From assembly GCA_963843575.1 (NCBI GenBank), contig CAWJKZ010000026.1:1-64000 (forward strand): 64,000 nt of DNA, in the 5' to 3' direction. Shown here in pieces: positions 1 to 64,000 of the stretch. The position numbers were made by a program, and so were the translations under genes. The DNA is from an uncultured Acidobacteriota bacterium (GTDB lineage Bacteria; Acidobacteriota; UBA6911). How positions within the stretch are numbered: the first letter of the stretch is position 1; each line of letters begins with the position of its first letter. The notes beneath the pieces are model-generated. The model was not told where the DNA came from and ran no database searches. It saw only the letters and a list, made by a program, of their open reading frames with translations.

Positions 1-300
1 GTCTCTGTCCCAGCAAAACCACCGTAAACCGCCGCCCCATCCACAAGCTGGAAGGTGGCGTTGCGGTCTGTGCCCGTGGTCGGCTTGTACGTCCCCGCCG
101 CGACCCAGATCTCATCGCCGCTGACCGCGCCGCTTAGCGCGGTTTGCAGGGTGCAGGCATTATCCCAACTTGAGCAATCGTTCAAACCGCCCGCGCTTCG
201 GCTTGGCATAATGCACACTGACAACTGAACCAGCCGCCGCGAAGGATGGCATGCCTTGCAGCAGGAATGCCAGCAGGATCAAGATAGTGAAGCGACTTGC
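1..300 (-). CDS. N-terminal fragment of a secreted pectin-lyase-like/beta-helix protein (runs off window; apparently foreign to this contig)
   Basis: Minus strand reads RFTILILLAFLLQGMPSFAAA (signal-like), then after a 1-nt shift SAGGLNDCSSWDNACTLQTALSGAVSGDEIWVAAGTYKPTTGTDRNATFQLVDGAAVYGGFAGTE. This is a typical N-terminus of beta-helix secreted proteins. No own start codon. Confidence 0.6.
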
Positions 301-302
301 TG

Positions 303-697
303 CGCAAGTGGGGCACTGCTTGAAGCGGTTTTGTGTCTCGAACACGAACGGAGGAACGCAACCGCGCACCGATTCGCGCGGTGCCTCCGCGAGGAGGTTG
401 TTGCAGGACAGGCAGCGTGTGAGGAGGCCCGGGAGGCTGGATGTCCCGGTCACGCGGAAGATCTGCCGGATTTGTGCCTGGATATCCTCGCTCTCGAGGA
501 ACACAAACCTGTCGACGACCTTGCGCACCAGCAGCCGGGTGTCGCGTGACAGCAGGAGGCGGTCTTCGCGGCGCGAGACCGCCACGAGTTCGTCGTCGGT
601 GAAGCGATTGGAGTAGAGCACGTCGAAGCCGGCGATGCGGAGCCATTTCGCAGAGGCGGCCCAGCATGACGTCCGCCACGAAACGCGGCTGCGTCAC
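303..697 (-). CDS. Mut7-C RNase domain protein (frameshifted, C-terminus truncated at junction)
   Basis: FVADVMLGRL..WLRIAGFDVLY, LLSRDTRL, TRCLSCN...FKQCPTC zinc ribbon; the expected terminal IYWxGTH segment is missing. Confidence 0.8.
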
Positions 698-818
698 CCG
701 CAGGCAGCCGCACGGCCTTCGACCGGATCAGGTTTTCTCGTGCTCGCGCCGCCTTGCGGCGGGAGTCGTATTTCCCATGACTTACTTGGGGGCCCGGAAC
801 GCTTCGCGCCCCCTTCCT

Positions 819-2294
<1,476 letters not shown>

Positions 2295-2416
2295 CTCACT
2301 CTCCTGGTCCGGGTGAAACGACATTATAGCGCTTCGAGATTGGGTCGCTGAGCCCCTGAACCGCGCAATCTGCGAAAACACCGTGCCCGATAGCGACCGC
2401 AAACTGCGTCCGGGAA

Positions 2417-2575
2417 TTTGGAGTGCGGCGCCTCGGCGCCGCTTTCACTGGTCCTACGGCAGGAATGCTCGGCGCCTCGGCGCCACGCCGAATTGCGCGA
2501 TGCGACCCTGCGACCTCGGCCTTTGGCGGCGCGAGGCGCCGCCCTGAAAGCGGCGTCGAGCCGCCGCACTTCACA
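2417..2575. repeat. Inverted pair of GGAG-type REP-like palindromes
   Basis: TTTGGAGTGCGGCGCCTCGGCGCCGCTTTC (2417-2446) matches the reverse complement of 2546-2575 at 26/30; each copy is a GC-rich hairpin. Confidence 0.7.
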
Positions 2576-2594
2576 ATCAACCGTTGGACAGCCT

Positions 2595-2616
2595 CTGAAG
2601 CCCGGACCCACTTGTT
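2595..2616. repeat. Partial GTGG-type REP copy
   Basis: CTGAAGCCCGGACCCACTTGTT is identical to 38825-38846. Confidence 0.65.
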
Positions 2617-2842
2617 CTCGTGCACTTATGTTTGCGGGAAAGTGAGTGCCGCGGCTCACTTTCCCCCGCGGGCGGGCGGTTCGCCCGTCCGCGGCACGCG
2701 GGGCTAACCCGAACGCACGCATCGACTACCGTGAATTGCGGCGCCAGGGACGACTCTGGCACGGGCCGTGCCTCTGCAAGGACGACCGAACGCGGCCCGG
2801 GACGGCGGGCCGAGAGGGGGAACAAAGGGGAGCAGTTGCACG

Positions 2843-3806
2843 TCAACTTCGGTTCGCTCCCGGGCGGCGTTCGGCCAGAAACGCTTCGACCAGCGCGCCG
2901 GCTTCCGCGACTGGAATCTCCCCGTCGGGCCCGGGCTCGAGCCACCGCAGCTCGGGGTCGGCCCGGAACCAGGTGAGCTGCCGCTTGGCATAGCGGCGGC
3001 TCTCGCGGCGCGTGTCTTCCATGGCCTCTTCCAGATCGATTCTCCCCTCGAGGTAGTCTGCAACCTGTCGGTAGCCGATTGCCTTGAAGGCGTGGCTTTC
3101 GCGGGGGCACTGCCGCAGCAGCGATCCGACCTCGGCGACCAGCCCGGCATCGAACATGGCGGCCACCCGGGCGTCGATGCGCGCGTACAGGGCGGGACGC
3201 GGCCAGGCGATGCCGAGCTTCAGCCAGCGGTACCCGGACAGCGGGGATGCGGGGCTGGGCCTGCCACCAACTCATCGGTTTGCCGGTCGACAGGAACACC
3301 TCGTAGGCCCGGAGAATGCGGTCGGCGTCGGCGGGGGCGATCCGCCGTGCCACTTCCGGGTCGACGCGCGCCAGGGCGCGGTGCAACCTCGCGGTTCCCC
3401 CGCGGATCACGATGCCGCGCAAACGCGTCCTCCACCGGTCGGATCTCCCGGGCCCCTCGAACAACCCCTGGGTGAGTGCCCGGAAATAGAACCCGGTGCC
3501 GCCTGCCACCACCGCGATTCGGTTGCGCGACCGGATGTCGGCCAGCGCCGAGCGGCTCAGGGACTGGTATTCCCCGGCAGAAAAAGCCTGGCTGGGCGGG
3601 CGGAGATCGAACAGATGATGGCGTACGAGGCCCCGCTCGGCCGGGGTCGCCTTAGCCGTTCCGATGTCCATCCCGACGTACACCTGGAGGGCGTCGCAGT
3701 TGACGATCTCGCCCGAAAAGCGCAACGCCAGTTCCAGGGCGAGCGACGACTTGCCGGAGCCGGTCGGCCCGAGGACGGCCAACGCCGGATACGAGTCGGA
3801 GGTCAT
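2843..3806 (-). CDS. miaA: tRNA dimethylallyltransferase (frameshifted)
   Basis: GPTGSGKS, DALQVYVGMDIGTAK, GGTGFY, AIGYRQV, RRYAKRQLTWFR. Confidence 0.95.
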
Positions 3807-3809
3807 CGG

Positions 3810-3905
3810 TTATCCCAGCCTCAGATAGTATCGGATGCAGGCCAGGCATAGGAGCAGGGCCGCCAGGGCGACGATTCCGAGGATCTGTGACTGGCGTCGG
3901 TCCAT
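3810..3905 (-). CDS. Putative 31-aa single-pass membrane protein
   Basis: MDRRQSQILGIVALAALLLCLACIRYYLRLG*; stop lies 3 nt before the miaA start; no clear SD. Confidence 0.4.
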   Translation of the reverse strand: MDRRQSQILGIVALAALLLCLACIRYYLRLG

Positions 3906-3911
3906 GGGTCT

Positions 3912-4015
3912 GTGGGTCCGGGCTTCAGTCCGGAGGTTGTTTGCGGTCGCTACAACGTGCGCCCGTCGCCAAATAGATCATATCAAAAGACGTCCGGGCT
4001 GAAGCCCGGACCCGC
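3912..4015. repeat. REPIN-like element (two inverted GTGG-REPs with conserved spacer), copy A
   Basis: GTGG-GTCCGGGC-TTCA-GTCCGGA ... GTCCGGGC-TGAA-GCCCGGAC-CCGC; spacer similar to the copy at 38741-38841. Confidence 0.75.
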
Positions 4016-4031
4016 TTGCGCGAGCCCTTAG

Positions 4032-4236
4032 CACTGATGTTCACAAATACGCCAACGTATTTTTCAGGACGCGGATGAGCGCAGATCCCCACAGATCGAC
4101 CTGGCGACAGGGAGCGGTCGATCTGCGTGAATCCGTTGGATCCGCGGAATCTGCGTTCTGTTTTGGCTTTTGTCTTTCATCGCCCGTGTTGTTCTGCGTC
4201 CTGAAAAATGCGTCAGCGTACTTATGAGACTGTGTA
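4032..4236. mobile_element. MITE-like element with ~35-bp imperfect inverted repeats
   Basis: Arms 4041-4075 and 4193-4227 match 29/35; internal 10-bp stem 4092-4101/4116-4125; flanked by CTTAG direct repeats (4027-4031, 4237-4241). Confidence 0.55.
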
Positions 4237-4237
4237 C

Positions 4238-6713
4238 TTAGTACGCCTTGCGGAGTTCGACCCCCTGGTAGTAGGTCTTCAGGATTTCCTCGAAGCTTCG
4301 GCCGGAGCGCGCCATCCCGTAGGCTCCCACCTGGCACATGCCGATCCCGTGACCCCAGCCCCTGCCGTTGAATACGAAGCGCTCGACGTTGCCGGCGGGA
4401 TTCACCTCGCGCGAGATGGTGAACAGGGTGTCGCGCAGTCCGAGCGCATTCCGGAACCGGTATCCGTTGAGGGTCATGGAGCCCCGGCTGCCTACCAGGA
4501 GGATCTGGACGACCCGCCCGGAGTTGCCCAGGCGCGCCGGTCGGAGGTCCTTGAGTTCGCCGATGTTTTCGGCCAGCGCGCGGAGTTTTTCTGCGACGGC
4601 GGATCGCGCCAGGGGCGTCTGCCAGCTGGCGACCGGCGAGAACCGGTCGCTCGATGCTCCCGTGCTGTTGAGTTCGACCTCGATGAAATCGACGGCTCCG
4701 GCGTCGCTGAGGTGGTAGCGGATGCGTTCGTTGCCGATGACGTTCAGGGTTTCCACCGGCGAGCTTCGTCCGCCGGATATCCTGAACAGCCGGACGTTGC
4801 TGGCGAGGGGCGTATCGTAGCTTTTCCCTCCTCCCTTGATCACGATCCGGCTGACGGCATCTGTCTCCGTCGGAGGCCGCGGACCCAATTGCGCCGGTGC
4901 GCAGCAGTTCGGGGCGGACGGACTCGACCCACCGTGTGAGCCAGGACAGGGCATCGGAGCGGCGCAGGCGTTCGGCCGGGCGGGCTGTGTTGTCGGGGTA
5001 TGGGCGCCAGAGCTGGGCCTGGATCAGGTAGGCGAGCGGCCTGCGGACCACCAGCGGCACGTCCTTGCCGTCCTTCAGGTTTCCGACGAAGTATTCCGCG
5101 TCGGCGGGGGATATCCGGCGTTCGATCTCGGCTGCCCCGAAAAATGCTTCCGCCGCGTGCCGCAGGAACCCGGCGCGGGTTTCCCAATCGCCCCTGTCGC
5201 GCGCTCCGACTCCGGCGTTTGGGCTGGCGGCGGCTGCGGTGCGGGCCCGCTCTGTCCACGCGCGCGCTTCCTCGGCGGGCAGGGGGGCACCGAGGCGATC
5301 GGGCGCAAGTTCCGCCGGCGCGGCGATGCCGAGGACGGCGGCGAGTTCGATATCGCGGTTGGCGACGCCTCCGTCGTCGGAGGGGAGGATCTCGGCAAGA
5401 GAGTTATTTCCCGTGATACGCGTGTCCAGGACCGGGTTCCCGTCGTTTTCGGTCGAACAGATCACGCTGCGCAGGTAGGGGACGGGCGCGGTATCGAACA
5501 CGTTCGAGAAGTCCTCCGTCCTACCACCGCACGTGGACATGTACATCGCGTCGATCAGGTTGCCTTCGTAGTAGAGGCTCAGCCCCGCCGTTTTCTGGAC
5601 CGCTTCGCTCGTGGCCGGTTTTTCCGCGGCCACACCCCCGTACACCTGCGTGCGCACGTCGGCGGTGAGGTCGAAGCCCTCGGCCCGGAACCGGCCCATG
5701 TTCTTGAGCGCGTAGGTGCGGGCCGCAACCGACTGTGCAGCCAGTGCGGCGAACCCGGGGTACTGGGTCGGGCTGATTTCAGCCGGAACCACGCCGAACA
5801 GGTACTCCTCCACGCCGAGCTGGTTGACGACGGTGATCCGTCCGTTACGGTTCAGCGTCACGTCGAATACACCGCGGTATGGCTTCCCGTCCAGCCGCAG
5901 GAGATCCGGCCCGGACGCCGGGATGAACAGGAATCCGGTGGCGCTCACGCGAAACAACCGGTCCGGCCCCCTCAGCGCAAGAGCAGGGCTTCCACTGCCA
6001 CCGGCAGAAGTGTCGCGGACGACGAGTGCGTCGGGGTAACCGGCTTCGCGCACGGCCGGAAGGAATTCCTGGGCTTCCTCGCGGGTTTCAAACTCGCCGA
6101 CTCTGACCTGGCGTGTCTGCCCGGTCGCGGATTCGCGGACGACGGCGGGCAGGTCAAACCTGGCGGAGACCGTCCTCCTCAACTCGTCGGCGGCGTCGCT
6201 CCTGGAAAGGGCCGCGACCTGGATGCGGTAGATGTCCTGGGATTGCCCGCCGCGCTCAACCCGGACCTGGACTTCTCCAGGAACGATTTGCCTGGGTGCC
6301 TCCGGGATCTTCTCGACCAGGTAGAATTCACCTGCGGAATCGATCTTGATCTCGGTGGCCGCCGTATACAGCCCGATTCGTATCGGTGGCCCGGTCACAA
6401 ATCCCGGTGTCGGCTCGGGGCTGGCGACGCCCGGGACGGGCGTGGACGGAAGGGCGCTGGGGGGTGCGGGCGGCGGTGGAGTGTGGACTTGGGCCCCGGG
6501 GATGGCGGTGGCGGTTGCCGGCGGCGCGGCGGGAGCACTGGTGGCCGGGGCCGAGGGGGCCTGTCTGGGCTGGCTTCGGCCCGGGACCCGGACCTGCGTC
6601 TTGTGCCCGCAGGCGGCGAGAAACACCACGAGCAGGACCAGGACGAAGAACTCGGCGCAGATCTTGCCGCACCGGTTGAGTGGGAGATTTGCGGGCGAGG
6701 GGGTGCTTGTCAT
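4238..6713 (-). CDS. SpoIID/LytB-family lipoprotein with SPOR domain (frameshifted)
   Basis: Lipobox FLAAC, Pro-rich linker, SPOR-like YRIQVAA, EEYLFGVVPAEI, AQSVAARTYAL, C-terminal GRGWGHGIGMCQVGAYGMA. Confidence 0.88.
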
Positions 6714-6757
6714 CACCGCGATAAATACCTACTTACCCGGGCCGGGTGTGTGGGACC

Positions 6758-7816
6758 CTACGGGCGCTCGTTATAGGAAAACACGAATTTCGCCCCCACC
6801 TGCTCGCCGGGGAAGCCGTTGGGCAGGGGCGGAAAGGGATTCGACACGAGCACCGCGTTGAGCGCCGCCAGGTCGAGCGAGGTGCTGCCCGAGGAGGTCA
6901 CGATATGCGCGTTCGTGTACCGGCCATCCTTGCCGATAAAAAATATCACGGTCGTGCGGCCTTGGGAGCTCCTCAGGTTCGAGGGGATGTACCAGTTCCC
7001 CTTGATGCGCTCGATGATCACGTTGGCGTAGTCGCCCAGCGGGAAACCCTTCGTGTCGAAAAGGCCGGTTCCCTCGCTGCGGATGGCCTTCTGCTCGTTT
7101 TCGAACACCTGTGGTTTGGGGGTTGCGGGGGACTGAGCCTGGGCCGCATCCGGCTTGCCGGTCGGCTGCGAGCTCGGGGCGGGAGGGGGAGGCTCGACGG
7201 ACTTCGGTATGGCCCGCGGAGCGGCGCCGGCATCGGCTACCTTGGGCGGTTCGGGCGGACTGGGTACCGGGGGCGGCAGATAGACGGTAGGCGACCTCCC
7301 GGCTGGCCCCGAGCTGTCGTCGCCCCGGGCGGCCCCGGACGGTACGCCGTCTCCCTGCCCGGGCCCAAGGGCGGTCGGCTGTGCGTCGGCGAGTTGTTCC
7401 GGCGGGGCCTGTTTGGGCTCCTGCAGGCCGGGAACCGGCCGGATCGCCGCCGAAGGCTTGTCCTGCGGCTGGGCTTGTGTATCGAGCTCGTTGCCCCAGC
7501 GCAAGCGGATCGTGGGCGCCTTGGCGGCTGCGGCCGCTTCCCAGTCGTACGTGTTCCTTCTGAGCGTCTCCGCCGAGGGTTCGCGCAGCCCGCCTTTCCC
7601 GACAAAGGTGACGGTGCGCCACTCCTCGTCGGACGGGCCGTTGCCGATCACGATCGGGTGGCGGAGCCAGCGGTTCAGCCCTGGCATCAGCAACCCCGGA
7701 TACGCGATCAGCAGGAGAACGGCGCCCAGGTGGGCGGCGCAGCTGAGCGCCCACGCGAAAACCACCCGACGCGTAAGGCGGCGCTTCTGGTATTGGGAAA
7801 TTGCGAAGTCAAACAT
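6758..7816 (-). CDS. TonB/TolA-family energy transducer
   Basis: N-terminal TM with SCAAH, Pro-rich linker, TonB C-domain (IKGNW...SSGSTSLDLAALNAV...PFPPLP). Confidence 0.85.
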   Translation of the reverse strand: MFDFAISQYQKRRLTRRVVFAWALSCAAHLGAVLLLIAYPGLLMPGLNRWLRHPIVIGNGPSDEEWRTVTFVGKGGLREPSAETLRRNTYDWEAAAAAKAPTIRLRWGNELDTQAQPQDKPSAAIRPVPGLQEPKQAPPEQLADAQPTALGPGQGDGVPSGAARGDDSSGPAGRSPTVYLPPPVPSPPEPPKVADAGAAPRAIPKSVEPPPPAPSSQPTGKPDAAQAQSPATPKPQVFENEQKAIRSEGTGLFDTKGFPLGDYANVIIERIKGNWYIPSNLRSSQGRTTVIFFIGKDGRYTNAHIVTSSGSTSLDLAALNAVLVSNPFPPLPNGFPGEQVGAKFVFSYNERP

Positions 7817-7860
7817 GGAATTCCGCGCGCGACAAACCTTTACCCCCCCTAATTATAGCG

Positions 7861-8823
7861 CTAAAGCCGGTTGAATTCGAGAGCCTGAGCCTGCTCCGCC
7901 TGGGCCAAAATCCGCAGCGCCAGCCCGAGCGCTTTGCGGCCGTCCTCTCCCGAGCACTCGACCTGCCGTCGTCCTGAAGCCGCGTCGACGAAGGCCTGCA
8001 GCTCGTCCAGGAGCGGCTCGCGGTGCGGCGGGGAGACCTTGCGGCTCGCGATCTGCGGCATGCCCGCGCCGCCCGGCGCCGGGTTCAGGCTGAACACCGC
8101 GACATCCTGCCGCGTGTAGTCCATCGAGAGGTACTGCTGCGCCTGAAACAGCCGCAGTTTGCGGATCTTTTCCGTCGACACGCGGCTGGCCGTGACATTC
8201 GCGACGCATCCGTCCGCGAACTGGATGCGCGCGTTGGCGATGTCGATCCGCCCCGTCAGGATGGCGATGCCGACGGCGCTGACCTGCACCGGCTCTGAAG
8301 GGACGAGGAGCGAGATGATGTCCAGGTCGTGGATCATGAGGTCCAGGATGACGTCGATGTCCAGGCTTCTCGGGGCAAACAACCCCATCCTGTGGGCTTC
8401 GAAAAACCGGGGCCGGCGCACGAGGTCGCGCAGGGCACGCACCCCCGGGTTGAACCGCTCTAGGTGTCCGACCTGAAGCACGCGCCCGTTACGAGCGGCG
8501 GCCGCGATGAGCCTGTCGGCGTCCTCCAACGTGTGGCAGATGGGCTTCTCCACCAGCACGTGGGCGCCTGCGTCGAGGAATGCCTCGCCGACTGCGGCGT
8601 GCAGGGTGGTGGGTGTTGCCACGCTGACCGCATCCACCAAGCCGAGCAATCCGCGGAAGTCGGTGAAGGCACGGGTGCCTAACGGGGCCGCGATCTCGGC
8701 GGCGCGCCCCGGGAGCGAGTCGGCGACGCCGACGAGCTCTACCTCCGGCAGCGACGCGTAGACCCGGGCGTGGTGCTGTCCCAGGGCCCCGACGCCGACC
8801 ACTGCCACACGCATTTTCGCCAC
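7861..8823 (-). CDS. Gfo/Idh/MocA oxidoreductase (GnnA-like UDP-GlcNAc 3-dehydrogenase)
   Basis: GVGALG, HVLVEKP, VGHLERFNP, DVILDLMIHDLD; directly after lpxA-lpxI. Confidence 0.85.
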   Translation of the reverse strand: MAKMRVAVVGVGALGQHHARVYASLPEVELVGVADSLPGRAAEIAAPLGTRAFTDFRGLLGLVDAVSVATPTTLHAAVGEAFLDAGAHVLVEKPICHTLEDADRLIAAAARNGRVLQVGHLERFNPGVRALRDLVRRPRFFEAHRMGLFAPRSLDIDVILDLMIHDLDIISLLVPSEPVQVSAVGIAILTGRIDIANARIQFADGCVANVTASRVSTEKIRKLRLFQAQQYLSMDYTRQDVAVFSLNPAPGGAGMPQIASRKVSPPHREPLLDELQAFVDAASGRRQVECSGEDGRKALGLALRILAQAEQAQALEFNRL

Positions 8824-8889
8824 CGCTTATCTCCGTTTCCTGAAAGGCTTTCTGATCCTTCGAGTACGCCGGGATGCGTCCAACAGGCA

Positions 8890-9714
8890 TCAATCGAGGG
8901 GTTCGAGGGCGACCACCGCCATCGAGTTCTCGTCGGCCAGGCGTACCAGGTGCTCGCGGTCCATTACCAGGGTGCGGTATGCGTCTACGACGAGCGCCGT
9001 GGCTCCGGCCCGAGCCATGTTCTCCACCGTAGGCACGCCGATCACCGGCACGTCGAACCGCATGTCCTGTCGAGGCTTGCTCACCTTTATGACCGACAGC
9101 TTCTTGTTTTGGGCGAGCCCGCCGGCCCGGAGGATCACCGCGTCGGTTCCCTCCATGGCTTCCACGGCCACCACCGCACGGTCGCGCACGACGATGGTCT
9201 GGCCGATATCCATCAAGGCGATTTTGTGCGCGATCGGCCGGCCGTAGTCGACGTCAGCCTGTTCCCGGGGGCTCAAGCCCCGCCGTGTCAGGACTCCCCG
9301 TTCGGCCATGTACGGGGCCAGCAGCGCCGTCGAATCTACGATCGTGATCCCCTCGTTTTCCAGCACGCGGGCCACCCCGCCGATGAGGGTGTCGGTGTTT
9401 TTCTGTTTCAGGCCAGCCAGCATCCGGATCATGGTTAGGTCCGGCAGCGACGAGCCGAAGATCTGCACGTGCTTGACCTGTCCCGCCATGATGGCCCTGG
9501 TCACGCCCTCAGCCTTGAAAAAGCCGACGAGTTTCCCCAGCTGACCGAGGCCCAGCCACTGCACCGGGAAGCCGCACCCCTCTATGTCCGGGGAGGTTTC
9601 TTCCTTGATGGCCGCGACGACCATGTCGATTCCCTGACGCCGTGCCGATTCTGCGACCATAAAAGGGAACCGTCCGTTCCCGGCGATCAGCCCGTATTTC
9701 TCAGGGTCGGTCAT
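8890..9714 (-). CDS. lpxI: UDP-2,3-diacylglucosamine diphosphatase LpxI
   Basis: GLIAGNGRFP, MDIGQTIVV, AVEAMEGTD, KPRQDMRFDVPVIG. Confidence 0.92.
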   Translation of the reverse strand: MTDPEKYGLIAGNGRFPFMVAESARRQGIDMVVAAIKEETSPDIEGCGFPVQWLGLGQLGKLVGFFKAEGVTRAIMAGQVKHVQIFGSSLPDLTMIRMLAGLKQKNTDTLIGGVARVLENEGITIVDSTALLAPYMAERGVLTRRGLSPREQADVDYGRPIAHKIALMDIGQTIVVRDRAVVAVEAMEGTDAVILRAGGLAQNKKLSVIKVSKPRQDMRFDVPVIGVPTVENMARAGATALVVDAYRTLVMDREHLVRLADENSMAVVALEPLD

Positions 9715-9723
9715 GCGCGCACG

Positions 9724-10503
9724 CTAGCGGATGAAACCGCGTTCGGCTGTTTCGATGAAGCCCGTCAGCACGGCCACTTCGGGCGCCGTCCATTGTTCTT
9801 CCCGGACGCGTGCGAGGGCGTCGCTCGTGTTCAGTTGGGAGCGGAACAGGATGCGGTACGCCTGCTTCAGCTGTTCGATCGACGAGTCCGGCAGCCCCCG
9901 ACGTTGCAGGCCGATGGCGTTGATGCCGTAGATCTTCGCGTGGTTCCGTTCCCCGACTGTCTTGACGTACGGGAGCGCGTCGCGCGTGACGACGGAGAAG
10001 CCCCCGATGAACGCGTGCGGACCCACGCGGCAGAACTGGTGCACGGCCGAAAAGGCGCCGACGGTCGAAAAGTCGGCCACCTCCACGTGGCCCGCGAGCG
10101 TCGCGGCGTTGGCCATGATCACGTCGCTGCCCACGTGGCAGTCGTGGGCGACGTGGCTGTAAGCCATCAGGAGGTTGCGGTCCCCGACGCTGGAGATTCC
10201 CCCGCCGCCGGCCGTGCCTCGGTTCAATGTGACAAACTCCCGGAAGACGTTCTGGTTGCCGATCCGCAGGCTGGTGGGTTCGCCCCTGTATTTGAGGTCC
10301 TGCGGATCGCCCCCGACGGCGCAGTGACTGTGGAACCTGCAGTCGTCTCCGATGAACGTCCAGCGGGCGACGGTGACGTGGGAATCCAGGACGGTGCGTT
10401 CTCCGATCCGGACGGACCTGCCGACGACGCAGTACGGGCCGATCTCGGCCGATACGGCAATGTCGGCCGATGCGTCAACGATTGCGGTAGGATGGATGCT
10501 CAT
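9724..10503 (-). CDS. lpxA: Acyl-ACP--UDP-GlcNAc O-acyltransferase
   Basis: IHPTAIVD, hexapeptide repeats, GGDPQDLKY, HVAHDC, LAGHV, HQFCRVG. Confidence 0.96.
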   Translation of the reverse strand: MSIHPTAIVDASADIAVSAEIGPYCVVGRSVRIGERTVLDSHVTVARWTFIGDDCRFHSHCAVGGDPQDLKYRGEPTSLRIGNQNVFREFVTLNRGTAGGGGISSVGDRNLLMAYSHVAHDCHVGSDVIMANAATLAGHVEVADFSTVGAFSAVHQFCRVGPHAFIGGFSVVTRDALPYVKTVGERNHAKIYGINAIGLQRRGLPDSSIEQLKQAYRILFRSQLNTSDALARVREEQWTAPEVAVLTGFIETAERGFIR

Positions 10504-10564
10504 GGAGTGCCCAAGGCCCAGGGTTCGGGCTCCAGGCCTGACGCCTCGAGCGCGGATCCTGGCT

Positions 10565-11017
10565 TCAGTCGCGATCTACGACCGCACAGGAGAGCTCGGC
10601 TTCTGCGACGAGGGCACCGTCGACGAGAGCTTCTCCTCTCATCTTGAAGAACCGCCCGCGTTGCTTCAGGACGGTCACCTCGAGCCGGAGCTGATCTCCC
10701 GGGACGACGGGCTGCCGAAAGCGGCAGTGGTCGATTCCGGAAAAGTAAACCAGCTTTGAGCTACGGTTCTCATCGCCGCCAAAGAGGAGGATGACGCCCA
10801 CCTGCGCGAGCGCCTCCACGACCAGCACGCCCGGCATGACCGGGTGCTGCGGGAAGTGCCCCTGGAAGAAGGGCTCGTTTATGGAAACGTTTTTCAGCCC
10901 CACCATTCTGGTGGTGCCGTTCGATTCGAGAATCCTGTCGACAAGCAGGAAGGGATACCGGTGGGGAAGCACCTTCAGGATGTCCCCTATCTTCTGAATC
11001 GGGTAAGCGTTTTCCAT
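10565..11017 (-). CDS. fabZ: 3-hydroxyacyl-ACP dehydratase
   Basis: [39 protein letters not shown]. Confidence 0.96.
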
Positions 11018-11050
11018 ACTCCTCGGCCAATGCGGAGTGGAACGGCGAGC

Positions 11051-11080
11051 AAAAAAGGGGATGGTGCTCACCATCCCCCC
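11051..11080 (-). terminator. Rho-independent terminator after skp
   Basis: Minus strand GGGGATGGTG-AG-CACCATCCCC-TTTTTT. Confidence 0.75.
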
Positions 11081-11100
11081 GGGTTAATTTCAGACGCTCT

Positions 11101-11712
11101 TCAGGGTTTCTTCGCCGGCGCGGGTGCGGCCGCGGGCTTGGCGGCGCCCGCGGGGTAGGCCTGGTTGTACCCTCGGACGACTTCTTCGGTGATGATCAGC
11201 GACGGATCGATCCAGGCGTCGCGGGACGGGTTGATGTAGACGACCGCGCTCAGACCCTTTTCCTTCGCGATCTTTTCGATCACCGGGAGCATTTTCCGGC
11301 CGACGTAATTGGTCGTCCGCACGCGACGGCTGTCGATCTCCTTCTGCGTGTCCTGCTGGAATCGCTGCAGCTTGGTGTCCATCGCCTCGATTTGCTCTTC
11401 GAGATCGGCGCGCGCCTCGTCGGTCAGCTTCGAGCCCTGCACCTGCAGCTGATTCCTGAGCGTTTCCGTCTCTTTCCGGAGAGCCTCGAGTTCCGAGTTC
11501 TTCTTGTCGACAAATTTCTGCACCTCGCTGAACTCGCGTTTCCCTTCATCGCAATTGAAGATGGCCTGCTCCAGGTTCAGCCAGGCGACTTTCGCCGGAC
11601 CGATGACGGCGGGGGCTGCCGGGGCTGCGGGGGTTGCTGCCGGGGCCTGTGCCATGGCCAGCACCGGCGCCGACAACACGGCGGAAAAAATGATCAGTAG
11701 CGTTCGCTTCAT
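11101..11712 (-). CDS. skp: OmpH/Skp periplasmic chaperone
   Basis: Signal peptide, long coiled coil, IEKIAKEKGLSAV...ITEEVV; follows bamA. Confidence 0.9.
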   Translation of the reverse strand: MKRTLLIIFSAVLSAPVLAMAQAPAATPAAPAAPAVIGPAKVAWLNLEQAIFNCDEGKREFSEVQKFVDKKNSELEALRKETETLRNQLQVQGSKLTDEARADLEEQIEAMDTKLQRFQQDTQKEIDSRRVRTTNYVGRKMLPVIEKIAKEKGLSAVVYINPSRDAWIDPSLIITEEVVRGYNQAYPAGAAKPAAAPAPAKKP

Positions 11713-11832
11713 CGGGCTGCTCTCCTTTTGCATAATCTGGCGTCGGCCCGGACACCCGCCCGCGCCGGGCGGGATGCCGGTTCCCAAAAACCAAGAAATT
11801 TACTATATCGGGGGCGTGTAGGCAAAAGGGAA

Positions 11833-14424
11833 TTAGAAGCTGCGCCCGATAGTGAACTTGATGTCCTTGCGCGCCTCTCGTGCGAAGATCGGCACGGTCC
11901 CCACGTTCACAACGCCCTGGAAGATTTGGGGATTGTAGGCAAATATCAGCCGGAAGGGCGCGCTGACGACCGGGAGGAGGAACTGGATTTCCACTCCGGT
12001 GGAGCCGCGGACCACGTTGTTGGTGGCTTTGATCAGGTCGACGGAACTGGCCCCGAAGGTCCCGAGGTTCTGCGGCCTCGATACCCGGTTCAATCCCACG
12101 TCGTAGAAGGCCGACATGGAGAGGGGGCCGGCAATCGGGATGCGGTACTCTCCGTTGAAGATCAGCAACGTGTCGCCGCCGACCGAGATGATGCTCCGGT
12201 CGATGCGGGGAAGCCCGGTGTTCAGGTCGATAACCGGGTTTTTCTGCGCATCGAGGGCGGGGGTACTCGAGATCGCCATCGGGCTGATGGAGCGGATGTC
12301 GAAGCCGCGGATGGTGGTTTCGCCGCCCACGAAGAACCGGTCGAAGAACGGCACCGTCGAGTTGTTGTAGGCCTGGATGTATTGTCCGAGAAGCCGGAAC
12401 CCGATCGTGTTCCGGCCATGAGTGATCAAACGGTCGGGCATGAAATGGCGGAACTCGACTGACGGCCGGATCATGCTGAAATCGCCGCCGAGCGGGCCTC
12501 CGGAGACGGCCACCGCCAGGCTGAGGCTGGTGCCGCGCGTCGGGTTGAAGTAGTGGTTGGTCGAGTTGTACATCAGGCTCGGGGTGACTTCGCTGCGGAT
12601 AATTCCCTTCAGCGCGGCGTTGGCGTCGCCCCCCGGGGCGAACCCGATCAGCTGGCCGAGGGCATACGGTTCAAACCCCGATGCAATTCTGCCGATCCCG
12701 ATCTTCTGGTAGGTGTAGCTGGTGCCCAACCGCCAGAAGCTGAAGCCGAGCGGGCGGCTCAGCGAGATGGTCGAGCCCGTGGTGCGCTGCGTGAAAAGCT
12801 CGATGGGCTTTGAGGTTTCGACGTTCGTTATCCCGAACATCATGTAGGTGTCGTACCGGAACCTCTGGTTGAAGAGCGAAATCCCCATCTGCCAGCGCGT
12901 GTCGAACAGGTAGGGCTCGGTGAACGAGACGACGAAATCGCTCGTGCGCGTGCCGCCCGTGACCGAGAACTCCAGGGTTTCCCCTTTGCCCATGAAGTTG
13001 TTGGTGACGTAGTTCAGCCCCAGGAAGCTCCCCGAGATGCCGCTGACACCGCCGGTGAGCCCGATCGACTGCTGGCTCTTCTCTTTGACCTTGACGTTGA
13101 CGTCGACCTGGCCGGACTTTTCGTCGGGCTTGACCTCGTAGTCCTTCTCTTCGATCTTCTCGAAAAAACCGAGCTGGTTCAGGCGCAGGACCGAGATGTC
13201 GAGGGCAGCCGTACTGAATACTTTTCCCTCCTCGAGCGAGAACTCGCGCCTCATCACCTTGTCGCGGGTCTTCGTGTTGCCTTCGAAATAGATGCGATGC
13301 ACGGTGAATTGCTTGTCGGGCTCGAACTTAAAGGTGAGATCCATCACCTTTGTCTTGGGGTCGAAGTTCTGCTCCGGTATGTAAGACCAGTTGATGTAGC
13401 CGTAGTTGCCGTAAAGCTTCTTCAGTTGCTCGAGGGTGTCCTTGATCTTTTTGAAATTGACGACGTCCCCCTTGGCCATGCCGAACGATTTGGCCAGGGC
13501 GTCGCACTTGAAGATGCCGCAGCTTTCAAGCGTGAGCTCCCCGATCCGGTACTGGTCGCCCGCATCGATCGGGATCTCGACGAAGAACTGCTGCTTCGTC
13601 TTCCGGAACATCGGGACGATACCGCGGGAACCTTCGAAAATGCGGGTCACCGGCTCGCCGACCTGGACCTGCATGTAGCCTCGTTCCTTGTAGAACGCTT
13701 TCAGGTTCATCTCGATGTCGGCTTCCAGCTTGGCGCGGTGGTACTTGTCGGTCCCCTTGAAGAGGGAAATCATGCCGCGCTCCTTGGTGAGCTTGAGCGC
13801 GTCCCTCAGTTGCCCCTCGGAGAAGACCTTGTTGCCGACAAACTTGAGCTGGCCGATCCGCACCTTGGCCCCCTCGTCCATGACGAACTTCACCCGGACG
13901 CTCGACGGGGGGATGTTTTCGATTTCGGTGCGCACGGTCCCGAGGGGCTTCCCGTTCTGCTCCATCAGTTCCTTCAGCGCGCGTTCGGCCATCCGGATCT
14001 TGGCGGGGTCGTACTGGCTGTCGACGGTGAGACCGACCTTCTTGGTTTTAAAGTGCTCGAGGATGTTGGACTCGGTAAAGGACTTGTTTCCGGCGTAGGT
14101 AATGCTGCGGATCAGCGGCTTCTCTTTGACAACGAAGGTGATAACCTTGCCCGTGTCGCCGTCGCGCTCGTCCACCTCGACGTTCTCGAAGAAATTCGCC
14201 TTGTACAGCGCCCTCAGGTCCAGCTCCAGCCTGCCCTCGTCGTAGGTTTCCCCCGGCCTCGATTGGATATAGAAGCGAATCGTGTCTTCCGGCACGCGCC
14301 GGTTGCCCCGTATGTCGACTCTTTCGACGTTCGGTCGCTGGGACTGCTGAGCGCAGATCACCCCAGGACTCAGCAGGATAGTACCCAGGAGGTACCACAG
14401 CCCGGATCGTGCCAATCTAGACAT
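11833..14424 (-). CDS. bamA: Outer membrane protein assembly factor BamA
   Basis: POTRA repeats (GNRRV, GNTKTRDKVMRRE), IRGF motif, C-terminal IGRSF. Confidence 0.96.
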   Translation of the reverse strand: MSRLARSGLWYLLGTILLSPGVICAQQSQRPNVERVDIRGNRRVPEDTIRFYIQSRPGETYDEGRLELDLRALYKANFFENVEVDERDGDTGKVITFVVKEKPLIRSITYAGNKSFTESNILEHFKTKKVGLTVDSQYDPAKIRMAERALKELMEQNGKPLGTVRTEIENIPPSSVRVKFVMDEGAKVRIGQLKFVGNKVFSEGQLRDALKLTKERGMISLFKGTDKYHRAKLEADIEMNLKAFYKERGYMQVQVGEPVTRIFEGSRGIVPMFRKTKQQFFVEIPIDAGDQYRIGELTLESCGIFKCDALAKSFGMAKGDVVNFKKIKDTLEQLKKLYGNYGYINWSYIPEQNFDPKTKVMDLTFKFEPDKQFTVHRIYFEGNTKTRDKVMRREFSLEEGKVFSTAALDISVLRLNQLGFFEKIEEKDYEVKPDEKSGQVDVNVKVKEKSQQSIGLTGGVSGISGSFLGLNYVTNNFMGKGETLEFSVTGGTRTSDFVVSFTEPYLFDTRWQMGISLFNQRFRYDTYMMFGITNVETSKPIELFTQRTTGSTISLSRPLGFSFWRLGTSYTYQKIGIGRIASGFEPYALGQLIGFAPGGDANAALKGIIRSEVTPSLMYNSTNHYFNPTRGTSLSLAVAVSGGPLGGDFSMIRPSVEFRHFMPDRLITHGRNTIGFRLLGQYIQAYNNSTVPFFDRFFVGGETTIRGFDIRSISPMAISSTPALDAQKNPVIDLNTGLPRIDRSIISVGGDTLLIFNGEYRIPIAGPLSMSAFYDVGLNRVSRPQNLGTFGASSVDLIKATNNVVRGSTGVEIQFLLPVVSAPFRLIFAYNPQIFQGVVNVGTVPIFAREARKDIKFTIGRSF

Positions 14425-14652
14425 CCGATTCCTACTCCTTAATACAGCCGCCGTCGTGGGTGAGCGCATATGTTAGATGAAAGAAGGGGCCAAATCCAGC
14501 GCTGTGAAGCAGACGATCCGCGGGCACGACGACCCCGCTTTATTAAACTGCGACTTTTCCGCGGCGTTTCATTTTATTTGAGTGGAATAGGGCTTGATAT
14601 GCACCCGGATGGTGGGCCGGGACGGCCGCAGCGCCGCCCCGGACGGTTTCCC

Positions 14653-17093
<2,441 letters not shown>

Positions 17094-17126
17094 ATAGTCT
17101 TGTGCTCGAGTGTACGAAAGAATCGT

Positions 17127-17164
17127 TGAACTTTATTATACGGACAGAGTTCAGCGGGTGTAAA
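17127..17164 (-). promoter_or_regulatory. sigma70-like promoter of clpC with overlapping inverted repeat
   Basis: Minus strand TTTACA-N18-TATAAT; TGAACT-N15-AGTTCA (17127-17153) brackets the -10. Confidence 0.55.
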
Positions 17165-17261
17165 GAGGCAACCCCTGACAAGCCTCAGTCCGGACGCTTT
17201 TTGATCTGCCCGAGTTCAGCCACGGTTGCGCTCAATGGCGCGAACCCTAAGTCGGCGGCGC

Positions 17262-17940
17262 TCAACTCAGCCGCAGCTGGCCTCCCTCCATGCGGTAAGT
17301 GCGCTCGCAAATCCGCGCGAGCCTCTCGTTGTGCGTGACGATGATCGACGTGAGCCCGCGGCGCGCGTGCAGTTCCTGGAAAAGGTGCGCCATCGCTTCG
17401 CCCGTCTGGGGATCGAGATTGCCGGTGGGTTCGTCGGCGAGCAGGAGGTGTGGATTTCCGACGAGGGCCCGGGCCAGCGCGACCCGTTGCTGCTCACCGC
17501 CGGACAATTCGCCCGGCCTGTGCCCGGCCCTACCGGAAAGCCCGACGTCGGCGAGCATAGCGGCGGCGACGGCGCGCGCGTCGGGCGCCGCGTCGCCGCG
17601 CAGGAGCAAGGGCATCATGACGTTCTCCAGCGCGGTGAATTCCGGGAGCAGGTGATGGAACTGAAATACGAACCCGACGGTGCCGTTGCGGAACCGGGAC
17701 AGGCTCGGCGCATCCAGCCTGGTGATATCTTGTCCCTCGACGACTATGGAACCGGAGTCCGGCTTGTCCATTCCCGCCGAGCACGTGCAGAAGCGTGGAC
17801 TTGCCGGAGCCGGAGACGCCGGTGACCGCGGCCATGACCCCCTTGTCCAGGTCGAGCGAGAGGCCGGTGAGCACGTGCAGGCGCTCTGTCCCGGACATAT
17901 AGCTCTTCGAGAGGTCCCTCACCTCAAGGAGCCTACTCAT
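17262..17940 (-). CDS. lolD: Lipoprotein-releasing ABC transporter ATPase (frameshifted)
   Basis: GVSGSGKSTLLH, GFVFQFHHLLPEFTALENV, LSGGEQQRV, ADEPTGNLD. Confidence 0.92.
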
Positions 17941-19191
17941 AGCGCAGGATCTCCACCGGGTTCAGGCGCGACGCGCTTCGGGCCGGGTAAAGGGTGGCCA
18001 GGAAGCTGATCAGGAGCGCCGTGGCCGAGACGAGCACCACGTCCCAGCCCCTCACGTGGAAGGGCACGTACGGAATGCTGTAGACCTCGGCCTGCAGCCG
18101 GATGAGCTTGTAGGTGTTGAGGACCCAGCACGAGCCGACTCCGAGCGTCGCCCCCAGCACGGTGCCGATCACCCCGATGATCAGTCCCTGGAGCATGAAT
18201 ACGTGCATGATCACGCTCGACCTCGCGCCCATCGCGGTCAGGATGGCGATGTCCCCCTGCTTTTCGAGCACCATCATGATCAGGGTGGTCACGATGTTCA
18301 GCGAGGCGACGAAGACGATCAGGCCGATGGTCAGGAAGAGGGCGAGTTTCTCCAGCTTCAGGGCGGAGAAGAGCGGCTTGTTCAGCTCGATCCAGGTGTT
18401 GGTCGTGAATCCCGCGCCGGCGGCCACCCGCACCTCGTCGGCGACCTCCTGCGCCCGTTCGAGGTCGTCGGTCTTGAACTGGAGGACGGAGCAGGAGTCC
18501 GGCGGAAAGGAAAACAGCCTTCGCGCCGCTCCGATCCCGGTGTAAACCCAGTTCGAGTCGTAATCCCACAGGCCCGACTCGAAAATCGCGGCCACGCGAA
18601 ACGTCTTTTCGGAAACCGTCATCCCGAACGGCGTGAGCCGCCCCATCGGGGACTACCACTTTGAGGGTGCTGCCGATCTTCACTCCCATGGCGCGGGCCA
18701 TTTCCTTCCCGATGATCATGTTCTCCGGAGGGGGAGGGGAGTCGGGATCGGGAGCGGGGGTCGGTTTGTCGAGGCAGGCAGGGTCCCCTTCGACGATGTG
18801 GGTGAAGAAATCGGAGATCTGGCGCTCACGTCGCCGGGTCTATCCCCTTCAGGACGGCACCCTGGTTGCGCTGGGTGCTGGAGATGAAGACCTGGTTGAA
18901 GATGGCCGGAGCGCTGCCGACGATGTGGGGGACGCGGGCGATCCCGCCCAGCACGGTCTCGCAGTCGCGCACCGGTGTGCTGTCCAGCCGCAGCAGGTTG
19001 ACGTGGGAGGTCGCCCCGACGATCTTCTCCTGGATGTCCTCCCGGAATCCCGTCGACAGGGCGAGGGCGATGACGAGCGCCATCACCCCGGCGGTGATCC
19101 CGAGCACGGAGATGGCCGAGATCACGGAGACCATCGTCTGCTTGCGCTTGGCCTTCAGGTAGCGGAGGGCGACGAAGAGTTCGAATTTCAT
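17933..19191 (-). CDS. Lipoprotein-releasing ABC transporter permease LolC/E (frameshifted)
   Basis: MKFELFVALRYLKAKRK...ISVLGITAGVMAL, NIVTTLIMMVLEKQGDIAIL, YPARSASRLNPVEILRYE. Confidence 0.9.
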
Positions 19192-19225
19192 AGGGCGTTG
19201 CCGCCGACGACTCCGGCCCCGCGAG

Positions 19226-20722
<1,497 letters not shown>

Positions 20723-20725
20723 GCG

Positions 20726-21152
20726 TCACTCTTCCATTTCTTTCAGCTCGAGATCGTTCTTGATGCTGTCCAGGATGCCGTTGACGAATTGGGCCGACTC
20801 GTGGGTGGAGAATTTCTTGGCGATCTCCAGCGCCTCGTTGATCACGACGGTTCCCGGGGTGCGCGTGTCGGCAAGGAACTCGAACACGGCCAGCCTGCAG
20901 GATGTTCCGGTCGACGGCCGCCATCCGGCTGAGGCGCCAGTTCTTCGTGTGCTGCTGGATCGTCTTGTCGATTTCCTTCAGCCGTTCGAGCGTCCCCTCG
21001 AACAGTTCGTTGGCGAACGCGCGCACCTTCGGGAGGCTGCTCGTTCATATCCCAGAACGAGTCCAGGATTTCCTCCGGGGCGACATCTTGCCCACATCGT
21101 GCTGATAGAGCATCTGGAGCGCGCATTCGCGCGCAGTGCGTCGAAGTCCCAT
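20726..21152 (-). CDS. nusB: Transcription antitermination factor NusB (frameshifted)
   Basis: [59 protein letters not shown] across frames. Confidence 0.9.
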
Positions 21153-21206
21153 TCGCTTGAATCGATCCGTAGGCGGAAGGAAACGGCGCGCAACGGCTTC
21201 CGTGCG

Positions 21207-21671
21207 CTACACCTGTTTCAGAACCTGCACCATTTCGATGGCCGCCATGGCGGCGTCAAACCCGCGATTGCCCGATTTGAGCCCGGCGCGGTCGATGGCC
21301 TGCTCCATGGTGTTGCAGGTCAGGATGCCGTAGATCACGGGAATGCCCGATTCGAGGCTGAGCGCGCCAAGTTCCTTGGTGACGGTTGAGGCGAGATGGT
21401 CGAAGTGGGGGGTCTCGCCGCGGATCAGGGCGCCGAGGCAGATTACCGCGTCGTACTTGCCCGATCCCGCCATCCTCTTGGCGGTCGGCGGGACCTCGAA
21501 CGATCCGGGGACCCAGACGACGGTGATGTCGTCCGAAGCGGCGCCGTGGCGGTCGAGCGCATCCATGGCTCCGGCAAGCAATCGGTCGCTGATGAACGAG
21601 TTGAAACGGCTGATCACGATGCCGAAACGACTCCCCTTGGCATCGAGCGCACCCTGGATGGTCTTGGCCAT
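21207..21671 (-). CDS. ribH: 6,7-dimethyl-8-ribityllumazine synthase
   Basis: SRFNSFI, VPGSFEVP, CLGALIRGETPHF, EQAIDRAG. Confidence 0.96.
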   Translation of the reverse strand: MAKTIQGALDAKGSRFGIVISRFNSFISDRLLAGAMDALDRHGAASDDITVVWVPGSFEVPPTAKRMAGSGKYDAVICLGALIRGETPHFDHLASTVTKELGALSLESGIPVIYGILTCNTMEQAIDRAGLKSGNRGFDAAMAAIEMVQVLKQV

Positions 21672-21817
21672 GCTGTGGTCTCCTTCGGAAATCCGGCGGC
21701 GTTCAATTCTGCAAGAGAGCACAACAGTTTACAAGCCTGAAAAACCGGAGCCAGTTCCGGCGGCCCGGCAGTTCCCGGGCGGCGGCGGCGCAGCCCGCGC
21801 CGGCGTGCCGCAACCTG

Positions 21818-23201
21818 CTACTCCGAACCGGCAGCGCCTCCCGGCCGTCCTGTGGCGCCTGCGTCCCCGGCGGACGAGCGTCCGGCGCGCGTTTCGAGCG
21901 AGGAGAGGAGACGGAAAAAACCGTGTACCGTCGGGCCCGCGGGAAAGACAGGGCGTCCGACGCGGCGGGCGAGGTCGTCGGGGGTCCAGTCGTCGACCAG
22001 GATGCCATCCACCCGGGACACCGCGTCGTTGGGGATGACGACGAAATCGCCGACGTCGGTCCCCGACAGCGCTTCGGCAATATCCGCTCCCCCTAACAGC
22101 CCCGCAACCGTGATGCTGCGGCCCATGAACCGGTTCTCCACCTGCCGCACCCGCAGTTGCGCCTGGAATCGCTCGTTCAGCTTCGCCGTGCGCAGTCGGA
22201 CAGGTAGGGGAAGAAGAGCCTGCCGGTGACCAGGGTGCCATTCAGTCCGGGCATAGCCTTGCGCCGGCGCCGGAGTTCGGCTGCGAAGTCGTCGAGGAAC
22301 CTCCGGACCATGCCGATGCCGTCTTCGATCTGGGCGAAATCGTCGTAGTACCCGGACCCCGGGCAGCTCGACCCCGCCCTGGATGTAGAACTCGTCCGCG
22401 AGGTAGGCGAATGTCTGTCCGATCGTGCGGCGGAACTCCTCCTGCCAGGGCCGGGCGAGGGCGATGACCTCGCGGCAGAACTCGGCGGTAACGGCGCGGT
22501 AACGCTCCCGGGTCGGTGCCGTGGTCCGACAGTCCGAGCGGGACGATGGCGACCGAAGCGACGCCCGGGGTAATACCGGCACAGGCCGCGGACCGTTTCC
22601 TCGAGGTGGCAGGCCGTCGTTGATGCCCGGCATCAGCACGATCTGGGTGTGCAGCCGGATGCCGCCGGAGGTGAGCTTGCGGATCTTCCGGTCCAGGTCG
22701 TCCGGCTTCCTGCGGCCCAGCATCTGCGTGCGCAGCTCGGGATCGATCGCGTGAACAGAGACGTACAGACGGCGAGAGGGCCTGCGCTACGATCCGGTCC
22801 AGTTCGCGCTCGGGGAGGTTCGTCAGGGTGACGTAGTTGCCGTGCAGGAAAGAGAGCCGGTAGTCGTCGTCCTTGACCTTCAGGGTCGGCCGGACCCCGG
22901 GAGGCAGCTGGTCGATGAAGCAGAACAGGCAGGCGTTGTTGCAGGTTCGGGTCCTGAAGTCCTCGACTGTGACCCCGAGGCTCTCCCCCTCCCCCATTTC
23001 CGCCTCGAGCACCTCCTCCTCGCCGGAGACCTTCCGCACCTCCAGCCGGAGGGTCTCCGCGGCGAGGTGGAACTTGAGGGCCAGTTCGTCCTCGACGGGA
23101 TTCCCGTTGACCGTCAGGATCTCGTCGCCGGGGAGCAGTCCCAGGTCCCGACCGACCGATCCCGGCTCAACCTCGCGAATCTTGACTCCGCTTCTTGCCA
23201 T
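21818..23201 (-). CDS. PDZ + radical-SAM-like DUF512 protein (frameshifted)
   Basis: N-terminal PDZ, CNNACLFCFIDQLP, KDDDYRLSFLHGNYVTLTN, ADEFY, ITVAGLL. Confidence 0.88.
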
Positions 23202-23767
23202 TGACCGACTGCGTCTTCTGATACTTCTCGATGATTCTCACCGAGCGGTAGAAATAGTGAAGGCCCGAGGCCACGGTGAGCAGCAACGCAGAGTAGACTG
23301 CGGCGGGGAAGAGCACCACCCCCAACGACGGCACCAGGTTTCCCAACATGCAGGCGCCGACCGTGGTCAGCTGTGCCGTGGTAGTGCACTTGCCCAGGAA
23401 GCTGGGGGGGAAGCTGGCGTACCCGGTCTGGAGGTGGATGAATCAGCGCGAACACCGCGATGAGAAGGTCGCGGCTTATCGTCAGGACCGTCAACCAGAT
23501 CGGGATGTGAAGCGCGATCGGGACCGACGGGACCGTGAGGGTCACGAAGGAAGCGGTCAGGAGCAGCTTGTCGGCCATCGGGTCCAGGAATGAACCCAGC
23601 GCCGTCTTTTGCTGGAGCTTGCGCGCGAGCAGCCCGTCAAGCGCGTCTGTGACCCGGCCAGCACGAACACCAGGGTGGCGACGCCGACGTGCCCGTAGAT
23701 GACCAGCAGGACGAAACAGGGTATGAAACATCATCCGAAGTATCGTCAGCTGGTTGGCATACGTCAT
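23167..23767 (-). CDS. CDP-alcohol phosphatidyltransferase (frameshifted)
   Basis: ANQLTILR, TDALDGLLARKLQQKTALGSFLDPMADK. Confidence 0.88.
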
Positions 23768-23925
23768 CACACTCCGCGCTCCTCTCCCCCGGCCCGAGAC
23801 CGGCAGCTCATTCTATCGTGTCGCGACCACTTACAAGGAATACTCGACAATCGGCCACGCTCTTCCGATAAGTATATCGTCAATCGGCAGTGGTGTCGGT
23901 TTTTTAGGGGAGGCACGGCGCCGGG

Positions 23926-25032
23926 ATGTCACTATCGGGCAATCTGAACACGATGGAGCTTGCGGAGCTCCTCCAGTGGGTCACGCTGGGCCGCAAGACC
24001 GGGTCTCTTACGTTCATCCGGAGCAAGACGAAGAACTACATTTTTTTCCGCAACGGCCAGATCATCTCGTCGCGATCCAACGAGCCTACGAAGCAGCTGG
24101 GCCATTTCCTGCTGTTCCAGGGCAAGATCACGGAGGTGCAGCTCAAGCGCGCCCTGGAGATCCAGCACCAGACCCGCTCCATCCTGGGAAGGGTGCTCGT
24201 CCAGGAAGGTTTCATCACCCAGGAGGAGGTCGAGAAAGCGCTCGTCGCCCGGACCCAGGAGGTCATCTACGACCTTTTCCTCTGGGAAGACGGCTATTTC
24301 CACTTCACCGCGAGCGGCTTCAACTCCCAGGAACTGATCCTGATCAACATCGACATGAACTCGATCCTGTTCGAGGGGGTGCGCCGGAAGGACGAGTGGG
24401 CCCGCATCCGCGAGGTTTTCCCGAGCAACGAAATCGTCCTCTGCCTCAGACCCGAGGCCGACCTGAAGAGCCTCTCGCGCTGACGCCGCTGCAAAAGAAA
24501 ATGCTGTTCCTCGTCGACGCAGGGGAAGACCGTGTCGCAGATCATCCTCGAAGTTCACGGTTCGGATTTCCTCGTAAACTGGGAGCTTTTTCAGCTCTAC
24601 GAGAAGAACGTCCTCGACGTGAAGGAGGCCCCGCCGCAGCCGCCGCAGGAAGACAACCCGGCCAAGCTGTTTTCCCGGGGATTGGAACTGATGCAGGAGG
24701 GCAAGCACGCCGAGGCGATCGCGCTGTTCCAGGAGACTCTGCGGCTCGATCCGCAGAACGTCTGGGCCGACGAGCAGATCGAGAAGGCGGAAAGGGCGAT
24801 CTGCCAGGAGTTCTACAAGACCTCGATCGCGGGGGACAAGGTGCCCGCCTTCATCGTGCCCGAGTCCTCGCTGACCCGCTACAACCTGACGCCGCAGGAG
24901 GGGTTCGTGGCCTCGCGCATCAATGGGATCTGGGACGTCAACTCGATCGTCATGCTGTCGCCCCTGCGCGAGATCGAGATCCTGCAGATCCTCGACAAGC
25001 TGCTCGGGATGGGACTGGTCCAGCTGAAATAG
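23926..25032 (+). CDS. DUF4388 domain + TPR protein (frameshifted)
   Basis: [18 protein letters not shown]...[25 protein letters not shown]; TPR ([15 protein letters not shown]); C-terminal winged-helix-like [14 protein letters not shown]. Confidence 0.8.
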
Positions 25033-25061
25033 CCCCGGGCTTCTCCGACCTCGGAGACCGA

Positions 25062-27028
25062 TTATTCCTCGCCGGCCCGCAGCCTCTCGATGACGCCGAA
25101 ATCCTCGAGGGTAGTGACGTCGCCGCGGACGCTGTCGCCCCCGGCGATCTCGCGCAGCAGGCGCCGCATGATCTTCCCGGACCGCGTCTTCGGGAGAGCA
25201 TCCGTGAAGCGGATCTCGTCCGGCTTGGCGATGGCCCCGATTTCCTTGGCCACGTGGTTGCGGAGCTCCTCCCGCAGGCTCTCCGAAGGGGAGTACCCGC
25301 CCTCGAGGGTGACGAACGCGACGATGGCCTGCCCTTTCAGCTCGTCCGGGCCGCCCGACCACCGCCGATTCGGCGACCATCGGGTGCGAGACGAGCGCGC
25401 TCTCGACCTCCATGGTTCCGAGCCGGTGCCCCGCGACGTTGATGACGTCGTCGACGCGCCCCATGATCCAGAAGTAGCCGTCGGAGTCCCTGCGGGACCC
25501 GTCGCCGGAGAAATAGACACCCTTCTATTTCCGACCAGTACTGGCGCTTGTAGCGCTCGTCGTCGCCCCAGATGGTGCGCAGCATGGCGGGCCAGGGTTC
25601 ACGGATGACCAGGTAACCCCCGGAATTGGGCGGGACGGCGGCGCCGGAGCGATCGACCACCTCGGCGACGATGCCGAAAAACGGGAGGGTGGCCGTGCCC
25701 GGCTTTGTCGGGGTCGCCCCCGGCAGCGGGGTGATCATGATGCCCCCGGTCTCCGTCTGCCACCACGTGTCGACGATGGGGCAGCGGCCGCCGCCGATGA
25801 CCCGGTGGTACCACATCCACGCCTCCGGATTGATCGGCTCCCCCACGGTGCCGAGCAGACGCAGGCTGGACAGGTCGTGCGCCGCGGGCCATTGCTCGCC
25901 CCAGCGGTGGAAGGCGCGGATCGCCGTGGGCGCGGTGTAGAAGATGTTGACCTTGTGCCGCTCCACGATGTCCCAGAAGCGATCGGGATTCGGATGGTTG
26001 GGTGCGCCCTCGTACATCAGGCTGGTCGCGCCGTTCAGCAGTGGCCCGTACAGGATGTAGCTGTGCCCCGTGACCCACCCGATGTCGGCCGTGCACCAGT
26101 AGGTGTCTTCGTCCTTGAGGTCGAAGACGTACTTCATCGTCAGGTACACGTACACCATGTACCCGCCCGTCGTGTGCACGACGCCCTTGGGCTTTCCCGT
26201 CGTGCCGCTCGTGTAGAGCGTGAAAGAGCGGGTGTTCGGCGTCGAGCGGCTCCGCCGTCGTTCTTCTCCGCGGACCTGGCCATCACGTCGTGCCACCAGT
26301 GATCCCGCCCCTGTTCGATGTGGATCTCGGAGCCGGACCGCTTGTAGACGACGACGCTCTTCACCGACGGGCTCTGGCGCAGCGCCTCGTCGACGTACTT
26401 CTTCAGCGGGATCTCGGCGCCGCGCCGGAACGCGCCGTCCTGGGTCAGGACGGCCGAAGCCTGCGCGTCGTTGATCCGGTCCCGGAGCGCCTCGGCCGAA
26501 AAGCCGCCGAAGACGACGGAGTGGGTCGCGCCGATGCGCGCGCACGCCAGCATGGCCACCGGGAGCTCGGGCACCATCCCCATGTAGATGACGACGCGGT
26601 CGCCTTTCTTGACGCCGAGCGACAACAGCCCGTTGGCGAACCGGCAGACTTCGCGGTGCAGCTGCTGGTAGGTGAGGGTGCGGACCTCTCCCGGTTCGCC
26701 TTCCCAGATGATCGCGGCCTTGTTCTTGCGCGTGGTCGCCCAGGTGCCGGTCGAGGCAGTTGTACGAGATGTTGGTCTTGCCCCCGACGAACCACTTCAC
26801 GAAGGGCCGGTTCCACTCCCGCACCGTCTTCCAGCGCTTGAACCAATGGAGCTGCCTGGCGACCTTCGCCCAGAACTTGTCCGGGTTCTCGATCGATTCC
26901 TGGTACATCTGCCGGTACTGCTCCATGCTCTTGACGTGCGCCTTGGCGCTGAACTCCGGCGGTGGCGGGAACAGGCGGTCCTCGTGCAATGTCGATTCGA
27001 TGCCGGTGTCGACGTGTTCTCTGCTCAT
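25062..27028 (-). CDS. acs: Acetate--CoA ligase (frameshifted)
   Basis: [59 protein letters not shown]. Confidence 0.96.
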
Positions 27029-27039
27029 GAGAGTCTCCC

Positions 27040-27170
27040 CGAGAATTTCGTTGCGTTGAGATACCACACTCGGTGGGTCGATACAATATGCGGATGCCTT
27101 CGGACGTGGGGAGTTTCAGAACCCGCCCCTCGGAAGGCATACGAACGGTATCTCGAAGGAATCCGCAGTA
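27040..27170 (-). promoter_or_regulatory. Candidate structured 5' leader of acs with alternative pairings
   Basis: Nested stems GAGATACC/GGTATCTC and ATGCCTTC/GAAGGCAT; competing 13/14 pairing of 27154-27167 with 27089-27102. Confidence 0.4.
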
Positions 27171-27331
27171 AGAGATGAGATCTCCCAGGGCCGCCTCGCT
27201 ACCCGCGGCCCGTACCCGCTCGGCAGTTCCCCTTCCACGATGCGGATGCGGCACCAGGCAGATCAGCCCGCCTGGCGATGGGCGCCAGGTCGACCGCGCG
27301 GCCGAGATCGTCGTGGATCTCCTCGGCTCTC

Positions 27332-29575
27332 TCAGAACGACGTGCGCACGCCGGCGCGGAAGTGGGCGCGCAGCGACGGGAATCCCAGCACGTCCATGTA
27401 CGCACGGTTCAGCGCGTTGTTCACGACGGCGTAAAGCGACACGGCCTGCGACAACCGGTAGGTCGCGGCTAGGTCCAGCGCCCCGTAGCCGCGGCTTCGC
27501 CCGAGTCCCGAGACCCGAAAAGTCGGAGTCCACGCGACTGCCGACCACAAGCGCCGAGGCGGCGAATGTCCACCGGGCCGGTTTCCAGCAGAGGTCGACG
27601 CGACCGGAATGACGGGGCCGCCGGAACAGCGGTTGGCCGGCCGCAAACGCGGGGTCGGAATCGACCGTGCTTTCCAGCACCTTCGAATGGAGAAAGGTGT
27701 GGGAGGCGCCGAGCTCCACGGAGTCCGACAATGGGAGCCGCAGGCCCGCCTCGATCCCCCGCGCCTCGGAGCGTCCGATGTTGAAGAAGGACCCTTCGAA
27801 GCTCTGGTAATCGGTGATGGCGAACCCGATCTGATTGCGGAAGCGGTTCTCGAACCAGGTGAACTCCAGCACGCCGCGGCCACCCGCAAGGTATTGTTCG
27901 ATCCCGGCGTCGAAGCTGACAGATTTCTCGGGCCGGAGGTCCGGGTTACCTCGGAAAAAGGGGGAGTTGCTGAACGACTCGACGAGGGTCGGCTCCTTGA
28001 TGCCCAGCCCGAAGCTGCCCTTCAGCTTCGTCAGGCCCCAGAAGGCCCGGGCGGTCCCCTGGCGCAGGTGCACGGCGGCCGACAGCCGGGGAGCCGCGTA
28101 AACCCCGAAGCTCGCGTTGTGTTCCAGCCGAACGCCGGCGGTGACAAACGCCTTGGACGCGGCCGACCACTGGTCCTGGACGAACACGCCCGAGTTGTTG
28201 CGCACGGCCTGCAGCGGGGCGGAATCCGGGTCCCCGACGACGCCCGATTCGCGCTCGTATTCCACGCCGGTGGTCAGCAGGTGACTGCGGCCGAGTGCGA
28301 GATCGGTCTGGTACCCGAGCCGCTGGCGGCGTGTCTGGTTCAGCGTCCTGAAGGGGTAATCGTAGGAGGCGAACGGGGCGGTGCGGCCGTCGTACTGCGA
28401 CGTGAAGCTGCCGGAGTCGCCCGGGATCGACCGACAGCTGTCTCGAGTCATGCACCGAGTAAGACAGTGACTGGCTCCAGCGCGCCGTGGACGCATGTGT
28501 CAGGGTCAGCCCGCCCGCGAGCTCCCGGCTTCGATAGTACTCGTCCTGCTCGGGACGGTGAAAAGCCCACTGGCCCGGAACCCCGGCGCGCGCCGCCTCG
28601 CTGCGGAACACCGCCCGCAACTGGGCCTTGCGCGTCAGCTGGACGCCCAGATTGCCCGATGCGATCTCGTCGTTGAACGAGCCGTTGACGACGTCCCCGT
28701 CGGTGTCGGCGCGTGAAAAGGAGGCCGCGTAGTCCCAGCGCTCTCGGCTGTTCTGAAGGGCGGCGGAGTATCTGGCAGTCGCGTGGCTGCCTCCTTCGAC
28801 TGACGCCTCGCCCCCGGGGAGCCGGCCTTCAGCCGCCCCGCGCTTGGTGAATATCTGGATGACCCCGGCGATCGCGTCCGAGCCGAACAGGGCACTCTGC
28901 GGGCCGCGCACGACCTCGATCCGGTCTATCCCGGCGGTCGACAGGGTGGCGAAGTTGAAGGCGCCGCCCGGGTCGTTGACCGGGATACCGTCGATCAGCA
29001 CCTTGGTGTAGTCCGATTCGCCGCCGCGCATGAAGAGCGACGCGAGCTGCCCGTGCCCGCCGCTCTGCGACACGCTGACCCCCGGGACGCGCTTCAGCGC
29101 GTCGGCGACCCACAGGATGCCCTCGGCCTGGAGCTGTGCTCCGGGGATGACGGTCACGCTGCTGCCGATCTGGGCCAGCGGGGCCTCGGTCCGGTTGGCG
29201 GTGACAACGATCTGCTGTTCGATCGAGGGTATCTGCATGACGAGGTCGAAGGGGGGCGCCGCGTCGGGCCCGACCTCGAGGATTTGTCCCCGGACAGGCG
29301 CGAGCCCCGCCAGGGTTGCCGACACGAGGTAGCGGCCCCGGCGCAGCTCGAGGGTGACCCTGCCCCGTCTCGTCGGACAGGGCGTAGGCCACGAGACCGC
29401 CGCCGGTGTCGCGCACCTCGACCCGCGCGTTGGGCAGGGGGACCCCCCGGGGATCGGCCACGGAGCCACGGATATTCCAGGTTGGCTCTGTGGGGGTGGC
29501 TCCTTCCTGAGCCTTCGCGGCGGTGACCGCTAACAGCACGGCAACAGCGAGTGGGATGCGGGATACGAGCTTCAT
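27332..29575 (-). CDS. TonB-dependent receptor, BtuB-like (frameshifted)
   Basis: Signal peptide, carboxypeptidase-regulatory-like N-domain, IVVTANR, plug (RGGESDYTKVLIDG, IEVVRGPQSALFGSDAIAGVI), GNPDLRPE, C-terminal F. Confidence 0.88.
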
Positions 29576-30373
29576 CACGGTTCTCCGTCATTCAGTTGCG
29601 GGACGACTTCGGTGGTCCCTCCCGGATGGGTGCGGACCGCGAAGTCGACGCCGAACAGGCTTTTCATATTGCCGGGTGTCGCGACGTCGGCGACCTTCCC
29701 CTGGTCGTGGATGCGCCCGCGCGGCCATCAGCACCAGGCGATCGGCGAAGGCCGCCAAAAGGTTGATTTCGTGGGAGACCACGACGGTCGCGGCCTTACG
29801 CTCGCGGGTTACTCGGGTGACGAGCCGCATCAGTTCCAGCTGGTAGTTGATGTCGAGGTTGGCGGTGAATTCGTCCAGCAGCAGCACGGGGGCCTGCTGC
29901 GCGAGCGCGCGCGCCAGGAGTACACGCTGCCTCTCGCCCCCCGAGATCTCACTCATCCGCGCCTCCCGGAATCCGGACAGTCTTGTCCTCTCCAGGGCCT
30001 CGAGGGCGATGCGCTCGTCCTCCTCGCTTTCGAAACCAAGAAGTGAAAGGTAAGGGGAGCGTCCCTGCAAGACGCACTCGATCACGGTCTGATACGGCGG
30101 CACGCCGGCGTTTTGCGGGACCATGGCGATGTGGGCGGCTATCTCCCGGCGTCCCAGCCGGGACAGCGGACGGGTGCCGCCAATCAGCACCTGCCCCGAG
30201 TGCGGCCTCAGGATGCCGTCGAGCAGGTTGAGCACCGTCGTTTTCCCGCACCCGTTCGGCCCGATCAAGCCGGTTACCGTCCCCGGCTCCAGGACGAGCG
30301 AGAAATCCTCCACGACAGTCCGGCGGTACGCAAAACTGAGGTGGCGCGCCTCGAGCGCGACGGCCTGGTTCAT
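29575..30373 (-). CDS. Cobalamin/siderophore ABC ATPase, BtuD-like (frameshift near C-terminus)
   Basis: GPNGCGKT, ISGGERQRV, LLLDE; in riboswitch operon. Confidence 0.88.
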
Positions 30374-31422
30374 GCGGCTCCCCCTTTGCGGTGCAGCAGA
30401 TAGATGAAAAGGGGCGCTCCGCACAGCGCCGTGATGACGCCGACGGGAAGTTCGGAAGGGGACAGGATGGTTCGGGCGACCGTGTCGGCGAGCACGGTAA
30501 AGGTGGCGCCGAACAGGAACACCGCGGGGAAAAGAATCCGGTTGTCGGCGCCGAACATCATCCTGGCCAGGTGCGGACAGATCAGCCCGATGTAGGCGAT
30601 GGGGCCACTAACCGACACCACCAACCCCGTCAGGAGCGAGGCGACGACGTAGACGCCCAGCTTGACCCGGCCGACTTCAACGCCGAGGATGAGCGCGTCC
30701 TGCTCGCCGACGCCGATCAGGTTGAGACTGTGGGAGAAAAGGAAGAGGACGACGGCCCCGGCGGCTACGGCCGGCGCCACCACGTAGATAGACTCGTCCA
30801 TCGGGCGGCTGAGGTCGCCGATCAGCCAGTAGAAGATCCCGCGCAAGTCGGCCTGGCTGGTGCTGGTCAGGAGGAACACGTTCACCGACGAGATGAAAGA
30901 CGCCAGCACGATGCCGGCGAGCAGGAGCCGCTGGGAGCCCTCCCCCCGGCGGTGAGTCCCGCCGGCCACGCCGTACACCGCCGCGACCGTGAGGACCGCA
31001 CCCGCGAAGGCGGCGGCCGGCCGCGCGTAAACGACGTGCGCCCCCGTGAGCGCCGTACCGAGGGAAGCAGCCCAGATCGAGTAAAGGATGGTCCCGGTGG
31101 AGGCGCCGGTCGAGACCCCGAGCACGTACGGGTCCGCCAGCGGGTTGCGCAGGAGCGACTGGAAAGCGGCCCCCGCCACCGCCAGGGCCGCCCCGACCAC
31201 GGTGGCCAGCAGAAGGCGAGGAAGCCGGATCGAGAGAAGGATGGCTTCGGCGGCGGCATCCTGGGCGACCGTGCCGTCGAAGTGGGATTTCAGGACACGC
31301 AGGGTGGTGGCCGCGGGGATCGGGACACTCCCGATCCCGAGCGAAACGAGCGCGGCGGCGCACCAGAGTGCAAGCAGGAGGAGACTGGCCGTGACAATCC
31401 GTTTCCGGGAGAGCCGTTTCAT
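30370..31422 (-). CDS. FecCD/BtuC-family permease
   Basis: [38 protein letters not shown]. Confidence 0.92.
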
Positions 31423-32354
31423 CGAAACCGCTCCGGGTAGAGCTTGCGAGCAACTTCTTCCACACCGTCGACGAAGCGCGGGGAAGGGTGCTGAAGGACC
31501 TCGTCGAGCAGGTAAATGCGGCCGTTGCGGACGGCGCGCAGGCGCTGCCATCCGGGTACCTGGTGCAGGTCGGGCAGCGCCTTACCCGAATGACGCACCG
31601 TGAGGATGACGTCGGGGTCGCGCGCCAGGACCTGTTCGAGGCTGAACCGGGGGTAAAACTCGTCCACGTCCGCGCTGATCGAGTCGACCCCAGCCAGGCG
31701 CAGCGCGTCGTTTTCAAACGTGCCCTTGCCGGGCGCGAGCAGCGGGTCGAACCAGGTCACGAAAAACGCCCTCGTCCGGGGGGCTCCGTCCAGCCGGCGG
31801 GCGATTGCCGCGAGCCGATTCTTCATCCCGTCGAGCACCCGCTCGCCGTCGTCCGCATGGCCGGTGATGCGCGAAATCTGCCGGACCGATTCGAAGATCG
31901 AGGCTACGGTCCGCGGGGCCGTGACGAAGACCGGCAAGCCGAGCGCCGCCAGCTTCATCACGGCGCCGCGGTCGTTTCCGGCCGTGGAGGCGATGACCAG
32001 GTCCGGTTTGGCCCCGAGGATCACCTCGTAGCTGGGGTTTGTGAGGTCGCCGACCTTGAGCTTGCCGGACACCTCCGGCGGCCAGTCGCACTGCCGGGTG
32101 ACGCCGATCAACTGACGCTCGGCCCCCACGAGGAAGAGCGTTTCGGTGATGTTGGGGGCCAGCGACACGATGCGCTCCGGCCGCGCAGGCAGCTGCACGG
32201 GCCGGCCGAGGCCGTCGGTGTAATCGAGGAGCGCCGGTCTCGAAGCACTCCCGGGAGCCTCCCGTGGAACCGCCCCGCGCGAGCAGGAAATCGCGCCGGC
32301 GAGCACTATCCAGCTGAAATGGAAGAGTTGGCGATGGCGGAGTGGGGACGGCAT
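31419..32354 (-). CDS. Cobalamin-binding periplasmic protein, BtuF-like
   Basis: [34 protein letters not shown]. Confidence 0.9.
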
Positions 32355-32392
32355 CCCTGGTCTCTTTCTCGCGAAGAGGCGACAGAAACATC

Positions 32393-32578
32393 GCGACGAG
32401 GCAGGTTTCCTGACTTGCGGGTCATCGCCGGACTTCTCGCCTTCCCCGTTTCAGAACGAGTGGCGGGCCATCTGCGTAACAGCGTGCCGCAGAAGCCGGC
32501 TCTCCGGATACAGTGGCGGGACCGTGTGGGATTCGCACCCACTTCCCTTTTACCCTTTCGGGGCACCCCATCGCATGG
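32393..32578 (-). ncRNA. Cobalamin (B12) riboswitch
   Basis: Minus strand GGTGCCC-GAAA-GGGTAAAAGGGAAGTGGGTGCGAATCCCACACGGTCCCGCCACTGT...GCCACT...GGGAAGGC...AAGTCAGGAAACCTGCC, upstream of btuF-like gene. Confidence 0.95.
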
Positions 32579-32654
32579 CAAAGAGCAACAGTATCAATTA
32601 CAGCACCCTTTGGGCCGCAAAGCAATGCTACACTACGCCTTGCCCGGGGAGACC

Positions 32655-33686
32655 ATGATACGGACAATCGAGTGGAAAGATTCGTCGGTGGTGATGCTGG
32701 ACCAGCGCCTGCTGCCGGGCCGGGAGATCTACAACCGCTACAAGTCCTACATAGAGGTGGCCGAAGCCATTCGGTCCATGGTGATCCGAGGCGCCCCGGC
32801 GATCGGTGTGGCCGCGGCGATGGGGATCGCGCTCGGGGTCGAGAGCGCCCAGGTCGCGAGCGTCGAAGAACTTGACGCTTGCTTTCAGCAGATCTGCGAC
32901 ACCATGAAGGAGACCCGCCCGACGGCCGTCAACCTATTCTGGGCCGTGGAACGGATGAAGCGGGTCTACCAGGCGGCGCGCGCCACCGGCCCGGGCGCCG
33001 TCCGTACGGCCCTCGTCGAGGAAGCTCAACGCATGCACCGGGAGGACGTCGAGGCCAACCGCCGCATGGGCCTTTACGGGCAGGAGTTGATCCCCGACGG
33101 TGCGCGCGTCCTCACGCACTGCAACGCCGGAGCGCTGGCGACGGCAGGTTTCGGAACCGCCCTCGGGCTGATCCGGGCGGCGGTGGAGGCGGGGAAGCGG
33201 GTCGAGGTGTTCGCCGACGAAACCCGCCCCTTCCTGCAGGGGGCGCGCCTGACCGCGTGGGAACTGGCCCAGGACGACATCCCGGTCACCGTCATCACCG
33301 ACAATATGGCGGGGCACTTCATGCAGCGGCGGCGTATCGACTGCGTCGTGGTGGGCGCAGACCGGATCGCCGCCAACGGGGATGTCGCCAACAAGATCGG
33401 CACCTATTCGGTCGCGGTTCTCGCGCGGGAAAACAGCATCCCCTTCTATGTCGCAGCGCCTATCTCAACCCTTGACCTCTCGTTGGCGGACGGCAGCCTC
33501 ATCCCGATCGAGGAACGCAGCCCCGACGAGGTGCGTCAGATCCAGGGGGTGACGGTGACGGACGCGCCGGTGCTCAACCCGGCATTCGACGTGACTCCGC
33601 ACCGGTATGTCAGCGCCATCGTCACGGAGCGCGGCATCGCCCGGCCGCCGTATTCCGAAAGCCTGCGGGCGTTGTCGGCGTCGTGA
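32655..33686 (+). CDS. mtnA: S-methyl-5-thioribose-1-phosphate isomerase
   Basis: [61 protein letters not shown]. Confidence 0.96.
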
Positions 33687-33730
33687 CCACAGGCGGGTGC
33701 CTTCGCCCGCACCGGCTGGAGACCTGACAG

Positions 33731-34753
33731 ATGCTGGTCCTCGGAATCGAATCGTCCTGTGACGAGACGGCGGCCGCGCTAGTCGAGGACGGCCAGACCG
33801 TCCTGTCCAGCGTCATCGCGTCGCAGATCGGCACCCACCGGGGCTTCGGCGGGGTTGTTCCCGAGCTGGCCAGCCGGGAGCACCTGCGCAACATCGGGTA
33901 CGTCGTCAGCCGCGCCTTCGCCGAGGCGCGGCGCGACTACGGCGACATCGACGGCATCGCCGTCACGCAGGGCCCGGGACTGATCGGCTCCCTGCTGGTG
34001 GGGCTTTCCTTTGCCAAGGCGATGGCGTTCGCTCTGCGGAAGCCGCTCGTGCCCGTCAACCACATTGAAGGGCACATCTACTCGGCATTCCTCGAGCATC
34101 CGGGGATCGACTACCCGATCCTGGCGCTGGTGGTCTCGGGCGGCCACACCTCGCTGATCTCCGCCGGCGAACCCCGCAAGTACATGCTGGTGGGCCGCAC
34201 GCGGGACGACGCGGCGGGAGAAGCCCTGGACAAGCTCTCGAAGTTCCTGGGGCTCGGCTATCCCGGCGGCCCCGTCATCGATCGGCTCGCGCGGGGAGGC
34301 AACCCGCTCGCCTTCCCTTTCTCGGTGCCGAAGATCAGCGACGGCAGCCTCGATTTCAGCTTCAGCGGGTTCAAGACCGCCGCCCTCCGTCACATCCAGG
34401 AGTCGGGGATCAGGCCGCGCCGGCCCGGGCGGAAAGCGTCGCGCCGTGTGCTCGACCTGGTGGCCAGCTACCAGCATACGATCGTGCGGACCCTCGCGAC
34501 ACAAACACGCAAGGCGGCGGAGCGCCTCAATCCGGCCTCGATCCTGCTGGTCGGGGGAGTGGCCTGCAACAGCCTGTTGCGCCGGACCTTCAGCGACGAC
34601 CTGGGCCGGCTTGCCCGGGTCTACTACCCGTCGCCCCCCCTGACCACCGACAACGCCGCCATGATCGCCGCTGCGGGAACCCCGCGCTTGTCCACGGCCC
34701 CGTCGACCCCTCCCCTGGATCTGAACGCATTTGCCGACCTGCGGCTCTGTTGA
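33731..34753 (+). CDS. tsaD: tRNA N6-threonylcarbamoyltransferase
   Basis: [52 protein letters not shown]. Confidence 0.96.
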
Positions 34754-34847
34754 GCGCGAGTGGGCCGAAGTCGGCCCGACCCCGCCCGGAAAAGAAACCA
34801 CGAAATGTGCAGGAGCCAGTGGGCCGCGTCGAGCCGCCGCGGCCCAC

Positions 34848-35885
34848 TTACGGTTGCTGTTCCTGCAGGGGGCGGGCCGCGGGGTGGTTCGAAAACCAGG
34901 TGCGCATCTCGCGGGGCGGGACCCGCCGGTGTTGGCGCAGGGCTCGGCGGAGACGCCAGGCCCGGGGCGCGGCCCGGGCCAGCAGCGGGATTGCCCGCAG
35001 GGAGGACCTTTCGGCGGCGAGGACATAGAGCAGGGCGAGGATATCGCGCGCCGTTATGGGGAGAAAGAAGCGCGCGTAGGTTCCTGCATCCATGTTCTTC
35101 ATGCGCAGGAGGAAGCGGTTCTTGAACGAGTGCATGTTGATGTCCCGTGGGAGCGTCGCACGGCGTTCGGGGAGGACCCGGCGCACGTGAAACGCGTGCG
35201 CCGCCGGGACAAACCGGCAGCTCCATCCGAGCCATTGTGCGCGCCAGGCGAGGTCCGCGTCCTCCCGGTAGGCGAAAAACGACTCGTCGAAGTACTCGCC
35301 GTCGGCCGCGATCTCGTCGAGCATGCGCCGGCGATAGAAGGCGGCCGCCCCGGACGCCCCGAACACATACTCCCCCCGCTCGTACTGTCCGCGGTCGGTT
35401 TCCCCGGCCCCACGGTCCAGGTGCCGCTGGTTGCGGGTGAAATAGATGCCGGTGGAATCCAGGACGCGGCCGGAGGAGCCCGGGGTACCCTGAGCCAGCG
35501 GGTCGGGGGAGTCGTTGGGCCAGCGCCAGAGCTTGCCCGTGGCCGACCCGGCGCGCGTGTCGTGGTCGAGTTCCCGCACGAGGGTCCCGATGAATGCGGC
35601 CTCCAGGACGACATCGGGATTGAGGACGAGCACGTAGTCGGACCCGGTCTCCCGGATGATCCGGTTGTGCGCGGCGCAGAACCCGAGATTTCGCGTGGAG
35701 AAGTGCGAGGCTTCGAGCACGTCCCCGTGGGCGGCGGCGATCTCCGGCGAGTCGTCCGACGACGCATTGTCCCACAGGTGAACCGCGAAATCGCGAAAGG
35801 CCTGCCGCCGCAGGCTCTGCAGGCACGCACCGAGATAGTGGCCGGAGTTGTAGGAGACGATGCTGACGAGGACTCGCGCGGTCAC
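34848..35885 (-). CDS. Glycosyltransferase family 2
   Basis: IVSYN, DNASSD, LNPDV, FDESFFAYREDADL. Confidence 0.88.
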   Translation of the reverse strand: MTARVLVSIVSYNSGHYLGACLQSLRRQAFRDFAVHLWDNASSDDSPEIAAAHGDVLEASHFSTRNLGFCAAHNRIIRETGSDYVLVLNPDVVLEAAFIGTLVRELDHDTRAGSATGKLWRWPNDSPDPLAQGTPGSSGRVLDSTGIYFTRNQRHLDRGAGETDRGQYERGEYVFGASGAAAFYRRRMLDEIAADGEYFDESFFAYREDADLAWRAQWLGWSCRFVPAAHAFHVRRVLPERRATLPRDINMHSFKNRFLLRMKNMDAGTYARFFLPITARDILALLYVLAAERSSLRAIPLLARAAPRAWRLRRALRQHRRVPPREMRTWFSNHPAARPLQEQQP

Positions 35886-36793
35886 GGCTCGTCCTCCCGC
35901 GCCGCGCCGATCCGGCGCGCCGCGCCCCAGTATGCCGCCGCCGTCCGGGGCCGGAACAACGTCAGCAGCGCGCGCAGCCGGATTCCGGCCACCGCCAGCC
36001 GGCGCATGCGCCGGGCGGTGCACGGCCCGTAGTGCCGATTAAAATAGCGCACCTGGTTCCGGTGGAAAAACTCGACGAATTCGCCCGGCTGCAGTTTCTC
36101 GAGGGTTGCCCCGCCGCGGTGGATGAAGCGGGCATCCGGTTCGAACAGGATCTTGCCGCCGAGGTCGCGTATGCGCCGACACAGGTCGACATCCTCGAAC
36201 CAGGCGGGCCTGAACCGCTCGTCGAAGCCGCCCAGCCGCTCGAGTACCTCGCGGCGCACCATCAGGCACGCGCCGGCGGGCTGGTCTACCGCGCAGCGGG
36301 TGGAGTGGTCCCAGTCGAGCATCCGGTATCTCCGGGTCCATGGGTTGCGGGGCCACACGCGGTGCAGCAGAAGCGCCTCGGCGGCGGCATCGGCCAGGGT
36401 GGGGAACCGGCGCACGTTGAACCCGACCTGAGTGGCTCCGCGGGCGTCGACGAGCCGGCCGCCGGCCGCGCCGGCAGCCGGGTCCTCCGCGAGGGCGCGG
36501 GCGAGCGCCTGGACGGAGCCTGGAGTAGCCTCGGCGTCCGGGTTGAGAAAGAGAACCAGCCCTCCCGCAGAGAGGGCCCAGCCGGCGTTGCAGCCGGCAG
36601 CGAATCCCCTGTTTTCGCCGAGGCGCACGACGATTGTGGCCGGCACCCGGGCGAGCGCCCCCTGCAGGCTGTCGTCCGAGGAGGCGTTGTCCACGACGAT
36701 GATCTGGGCCTCCGGCGCATGTGTGCGCAGGCTCGCGACGCAGCGGCCCAGGTATGCGCCGGAGTTCCAGTTGACGATCACGATGGAAATCAT
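35882..36793 (-). CDS. Glycosyltransferase family 2
   Basis: IVIVNWN, VDNASSD, LNPDA, GGFDERF...EDVDLC. Confidence 0.9.
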   Translation of the reverse strand: MISIVIVNWNSGAYLGRCVASLRTHAPEAQIIVVDNASSDDSLQGALARVPATIVVRLGENRGFAAGCNAGWALSAGGLVLFLNPDAEATPGSVQALARALAEDPAAGAAGGRLVDARGATQVGFNVRRFPTLADAAAEALLLHRVWPRNPWTRRYRMLDWDHSTRCAVDQPAGACLMVRREVLERLGGFDERFRPAWFEDVDLCRRIRDLGGKILFEPDARFIHRGGATLEKLQPGEFVEFFHRNQVRYFNRHYGPCTARRMRRLAVAGIRLRALLTLFRPRTAAAYWGAARRIGAAREDEP

Positions 36794-37863
36794 GCCGTGT
36801 CCAGCAAGGGGCGTGGCGTACGGAAGACCCTGAAGTACAGTCTAAGAAAAACCGACGTGCCGCGCTTGCCCCGGACGGTGAAATCGCGGCGCGCGAGCTC
36901 TTCCGAGGACAGTATTTCGTTCCAGAGCCGCCTGCCCGACGCGCGCCAGAGCGGCCGAAGCGTGTGCCGGCCGTCCAGCGCGGCCCCGACCAAGGGCAAC
37001 ACTCCCACGAGACCGAGCAGATAGCTGAGCAGCCGCCCGCGGCGCAAGACCCGCGCGGCCCAAAAGGCCTGGGCGGCCAGGATCATCGGGGCGCAGCGGA
37101 GCAACACGGGACCGGGCAGGTCCTTCAGGATCAGGAGCAGGGCGTTGCGGGTGCGCAGCCGCACGGCGAGCGGTGAGAATTCACCGCCGCTCGTGGCGCC
37201 GCCCACGTGATAGACCTCGGCCCCCGGCACGAAGTACCCCTTGTGCCCCGCGGCCCGGAGCCGCAGGCCGAGGTCGACGTCCTCCAGGTAGGCGAAGAAA
37301 CCCTCGTCGAATCCCCCGCAGGACTGGAGTGCCGCCTTGCTGTAGATCGCCCCGCATCCGCAGGCGGAGAACACCTCGCACTCCCTGCGGTAGTCGTCGT
37401 CGTCGGCCAGTTCCTGGCCCCTGCGGTAGCCGATCCCGGCCCGCAGAAAACAATCGCCGGCGCTGTAGACCCGGTCGCGCCGGCTGAAGTCGAGGATCCT
37501 GGAGGCAAAGAATGCGGCATCCGGATGGCGGTCCCGTGCCGATACGGTTTCGGCGAGCCATTCGGGCGCGACCTCCGTGTCGTTGTTGAGTATCGCCACC
37601 CAGACGCCCGCGGCGGAGCGCACACCAGCGTTTACGGCGGCGGCGAAGCCGAGGTTCGCGGGGTTGCGGAGCACGGTGGCCGCGGGCATCACCCTCGAGG
37701 TCACGGCCACGGAGTCGTCGGTCGATCCGTTGTCGACGACAATCGTTTCGAAGCCCCGGAAAGTCTGCCGCGATAGGGAACGAAGGCAGGTTTCGAGATA
37801 GGTGGCTCCGTTGTAGTTTGGGATGATCACCGAAACCAGGGGCGTGGACGCGCTCGGCTGCAT
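36790..37863 (-). CDS. Glycosyltransferase family 2
   Basis: [29 protein letters not shown]. Confidence 0.9.
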
Positions 37864-37980
37864 GACGTCGATTATATGCGAAATCGGCTGCCGGCCCGGG
37901 TCAATTGCCTTGACACAACCCCGCCTGATAGAAGATATGTTCGTCTCTCACGTGACCGGAACCCCAGGGGTCGACAAGCG

Positions 37981-38666
37981 ATGAAGCTATCGGTCGTCAT
38001 TCCCGTATACAACGAAAAGGACACCATCCTGGAAATCCTGCAGCGCGTCCGCGCCGTCGACCTCCCGAAGGAGACTATCGTGGTGGACGACTTCTCGTCG
38101 GACGGCACACGCGAGGTCCTGGCAGGCCTCGACGGGCGAGCCGGAGCTCAAAGTCATCCTGCAGCCGGAGAACATGGGGAAGGGTGCCGCGCTGAGGACG
38201 GGGTTCAAAGCGGTGACGGGCGACATCGTCGTCGTGCAGGACGCGGATCTCGAATACGACCCCGCCGAGTATCTCGTCCCTGATCCAGCCGATACTGGCC
38301 AACAAGGCGGACGTGGTATACGGTTCGCGCTTCCTCGGGGGACCGCACCGGGTTTTGTTTTTCTGGCACTCCGTCGGCAACAACGTCCTCACGACCCTTT
38401 CCAACATGCTCACGGACCTGAACCTGACCGATATGGAGACCTGCTACAAGGTCTTCCGCGCCGACCTGCTGAAGAAAATCAATTTCCGCGAGAACCGCTT
38501 CGGTTTCGAACCCGAGTTCACCGCGAAGGTCGCCAGGGCGCGATGCCGGGTGTACGAGGTCCCGATCTCCTACAGCGGCCGCGATTACTCCGAGGGGAAG
38601 AAGATCGGCTGGAAGGACGGGGTTGCCGCCATTTTCTTCATCCTCAAGTACCGCTTCATGGACTAG
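37981..38666 (+). CDS. Glycosyltransferase family 2, DPM-synthase-like (frameshifted)
   Basis: [53 protein letters not shown]. Confidence 0.9.
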
Positions 38667-38740
38667 CCGCACAAATCAAGTGGGCCGGGGCTGCCGAAGC
38701 GCTGGCCCAACGGTTGATCTGCCCGATCCAACAAGATACA

Positions 38741-38846
38741 AGGTCGGGTCTTCGAGCCCGGACGCTGTTTGGGGGCACTATAACGTGCGTCCGTCGCCAC
38801 ATAGATCAGCAAAAGACGTCCGGGCTGAAGCCCGGACCCACTTGTT
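38741..38846. repeat. REPIN-like element, copy B, between convergent genes
   Basis: Degenerate left REP plus GTCCGGGCTGAAGCCCGGACCCAC (38818-38841); spacer homologous to copy A. Confidence 0.75.
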
Positions 38847-38860
38847 TCATACCGAAACAG

Positions 38861-39991
38861 CTAACCACTGACGACGATCCTCCCTTTTTCCAGCAGTTTT
38901 CGTGCCGCTTCGAACACGATGTCGGCCGGCGTCGCGTCCATGCAGGTGACCTCCTTCGGGCAGACACTCAGGTAACACGGGCTGCACTCGAAATCCGAGA
39001 CAATCTTGGTGCCGCGCCCGTACAGCTCGATCTCCTGCGGGCACGTCGATCCGAGGATGACGAGCACCGGCACCTTGAGCCCGATGGCGATGTGCATGGC
39101 GAGGGTGTCGCCGGTGACGATCAGGTCGCAGTTGCCCACGATGCCGGCAAACTGACGCACGGGGTTGTCGGTGCCGGTGTCGATCGGCGGGTGGCGGGCT
39201 GCGGCCGCGATCCGTGCGTTGCGCTCGACCTCGGCCGGCCCGCCGAGCAGCAGGACCTTCGCGCCGCACTCTTCGACCAGCCGGTTCGCCAGTTGAACGT
39301 AGCCTTCCTCCGTCCACTTCTTCGTGGCAAAGATGTTGCCAGAACCCGTGTTGAGCCCCACCTTCAGGTCTCCGGGCGCCGCACCCCGCTCCTGCAGCAG
39401 CTGCCTGCCCCCCTCGATCTCGGCAGACAGGTCGGGGACCAGGTATTCCTGGGGGACCGGGTATTCGAGCCCGGCGCACTCGAAAACCAGTTCGGGATAG
39501 GTTTTTCGGTTCTGTCGGAACTTGAGCTCGTCGTTGATGCCCAGCTCGAAGGTGTACTCGGACCCGGGGTTGAGCGGCATGACGTTCCCGTACTCGCTCA
39601 GGCCGAATCCCGCCTTGCGGCCGGCCCGGATCTTCATCGCCAGTGCGGACGCTTTCGGCTCTTTGTCGAGGCAGTACAGCCGGTCGAATGATTCGCACTC
39701 GAGCTGCAGCACCGCCTCGGGTCCGTACGGGACGAGCCGGTCGATTTCCGGGATGCCGGCGAGCATCGGGACGACTTTGGGTTCGGTGAGCCATGTGACG
39801 TGCGCATCGGGATCGGCTCCCTTGAGGCCGCGCAGCAGGGGCGTAGTGCGCAGGACGTCGCCCATGGCTGCGAGCTTTATGATCAGGATGCGGACTCCAA
39901 ACGGGCGATAATGAGGGCACCCGTCGCAGGCGCGCCGGAACGCACAAGGTTTGTGTCCCACGAAATAGCGGCAATCATAATGGACAAACAT
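38861..39991 (-). CDS. Glycosyltransferase family 9 (heptosyltransferase-like) with N-terminal Cys cluster
   Basis: [30 protein letters not shown]-terminal CSPC...C...CM. Confidence 0.88.
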
Positions 39992-41006
39992 CGCTCTCCT
40001 CATGCCCGCGGGCCGCGCAGCGCAGCCGGAGCCACACCAGCAGGAGCCAGACGAACCTGAACGGCAACAGCACCAACTTGGTCGTCAGGAACAGGATCAT
40101 GCGCGCCTGGTGCGCCCCGCTCCAGCGAGGCAAGGCGCCGACGCGCGCACGCTCGTTCATACGGTGCGCCAGGAGCGCAAGCCACTCGCGCGCGGTGAAA
40201 TAAAAACAGTCATTATTCTCGTTGAAGATCACCTTGTGACGGGCGCCGACCAGGAACCCGAAACACTTCACCTTCCAGTAACTCGGGTCACCGGTGAAGA
40301 AGAGGACCGCCGCGTCGTAGTGCGCGCGCCTCAGTTCCAGGAGGTGCTTCCAGGCGCCGCGAGTCTCCGCGTGAGTCTGGACGGAGTGCAGCATGGGGTG
40401 GCGGGCAAACTGCCCGACGATCTCGGGCGTGTTGCGGCAGAAGAGTGTGTACTGCGGCCTGTGAAACAGCGACCGGTCTCTCAGTCGCTCGAGTGCCCTC
40501 AGGACGTGTCGCGGTGCCGCGGACTGCAAGACGAGGATACGCTCGCCCTCGTAGCGATCGACGGCCGGTTCGCCCGCAGGCGGCACGAACGCGTAGTGGT
40601 CCGTCGGGAGCGGATGTTGCCACCGGAACAGGGCATGCCGGACAATGGCCTTCCACGTCAGACGGAAGCTGCTGCCGTCGCCGATGTGCACCCGGGTCCC
40701 GCGGGCCGCCCCGATGAGCAAGCCGGCCACCCGCAGGCGTCGGTAGCGCCGCTCCCCTGTCCAGAACGTGTGCTGGACATCGACCCCGGTCTGTCGCAAC
40801 TCCCCAATGATCCGCCTGCGGCGCCCGCGCGCAAACGGTACGATCCGTGCCCCCGTGATTTCCGAGAAATACCGCACAACCTCGCGGTCAGGCGCGCAGA
40901 GGATGGTCAGCGCCGCCCGTGGCGACGACGCGTCGGCCAAGATCTCCTCCGCCTTGGCGCGCACCCGTTTCGGCGACGCGGTCTGGACGAGCAAGGTTCG
41001 AATCAT
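39975..41006 (-). CDS. Hypothetical protein with internal tandem duplication and C-terminal TM
   Basis: 343-aa ORF within the GT operon; two similar halves (LLVQTA...FWTGERRY / ILVLQSA...FFTGDPSY). Confidence 0.7.
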   Translation of the reverse strand: MIRTLLVQTASPKRVRAKAEEILADASSPRAALTILCAPDREVVRYFSEITGARIVPFARGRRRRIIGELRQTGVDVQHTFWTGERRYRRLRVAGLLIGAARGTRVHIGDGSSFRLTWKAIVRHALFRWQHPLPTDHYAFVPPAGEPAVDRYEGERILVLQSAAPRHVLRALERLRDRSLFHRPQYTLFCRNTPEIVGQFARHPMLHSVQTHAETRGAWKHLLELRRAHYDAAVLFFTGDPSYWKVKCFGFLVGARHKVIFNENNDCFYFTAREWLALLAHRMNERARVGALPRWSGAHQARMILFLTTKLVLLPFRFVWLLLVWLRLRCAARGHEESDVCPL

Positions 41007-41021
41007 GAGAAGGAGTATAAG

Positions 41022-43403
41022 CTATTCCGGGGACTTGACGGTGCGGGTCTCCTGCCCGAGGGCGTCGAAATCGGTTGCCAGGGTGGAGCGTATGTACCGC
41101 CCGTAGAGCTGGAGGAGCCTTGACGCGGAAGCTTCCCAGCCGTAGTGATTCTCCACCAGGCGGCGTCCTTCCACCCCGAGGCGAGCGCGCAACCCGGCGT
41201 CGTTGAGCAGTTCCACCACTTGGTCGGCAAACGCCTCATCGGTGCCTGCGACCAGCAGGTTCCTCCCCTGCTCGTAACGCAGCCCCGCGCAGGCGACCGG
41301 GGTGGCCACGACGGGCATCCCCATGCCCCACGCCTCCAGGATTTTCCCACGGATGCCCACCCCCAGACGCAGGGGAACGACGTAAACCGACGCGGAGGCC
41401 ATGCAGGGGCGGATGTCTTCGACGAAGCCGGTCACCTCGATGCCGGGTGTGCCGGCCAACGCCGCGACCTCCGGGGGCGGGTTGCTGCCCACGATGACGA
41501 ACTCGGCGTCCGGCACTCGGGAGCGGATGCGCGGCAGGACGGCGCCGCAGAAGTGCAGCATTGCATCGACGTTCGGGTGGTGCTGGAACGCCCCGACGAA
41601 AACGAGGCGCGGGCGGGTTTCCGGGCTCCCGGACGGACGGAAATATTCCAGGTCCACCCCGGTGTTGATGACGTGGACCGGGACATCCGCGCAGAAGCGC
41701 CTCAGCGCGGCGGCGTCCGGATCGGTCATGCACACGACGGCGTCGGCGCGGCGCACGAGTCGGACCTCCCGGTCGAGCACCTGAAGGTAGTTGTAGAACC
41801 AGCGCAGCTTCTGCGACGGGTTGCGCTCGACCCGGGCCCGCCGCGCGCAGGCGGCGAAATCGACCTCGTGCTTCGTCAGGATCGTCGGGATCCCGAGTTC
41901 CTTGTCCGCGTAGCAGCCCATCTGGGAGTACTCGAGCTGAATGAGCGCGAAATCCCTTTCCTGCAGCGCGTGTTCCACTGCGGCGGTCATCTCCGGCGTG
42001 CGGAACTCGTCGAAGGGCTCGTACGGGAACAGGTGCCACCTGAGCGGGGGGCGGCGGCGCAGGGCGACCACGCTCTCGCAACAGCTTTCGACGTCGGCCA
42101 CGAATTCCCTTTCGTCGTCGTGCTCGAGGTAGCTGAGGAGAGTGACCCGGTAGGAACGGGCGACGCGGCGCAGCAGCTGAAACATGCGGGCAGCCCCGGC
42201 GTGGCGGCCGAGGTGGGGCAGGTACGCGGTGACCCAGAGCACCCGCGGCCGCTCGTCGCGCCCCGCGCCACGACCGCGGCGCGCGCGCGCGAAATAGAGC
42301 GCCGGATGGGTGAAAGTGCGGAAGATTTCCCGGTCCGACCTCGCCCGCCGCACCGTGCGGCCCAGCCGCTCGATTTCGACTTCCGGAATCCGGATGGCGG
42401 CATCCACAAGGCTGCGCCAGATGCCGATCCCGTGTTCCCGCGCGAGCCGGAAGCAGGACCACGGCAGCCACACGCAGTGCGCCAGCAGGTAGCGCCAGCC
42501 ACGGATGTTCTTCCACAGGAAGAGGAACTGGTTCCTTTGGATGAGGACCTGCAGCTGCATGGGGCCGAAGCGCTTCCGGCTGGTCGCGCGGTGCTTGTGG
42601 TATACCACGGATGCCGGCGCGAACAGCACCTCCCACCCCGCGCACCACGCGCGGTACGAGAGATCGGTGTCCTCCACGTAGGCCGGGGCATAGGCCTCGG
42701 AAAATCCGCCCAGCGCGAGATAACGCCCGCGGTGGAATGCGGACGAACCGCCGCCCGCCCAGAATACCGGGTAATGGCGGCGTTGCAGTTCCCGGTCATC
42801 GACGGGCGCGTGGCCGAACTCGATCATGCCGCGACGGAAGGCGGCCGTCGTGCGGCCCGTCTCCTCGCGCCGGGCGGACGGGTCCTGCAGGTGGATTTGA
42901 CTGGAAACGGCGAACGTGTCGGGGCCAAAGCCCTCGAGCAGAGGGCGGAGAAATCCCCGATCGACGACCATGTCGTTGTTCAGCAGCACAACGGTCGGGT
43001 GTTTTGCAGCCCGGACACCCGCGTTGTTCCCGGTGGCAAACCCCTGGTTTTCCGGCAGCGCGACGAGCCGGACGCCGGGGAAGTTGTCCCGTACGTAGTC
43101 GCGGGATCCGTCGGTGCTGCCGTTGTCGACGACGATGATCTCGTGGGGCAGCCCGTCGGCCGCGACCGCGTCGAGGACGGACGGGAGCCCCTGGGCGAGG
43201 AGTTCCTGCCCGTTCCAGTTCAGCACGACGATCGAAGCGGGCCCCGGGGCGGGCGCATCCCGCTGCAGCTCCTTCTTGCGCGTGAAGCGCGTCGCCACGT
43301 GGACGGCGTTGAAAAACAGTAGCGTCGCCGCCAGCAGGAGGAGAAACGGCGTCAACAGCACGGTCAGGAGCGCCAGCCCCGTCAATCGCACGATGTAAAA
43401 CAT
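41022..43403 (-). CDS. GT2-GT4 fusion glycosyltransferase
   Basis: N-terminal TM, GT2 (VVLNWN, LLNNDM, YVEDTDL), GT4 (FVGAFQHHPNVD, GIRGKILEAWGMG). Confidence 0.9.
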   Translation of the reverse strand: MFYIVRLTGLALLTVLLTPFLLLLAATLLFFNAVHVATRFTRKKELQRDAPAPGPASIVVLNWNGQELLAQGLPSVLDAVAADGLPHEIIVVDNGSTDGSRDYVRDNFPGVRLVALPENQGFATGNNAGVRAAKHPTVVLLNNDMVVDRGFLRPLLEGFGPDTFAVSSQIHLQDPSARREETGRTTAAFRRGMIEFGHAPVDDRELQRRHYPVFWAGGGSSAFHRGRYLALGGFSEAYAPAYVEDTDLSYRAWCAGWEVLFAPASVVYHKHRATSRKRFGPMQLQVLIQRNQFLFLWKNIRGWRYLLAHCVWLPWSCFRLAREHGIGIWRSLVDAAIRIPEVEIERLGRTVRRARSDREIFRTFTHPALYFARARRGRGAGRDERPRVLWVTAYLPHLGRHAGAARMFQLLRRVARSYRVTLLSYLEHDDEREFVADVESCCESVVALRRRPPLRWHLFPYEPFDEFRTPEMTAAVEHALQERDFALIQLEYSQMGCYADKELGIPTILTKHEVDFAACARRARVERNPSQKLRWFYNYLQVLDREVRLVRRADAVVCMTDPDAAALRRFCADVPVHVINTGVDLEYFRPSGSPETRPRLVFVGAFQHHPNVDAMLHFCGAVLPRIRSRVPDAEFVIVGSNPPPEVAALAGTPGIEVTGFVEDIRPCMASASVYVVPLRLGVGIRGKILEAWGMGMPVVATPVACAGLRYEQGRNLLVAGTDEAFADQVVELLNDAGLRARLGVEGRRLVENHYGWEASASRLLQLYGRYIRSTLATDFDALGQETRTVKSPE

Positions 43404-43554
43404 TTCTGCACTTGATCGCCTGCCGCCGGATGGGCCTGAAGACGCGGGCACCGGCATGTCCGCAATTCATTGGGTCCCGAGCCCCCGGTGGCGAAGCAGT
43501 CGGACGAACAGACGGACTGGAGACCGGGATAACGGCACATCAGCGACCTGCCCT

Positions 43555-44850
43555 TCAGCTCGACTGGGCGAGCCGGCCGATGTAGTTGACCACGTCCACC
43601 TCCATTTTCACCATGCCGTACACCAGGTCCGCCGCCTGAAGGTTGAACACCAGGGCGTTGTCGATCCAGTCGCACATGTCGTGTTTCAGGACGTTGCCGC
43701 GGGCAATCGCCGGCGAGACGGAATAGCTGCCGGCGGCGAGCTGCGGGATCGTGACCCGGAAATCCGTGGTGAACACCTGGCCCGGACGTGCCGGGGGAAG
43801 GACGCTCCCGGCGTAGGATGTGTTGCAGGCCGAGATCTCGACCCCTAGCCGGTCGCGCAGGGTGTACCCGAGGATAGGCTGGGGCACGTCGCGGTGGAAG
43901 CGCGCGGTCACGCGCACGACAACCTGCTGGCCGCCGAAGACGTCGCGCGTGGACCTCCCCTCTTCGTCAAGGAGGTCCACGCCGACCAGGCTGGCATCGC
44001 CGTTTCCGAACCTGTGATCGATGTTCGGAATGCAGTCCGCCATCGGGATCTCGCCCCCGGCCGGCTCCACCGGAATTGCAGCAGCAGCGGCTTCGTCCTC
44101 GAACCCGCCATAGCGCCGCTCTCGCTCGAAGCTCAGGGCTCGGTATTTCTGGACGACGCTGTCGGGCGAACCGTCCTCCAACAGCTTTCCCTGGTCCAGC
44201 AGCAGGCCACGATCGCAGAACTTCGTGACGGCCCCAAGGTCGTGGGTCACCAGTACGATGGTCTTACCCTGGGCGCGGAGCTTGTTCATGCGGTGCATGC
44301 AGCGGTGCTGGAAGATCAGGTCGCCGACCGAGAGCGCTTCGTCCACCAGCAGGATGTCGGGGTCGACGTTGACCGCCACCGCGAAAGCGAGCCTCATGAA
44401 CATGCCGCTGGAGTAGGTCTTGACCGGCTGCTCCATGAACGAACCGATCTCGGCGAAATCCGCGATGGCCTGGAACCGCTCCTGCATCTGGCGGGTGTCC
44501 AGCCCCAGGATGGCGCCGTTCATGAAGACATTCTCCCGCCCCGTGAATTCCGGGTTGAACCCGGAGCCCAGTTCAAGGAGCGCCGAGACTTTTCCCGACA
44601 CGAGGCACTCGCCCCGGGTCGGGCGCATGATCCCGGCCAGGATCTGCAGCAGTGTACTTTTCCCCGACCCGTTTTGCCCGACGACTCCCAGGGTTTGTCC
44701 GGGGGTCAGGTCGAACGACACGTCCTCGAGCGCCCAGAACTCCCTGTGTAGAGGGGCGCGCGCCAGCTTCAGCACCTCGCGCAGCTTGTCCGCCCGGTTG
44801 CGGTAGATCTGATACTTCTTCGAGAGGTGCCGCACCTGTATCGAGAGCAT
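43555..44850 (-). CDS. wzt: Polysaccharide ABC exporter ATPase Wzt with C-terminal domain
   Basis: FWALEDVSF, GQNGSGKST, YSSGMFMRLAFA, DEALSVGD. Confidence 0.92.
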   Translation of the reverse strand: MLSIQVRHLSKKYQIYRNRADKLREVLKLARAPLHREFWALEDVSFDLTPGQTLGVVGQNGSGKSTLLQILAGIMRPTRGECLVSGKVSALLELGSGFNPEFTGRENVFMNGAILGLDTRQMQERFQAIADFAEIGSFMEQPVKTYSSGMFMRLAFAVAVNVDPDILLVDEALSVGDLIFQHRCMHRMNKLRAQGKTIVLVTHDLGAVTKFCDRGLLLDQGKLLEDGSPDSVVQKYRALSFERERRYGGFEDEAAAAAIPVEPAGGEIPMADCIPNIDHRFGNGDASLVGVDLLDEEGRSTRDVFGGQQVVVRVTARFHRDVPQPILGYTLRDRLGVEISACNTSYAGSVLPPARPGQVFTTDFRVTIPQLAAGSYSVSPAIARGNVLKHDMCDWIDNALVFNLQAADLVYGMVKMEVDVVNYIGRLAQSS

Positions 44851-45707
44851 TAGAGCACGTCCACGAATTCGCGTTTCATGTGCCGGAAGAATACCCCCCC
44901 CAGTACGAACACCGCTACCGAGCCTGCCGCCAGCAGGGCGAGCAGGGTGAGATCGGGCATGCGCATCCGCAGCAGACAGTCGCGGTAGCCCGTCACCACG
45001 TGCGCCAGCGGATTCCATTTGAGCAGGAAAACGAGCTGGCTCGGAAACCGTTCCGGCGAGTAGAAAATCGGTGTGAACCAGAACCAGAAGGTCAGGACGA
45101 CGCTCAGCACCTGCGAGACATCCCGGACAAAGACGTTCAGGCCCGACACCAGCCAGGACAGGCCGAGCGTGAAGAGCATCAGGCACAGGAAGTACACCGG
45201 CACGAGCAGTGCGTAGACGCTGATTTTGCCGAGCGTGGCGGCCAGAATGGCGAGCAGGATCGCGAAGCCGATCAGGTGGTTGACGACACCGGCCAGCAGC
45301 ACCGTCAGCGGCAGGATTTCCGTCGGGAACAGCGTCTTGGTCACCAGGTTCGAGTTGTCGATGATCACGGTGCTGGAACGCTGCAGCGTGTCTTGGAAGA
45401 AGAGCCATGGCAGGATGCTGCAGAAGAGGAACAACGGGAAACTCGTGGTCCCGGAGTCGGGCAGCGGCCGCTGGCCGAAGATGACGGAGAAGACGAACGT
45501 ATAGCTCACCAGCAGCACGATCGGGTGGATCACGCTCCAGAAGAAGCCCATAAACGAGCCGACGTAGCGGGAACGCAAGTCCCGAACGACGAAGTTGCGG
45601 ATCAAACCCCGCTGGACAAAAAGCTTCTGGGCGAAGTTCCCCAGGATGATCCACGGCGCGAGCCAGGGATGGACCTGCCGGGGAGCGGTGTGCGGCACGG
45701 TGTTCAT
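44850..45707 (-). CDS. wzm: Polysaccharide ABC exporter permease Wzm
   Basis: RDLRSRYVGSFMGFFWS, TPIFY, WNPLAH, REFVDVL. Confidence 0.92.
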   Translation of the reverse strand: MNTVPHTAPRQVHPWLAPWIILGNFAQKLFVQRGLIRNFVVRDLRSRYVGSFMGFFWSVIHPIVLLVSYTFVFSVIFGQRPLPDSGTTSFPLFLFCSILPWLFFQDTLQRSSTVIIDNSNLVTKTLFPTEILPLTVLLAGVVNHLIGFAILLAILAATLGKISVYALLVPVYFLCLMLFTLGLSWLVSGLNVFVRDVSQVLSVVLTFWFWFTPIFYSPERFPSQLVFLLKWNPLAHVVTGYRDCLLRMRMPDLTLLALLAAGSVAVFVLGGVFFRHMKREFVDVL

Positions 45708-45731
45708 AAGCCGCGCATTATAGCAGAGAGG

Positions 45732-46886
45732 CTATTGGTGTGGGTGCGATGGCGGGCCGAGGGAAGGGAGCGGGGGCCGCGTCTTGCCGCCCCCGCGGCT
45801 CAGTCGGACAAACAGCTGTTCGTACCGGCTGACGATATTGTCCCAGCAGTACTCGGCCCGGGCGCGTTCGAGTGACTTCTGTCTCAGGCGGGCAAATCGC
45901 TCCGGGGAGTCCTCGACCTGCTGCAGCTGGCGGGTCAGGTCGCCGGCGTCGTTTTTCGCGTACAGGAGGCCCGCGTCGCCGAGCACCTCGGCGTTTTCGG
46001 GAGTTCCGTTGGCGAGCACCAGATTGCCCTGTCCCATCGCTTCGACCAGGGCCGGGTGCGTGCCGCCGACCTCGGTCGCGTGCACATAGCAGAACGCGTG
46101 GGCCAACAGCTCCCTGTAACTTGCGCCGTAGATCGCCCCGGGGAAGAGAACCCTCGGGTCGGCCATACTCTTGAGGGTCCGGATGTATTCGTGCGAATAG
46201 GGGGCGTCCCCGACGATCACCAGGGGTTTGGCGGTGCGAACACTCCCGTAGGCACGCACGACGAGGTGGGCGTTGTTCTCCGGTTCCAGCCGGCTGACGT
46301 ACAGGATATAACCCCCCGGCGCGAGGCCGAGCCGATCGAGGCACGCGCGGGTGGTCGTCTGGCAGGCCAGTGTGCCGTAGGCGATGAACTCCGAATCGGC
46401 CCCGTAGCGCTCGCGGTAGTACCGCTGGATGACCCGGGCGTCGGTGACGGTGGCGTTGGGCAGCCACACGGAAAGGTATTCGCATGCGCGGTAGTACGCG
46501 CGCCCCGCGCGGTTCCACTTGCGGCGCAGGCGCTCGATGCCGTCGACGTTCAGGGCGACGGGTGTTCCGGCCAGCCGCGGGATCCAGGCGAATATGCTGT
46601 TGGCTGCGTTGCAGATAAGCATCACGTCGTAGCGTCTGAAGAGCGCGTGGATGACCGACAGGAACGTGTGGACCAGGGTGTCGGTGTATTTCCACTGCAA
46701 TGTCGGCAGGACGACGAGGGAAACTCCGCGGTAGCGGCGCTGTCCGAGCGGGACATGGTGCGACCGGCAGTACACGGTCACGTCGTGGCCGCGGGCGGCG
46801 AGGCCGGCGGCGCACTCCTCGGCGAACGTCTCGAAGCCGCCGTAATTGGCCGGGATGCCGCGCGTACCCAGGATCGCGATCTTCAA
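45732..46886 (-). CDS. Glycosyltransferase family 4 (DUF1972-type N-terminus)
   Basis: ILGTRGIPANYGGFET, NVDGIE, SRLEPENN, GGTHPALVEAM. Confidence 0.9.
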   Translation of the reverse strand: MKIAILGTRGIPANYGGFETFAEECAAGLAARGHDVTVYCRSHHVPLGQRRYRGVSLVVLPTLQWKYTDTLVHTFLSVIHALFRRYDVMLICNAANSIFAWIPRLAGTPVALNVDGIERLRRKWNRAGRAYYRACEYLSVWLPNATVTDARVIQRYYRERYGADSEFIAYGTLACQTTTRACLDRLGLAPGGYILYVSRLEPENNAHLVVRAYGSVRTAKPLVIVGDAPYSHEYIRTLKSMADPRVLFPGAIYGASYRELLAHAFCYVHATEVGGTHPALVEAMGQGNLVLANGTPENAEVLGDAGLLYAKNDAGDLTRQLQQVEDSPERFARLRQKSLERARAEYCWDNIVSRYEQLFVRLSRGGGKTRPPLPSLGPPSHPHQ

Positions 46887-46901
46887 CGCTCTTCTCGCAT
46901 T

Positions 46902-48161
46902 CTATGCCGTCCGCCCGTCGGGCGCCGGGAACCCCGCCGCCCCAAGGTCGGATCGAAAGTCCGAGCAGAAAGCATAGGGAAGGCTCTGCAGGAAAAGAAA
47001 CAGCGTGAGCACCTCGGAATCGCCGAAGTTGTATTCGACCAGGCCCGAGACCATCAGGGCCACCCAACACCCCAGCGCGGCCGTCGCGGCGAGCCGCGCG
47101 TCGCACCCCGGTGGAGGCACCGTGGGGCCGCGGGCCGTGGCGCGCAGGACAGACCAGGCATCGAACGCGAAGCGCCCCATGAGCCAGAGCCAGAGCGCGA
47201 GTCCCGGCAGCCCCCGCTCCGCGGCGATTTGGAGAAAGTTGTTGTGCATGTGCTGATACAGCCAGTCGGGGAACTCGTGGCTCCCCCGGTAACGGAGCGC
47301 CTCGACCTGCACGTTTTTCGGCCCCACCCCGAAGACCGGGTTGTCGCGGATCAGCCTCGCCGACGTCCCCAGGAGTTCGATCCGGTTGCGGGTGTTCGGG
47401 TCGTTCCGATCCCATCCCGAGCGGATGCGTTGACGGAACGATTCCGGCGACGCCGCATAGACGGCGATCACGACCACCACGAACCCTGCCACCGCGCGGT
47501 GTCGTCGCAGCAGTACAAGCACCGTGACGATGCCTGCGACGGCGCCCAGCATGGCGCTCCTGGTCTGAGACAACGAAATGGGCAGCGCCAGGATGGCGAG
47601 TACCGGCACCGCCCAGCGGCGGCGATCCCAGCCGCAGCAGTAACCGTAGGCCACCAGCGCGACGAGGACCAGCATGAGCAGGCCGGAGTAGGTCATCCAG
47701 TGGCTCATGAATCCCGAGATCCTGTGCAGCAGGTCGCGATGCGGGTTCTCGGCGAACTGGGCCACGCCGGCCGCGGATGAAAGCAGGCCGACCGCGAAAA
47801 GGACCTCGAACGATCTGCGCACGCGCCCCTCGCCGGCCATGAGACGGGGCACGATCGGCACCAGAAGGAACAGGTAGAACTTTTTGACGATGCCGAGCCC
47901 CAGCAGGATGTCGGAGGACGCAAGGGCGGCCGCTACGGTCCAGCCGAAGAACAGCGCGAGTGGTAGAAAAACGGGACGCCATTCGATGCGCAGGCCGTCC
48001 CGGCGGGCGGCCCAGAGGATCCCGAATATGGCCGCGCCGAGCATGATCTGGGACGCCGCAATCGAGATCAGCGACAGCGAGACACCCGCGACCAGGGCGG
48101 CGCAGGCAGTCTGCTCCGGCCGCATTTTCAGGAAACGGAGGTGCTTGAGCGCGTCAGGCAT
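46902..48161 (-). CDS. O-antigen ligase family protein
   Basis: Multi-TM, SQTRS, PVFGVG, HMHNNFLQIAAERG. Confidence 0.88.
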   Translation of the reverse strand: MPDALKHLRFLKMRPEQTACAALVAGVSLSLISIAASQIMLGAAIFGILWAARRDGLRIEWRPVFLPLALFFGWTVAAALASSDILLGLGIVKKFYLFLLVPIVPRLMAGEGRVRRSFEVLFAVGLLSSAAGVAQFAENPHRDLLHRISGFMSHWMTYSGLLMLVLVALVAYGYCCGWDRRRWAVPVLAILALPISLSQTRSAMLGAVAGIVTVLVLLRRHRAVAGFVVVVIAVYAASPESFRQRIRSGWDRNDPNTRNRIELLGTSARLIRDNPVFGVGPKNVQVEALRYRGSHEFPDWLYQHMHNNFLQIAAERGLPGLALWLWLMGRFAFDAWSVLRATARGPTVPPPGCDARLAATAALGCWVALMVSGLVEYNFGDSEVLTLFLFLQSLPYAFCSDFRSDLGAAGFPAPDGRTA

Positions 48162-49263
48162 GGGCGGCACGGGAAACAGGCCCCCGGCCCTTCAGGAAAG
48201 ACAGGCAAAGCGCTTCGGTCTCGACGATCTTGCGTTCGAGGGTGAACCGCTCCTCCATCCGGGCCCTCCCCTGCTGGCCCATGCGGAAGCACTCCTCCTG
48301 GTCGTCGGCCAGGCGCTCCAGCGCACGGGCGAGCGCGATCGGGTCCGCGGCAGGGACGAGGATCCCGTTCTCACCGTCGCGAATCAGTTCGGGTATCCCG
48401 CCGACGTTGCTGGCGACCACCGGTAGAGAACTGGCCATGGCGGTCAGGATGGCCGAGGACAGCCCCTCCGACAGGCTCGGCAGCACGAAGACGTCGAAGG
48501 TCTTCATGTACCTGCCGGGACGGTTCTGGAACCCGGCGAACTGGAAGCACGAGTCGAGCCCGCGCTCGCGCACCTGGGCCTCCAGCGCCTGGCGGCATTC
48601 CCCGTCGCCGACGATCACGAAGCGCAGGCGCTGGTGCACGTCCGGGATCAGGGCCGCCGCCTCCACCAGGTAATACAGCCCCTTCTCCGGGCTGAGGTGG
48701 GCCACCGTCCCGATGGTTGCGGGAACCGCGGGGCCCCGCAAGTTGGGCGCCTGCAGCCTGGGATACAGATCGACGTCCATGCCCTCGTAGACCGTGCGGA
48801 TCCGGGATGGCTGGACGCCGCCCGCCTGGAGCTGGGAGCGGATCGATTCCGATATCGCCACGATGCAGTCGATGCCCCAGTTGTATTTCAGCCGGGTCAG
48901 GGGATTGCGGCGCAGCGGGAAGTTGACGCGGCGGAAGATGATCCTGGCCCGCACGGACGAGCAGCGCGACGCCAGGTTGCCGAGCAGGATCGGTTTCGGG
49001 GTGTTGAACGCCAGGATCTGCGGACGGGCGCGCAGCAGCACGCCCAGGATCCGGAAGAAGTAGAGTGCTCCGGTCCCGCCGCGCATCGAGAGAGGATGCA
49101 CGTGCACCCCCACTTCCCGCGCGCGCTCCTCGAGGAGAGTGCCGGGATGGCAGATGAGATGCACCGTGTGACCGCGCTGGCCCAGGCCCCGCAGGAGGGT
49201 GAACAGCTGATCCTGCCCGCCTCGCCACACGCGTTCGGCATCTATGAACAGGAGTGAAATCAT
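48154..49263 (-). CDS. Glycosyltransferase family 4
   Basis: WRGGQDQ, LSPEKG, DVFVLPSLSEGL, GGIPELI. Confidence 0.9.
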   Translation of the reverse strand: MISLLFIDAERVWRGGQDQLFTLLRGLGQRGHTVHLICHPGTLLEERAREVGVHVHPLSMRGGTGALYFFRILGVLLRARPQILAFNTPKPILLGNLASRCSSVRARIIFRRVNFPLRRNPLTRLKYNWGIDCIVAISESIRSQLQAGGVQPSRIRTVYEGMDVDLYPRLQAPNLRGPAVPATIGTVAHLSPEKGLYYLVEAAALIPDVHQRLRFVIVGDGECRQALEAQVRERGLDSCFQFAGFQNRPGRYMKTFDVFVLPSLSEGLSSAILTAMASSLPVVASNVGGIPELIRDGENGILVPAADPIALARALERLADDQEECFRMGQQGRARMEERFTLERKIVETEALCLSFLKGRGPVSRAAHA

Positions 49264-49305
49264 CGCGCCTTGGTGAACTCCGCCCGACGGGTCGGATATC
49301 TTGAT

Positions 49306-50274
49306 TTATGACCCTGAACTGACCGCTTCAGGGTGATGGCGGTACCAGGCGACTGCCCGTTCCAGGCCTTCCTGGAGCGCAACGGCGGGGGTGTACTCCA
49401 GCAGCTTCGCCGCCTTGCTCACATCCGCGAGAGAGTGCCGCACGTCTCCGGCTCGGGGGGGCTCGTACCTCGGTTCGACCCGTGCGCCGACAATCCGCGC
49501 CAGTTCACGCGCCAGCTGGTTGAGGCTGGTCCGGGCACCGCAGCCTATGTTGAAGACCTCACCGGCAATCCCTGGGTGAGTCGCCGCCTTCCAGTTTGCC
49601 TCGACCACGTTGGAAACAAACGTGAAATCGCGGGTCTGCTCGCCGTCACCGTATACCACGGGCGCTTGACCCGACAGCAGGCGAATGGCGAACCGGGGGA
49701 TGACGGCGGCATACGCGGACTGCGGATCCTGCCGGGGACCGAACACGTTGAAGTAGCGCAGGCAGACGGTCTCGAGCCCGTACAACTGCAGGAACAGCCG
49801 GCAAAAATGTTCGCACACCGCCTTGCTGAGGGCGTACGGGGAAAGCGGGCGCCCGACGCAGTGCTCGACCTTGGGCAACCCCGGGTCGTCGCCGTAGACC
49901 GAGGACGACGATGCCACCACGACCCGCTGAACACCCGAGTCGCGCGCGGCGACGAGAACCGAGAGGGTGCCGGCGATGTTGGCGCGCTCCGTCGCCTGTG
50001 GGTCGGCTATCGAGCGGGGCACCGAGGGGATCGCCGCTTGGTGAAACACGTAGCGCACGCCACGGAAGGCCTCGCGCAACCGGTCGGTGTCGTTGATGTC
50101 CGTTCTGAGGATCTGCAGCCGGCCGTCGGCTCCCTCGGACCACCCCGACAGGTTGCGTTCCTTCCCGGTGCTGAAATTGTCGATGACGACCACGGAGCAC
50201 TGCCGTGAGAGCGATTGCTCGGCGAGATTGGAGCCTATGAAGCCCGCGCCCCCGGTGACTGCGATCTTGTCCAT
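49306..50274 (-). CDS. NAD-dependent nucleotide-sugar epimerase (SDR)
   Basis: VTGGAGFIGS, HQAAIPSVPRS, SPYALSK, LRYFNVFGPRQDP. Confidence 0.92.
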   Translation of the reverse strand: MDKIAVTGGAGFIGSNLAEQSLSRQCSVVVIDNFSTGKERNLSGWSEGADGRLQILRTDINDTDRLREAFRGVRYVFHQAAIPSVPRSIADPQATERANIAGTLSVLVAARDSGVQRVVVASSSSVYGDDPGLPKVEHCVGRPLSPYALSKAVCEHFCRLFLQLYGLETVCLRYFNVFGPRQDPQSAYAAVIPRFAIRLLSGQAPVVYGDGEQTRDFTFVSNVVEANWKAATHPGIAGEVFNIGCGARTSLNQLARELARIVGARVEPRYEPPRAGDVRHSLADVSKAAKLLEYTPAVALQEGLERAVAWYRHHPEAVSSGS

Positions 50275-50410
50275 AAACGGCTCATTGTCGAACAGGGGAG
50301 GTATCTTAGCAGAGATCGGCAACCGGAACAACGAGGGGCCTGGTCGCTGGGACGGGGCGCTCGAAAACACAATTTTCGGGACCTGCCCCCCCGCTGGTAG
50401 AATGCGGCGC

Positions 50411-50719
50411 ATGCAAGTTCGAATCACCTGCAACGGGGCGGAGGTGGCGGTGGGGGAATTCGTCGGCAGGTTTGCCGCCGCGGTCTGCCTGGGGATGGTC
50501 GATGCGCTGAAGGCGCCCCGCCCGGCGCGCCATGTCAGGTTCGACCTGGACGGGACGGTCGTCACGCTGGTGGTCGACGGCTCCCCCGTCCCGATGGAGA
50601 AGGGCTTCGCTCGTGTGATCGTGCACGACACGCTGCGCGGAATGCTGCAACACCTCAAAGGACTGGATCCGGCCGGAGTCGTCCGGATCGAAACCACATT
50701 ATCGGAGGGGAAACCGTGA
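50411..50719 (+). CDS. Small hypothetical protein (two similar halves; resembles MobB-associated C-terminal domain)
   Basis: MQVRITCNGAEVAVGEFV...GMVDALK / LVVDGSPVPMEKGFA...GMLQHLKG; stop overlaps the next GTG start. Confidence 0.6.
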   Translation: MQVRITCNGAEVAVGEFVGRFAAAVCLGMVDALKAPRPARHVRFDLDGTVVTLVVDGSPVPMEKGFARVIVHDTLRGMLQHLKGLDPAGVVRIETTLSEGKP

Positions 50720-51738
50720 CGAGAGCCAAATCAACGCAACTGGGCAAGACCGTAACCCTGATTCCCGGGGACGGGATAGGGCCGGAGATCACCCAGGCGG
50801 TCGTCCGCATACTGGAGGCGGCGGGCTTTCGGCCGCGCTGGGAACGGGTCCTCGCGGGCGACGCCGCCATGAAGGAGACGGGCACGCCGTTGCCCGATGC
50901 CCTGATCGAATCCGTCGAGCGCACGCGCATCGCTTTGAAAGGCCCACTTAAGACGCCGATCGGCACCGGATACAAGAGCGTCAACGTCGCCTTGAGACAG
51001 CACTTCTGCCTTTACGCGAACTTCCGCCCCATCCAGAGCCTGGATGGCGTCGAGACGAAATGGAAGGACCTCGACCTGGTAGTGATCCGGGAAAACACCG
51101 AGGGGCTCTACTCGGGGATCGAACACGAGGTCGTGCCCGGAGTCGTCGAAAGCCTTAAGATCATCACCCGCTCGGCGACCGAGCGCATCGCCGAGTTCGC
51201 CTTCAGGTTCGCCCGGCGGGCGAGGCGCAAGCGCATCACCATCATCCACAAGGCGAACATCATGAAGCTGAGCGACGGGTTGTTCCTGCAGGCCTCCAGG
51301 GATATCGCCAGCCGCTATCCGCAGATCGCGTGCGACGATTGCATCGTCGACAACGCCTGCATGCAGTTGATCACCCGTCCCGAGCGGTTCGATGTCCTGC
51401 TGCTGGAGAACCTGTACGGCGACATCATCTCGGATCTGGCGGCGGGGCTGGTCGGCGGGCTGGGGGTCGTCCCCGGGGTGAACTACGGCGACAACTGCGG
51501 CATCTTCGAGGCCGTCCACGGCACCGCCCCCGATATTGCCGGGAAAGGGATCGCCAACCCGGTGGCGCTGCTGCGTTCCGCCGTCCTCATGCTCGATTTC
51601 GTCCACCTCCCGAAGATCGCGCGGCGCATCGATTCCGCGCTGCGCAAGGTTCTGCGCGCGGGGAGGGCGACGACCCCCGACCTGGGCGGCAACGGCACCA
51701 CCGACGGGATGTGCCGGGCCATCATCGACAGCCTGTAA
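50716..51738 (+). CDS. Isocitrate/isopropylmalate dehydrogenase family (NAD-IDH-like)
   Basis: [48 protein letters not shown]. Confidence 0.92.
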
Positions 51739-51851
51739 ACAGGCCCGTCCCCTTGAATTCCCGCCCGGCTTCTTTCATCATGGCACGTCGTCGTCAGGGG
51801 CGGCCCGACAGGCCGCGCCCGCTCTCGGGAGGTTCACATTTGGGGGGACGG

Positions 51852-52847
51852 ATGAGATCGTTGCGACATTGCCTCGGTGCAGCGTGCGCGCTTTGCCTAG
51901 TCATGACGGCCGTGTGGCCGAAAGCCCTCGGGGTCGCCTCACCAGCCCGCGCCCAGTTCAACGACGAGCGCAGGCGCGGAGACCTCACCCCGATACCGTT
52001 ACCGGGCGGCGGCGTCGTCGAGTTTCAGACGGTCGAGTCCCAAGACCTGCAGACGGCTCAGCCCTACAGCATCCTGCTGCCCCCTTCCTACGCCAAGTCG
52101 GGGTCGCGCACCTACCCGGTCGTCTATTTTCTGCACGGACTCAACAACGACCAGACGAGCTGGACCGTCGACCGCTACGGGAACATCCAGGACAAGGTGG
52201 AGGCGATGATGCTGTCCGGGAAGATCCCCGAAATCATCATGGTCCACCCGCGCGGCGACAACAGCTTCTACTGCAACTACGCCGACGGCAGCAAGCGGTA
52301 CGAGGATTTCGTCGTCGACGAGCTTGCCAGCTACGTCGAATCCCATTACCGGGCGAAGAAGGGGCGTGAAAACCGGGCGATCGCCGGGACCTCGATGGGC
52401 GGATACGGGGCGCTCAAGATCGCCATGAAATACCCGGAGCGCTACAGCGCCTGTGCCGGGCATTCGCCGATCATCTTCACCGGCAGCAACCCGCTCGACG
52501 TCCCCGAAAACATGAAATCCTCGCGTTACTATCAGTTCTTCGTTTCGATCCTGAAGCCGTTGTTCGGCGAGCCGATCCGCCAGGACCTGTGGGATGCGAA
52601 CAATCCGCTGCTCCTCGCCAAAAAAGCCAACCTGAAGAGCCTGGCGATTTATTTCGACTACGGCACCGAGGACCGGTACATCCAGAGCATACATCTCGAT
52701 GAGGGGGTCAAAGCCCTCGACGCCGCACTCACCCAGGCCGGCGAGGCCCACACGTTTGTGGTCCACCCCGGAGAACCCCACGGGTGGGCGCTGGTTGCGG
52801 CGCACATCGGCGAGTCGTTGCCGTTCCTGTGCCGCGGCTTCAAATAA
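51852..52847 (+). CDS. Exported alpha/beta-hydrolase esterase
   Basis: Signal peptide, YPVVYFLHG, GTSMGG nucleophile elbow, C-terminal HGW. Confidence 0.85.
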   Translation: MRSLRHCLGAACALCLVMTAVWPKALGVASPARAQFNDERRRGDLTPIPLPGGGVVEFQTVESQDLQTAQPYSILLPPSYAKSGSRTYPVVYFLHGLNNDQTSWTVDRYGNIQDKVEAMMLSGKIPEIIMVHPRGDNSFYCNYADGSKRYEDFVVDELASYVESHYRAKKGRENRAIAGTSMGGYGALKIAMKYPERYSACAGHSPIIFTGSNPLDVPENMKSSRYYQFFVSILKPLFGEPIRQDLWDANNPLLLAKKANLKSLAIYFDYGTEDRYIQSIHLDEGVKALDAALTQAGEAHTFVVHPGEPHGWALVAAHIGESLPFLCRGFK

Positions 52848-52875
52848 CACGACGCGGATTCCCAGGGGGACCGGC

Positions 52876-54285
52876 ATGAAGACCATCATCGAGCCGTTCA
52901 AGATCAAGGTTGTCGAAAAGATCCGGATGACCAGTCTCGAACAGCGAGAGGAGATCTTGCGCCGTGCGGGGCACAACCTGTTCCTCGTCCCCGCGGCCGA
53001 CGTCCTGATCGACCTGCTGACCGACAGCGGTACGGCGGCCATGAGCGCCAGTCAGTGGGCCGCAATCATGGAGGGGGACGAGGCCTACGCCGGCAGCCTC
53101 TCCTGGTACCGGTTCGAGGAGGCCGTGCGCCGGGTTTTCGGCTTTGCCAATGTCATCCCGACGCACCAGGGGCGTGCCGCCGAACGCATCCTGTTTTCCT
53201 CCACCTGCAAGCCGGGCGACGTCGTCCCGAACAACACGCACTTCGACACGACGCGCGCCAACATCGAGTACCGCGGGGCCACCGCGCTCGACCTCGTGAT
53301 CCCGGAAGGAAGGGAGCCCGCGACGCTGCACCCCTTCAAAGGGAACATGGATACGGAGGCGCTGCGGAATACCCTCGAACAGTACGGGCCTCAGCGCATC
53401 CCCCTGGTGATGCTCACCATCACCAACAACTCCGGCGGCGGGCAACCCGTTTCGCTGGAGAACATCCGCGAGGTCAGCCGCATCAGCCACAGCTACGGCG
53501 TCCCGCTCTACCTCGATGCATGCCGTTTCGCCGAGAACGCCTATCTCATCAAACTGCGCGAACCCGGGCAGCACGCGCGCCCCGTCCGGGAAATCGTGCG
53601 CGAAATGTTCTCCTATGCCGACGGCTGCACGATGTCGGCGAAAAAGGACGGGCTGGCCAACATCGGCGGCTTCCTTTGCACCAACAACGCTGGGCTGGCC
53701 GAGCAGGAGAAGGAACTCCTGATCCTGACCGAAGGCTTCCCCACCTACGGGGGAATGGCCGGGCGGGATCTGAACGCGATCGCCGTCGGCCTGGACGAGG
53801 TGCTCGACGAGGACTACCTGAACTACCGCATCGTTTCCACCGACTACCTGGGGAGCCACATTGCCGGGCAGGGAGTGCCCATCGTTCAGCCGCCCGGGGG
53901 GCACGCCGTCTACATCGATGCCAAGGCGATGTTGCCGCACATCCCTCCCAGCCGCTATCCCGGTCAGTCGCTTTGCTGCGAGCTCTACCGCTGGGCCGGC
54001 ATCCGGGCGGTCGAGATCGGGTCGGTCATGTTCGGCAGGCGCGACCCTGAAACGGGCGAAGAGACCCCCGCCGCGATGGAACTGGTCCGGCTCGCCATCC
54101 CGCGCCGCGTCTATACCCAGAGCCACATCGACTACGTGGTCGAGGCGATTCTGGAGCTCTTCGCCCGGTGTGAGCAGTTCCCCGGCTATCGGATCACGCA
54201 CCAGGCCCGCTTCCTGCGACACTTCACCGCCCGCTTCGAGCCGGTGCCGGGCGTCTCCCGCAAAGAGGGCCAGTCCGATGTCTGA
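52876..54285 (+). CDS. Tryptophanase / tyrosine phenol-lyase family beta-eliminating lyase
   Basis: EPFKIKVVE, IDLLTDSGT, THQGRAAE, MSAKKDG, EGFPTYGG, RLAIPRRVYT, LRHFTARF. Confidence 0.93.
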   Translation: MKTIIEPFKIKVVEKIRMTSLEQREEILRRAGHNLFLVPAADVLIDLLTDSGTAAMSASQWAAIMEGDEAYAGSLSWYRFEEAVRRVFGFANVIPTHQGRAAERILFSSTCKPGDVVPNNTHFDTTRANIEYRGATALDLVIPEGREPATLHPFKGNMDTEALRNTLEQYGPQRIPLVMLTITNNSGGGQPVSLENIREVSRISHSYGVPLYLDACRFAENAYLIKLREPGQHARPVREIVREMFSYADGCTMSAKKDGLANIGGFLCTNNAGLAEQEKELLILTEGFPTYGGMAGRDLNAIAVGLDEVLDEDYLNYRIVSTDYLGSHIAGQGVPIVQPPGGHAVYIDAKAMLPHIPPSRYPGQSLCCELYRWAGIRAVEIGSVMFGRRDPETGEETPAAMELVRLAIPRRVYTQSHIDYVVEAILELFARCEQFPGYRITHQARFLRHFTARFEPVPGVSRKEGQSDV

Positions 54286-54356
54286 GAGCCCGACCCTCGT
54301 CACGGTGGGTCGGGCACACCGTCACCGGTCGGTCGCGAAGCGCCGCCAGGGCAGCC

Positions 54357-54677
54357 ATGGGATATTTCGAGGACGTTCAGAGAGCCGTCAAACGGATACC
54401 GCGCGGGAAGGTGGCGAGCTACGCCGATGTGGCCAGGGCGGCAGGTCATCCGGGCACGGCCCGGCAGGTCGCCTGGGCCCTCCGTGGAAGCAGCGACCCA
54501 ACCTTGCCATGGCAGCGCGTGATCGGCAGCGGCGGGAAAATTCTCCTGCCGGGCGAGGCGGGCCTGCATCAGCGTCTCCTGCTGGAGCTCGAAGGCGTGG
54601 CGTTCAAGGGGGCGCGGGTCGACGTCGGCAGGTGCGGATTCCGCTTTCGGAGACCCAGCCGGAGCGTCTCATCGTGA
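54357..54677 (+). CDS. Alkyltransferase-like (ATL/MGMT family) protein
   Basis: IPRGKVASY, ARQVAWAL, PWQRV (Trp in place of catalytic Cys), LLELEGV. Confidence 0.88.
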   Translation: MGYFEDVQRAVKRIPRGKVASYADVARAAGHPGTARQVAWALRGSSDPTLPWQRVIGSGGKILLPGEAGLHQRLLLELEGVAFKGARVDVGRCGFRFRRPSRSVSS

Positions 54678-54782
54678 ACGGCGCGACGATTGCGCAAACA
54701 CCAAAGCGTTTTTTCGGACGGGATCGACGCTGAACCAGGCGGACGAAGAACAAAGGCATTGGCCGCGCCCGAGGGGTGTCCT

Positions 54783-55931
54783 GTGGCTGAAACCGACAAT
54801 CCGGCAGCCCTCAGCTTGAGCATCCGGGCCGAGGCCCTCCGGCTCGGCTTCCTCAGCATGGGAGTAGCACCGGCCGGACCGCTCCCGGAGGCCGGCCGGT
54901 TCGACGCGTGGCTGCGCGGCGGGATGCACGGCACGATGGGGTACATGCAACGGCAGGCCGAGAAGCGGAAAAACCCGAGCCTCATCCTGGAGGATGCGCG
55001 CTCCATCCTCGTGCTTGCGCTGAGTTACCACACCGGAGCCGGCCTATCCGGGGATCCGTCGCGAGGTAGGATCAGCCGGTACGGCTGGGGCGACGATTAT
55101 CACGAGGTGGTCGGGGCACGGCTGAAGCAGCTTCGTGAGTTCATCGAACACGCCGCGCCGGGGGCTCGCTGCCTGGAATACGTGGACACCGGCCCGGTCA
55201 TGGAAAAGGTCTGGGGGGCCCAGTCGGCGTTGGGCTGGATCGGAAAGCACTCCAACCTGATCGCGCGTCACGGGGGTTCGTGGTTTTTCATCGGAGTGAT
55301 CCTGACGAACCTGGCACTCTCCGGCGACGCGCCCGAGCCCGATTATTGCGGGATATGCAGCCGCTGCATATCCGCGTGCCCCACGGGCGCGATCGTCGCA
55401 CCTTACGTCGTGGATGCCCGGCTCTGCATTTCCTATCTGACGATCGAGTTGCGCGGCCCCATCCCGCGACCATTGCGCCGGCTGATTGGCAACCGGATCT
55501 TCGGTTGCGACGACTGCCAGGAAGTCTGTCCCTGGAACCGCTTCGCCGTGCACAGCCCCGAGCCCGCTTTCCAGGCGCGCCCGGACAACTGGATGCCGGA
55601 ACTGGCCGCACTTGTCCGCATCAGCCCCGAGGGGTTCGAGCGGAGGTTCAGACACAGCCCCGTGCGCCGGGCGAGGCGGGACGGATTTGTCCGAAACGTG
55701 GCGGTGGCGCTCGGCAATTCGGGGGCGCCCGAGGCGGTGCCGGCGCTGGTTTCGGCTCTGGCGGACGAGAGCGCGCTTGTGCGCGGTCACGCCGCCTGGG
55801 CCCTGGGCCGCACCGCGTCCCCGGAGGCACCCGGCGCCTTACGAGCGGCCAGGGCATCAGAACAGGATCCCGGGGTGCAGGAAGAGATCGACGCGGCGTT
55901 GAATGAAGTCACCCGGTCCCCGCTTTCCTGA
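54783..55931 (+). CDS. queG: tRNA epoxyqueuosine reductase
   Basis: GRISRYGWGDDYH, DTGPVMEK, CGICSRCISACPT, CISYLTIE, GCDDCQEVCPWN, HEAT tail. Confidence 0.95.
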   Translation: MAETDNPAALSLSIRAEALRLGFLSMGVAPAGPLPEAGRFDAWLRGGMHGTMGYMQRQAEKRKNPSLILEDARSILVLALSYHTGAGLSGDPSRGRISRYGWGDDYHEVVGARLKQLREFIEHAAPGARCLEYVDTGPVMEKVWGAQSALGWIGKHSNLIARHGGSWFFIGVILTNLALSGDAPEPDYCGICSRCISACPTGAIVAPYVVDARLCISYLTIELRGPIPRPLRRLIGNRIFGCDDCQEVCPWNRFAVHSPEPAFQARPDNWMPELAALVRISPEGFERRFRHSPVRRARRDGFVRNVAVALGNSGAPEAVPALVSALADESALVRGHAAWALGRTASPEAPGALRAARASEQDPGVQEEIDAALNEVTRSPLS

Positions 55932-55954
55932 ATCGGCTATCGGCGGCGCGCCGG

Positions 55955-56749
55955 TCAGATGGCGATCGGCGCCTTGATGGCCGGGTGCGGGTCGTATCCG
56001 ATCAGCTCGAAGTCCTCATACCTGAAGTCGAAAATGGAAGTGACCGCCGGGTTGAGCCTCATCTGCGGCAGGGGCCGCGGCACCCTGGCGAGCTGGGTGC
56101 GGACCTGGTCGAGGTGATTGATGTACAGGTGGGCGTCCCCGAAGGTGTGCACGAACTCCCCCGCGCCGTATCCCGTCACCTGGCTGATCATCATGGTGAG
56201 CAGCGAGTACGAGGCGATGTTGAAGGGCACGCCGAGGAACAGGTCCGCACTTCTCTGGTACAACTGACAGGACAGCCGGTCTCCGGCAACATAGAACTGG
56301 AAAAGGCAATGACACGGTGGGAGCTTCATCTCGTCGATGCGCGCCACATTCCACGCGCTCACCAGCAGGCGCCGGCTGTCGGGCTTCGCCCTGATGTGTT
56401 CGACGACGCGCGAGATCTGGTCGATCGTCTTGCCGTCGGGGGCGTCCCAGTGCCTCCACTGTGCCCCGTAGACGGGGCCGAGATCCCCGTTCTCGTCGGC
56501 CCATTGGTCCCAGATGCCTACCCCGTTATCCTTCAGGTATTTGATGTTGGTGCTCCCCTGGAGGAACCAGAGAAGTTCGTGTATGACTCCTTTCATGTAG
56601 AGCCGCTTCGTCGTCGTAGCCGGGAATCCCTGGGCCAGATCGAAGCGGAGTTGCCGGCCGAACACGCTGAGCGTACCGGTCCCCGTTCGGTCCGACTTGG
56701 GGACGCCGTTTTCGGCGACATCGCGCAGCAGATCGAGGTAGGGTTGCAT
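55955..56749 (-). CDS. thyA: Thymidylate synthase
   Basis: [39 protein letters not shown]. Confidence 0.97.
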
Positions 56750-56800
56750 AGTCGGAGAATGCGCGGTCAGGCCCCCGATTGTCCAGTTTCGGCATCATAG

Positions 56801-56969
56801 GGCTCGCGCAAGAATAACTTCACATTTTGCTGACGGCTCCCGAGCCAACAGATCCTGCAGCAAGCAACGATAGGAGATTGCTGTCAGCGGAGCCGTCAGC
56901 CCTCCGGGGCGCCTTGCATCTGCCCGCCCGGCGCTCGCGCCAAAATGTGAACTTATTCTTGCGCGAACC
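56801..56969. mobile_element. 169-bp MITE with 29-bp terminal inverted repeats and 5-bp target duplication
   Basis: GGCTCGCGCAAGAATAACTTCACATTTTG vs reverse complement of CAAAATGTGAACTTATTCTTGCGCGAACC (27/29); CATAG on both flanks; internal stem GCTGACGGCTCC/GGAGCCGTCAGC. Confidence 0.85.
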
Positions 56970-57020
56970 CATAGCTCGCATGCCGAACGTCGCGGATCGC
57001 GACCTGACCCCGGGGGTGTA

Positions 57021-57482
57021 TCAGATCCTCTCCAAGGCCTCGAGTACCTCCTCGGTGTGCCCGTCGACCTTCACCTTGGGGAAGATCTTCTTGATTTTCC
57101 CGTCTTTACCGATGATGAAGGTCGTGCGCTCGATCCCCATCACCTTCTTGCCGTACATGCTTTTTTCCTTGTAGACGCCGTATTGGGTGGCCACGGCCTT
57201 GTTCACATCCGAAAGCAGCGGCATGTTCAGGCCGTATTTGTCGCGGAACTTTGCTTGTTTTTCCACGCTGTCGGCGCTGATACCCACCGCCACCGCGCCC
57301 CTGGCTTCGATCTTGTCCCTGGCATCACGGAACCCGGATGCTTCCCGGGTTCAACCGGGGGTATCGGCCTTCGGGTAGAAAAAGAGAACGACGTTCTTCC
57401 CCTTGAAATCAGAGAGGCTCACCGACTTTCCGTGGTCGTCGGTCGCGGAAAATGCAGGGGCTTTGCCGCCTTCCTGGATCAT
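57021..57482 (-). CDS. bcp: Bcp/PrxQ peroxiredoxin, predicted selenoprotein (Sec44)
   Basis: Continuous 153-aa frame MIQEGGKAPAF...FFYPKADTPG-TGA-TREASGFRD...GIERTTF...VKVDGH; TGA (57351-57353) sits at the peroxidatic Cys. Confidence 0.9.
57322..57341 (-). promoter_or_regulatory. Candidate SECIS hairpin of bcp
   Basis: GCATC-CGG-GTT-CCG-T-GATGC beginning at +10 after UGA. Confidence 0.6.
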
Positions 57483-57567
57483 GTTTCCTCCGGGATCGAT
57501 AAAGGAGTGGGGTTACGGCCGGGATTGTATCAGACCGGGGCGGGGAAGTGCAGTCCGGATGACGTGC

Positions 57568-57678
57568 TTACCTGCGTCTGCGCCCGCCCGTGATCAGCCA
57601 CCAGAGGAGAAGCGCGACGCTGCCGAGCCCCACCGCGACGGCGATCCAGACTCCCGCATTGCCGGGTCCCGCAAGCAT
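57568..57678 (-). CDS. Putative small membrane protein (36 aa; possibly starts at upstream CTG)
   Basis: MLAGPGNAGVWIAVAVGLGSVALLLWWLITGGRRRR*; GAGGAG about 25 nt upstream of the ATG. Confidence 0.5.
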   Translation of the reverse strand: MLAGPGNAGVWIAVAVGLGSVALLLWWLITGGRRRR

Positions 57679-57785
57679 TCCCTGAGCATGCGCCAGCAGG
57701 GGTCTCCTCGGGAAGGGGATTTTACATGGAACCTTGCCCGCGGCAAGCGCGAGTCGCTATGATGCATCGAACGGGCATGAGAAAA

Positions 57786-58898
57786 ATGCTGGATAACGAC
57801 GGGTTCCGGCTGCCCAGGATCAGCCGGCGACGATTCGCCGAGGAGATTGTGGCGGGGCTGGCGACGGTCCCGTCCATTGCAGCTATGCAAGCAGACAATG
57901 GGGCACCCGCCGCCAGGCGGCCTTCCATAACCGACGTAGACGGCATCCTTGTCGGCCACCATACCCTCCGGGACCGGCCGACCGGCTGCACGGTCGTGAC
58001 CTCCGTGGAGCCTCTGGCGGCCGGGGTCGACGTGCGCGGCGGTGCTCCCGGCACCCGCGAGACCGACTTGCTGAGGTCCGAAAACCTCGTCGAGAAGATA
58101 AACGCGGTGTTTCTTTCCGGGGGCAGCGCCTTCGGGCTGGATGTCGCCACCGGGGTTTCGCGTTATCTCGAGGAGCAGGGCCGCGGCTTCGCGGTCGGAA
58201 GCGTAAGGGTTCCCATCGTGTGCGGCGCGATCATCTTTGATCTCGGCCTCGGCGACCCCAAAATCCGCCCCGATGCCCAGGCCGGTTACGAAGCCTGCAG
58301 GGCGGCGGCAGATGGCCCGGTGCCGGAGGGAAATGTCGGGGCCGGTGCCGGCGCGACGGTCGGGAAACTCCTGGGATCCGACAGGGCCATGAAGGCAGGC
58401 CTCGGTTCGTGGTGCCTTGCGCGGCCCGACGGTCTGAAGGTGGGGGCCCTGGTTGCCGTCAACTGCGTCGGGGACGTTGTCGACCCCGCGACCGGGCGGA
58501 TCGTCGCGGGTGCCAGGAAGGCCGACGGGTCAGGATTTGCCGATACAATGGAATTCCTGCGCCGGGGCGAGCCAGCCTCGCCTGTGAGGCAGAACACGGT
58601 GATCGCCGTCGTCGCGACCAATGCACAATTCGGGAAACCGCAGTGCAACAAAGTCGCGCAAATGGCGCAGGACGCGCTGGCCCGGTGCATCTACCCGGCG
58701 CACACGCCCTGGGATGGCGACACCGTGTTCTCCCTTGCGACCGGGGTCTGGCAGAACGGTGGGAAGCCGACCGATGCCGGGCTCGTCGGGGCGCTGGCCG
58801 CCGACACCCTGGCACGCGCGCTGCTCCGCGCCGTGGAGCAGGCACAGTCCTGGAACCAACTCCCGGCCGCGCGGGATTTCGTCCGCCGAACGAAGTGA
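57786..58898 (+). CDS. Peptidase family P1/S58 (DmpA-like)
   Basis: ITDVDGILVGH, TGCTV, DVRGGAPGTRET, LSGGSAFGL, GAGAGATVGK, PAHTPWDGD; start uncertain. Confidence 0.9.
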   Translation: MLDNDGFRLPRISRRRFAEEIVAGLATVPSIAAMQADNGAPAARRPSITDVDGILVGHHTLRDRPTGCTVVTSVEPLAAGVDVRGGAPGTRETDLLRSENLVEKINAVFLSGGSAFGLDVATGVSRYLEEQGRGFAVGSVRVPIVCGAIIFDLGLGDPKIRPDAQAGYEACRAAADGPVPEGNVGAGAGATVGKLLGSDRAMKAGLGSWCLARPDGLKVGALVAVNCVGDVVDPATGRIVAGARKADGSGFADTMEFLRRGEPASPVRQNTVIAVVATNAQFGKPQCNKVAQMAQDALARCIYPAHTPWDGDTVFSLATGVWQNGGKPTDAGLVGALAADTLARALLRAVEQAQSWNQLPAARDFVRRTK

Positions 58899-58926
58899 CG
58901 CGGCCCTCCGCGCCGCCGTCCGACGC

Positions 58927-59520
58927 TCAACTCGCCTTGACTTCATGCGGCCAGAGCGGAAGTTCCTGGCTTTGCTTTGGTTCCTGAAAAGCCGCTGGTG
59001 CCTCGAAGGCCTCCGCCACACGGGTTATCGTCTCGAGCGACCGTGCCATCACCTCGGCAGTCGCCCGGGCGATAATGGCGCGATTGAAGGCAGCGTCCAG
59101 CCATCTCGGGTTCTTATACCGCAACTCCCAGATCAGCGCGCATTCCCGGTCCATGGAGGCGATCCGGAAATTGCACTCATAGCTCAGCCCGTGGCGGTTC
59201 CGGCAGATGTAGCTGAACTCGCGGTTGCGAATGCACCGGATCCGGATCTCGTCGGAGATCGTTCCCGCGCCTTGCACGCGCCATTGCTGCGGGACGTGTT
59301 CTCCCCACCGTGCCAGAGTCGTAAACCCGAGTCCCCTCGGGAACCACTGCGGGCGCCGGCACCACTCGGGGATGCGGGCGACGTCCGCGACGACGTCGAA
59401 CACGCGGTTGGCGGGAGCCCGAATCGCGGTGCTGCGAACGATCCGCGTCTGGCGCGCAGCCTCGTTCCGAATGGCAAGATAAGCACCGGCAAGGAACGCA
59501 AGAGATGTCCAGGTGGCCAT
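58927..59520 (-). CDS. SRPBCC/START-like protein with N-terminal hydrophobic segment
   Basis: IVRSTAIRAPANRVFDVVADVARIPEW and C-terminal helix. Confidence 0.65.
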   Translation of the reverse strand: MATWTSLAFLAGAYLAIRNEAARQTRIVRSTAIRAPANRVFDVVADVARIPEWCRRPQWFPRGLGFTTLARWGEHVPQQWRVQGAGTISDEIRIRCIRNREFSYICRNRHGLSYECNFRIASMDRECALIWELRYKNPRWLDAAFNRAIIARATAEVMARSLETITRVAEAFEAPAAFQEPKQSQELPLWPHEVKAS

Positions 59521-59699
59521 AGTAAGGTGTCCTTACCAGCAAAGACGGTCGCTCGCGGGTTTATTAGCGCAGACCGTCGCTGAATTTTTTCCCCGCACCC
59601 CTGGATTGTCCGGTCCCGGTGGAATCGTCGATGGTCACCGGCTGGCGCGCAGCTGTGGGGCACGCCCGCGCTCGCCCCCGAACCGTCGGCCCTGGTTCG

Positions 59700-59728
59700 T
59701 TGAAACGCGCCGGAGCCGAGGGTATAAT
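59700..59728 (+). promoter_or_regulatory. sigma70-like promoter of the DUF1573 gene
   Basis: TTGAAA-N17-TATAAT, 44 nt before the ATG. Confidence 0.7.
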
Positions 59729-59772
59729 TCCGCCCGGTGCGGGAAGTCACTCACCATCCACTGGAGTTGCGC

Positions 59773-60486
59773 ATGAGGGTATATGGGATTGGGCTGACGT
59801 TGTTTTTGCTCTCGCTCGGGGCATGGCCCGCGGCGGCGCAGGACCAGGTCCCGGTGCTGGTGTTCGAGAGCCAGACCAAGGACTTCGGGAAGGTTTTGGA
59901 GGGCGCGCCGATCAAGCACGTCTTCAAGTTTGCCAACAAGGGCGGGGCCGTGCTGGAGATCTTTAAGGTCGAAGGTTCCTGAGGGTGCACCGCAGCTTTG
60001 CTGTCAGCAAAGCAAATCCAGCCGGGGCAATCGGGGCAGATCGAGGTTACGGTAAAAACGGAGGGGATAGCGGCGGGGGCCCTCAGCAAGTCGGTCACGG
60101 TGCAGACGAACGACCCGCGTCAACCCCAGGCGGTGTTGACCGTCACGGCCGTCGTCGCCCCGGAGTTCAACCTCTCGGAGCGGTTTCTCTACTTCGGCTC
60201 CGTCCCGAAAGGGAAGGAGGCGACCAGGGAGATCACGATCACGATCCCGGCCGACAACCCCGCGAAGGTCGTGTCGGCGGAGTCCACCGACCAGAGCGTG
60301 ACGGCGCGCCTGGAAACGGTGTCGCTGTCGGGCGAGAAGAAGTACAAGATCGTGGTGACCCAGAAGGCGGATTCAAAAGAGGGGTACCACTTCGGCTTCA
60401 TCGTGGCGAAGACAACGAGCGCCCTCACCCCCGAGCTGAAAATCGCAGTCCGCGGCGTGGTGGCGCCCGCACAGCAGGCCAACTGA
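59773..60486 (+). CDS. Exported DUF1573-like Ig-fold protein, predicted selenoprotein (Sec70, U-G-C motif)
   Basis: Signal peptide ending AAA-Q; DFGKVLEGAPIKHVFKFANKGGAVLEIFKVEGS-TGA-GCTAALLSAKQIQPGQSGQIEVTV...KSVTVQTNDP; TGA at 59980-59982 is in frame with both halves. Confidence 0.85.
59995..60013 (+). promoter_or_regulatory. Candidate SECIS hairpin of the DUF1573 gene
   Basis: Perfect GCTTTGCT-GTC-AGCAAAGC stem-loop starting at +13 after UGA. Confidence 0.75.
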
Positions 60487-60534
60487 TCCCTTCCGCCGTG
60501 CAGGGGGCCGCCGGGAATCTATCTCTCGCATGGA

Positions 60535-60595
60535 TGAGACCTTCGGGTCTTCGGAGTGAGCATAAAGACTTCACCCCGAAGGTCCGAAGGTCTCA
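60535..60595. repeat. Long imperfect palindrome between convergent genes
   Basis: GAGACCTTCGGGTCTTCGGAGTGA vs reverse complement of TCACCCCGAAGGTCCGAAGGTCTC (21/24). Confidence 0.6.
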
Positions 60596-60606
60596 CAGCA
60601 TTCTCC

Positions 60607-61089
60607 TCACATGAAAGCCTTGATCAGCTCCGTCTGGATGGACTTCAGGTTGGAGTGGGCGTGATCGAGTTCGGCGATCTTGGCCTCCAGGGTGCGCAGC
60701 AGGGCCCTCTTGTCCAGCCCGTTCTTTACGATCATCAGCAGATTATCGTTGTCCCAGGGTTTTTCGACATATTGGTACAGGCCGACGGTGTTGATCGCCT
60801 TGATGGCGTTTTCCTTGTCGGCGTAACCGGTCAGCAGTACCCGGATCGCCTGAGGCTGCAACTCCTTGTAGCGGGTCAGAAAGCTGATCCCGTCCATGCC
60901 GGGCATCAGGTAGTCGGATATGACGAGGTCCACGGGCTTGTCGGTTGCCTCGGCCAGGGCTTCCTCCGGCGAGGCGTACACGATGGTGTTGTAGTTCGTC
61001 TGCAGCCTGAACAGGTTCCGGAGCGAGGTCGTGACCATTTCCTCGTCGTCGAGGATGAGGATCGTCGGCCGGTAGTTATTGCTGTCCAT
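60607..61089 (-). CDS. Response regulator (receiver + short coiled coil)
   Basis: ILILDDE, LVISDYLMPGMDG, LLTGYAD, YVEKPWD. Confidence 0.92.
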   Translation of the reverse strand: MDSNNYRPTILILDDEEMVTTSLRNLFRLQTNYNTIVYASPEEALAEATDKPVDLVISDYLMPGMDGISFLTRYKELQPQAIRVLLTGYADKENAIKAINTVGLYQYVEKPWDNDNLLMIVKNGLDKRALLRTLEAKIAELDHAHSNLKSIQTELIKAFM

Positions 61090-62272
61090 TTGTGATCCTT
61101 TCGCCGGAGTGCGAGATCGGAAGAACGATGGTGAATGTAGATCCCCGGCCCGCTTCGCTTTCCACCTCGATCCTGCCGCCGTGGTCCTGGATGATCCGGT
61201 AGCAGATGGAGAGCCCGAGACCGGTTCCCAGGCCCGCCTTCTTGGTGGTGAAGCCGGGGTCGAACACCTTCGGCAAAACCTCCGGCGGGATGCCCTTCCC
61301 GTTGTCGGAGAATGCGATTCGGACCGTGTCGTCCTGCTCCCACGTGCGGATGCGGATTTCCCCCTCCCCCTCGATCGCCTGGGATGCATTCACCAGGATA
61401 TTCATGAAAACCTGGTTAAGCTGGTTAGGATAGCATTCGATCTCGCGCACGGCACCGAACTCCTTGACCACGCGGACTCGGCGTTTGAGTTCGTGGGCGA
61501 CGAGCGTAAGTGTGCTCTCTATCCCCTCGTGGATATCCACCTTCTTCCGCTCGGCCTCGTCCAGGCGGGCGAAGTTGCGCAGGCTTCTGACGATCTTGAC
61601 TATGCGCTCGCAGGCCATGCGGTTCGTGCGAATGGCGTCGTCGATCATAGACAGGATTTCCGCCAGGTTGCCCCCAGGCTGGAAGATTTCGGGCGGGACG
61701 TGCTCCCGCAGCAGCTGGTGCACCTTCTGGTTCGTGAGGCTGAAAATGTCGTTGTTGCTGTTGATGCTGGCCAGCGGCGTGTTTATTTCGTGCGCGATGC
61801 CGGCGACCAGGCTGCCTAGGGCGGCCATCTTCTCGGCTTGGACCAGCTGGCCCTGGGATTCGAGCAGCAGGCGGGATTTCTCCTCGAGTTCCTCCCGGAG
61901 GCGAGCGGCGTCTAGGCGCAGACGCCTCTGTTCGGCCGTGCGCACGACGACCCGGCGGATCTCTTCGGCGGCGGCCGGCCACATCACGTAGTCAGCGGCT
62001 CCCGTTTCCATGCACAGGGCGGCCCGCGTGGGATCGGCCGTGGCGACGAGGAGGGCAGCCGAAGGGGTGTGGCTCCGGGCGGCCTCGACCCACTGCGCGC
62101 ACGAATTTGCCGAAGCGTCGGCCCAGACCAGGAGGACCTCCGCCCCAGGCAGGACGTCCAAGGCACCTTCCACCGTCGTTGCCGTGACGACGTCGAACCC
62201 CGGAACCTCCAGGCAGTTCCGTATGGGCGCCGCGCCGTCATTTTCCTCGACGACCACAACCCGGTACGTCAT
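61076..62272 (-). CDS. Cytoplasmic histidine kinase with degenerate N-terminal receiver
   Basis: EKMAALGSLVAGIAHEINTP, LNQVFMNILVNASQA, DNGKG, FTTK, GTGLGL. Confidence 0.92.
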   Translation of the reverse strand: MTYRVVVVEENDGAAPIRNCLEVPGFDVVTATTVEGALDVLPGAEVLLVWADASANSCAQWVEAARSHTPSAALLVATADPTRAALCMETGAADYVMWPAAAEEIRRVVVRTAEQRRLRLDAARLREELEEKSRLLLESQGQLVQAEKMAALGSLVAGIAHEINTPLASINSNNDIFSLTNQKVHQLLREHVPPEIFQPGGNLAEILSMIDDAIRTNRMACERIVKIVRSLRNFARLDEAERKKVDIHEGIESTLTLVAHELKRRVRVVKEFGAVREIECYPNQLNQVFMNILVNASQAIEGEGEIRIRTWEQDDTVRIAFSDNGKGIPPEVLPKVFDPGFTTKKAGLGTGLGLSICYRIIQDHGGRIEVESEAGRGSTFTIVLPISHSGERITNGQQ

Positions 62273-62701
62273 CGCTGTGTTTCCACCACGCTGGCCAGGC
62301 GCCGGATGCGTGAGACCAGGTGCTTGAAAAGGCCCTCGACGATGTCGACGTGGTCCGACAGCACGTCGTAGAAGTCGTCCCTCGACACGTAGAGCAGCCG
62401 GGATTTTTCCAAGGTCGTGGCGGTCGTGAGTCTCGGTTCGTCGTCAAAGAGCGCCCAGACCCCGAACGAACCGTTCGGGCCGATGCGGTCTATTTCGTCT
62501 TTGCCGCGGACCATGCCCACGCGTTCCGGAGACGACCACATACAGGCCATCGGGGGGGTCGTTCTCACGATACAAGACCTCGCCGGCTCCCGCAGCGACC
62601 TCCTGCGCGAGGGCGGCGAAAAAGGAAATCTGTTCCGAGGTCACGTGGGAAAACAGGTCGATGTTCTGGAGCAGGAGAACTTTTTCAATAATCGTCAGCA
62701 T
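62269..62701 (-). CDS. Stand-alone cyclic-nucleotide-binding domain protein (frameshifted)
   Basis: MLTIIEKVLLLQNIDLFS, LYREND, SFGVWALFDDEPRLTTA. Confidence 0.85.
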
Positions 62702-62710
62702 CCGTCGTCC

Positions 62711-64000
62711 TCAGGCACAGCGCTGCACGGCCCACTCAGCGGTCTCCCGGACGAGAGGCTCGCTGTCGTGGCGCAGGTTGCGGCATTCGTCCAGGAATTC
62801 CGTAAGGCATGCCCTCCCGATCTCGTGGAGCGCGCAGGCACGCAGCCAGACGTCCGGCTGGCGCAGAATGAGGCGCAGCGCTTCCTCCCGGCCGACCGCG
62901 CTAATGCCGAACAGGGAGCTGGCGCGGTTGATGAGACGCTCCGCCGAGGGTTCCTCGAGCAGGGGGAGAATAATCGTCTTCAGATTCTTGTGCAGGAGAT
63001 TGTCCAGGAACTCCAGGGCCGAGGCGCGGCGGTCCGCCCGGTTGCCGCGCAGCGCTGTGTATGCCGAATAGATGTCGTTCTGGGGATACTGCAGCCCGAG
63101 GAGCCGGAAAATGATCTCGAGGTTCTGGTCGAGCCGCTCCCTCAAGGCCCTCGGCAACAGCGTGCTCGCCGTAGTTTCGCTCCCGGGGTCGAATGCCTGC
63201 CACAGGACGAGCGCCTCGTAATAAGAGCGGGTCTGGGCGTAGATGTGTCCCGCGATGGCTGGATTTGCCGGGGGCAAGTCGGGAACCTGCGCGTGCAGCC
63301 GGTTCAGCGCCTTGACGACGCGATACTTCAGCAGGGGATCCTTGACCTCGAGCTGATCGACCAGCAGGGTGGCGGCGTGTTTGGATTGGATCCTGCCGAG
63401 CAGCCAGGGGATCTCCCGTCTCAGGGCGAGGTCTCTGCGCCCATCGGCCAACACGTCTCCCAGGGTGCCGGCGATGTGCGGCCCGTACATCAGGAGCGCC
63501 TCGCGCGTTGCACGCCGCATCTGCCTCACGGTCAGGAACTTGATGATCTCGAAAAGCATTTCCGGATCCGCCGTCACGCCGGAGGCGCGGACGGCGGCTC
63601 TCCTGACCTCCACCTCCGTGTCCTCGAGCAGCTGCCGCAGTATCCCAATGGTGTCCCGGCGCGGGAGCCGCACCGCAAGCTTGGCGGCCGTCGCGCGTGC
63701 CGCGGCTGTGTGTGCCCCCTCGGTCGCAATCAACTGGCGCACCGACTCGAGGGAGGGCTTGATACTCCCCACGTCGTGCTCTGCCACCCAGTCTGCGGCT
63801 GCGAGCCTGATCTCGGTGCGTTCGTGCCTGAGCAGCGCCTGCAGCGAGGTCGGACCGGCCGCAGGTTCATGGGCGCAGAGGTAATCTACGGCGGCCCGCC
63901 GGACACCAGGCACAGGATCGTCCAAGAGCGGGCGGACCCGGTCCGCCTGATTGCCCGGCAAGACCCCGAGTGTCCGCACCGCTTCCTCCCGGACGTGGGG
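62711..64000 (-). CDS. HEAT-repeat protein, C-terminal part (start outside window)
   Basis: Repeated LLDDPVPGVRRAA, LLEDTEVEVRRAA, RASALEFLDNLL, DSEPLVRETA. Confidence 0.85.
   Translation of the reverse strand, partial: PHVREEAVRTLGVLPGNQADRVRPLLDDPVPGVRRAAVDYLCAHEPAAGPTSLQALLRHERTEIRLAAADWVAEHDVGSIKPSLESVRQLIATEGAHTAAARATAAKLAVRLPRRDTIGILRQLLEDTEVEVRRAAVRASGVTADPEMLFEIIKFLTVRQMRRATREALLMYGPHIAGTLGDVLADGRRDLALRREIPWLLGRIQSKHAATLLVDQLEVKDPLLKYRVVKALNRLHAQVPDLPPANPAIAGHIYAQTRSYYEALVLWQAFDPGSETTASTLLPRALRERLDQNLEIIFRLLGLQYPQNDIYSAYTALRGNRADRRASALEFLDNLLHKNLKTIILPLLEEPSAERLINRASSLFGISAVGREEALRLILRQPDVWLRACALHEIGRACLTEFLDECRNLRHDSEPLVRETAEWAVQRCA

Follow-up and report, generated by a model that had tools for sequence, protein, structure and literature searches.

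Gene structure and coding capacity

The window analysed here is a 64,000-nucleotide stretch of DNA from an uncultured Acidobacteriota genome. Near its 3′ end, we found a single reading frame on the forward strand that runs from ATG 59773 to TGA 60484-60486, and its sole interruption is the TGA at 59980-59982 (codon 70). Two ORFs had been listed for this region (59737-59982 and 59998-60486), and an earlier note on this DNA described them as one gene broken by that TGA. Both ORFs indeed lie in the same frame, and the translation agrees with this description. The read-through product has 237 residues (...KVEGS-U-GCTAALLSAKQ...) and carries an S-U-G-C-T motif at residues 69-73. In addition, Sec70 and Cys72 are the sole Cys-type residues of this read-through protein. 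The features of the locus are listed in Table 1.

Table 1. Features of the candidate selenoprotein locus (positions refer to the window)
Feature	Position	Strand	Basis or remark
Putative sigma-70-like promoter (TTGAAA 59700-05, 17-nt spacer, TATAAT 59723-28)	59700..59728	+	Promoter function predicted
Shine-Dalgarno-like GGAG, 6 nt 5′ of ATG	59763..59766	+	Identical in sister genome G001; putative role
Whole candidate selenoprotein CDS	59773..60486	+	237 residues plus terminal TGA, with TGA-70 read through
Predicted Sec-type signal peptide, residues 1-22 (MRVYGIGLTLFLLSLGAWPAAA), then QDQ	59773..59838	+	Predicted cleavage site
DUF1573 / HYDIN-VesB-like Ig domain, residues 30-128, bearing U70-G71-C72	59860..60156	+	Pfam, NCBIfam
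Candidate Sec codon UGA (codon 70)	59980..59982	+	Aligned codon is TGA or a Cys codon in orthologues
Codon of Cys72 (TGC), partner of Sec in U-G-C	59986..59988	+	Invariant in 25/25 aligned orthologues
Candidate SECIS hairpin, 8-bp stem, loop GUC 60003-60005	59995..60013	+	Fold energy, orthologue pairing, frozen codons
Second Ig-like beta-sandwich domain, about residues 134-231	60172..60465	+	Weak Pfam match, AlphaFold2, Foldseek
Terminal UGA acting as stop	60484..60486	+	Similarity to G001 ends directly after this triplet

The TTGAAA-N17-TATAAT promoter claimed before was recovered by a consensus scan with 11 of 12 matches, and one such site was found against 0.2 expected from shuffles. It is also kept in the sister genome G001 of the same genus as TTGAAT-N17-TATAAT, and the sequence further upstream is unalignable between the two genomes.

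The first domain matched Pfam PF07610 (DUF1573) over profile positions 2-98 of 98 (E = 2.1e-26, 92.3 bits against a gathering cut-off of 26.1), and PF22544 matched the same domain with 64.4 bits. Over residues 133-217, Pfam returned ASH (E = 4.7e-05, below the cut-off) and, weakly, Cep192_D4. Furthermore, the AlphaFold2 model places strands at 138-231 with a mean pLDDT of 88. The predicted fold is thus all-beta and comprises two Ig-like sandwiches, and in the model Sec70-Gly71-Cys72 forms a tight turn joining two strands of the first domain. A low-confidence helix (residues 6-14) precedes the first domain in the model, and the orthologues have in common a hydrophobic N-terminus followed by A-x-A/Q.

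The hairpin downstream of the in-frame UGA

The hairpin consists of GCTTTGCT (59995-60002), the GTC loop (60003-60005), and AGCAAAGC (60006-60013), and the stem is a perfect 8 bp, with a conserved core of 7 bp at 59996-60012. The gap between UGA and stem is 12 nt, and that between UGA and loop is 20 nt. These coordinates agree with the previous description of a perfect 8-bp hairpin that starts at the 13th nucleotide past the UGA and whose loop opens with G-T. The unusual codons pointed out in the same place are also there, and the stretch reads GCT TTG CTG TCA GCA AAG.

In the available text of PMC13188914, the bSECIS model is given as a loop of 3-9 nt, an upper stem of 4-16 bp, an MFE of -7.5 kcal/mol or lower, a G within the first two loop positions, and a UGA-to-loop distance of 16-37 nt. 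The present hairpin has a loop of 3 nt that begins with G and then U, a stem of 8 bp, and the spacing given above, and folded alone it reaches -9.0 kcal/mol. It therefore falls within the published constraints. A scan of 59700-60550 against Rfam (E up to 10) returned no SECIS family, and there were two chance matches (snoZ206 and M23).

As a single sequence, the fold is statistically unexceptional in such GC-rich DNA. For the 66-nt segment, the shuffle test gave z = 0.01; for the 19-mer hairpin alone, it gave z = -2.3, and 10 of 200 shuffles folded as well. Thus, the weight for a SECIS comes from the comparison with relatives and not from this sequence by itself.

Sec/Cys alternation and RNA-level constraint among orthologues

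Within the same bacterial family, 30 orthologous loci were compared, and the codon aligned with codon 70 is TGA in 18 of them and TGC or TGT in 12. Among all the loci examined (n = 42), there were 26 with TGA and 16 with Cys codons. One frame from start to stop is conserved in the 30 family orthologues, and the protein identity is 40-86% on both sides of the codon. The full-length alignment has 17 invariant columns, which also flank codon 70 on both sides. F51, N55, N113, and D114 are among the other invariant residues. The expectation of the earlier note, that precisely this codon would be TGA, TGC or TGT in orthologues, within a frame conserved on either side, was thus borne out. Its S-C-G-C-T motif held in part: in 25 aligned orthologues, positions 70 (C or U) and 72 (C) never change and G71 hardly does, whereas the S and T on either side are variable.

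The hairpin is kept in all of the 18 TGA-bearing family orthologues, and the Sec forms are under constraint at the RNA level. For instance, codons 76-80 (LLSAK) of the Sec forms are TTG in 18/18, CTG in 18/18, TCA in 18/18, GCA in 17/18, and AAG in 17/17, whereas equally conserved residues beyond the hairpin (L61, E62, G85, G88) use two to four codons. The Cys forms use three codons each at positions 76-78, so the synonymous freezing is restricted to the Sec forms. In addition, 94.4% of the stem cells are paired across the 18 TGA orthologues, against 24-51% in slid controls. The changes seen in the stem are two double-sided pairs (G-C to A-U and U-A to C-G) and one wobble. Within the family, five of the eight stem pairs are invariant, so covariation is thin, and the outermost pair is unpaired in 8/18. 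As had been anticipated, the hairpin is therefore conserved in every TGA orthologue of the family, together with compensatory or wobble changes and frozen synonymous sites.

By a criterion of stem length and position that was picked post hoc, and with related loci whose counts are not independent, a stem of 7-8 unbroken base pairs, its loop centred 25-27 nt past the U of the UGA, is present in 25 of the 26 TGA forms, and none of the 16 Cys forms has a stem of at least 7 bp at the hairpin position (their longest stems, 4-7 bp, are scattered). The 26th TGA form (L039), read from its sequence, has only five pairs there. At this position, the TGA forms use four or more helices unrelated in sequence, the distant forms differing from those of the family, and a Leptospirales MAG has a fifth, of 9 bp. 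The MFE of the 54 nt past the codon did not separate the two classes (19 Sec forms, median -12.8 kcal/mol; 11 Cys forms, -11.0 kcal/mol; Mann-Whitney p = 0.21). Whole-segment MFE was rejected as a measure, being uninformative in GC-rich coding DNA, and was replaced by stem length and position and by codon-level conservation.

The comparison with G001 is the closest one. The coding sequences of the two genomes align without gaps, 42 consecutive columns around the TGA are identical, the hairpin and the TGA are the same in both, and the similarity stops right after the terminal TGA.

The TGA at 59980-59982 might be a base-calling or assembly error for TGC or TGT, so that the gene would encode an ordinary Cys-Gly-Cys DUF1573 protein. 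Indel-type defects do occur elsewhere in this assembly, and Cys forms of the orthologue are found at 12 of the 30 family loci. However, the same TGA is present in 17 other independently assembled family genomes, always with the hairpin and the rare codons, whereas the Cys forms lack the hairpin; moreover, the defects elsewhere are frameshifts and not substitutions. We consider an error at this codon extremely improbable. In a search of read data, no RNA run was listed for this DNA, and the share of sampled words found in any one run did not exceed 0.17. Contigs of four runs from four studies were compared. A 151-nt contig of X5 spans 59968-60118 with four differing letters, of which three could be located, none of them at 59980-59982, and the fourth is unplaced. 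A contig of X6 matches 59992-60026 only and has TGT-GGG-TGC in its loose end; thus, we take it for a Cys-form relative. These contigs speak neither for nor against the TGA of this strain, and we give them no weight.

Selenocysteine machinery in the genome

Genes for the selenocysteine machinery are present in this genome. The tRNA-Sec was found by ARAGORN and by Rfam RF01852 (74.6 bits against a cut-off of 47), and selB is an intact open frame of 657 aa (TIGR00475, 376.5 bits against 242). SelD was recovered in two halves (201 and 136 bits against 125) separated by one frameshift at a run of four Cs, and it has an active-site TGA of its own, i.e. it is itself Sec-containing. The selD gene lies on contig C13, with the site of interest at about 705250. 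Finally, selA is present (contig C8, about 2300-3725) with at least five frame changes, about one per 200-300 nt, which were placed roughly by tblastn/blastp of an intact SelA against C8. All of the expected machinery genes are thus there; tRNA-Sec and selB are intact, and in this assembly selD is broken by a single frameshift and selA by several.

If the frameshifts in selA and selD were real, the organism would be unable to make Sec-tRNA. The pathway would then be decaying, with selA and selD as true pseudogenes, and UGA-70 would terminate translation, leaving an inactivated gene and a 69-residue fragment. The number of frame changes in selA, the frameshift in selD, and the fact that selA is split as well in G001 all fit this explanation. 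On the other hand, the dense frameshifts are local to one contig end, where the RNB gene adjoining selA is likewise split across frames, and the other 12 kb of contig C8 consist of intact full-length genes. Both halves of selD score as full SelD and the Sec-TGA is retained, selB and tRNA-Sec are intact, and the gene described here has neither a gap 3′ of UGA-70 nor any change of the hairpin or TGA relative to G001, the similarity ending exactly at the terminal stop. Furthermore, both genomes are in about 30 contigs each, with completeness of 88% here and 81% for G001, which fits scattered indel errors. We therefore regard decay of the pathway as improbable.

The frameshifts in selA and selD are probably assembly errors. 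This reading rests on the split RNB neighbour in an otherwise intact contig, on a paralogue on contig C24 that looks frameshifted too, and on the selA of G001, which is split even though selA is intact in four other genomes of the family. In addition, two genomes with Cys-form orthologues retain an intact selA, so the Cys state did not arise from loss of the Sec trait.

In other systems, Sec codons are known to receive Cys when selenium is scarce. Codon 70 could be read through without selenium, with Trp or Cys brought in by near-cognate decoding or with tRNA-Sec charged with Cys, and the hairpin would then be a general read-through or pausing signal. Against this, the site alternates with Cys codons only, as is characteristic of Sec/Cys pairs, the hairpin agrees with the bSECIS model, the genome keeps a dedicated Sec machinery, and the terminal UGA of the gene itself is respected. 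We think that selenium-free read-through is very improbable. Reading of the mid-gene UGA as selenocysteine is, very probably, what takes place, and it is highly likely that 59773-60486 as a whole is one exported OS_HP2/DUF1573 selenoprotein gene, with Sec insertion and export both inferred.

In this gene, transcription would start from the promoter and translation from ATG 59773. At UGA-70, the hairpin would recruit SelB-GTP-Sec-tRNA(Sec), and selenocysteine would be inserted. Translation would continue to the second UGA, which has no such hairpin, and end there. The reading of UGA in two ways in one mRNA would thus be explained by the local SECIS. After Sec-dependent export, the predicted cleavage behind Ala22 would leave a mature protein of about 215 residues, made up of two Ig-like beta-sandwich domains with the U-G-C turn in the first.

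Relation to the OS_HP2 family and to other proteins

The earlier note had asked whether a Sec-containing DUF1573 protein was already on record. The available text of Zhang and Gladyshev (2007, NAR 35:4952; PMC1976440) describes Sec-DUF1573 with the UGC motif as OS_HP2, and the family has thus been published since 2007. OS_HP2 is listed as pfam07610 with the motif UxC/UGC in the relevant parts of PMC2398784, PMC9312934, and PMC13188914, the last two being reviews of 2022 and 2026 that include Sec-DUF1573. According to the portion of PMC2398784 on ocean data, 354 Cys homologues of DUF1573 were counted in 2008. On the evidence of these sources, the present gene is an acidobacterial addition to a known selenoprotein family and not a new kind of selenoprotein.

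The gene shares with OS_HP2 the PF07610 domain, Sec as the first residue of U-G-C aligned with Cys in homologues, and, as far as the published descriptions go, a stem-loop directly 3′ of the UGA. In these descriptions, the first members came from deltaproteobacterial worm symbionts, whereas the present member is from Acidobacteriota. It also differs in having a second Ig-like domain and a near-invariant 7-8-bp SECIS that is particular to its orthologue group. The best NCBIfam match is NF041425 ("OS_HP2 family (seleno)protein") with 97.9 bits when C replaces U, which is 2.1 bits short of the curated cut-off of 100 (87.9 bits from the DNA with the stop). Thus, we file the gene under the family of the literature (PF07610 plus UGC) and not under the formal NF041425.

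The Cys-form orthologues of the family (for example L022, L024, L027-L031, L047, L048, L052, L053, and L055) have the same two-domain architecture with 42-54% identity. They differ in having C-G-C (in one case C-S-C) in place of the motif, encoded by TGC or TGT, no conserved hairpin, and a free synonymous choice at codons 76-80.

In the PDB sequence search, the sole match was 2qsv, an uncharacterised two-domain protein of Porphyromonas gingivalis. Its second domain was matched by sequence profile (E = 2.2e-05), and a Cys pair is missing from the aligned stretch at the position of the motif. Foldseek matched the model to 2qsv and to tandem ASH/HYDIN-like Ig domains, such as those of ciliary central-apparatus proteins, with E down to 6e-11. 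The TM-scores against both were low (0.3-0.5) as the domain orientation differs. The Foldseek matches were Ig-like/ASH domains only and suggested no mechanism. As no catalytic function is known for any of these structures, they are uninformative on mechanism.

Possible function

The thioredoxin-fold UxxC/CxxC oxidoreductases offer a likeness, for they too are exported proteins with a Sec/Cys pair a few residues apart. The predicted protein falls outside that class, since the model is Ig-like and all-beta and the spacing is UxC instead of UxxC. CXC redox motifs are comparable to an exported Sec/Cys pair. The redox, metal-binding or chaperone role suggested in the earlier note is hypothetical. 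We suppose, at about even chances, that U70 and C72 make up a redox centre that works through a reversible Sec-Cys selenenylsulfide, with thiols or oxidants outside the cytoplasm as its partners. According to the relevant part of the GOS paper (PMC2398784), selenoproteins of known function are mostly oxidoreductases. Binding of a metal or metalloid by the U-x-C pair is our second guess, and we hold it to be rather unlikely. A role of the U-G-C turn of this exported Ig fold as a true site of catalysis or of metal(loid) handling is a tentative proposal, somewhat doubtful at present. If it were true, the protein would represent a selenol/thiol redox module that works outside the cytoplasm and is built on a beta sandwich instead of a thioredoxin fold. 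Inside one bacterial family, it would be interchangeable with a C-G-C version, and this would be the first biochemical function for the large DUF1573 family.

Significance and gene neighbourhood

As the family, the UGC motif, and a SECIS-type hairpin were published in 2007 and appear in the current reviews, knowledge of selenoproteins, as those sources present it, is unchanged. What the present data add to OS_HP2/DUF1573 is a well-supported orthologue group from one bacterial family, with 18 Sec and 12 Cys forms, in which the SECIS stem freezes five codons. Moreover, gene callers split the gene at the UGA and its score falls 2 bits short of the NF041425 cut-off, so members from Acidobacteriota are likely to be annotated wrongly, as fragments. 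The alternation of Sec and Cys among close relatives, together with a simple 7-8-bp SECIS, also makes this group a convenient system for studying the benefit of Sec over Cys in an exported protein.

A contig-level search for related loci gave two relatives only. In the four neighbourhoods examined, there was no conserved partner and there were no redox or copper-related genes; thus, we draw no functional inference from the neighbours. In the window, the neighbouring genes encode a peptidase S58, an SRPBCC protein, a response regulator, and a histidine kinase, and thyA and queG are also present. The three orthologous loci contain genes for a CLC channel, a PMT_2 glycosyltransferase, a phosphodiesterase, and, once more, a peptidase S58.

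Gene organization and known class

The DUF1573 gene at 59773-60486 is very probably a genuine selenocysteine (Sec)-encoding gene of a known selenoprotein class. A mechanical ORF list cuts it into 59737-59982 and 59998-60486, which have a common frame, and reading TGA as U gives a product of 237 residues (...KVEGS-U-GCTAALLSAKQ...). The promoter-like element has 11 of 12 matches and was the single site from the consensus scan, against 0.2 expected in shuffles. An earlier note, made from the sequence alone, had proposed Sec at codon 70, and its description of the frame, TGA, hairpin and promoter matches the window at 59700-60486.

Features of the DUF1573 gene and its promoter region
Feature	Position	Strand	Basis
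Promoter-like TTGAAA-N17-TATAAT	59700-59728	+	consensus scan
Shine-Dalgarno-like GGAG	59763-66	+	read from sequence
Start ATG	59773	+	read from sequence
In-frame TGA, codon 70	59980-82	+	sole interruption of frame from ATG 59773
SECIS-type hairpin GCTTTGCT / GTC / AGCAAAGC	59995-60013	+	read from sequence
Terminal TGA	60484-86	+	end of frame from ATG 59773

The top NCBIfam family was NF041425, "OS_HP2 family (seleno)protein", with 97.9 bits (curated cut-off 100) and 87.9 bits when scored from DNA. In the available text of PMC1976440, OS_HP2, represented by 2 TGA-containing genes, is one of six new selenoprotein families from the Olavius symbiont metagenome, and SECIS-like stem-loops are stated for all new families. 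The GOS paper (PMC2398784), in its available text, equates OS_HP2 with pfam07610, gives the motif UxC and counts 2 sequences with Sec and 354 with Cys. Thus, the Sec reading of the earlier note gained support from relatives and the hairpin, and its question whether Sec-DUF1573 had been reported is answered, since OS_HP2 was already described in that text of PMC1976440. What is new is membership only, namely an acidobacterial two-domain orthologue group, and published figures or supplements might already include such members. This group lies just below the NCBIfam cut-off, its SECIS is very tightly conserved, and Sec/Cys alternation is frequent in it.

Codon 70 in relatives

The first search took in the window's own genome and 40 relatives (41 in all) and gave matches in 30; the aligned codon of these 30 loci was TGA in 19 and TGC in 11. 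The second covered 51 genomes of the same family, and 31 matched at E <= 1e-30. One of these did not extend into the N-terminus and yielded no locus, leaving 30 orthologous loci, with TGA in 18/30 and TGC/TGT in 12/30. Protein similarity was continuous across codon 70 in one frame (40-86% identity), the closest named relative being an uncultured Acidobacteriota MAG (locus L045, 86%). In the same-genus genome G001, the coding sequence alignment is gap-free, TGA-70 sits in the longest identical run (42 columns), and similarity begins at the promoter and ends directly after the terminal TGA. Thus, the two-thirds of the gene that follow TGA-70 are translated in frame. On this comparative evidence the second UGA (60484) is respected, because conservation ends there. 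The comparison of orthologues proposed in the earlier note gave both codon forms, with both sides conserved.

The hairpin in the window and in relatives

In the window, 12 nt separate UGA-70 from the stem. The folding z of the 66-nt segment was 0.01, which is unremarkable for a single GC-rich sequence, and 10/200 shuffles of the 19-mer folded equally well. Thus, the case must rest on relatives. The bacterial SECIS (bSECIS) model, as given in the available text of a 2026 review (PMC13188914), has a loop of 3-9 nt, an upper stem of 4-16 bp, a G within loop positions 1-2 that is usually followed by G or U, a UGA-to-loop distance of 16-37 nt, and MFE <= -7.5 kcal/mol. With its GUC loop, 8-bp stem, spacing of 20 nt and -9.0 kcal/mol when folded alone, the hairpin agrees with every constraint in that text. 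In Rfam, no family matched the hairpin.

Among the 18 TGA orthologues, 94.4% of the stem was paired and 5 pairs were invariant. Pair 18-32 changed once from U-A to C-G, and pair 20-30 had one U-G wobble. The outermost pair (16-34) changed once from G-C to A-U and was unpaired in 8/18; therefore the conserved core is 7 bp. As a control, a shift of the 3' partners by 1-3 columns lowered pairing to 24-51%. In this alignment, covariation inside the group is thin, and synonymous-site constraint at codons 76-80 (L-L-S-A-K) is the stronger signal. The Sec forms used TTG (18/18), CTG (18/18), TCA (18/18), GCA (17/18) and AAG (17/17), while the equally conserved L61, E62, G85 and G88 just beyond the hairpin used 2-4 codons. 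The Cys forms (n=12) used three codons each at positions 76-78.

Furthermore, when all 42 loci were considered, 25/26 TGA forms had an uninterrupted 7-8 bp stem with its loop centred 25-27 nt after the U in UGA, and 0/16 Cys forms had a stem of at least 7 bp at the SECIS position, a position that was picked post hoc among genomes that are related. The exception among the TGA forms (L039) had 5 pairs there when read by eye, and the longest stems of the Cys forms were 4-7 bp and scattered. A cruder measure, total MFE over the 54 nt that follow codon 70, did not separate the Sec and Cys groups (p = 0.21). The helices of the TGA forms fell into at least four sequences with no relation to one another: GCUUUGCU-GUC-AGCAAAGC, CAUGCUU-GGA-AAGCAUG with a G-C variant, stems closing an AGUUC loop, and GCGACUUU-GAU-AAAGUCGU. 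Both the persistence of the hairpin in TGA-bearing orthologues and the unusual A/T-rich codons to which the earlier note had drawn attention were thus borne out, the latter by the frozen codons of the Sec forms.

An uncultured Leptospirales MAG (L046:4130-4165) encodes a DUF1573 protein with the same U-G-C motif (G-U-G-C-T), and a 9-bp hairpin without mismatches, GTCCTTCTT-TCA-AAGAAGGAC, follows its TGA at the same spacing. This helix is another sequence again, and G is absent from its loop, which places it outside the published bSECIS rule. In addition, two Cys forms, L024 and L030, have 6-bp stems (TTGCTC...GAGCAA and TCGCTT...AAGCGG) 19-36 nt past the Cys codon, near the SECIS place, and these may be vestiges of an earlier Sec state or chance. 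A soil-metagenome contig from sequencing run X6 matched only window 59992-60026. Its loose end reads TGT-GGG-TGC just upstream of the match, which marks it as a Cys-form relative that retains similarity to the hairpin stretch.

Sec machinery

The earlier note had named the Sec machinery as a point to confirm, and two of its genes are intact in the window's own genome. The tRNA-Sec (anticodon UCA, contig C10) was found by ARAGORN and by Rfam RF01852 (74.6 bits, cut-off 47), and selB (contig C14) is an intact 657-codon frame (TIGR00475, 376.5 bits against 242). The other two are present with frame changes in the assembly. The selD gene (contig C13, 704784-705759; L066, 85-1060) has its own active-site TGA (...SCAG-U-ASK...) and is itself a selenoprotein gene; one frameshift, at four consecutive Cs near L066:550-556, breaks it into halves spanning profile positions 1-156 and 155-308. 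The selA gene (contig C8) has at least 5 frame changes over ~1.4 kb (C8 ~900-3750 with an RNB gene; loci L001 and L065).

We think that these frame changes are probably assembly errors. First, the RNB-domain gene adjoining selA is likewise split across frames, and the rest of contig C8 (12 kb) has full-length ComEC, PurH, IlvB, IlvN and PIG-L genes. Second, selA is also split in the same-genus genome (81% complete), whereas in four other family genomes, two of them with the Cys form of the DUF1573 protein, it is a single open frame of 471-478 codons. Third, a paralogue on contig C24 (231776-232348; L070, 1522-2073), with a C-H-C motif (...VHSDCHCTS...) in place of U-G-C, is open over 264 codons, whereas its relatives have 360-457. 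A 376-codon ORF overlaps it upstream in a different frame, which suggests a further frameshift in the assembly. The selA region, with the split RNB gene beside otherwise intact genes, has the look of a contig end left unpolished locally rather than of gene decay.

A stem can also be drawn for selD (CCCAG-GUC-CUGGG, 33 nt past its UGA), and its GUC loop is identical to that of the DUF1573 hairpin. In genomes G003 and G010 (loci L060 and L062), the DUF1573 orthologue is a Cys form yet selA is intact, so the Sec/Cys switch, in either direction, is independent of Sec-trait loss.

Protein fold and putative function

Pfam matched DUF1573 (PF07610, 92.3 bits, residues 30-128), the related HYDIN/VesB-like Ig domain and, weakly, ASH/Cep192-type domains (residues 133-217). 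The AlphaFold2 model, built from 25 orthologues (mean pLDDT 88), has a low-confidence N-terminal helix, which we take as a predicted signal peptide, and then two all-beta domains, in which S69-U70-G71-C72 is the turn linking strands 61-68 and 73-77. Foldseek matches were limited to 2qsv and to Ig-like ASH/HYDIN domains in tandem, and 2qsv was the sole meaningful match in the PDB sequence search. This uncharacterised Porphyromonas protein, matched by both fold and sequence, gives no mechanistic cue.

The proposed course of decoding is as follows. The mRNA would start from the promoter at 59700-28 and be translated from the ATG; SelB with Sec-tRNA would bind the hairpin, whose loop lies 20 nt beyond UGA-70, and on the comparative evidence Sec would be inserted. 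The UGA at 60484, without a hairpin, terminates translation, and the signal peptide would export the protein. The most likely role may be a Sec-Cys selenenylsulfide redox centre, which we hold with about even confidence, because the sole two Cys-type residues, 70 and 72, do not vary across the 25 aligned sequences and sit in an exposed turn with a single residue between them, and because Sec alternates with Cys. Putative metal or metalloid binding ranks second and is rather doubtful. A full-text literature search for DUF1573 gave only 4 papers, and none of them concerned its function.

The neighbourhoods of the window gene and three orthologous loci gave no cue to function, and copper genes were seen in none of these four. 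The neighbours in the window are a peptidase S58, an SRPBCC protein, a response regulator, a histidine kinase, thyA and queG, and those at the three loci are a CLC channel, a PMT_2 glycosyltransferase, a phosphodiesterase and one more S58 peptidase. The DmpA-like S58 peptidase lies upstream of the DUF1573 gene in 2 of these 4 neighbourhoods (window 57726-58898 and the distant locus L054:2221-3201), and the other neighbours differ.
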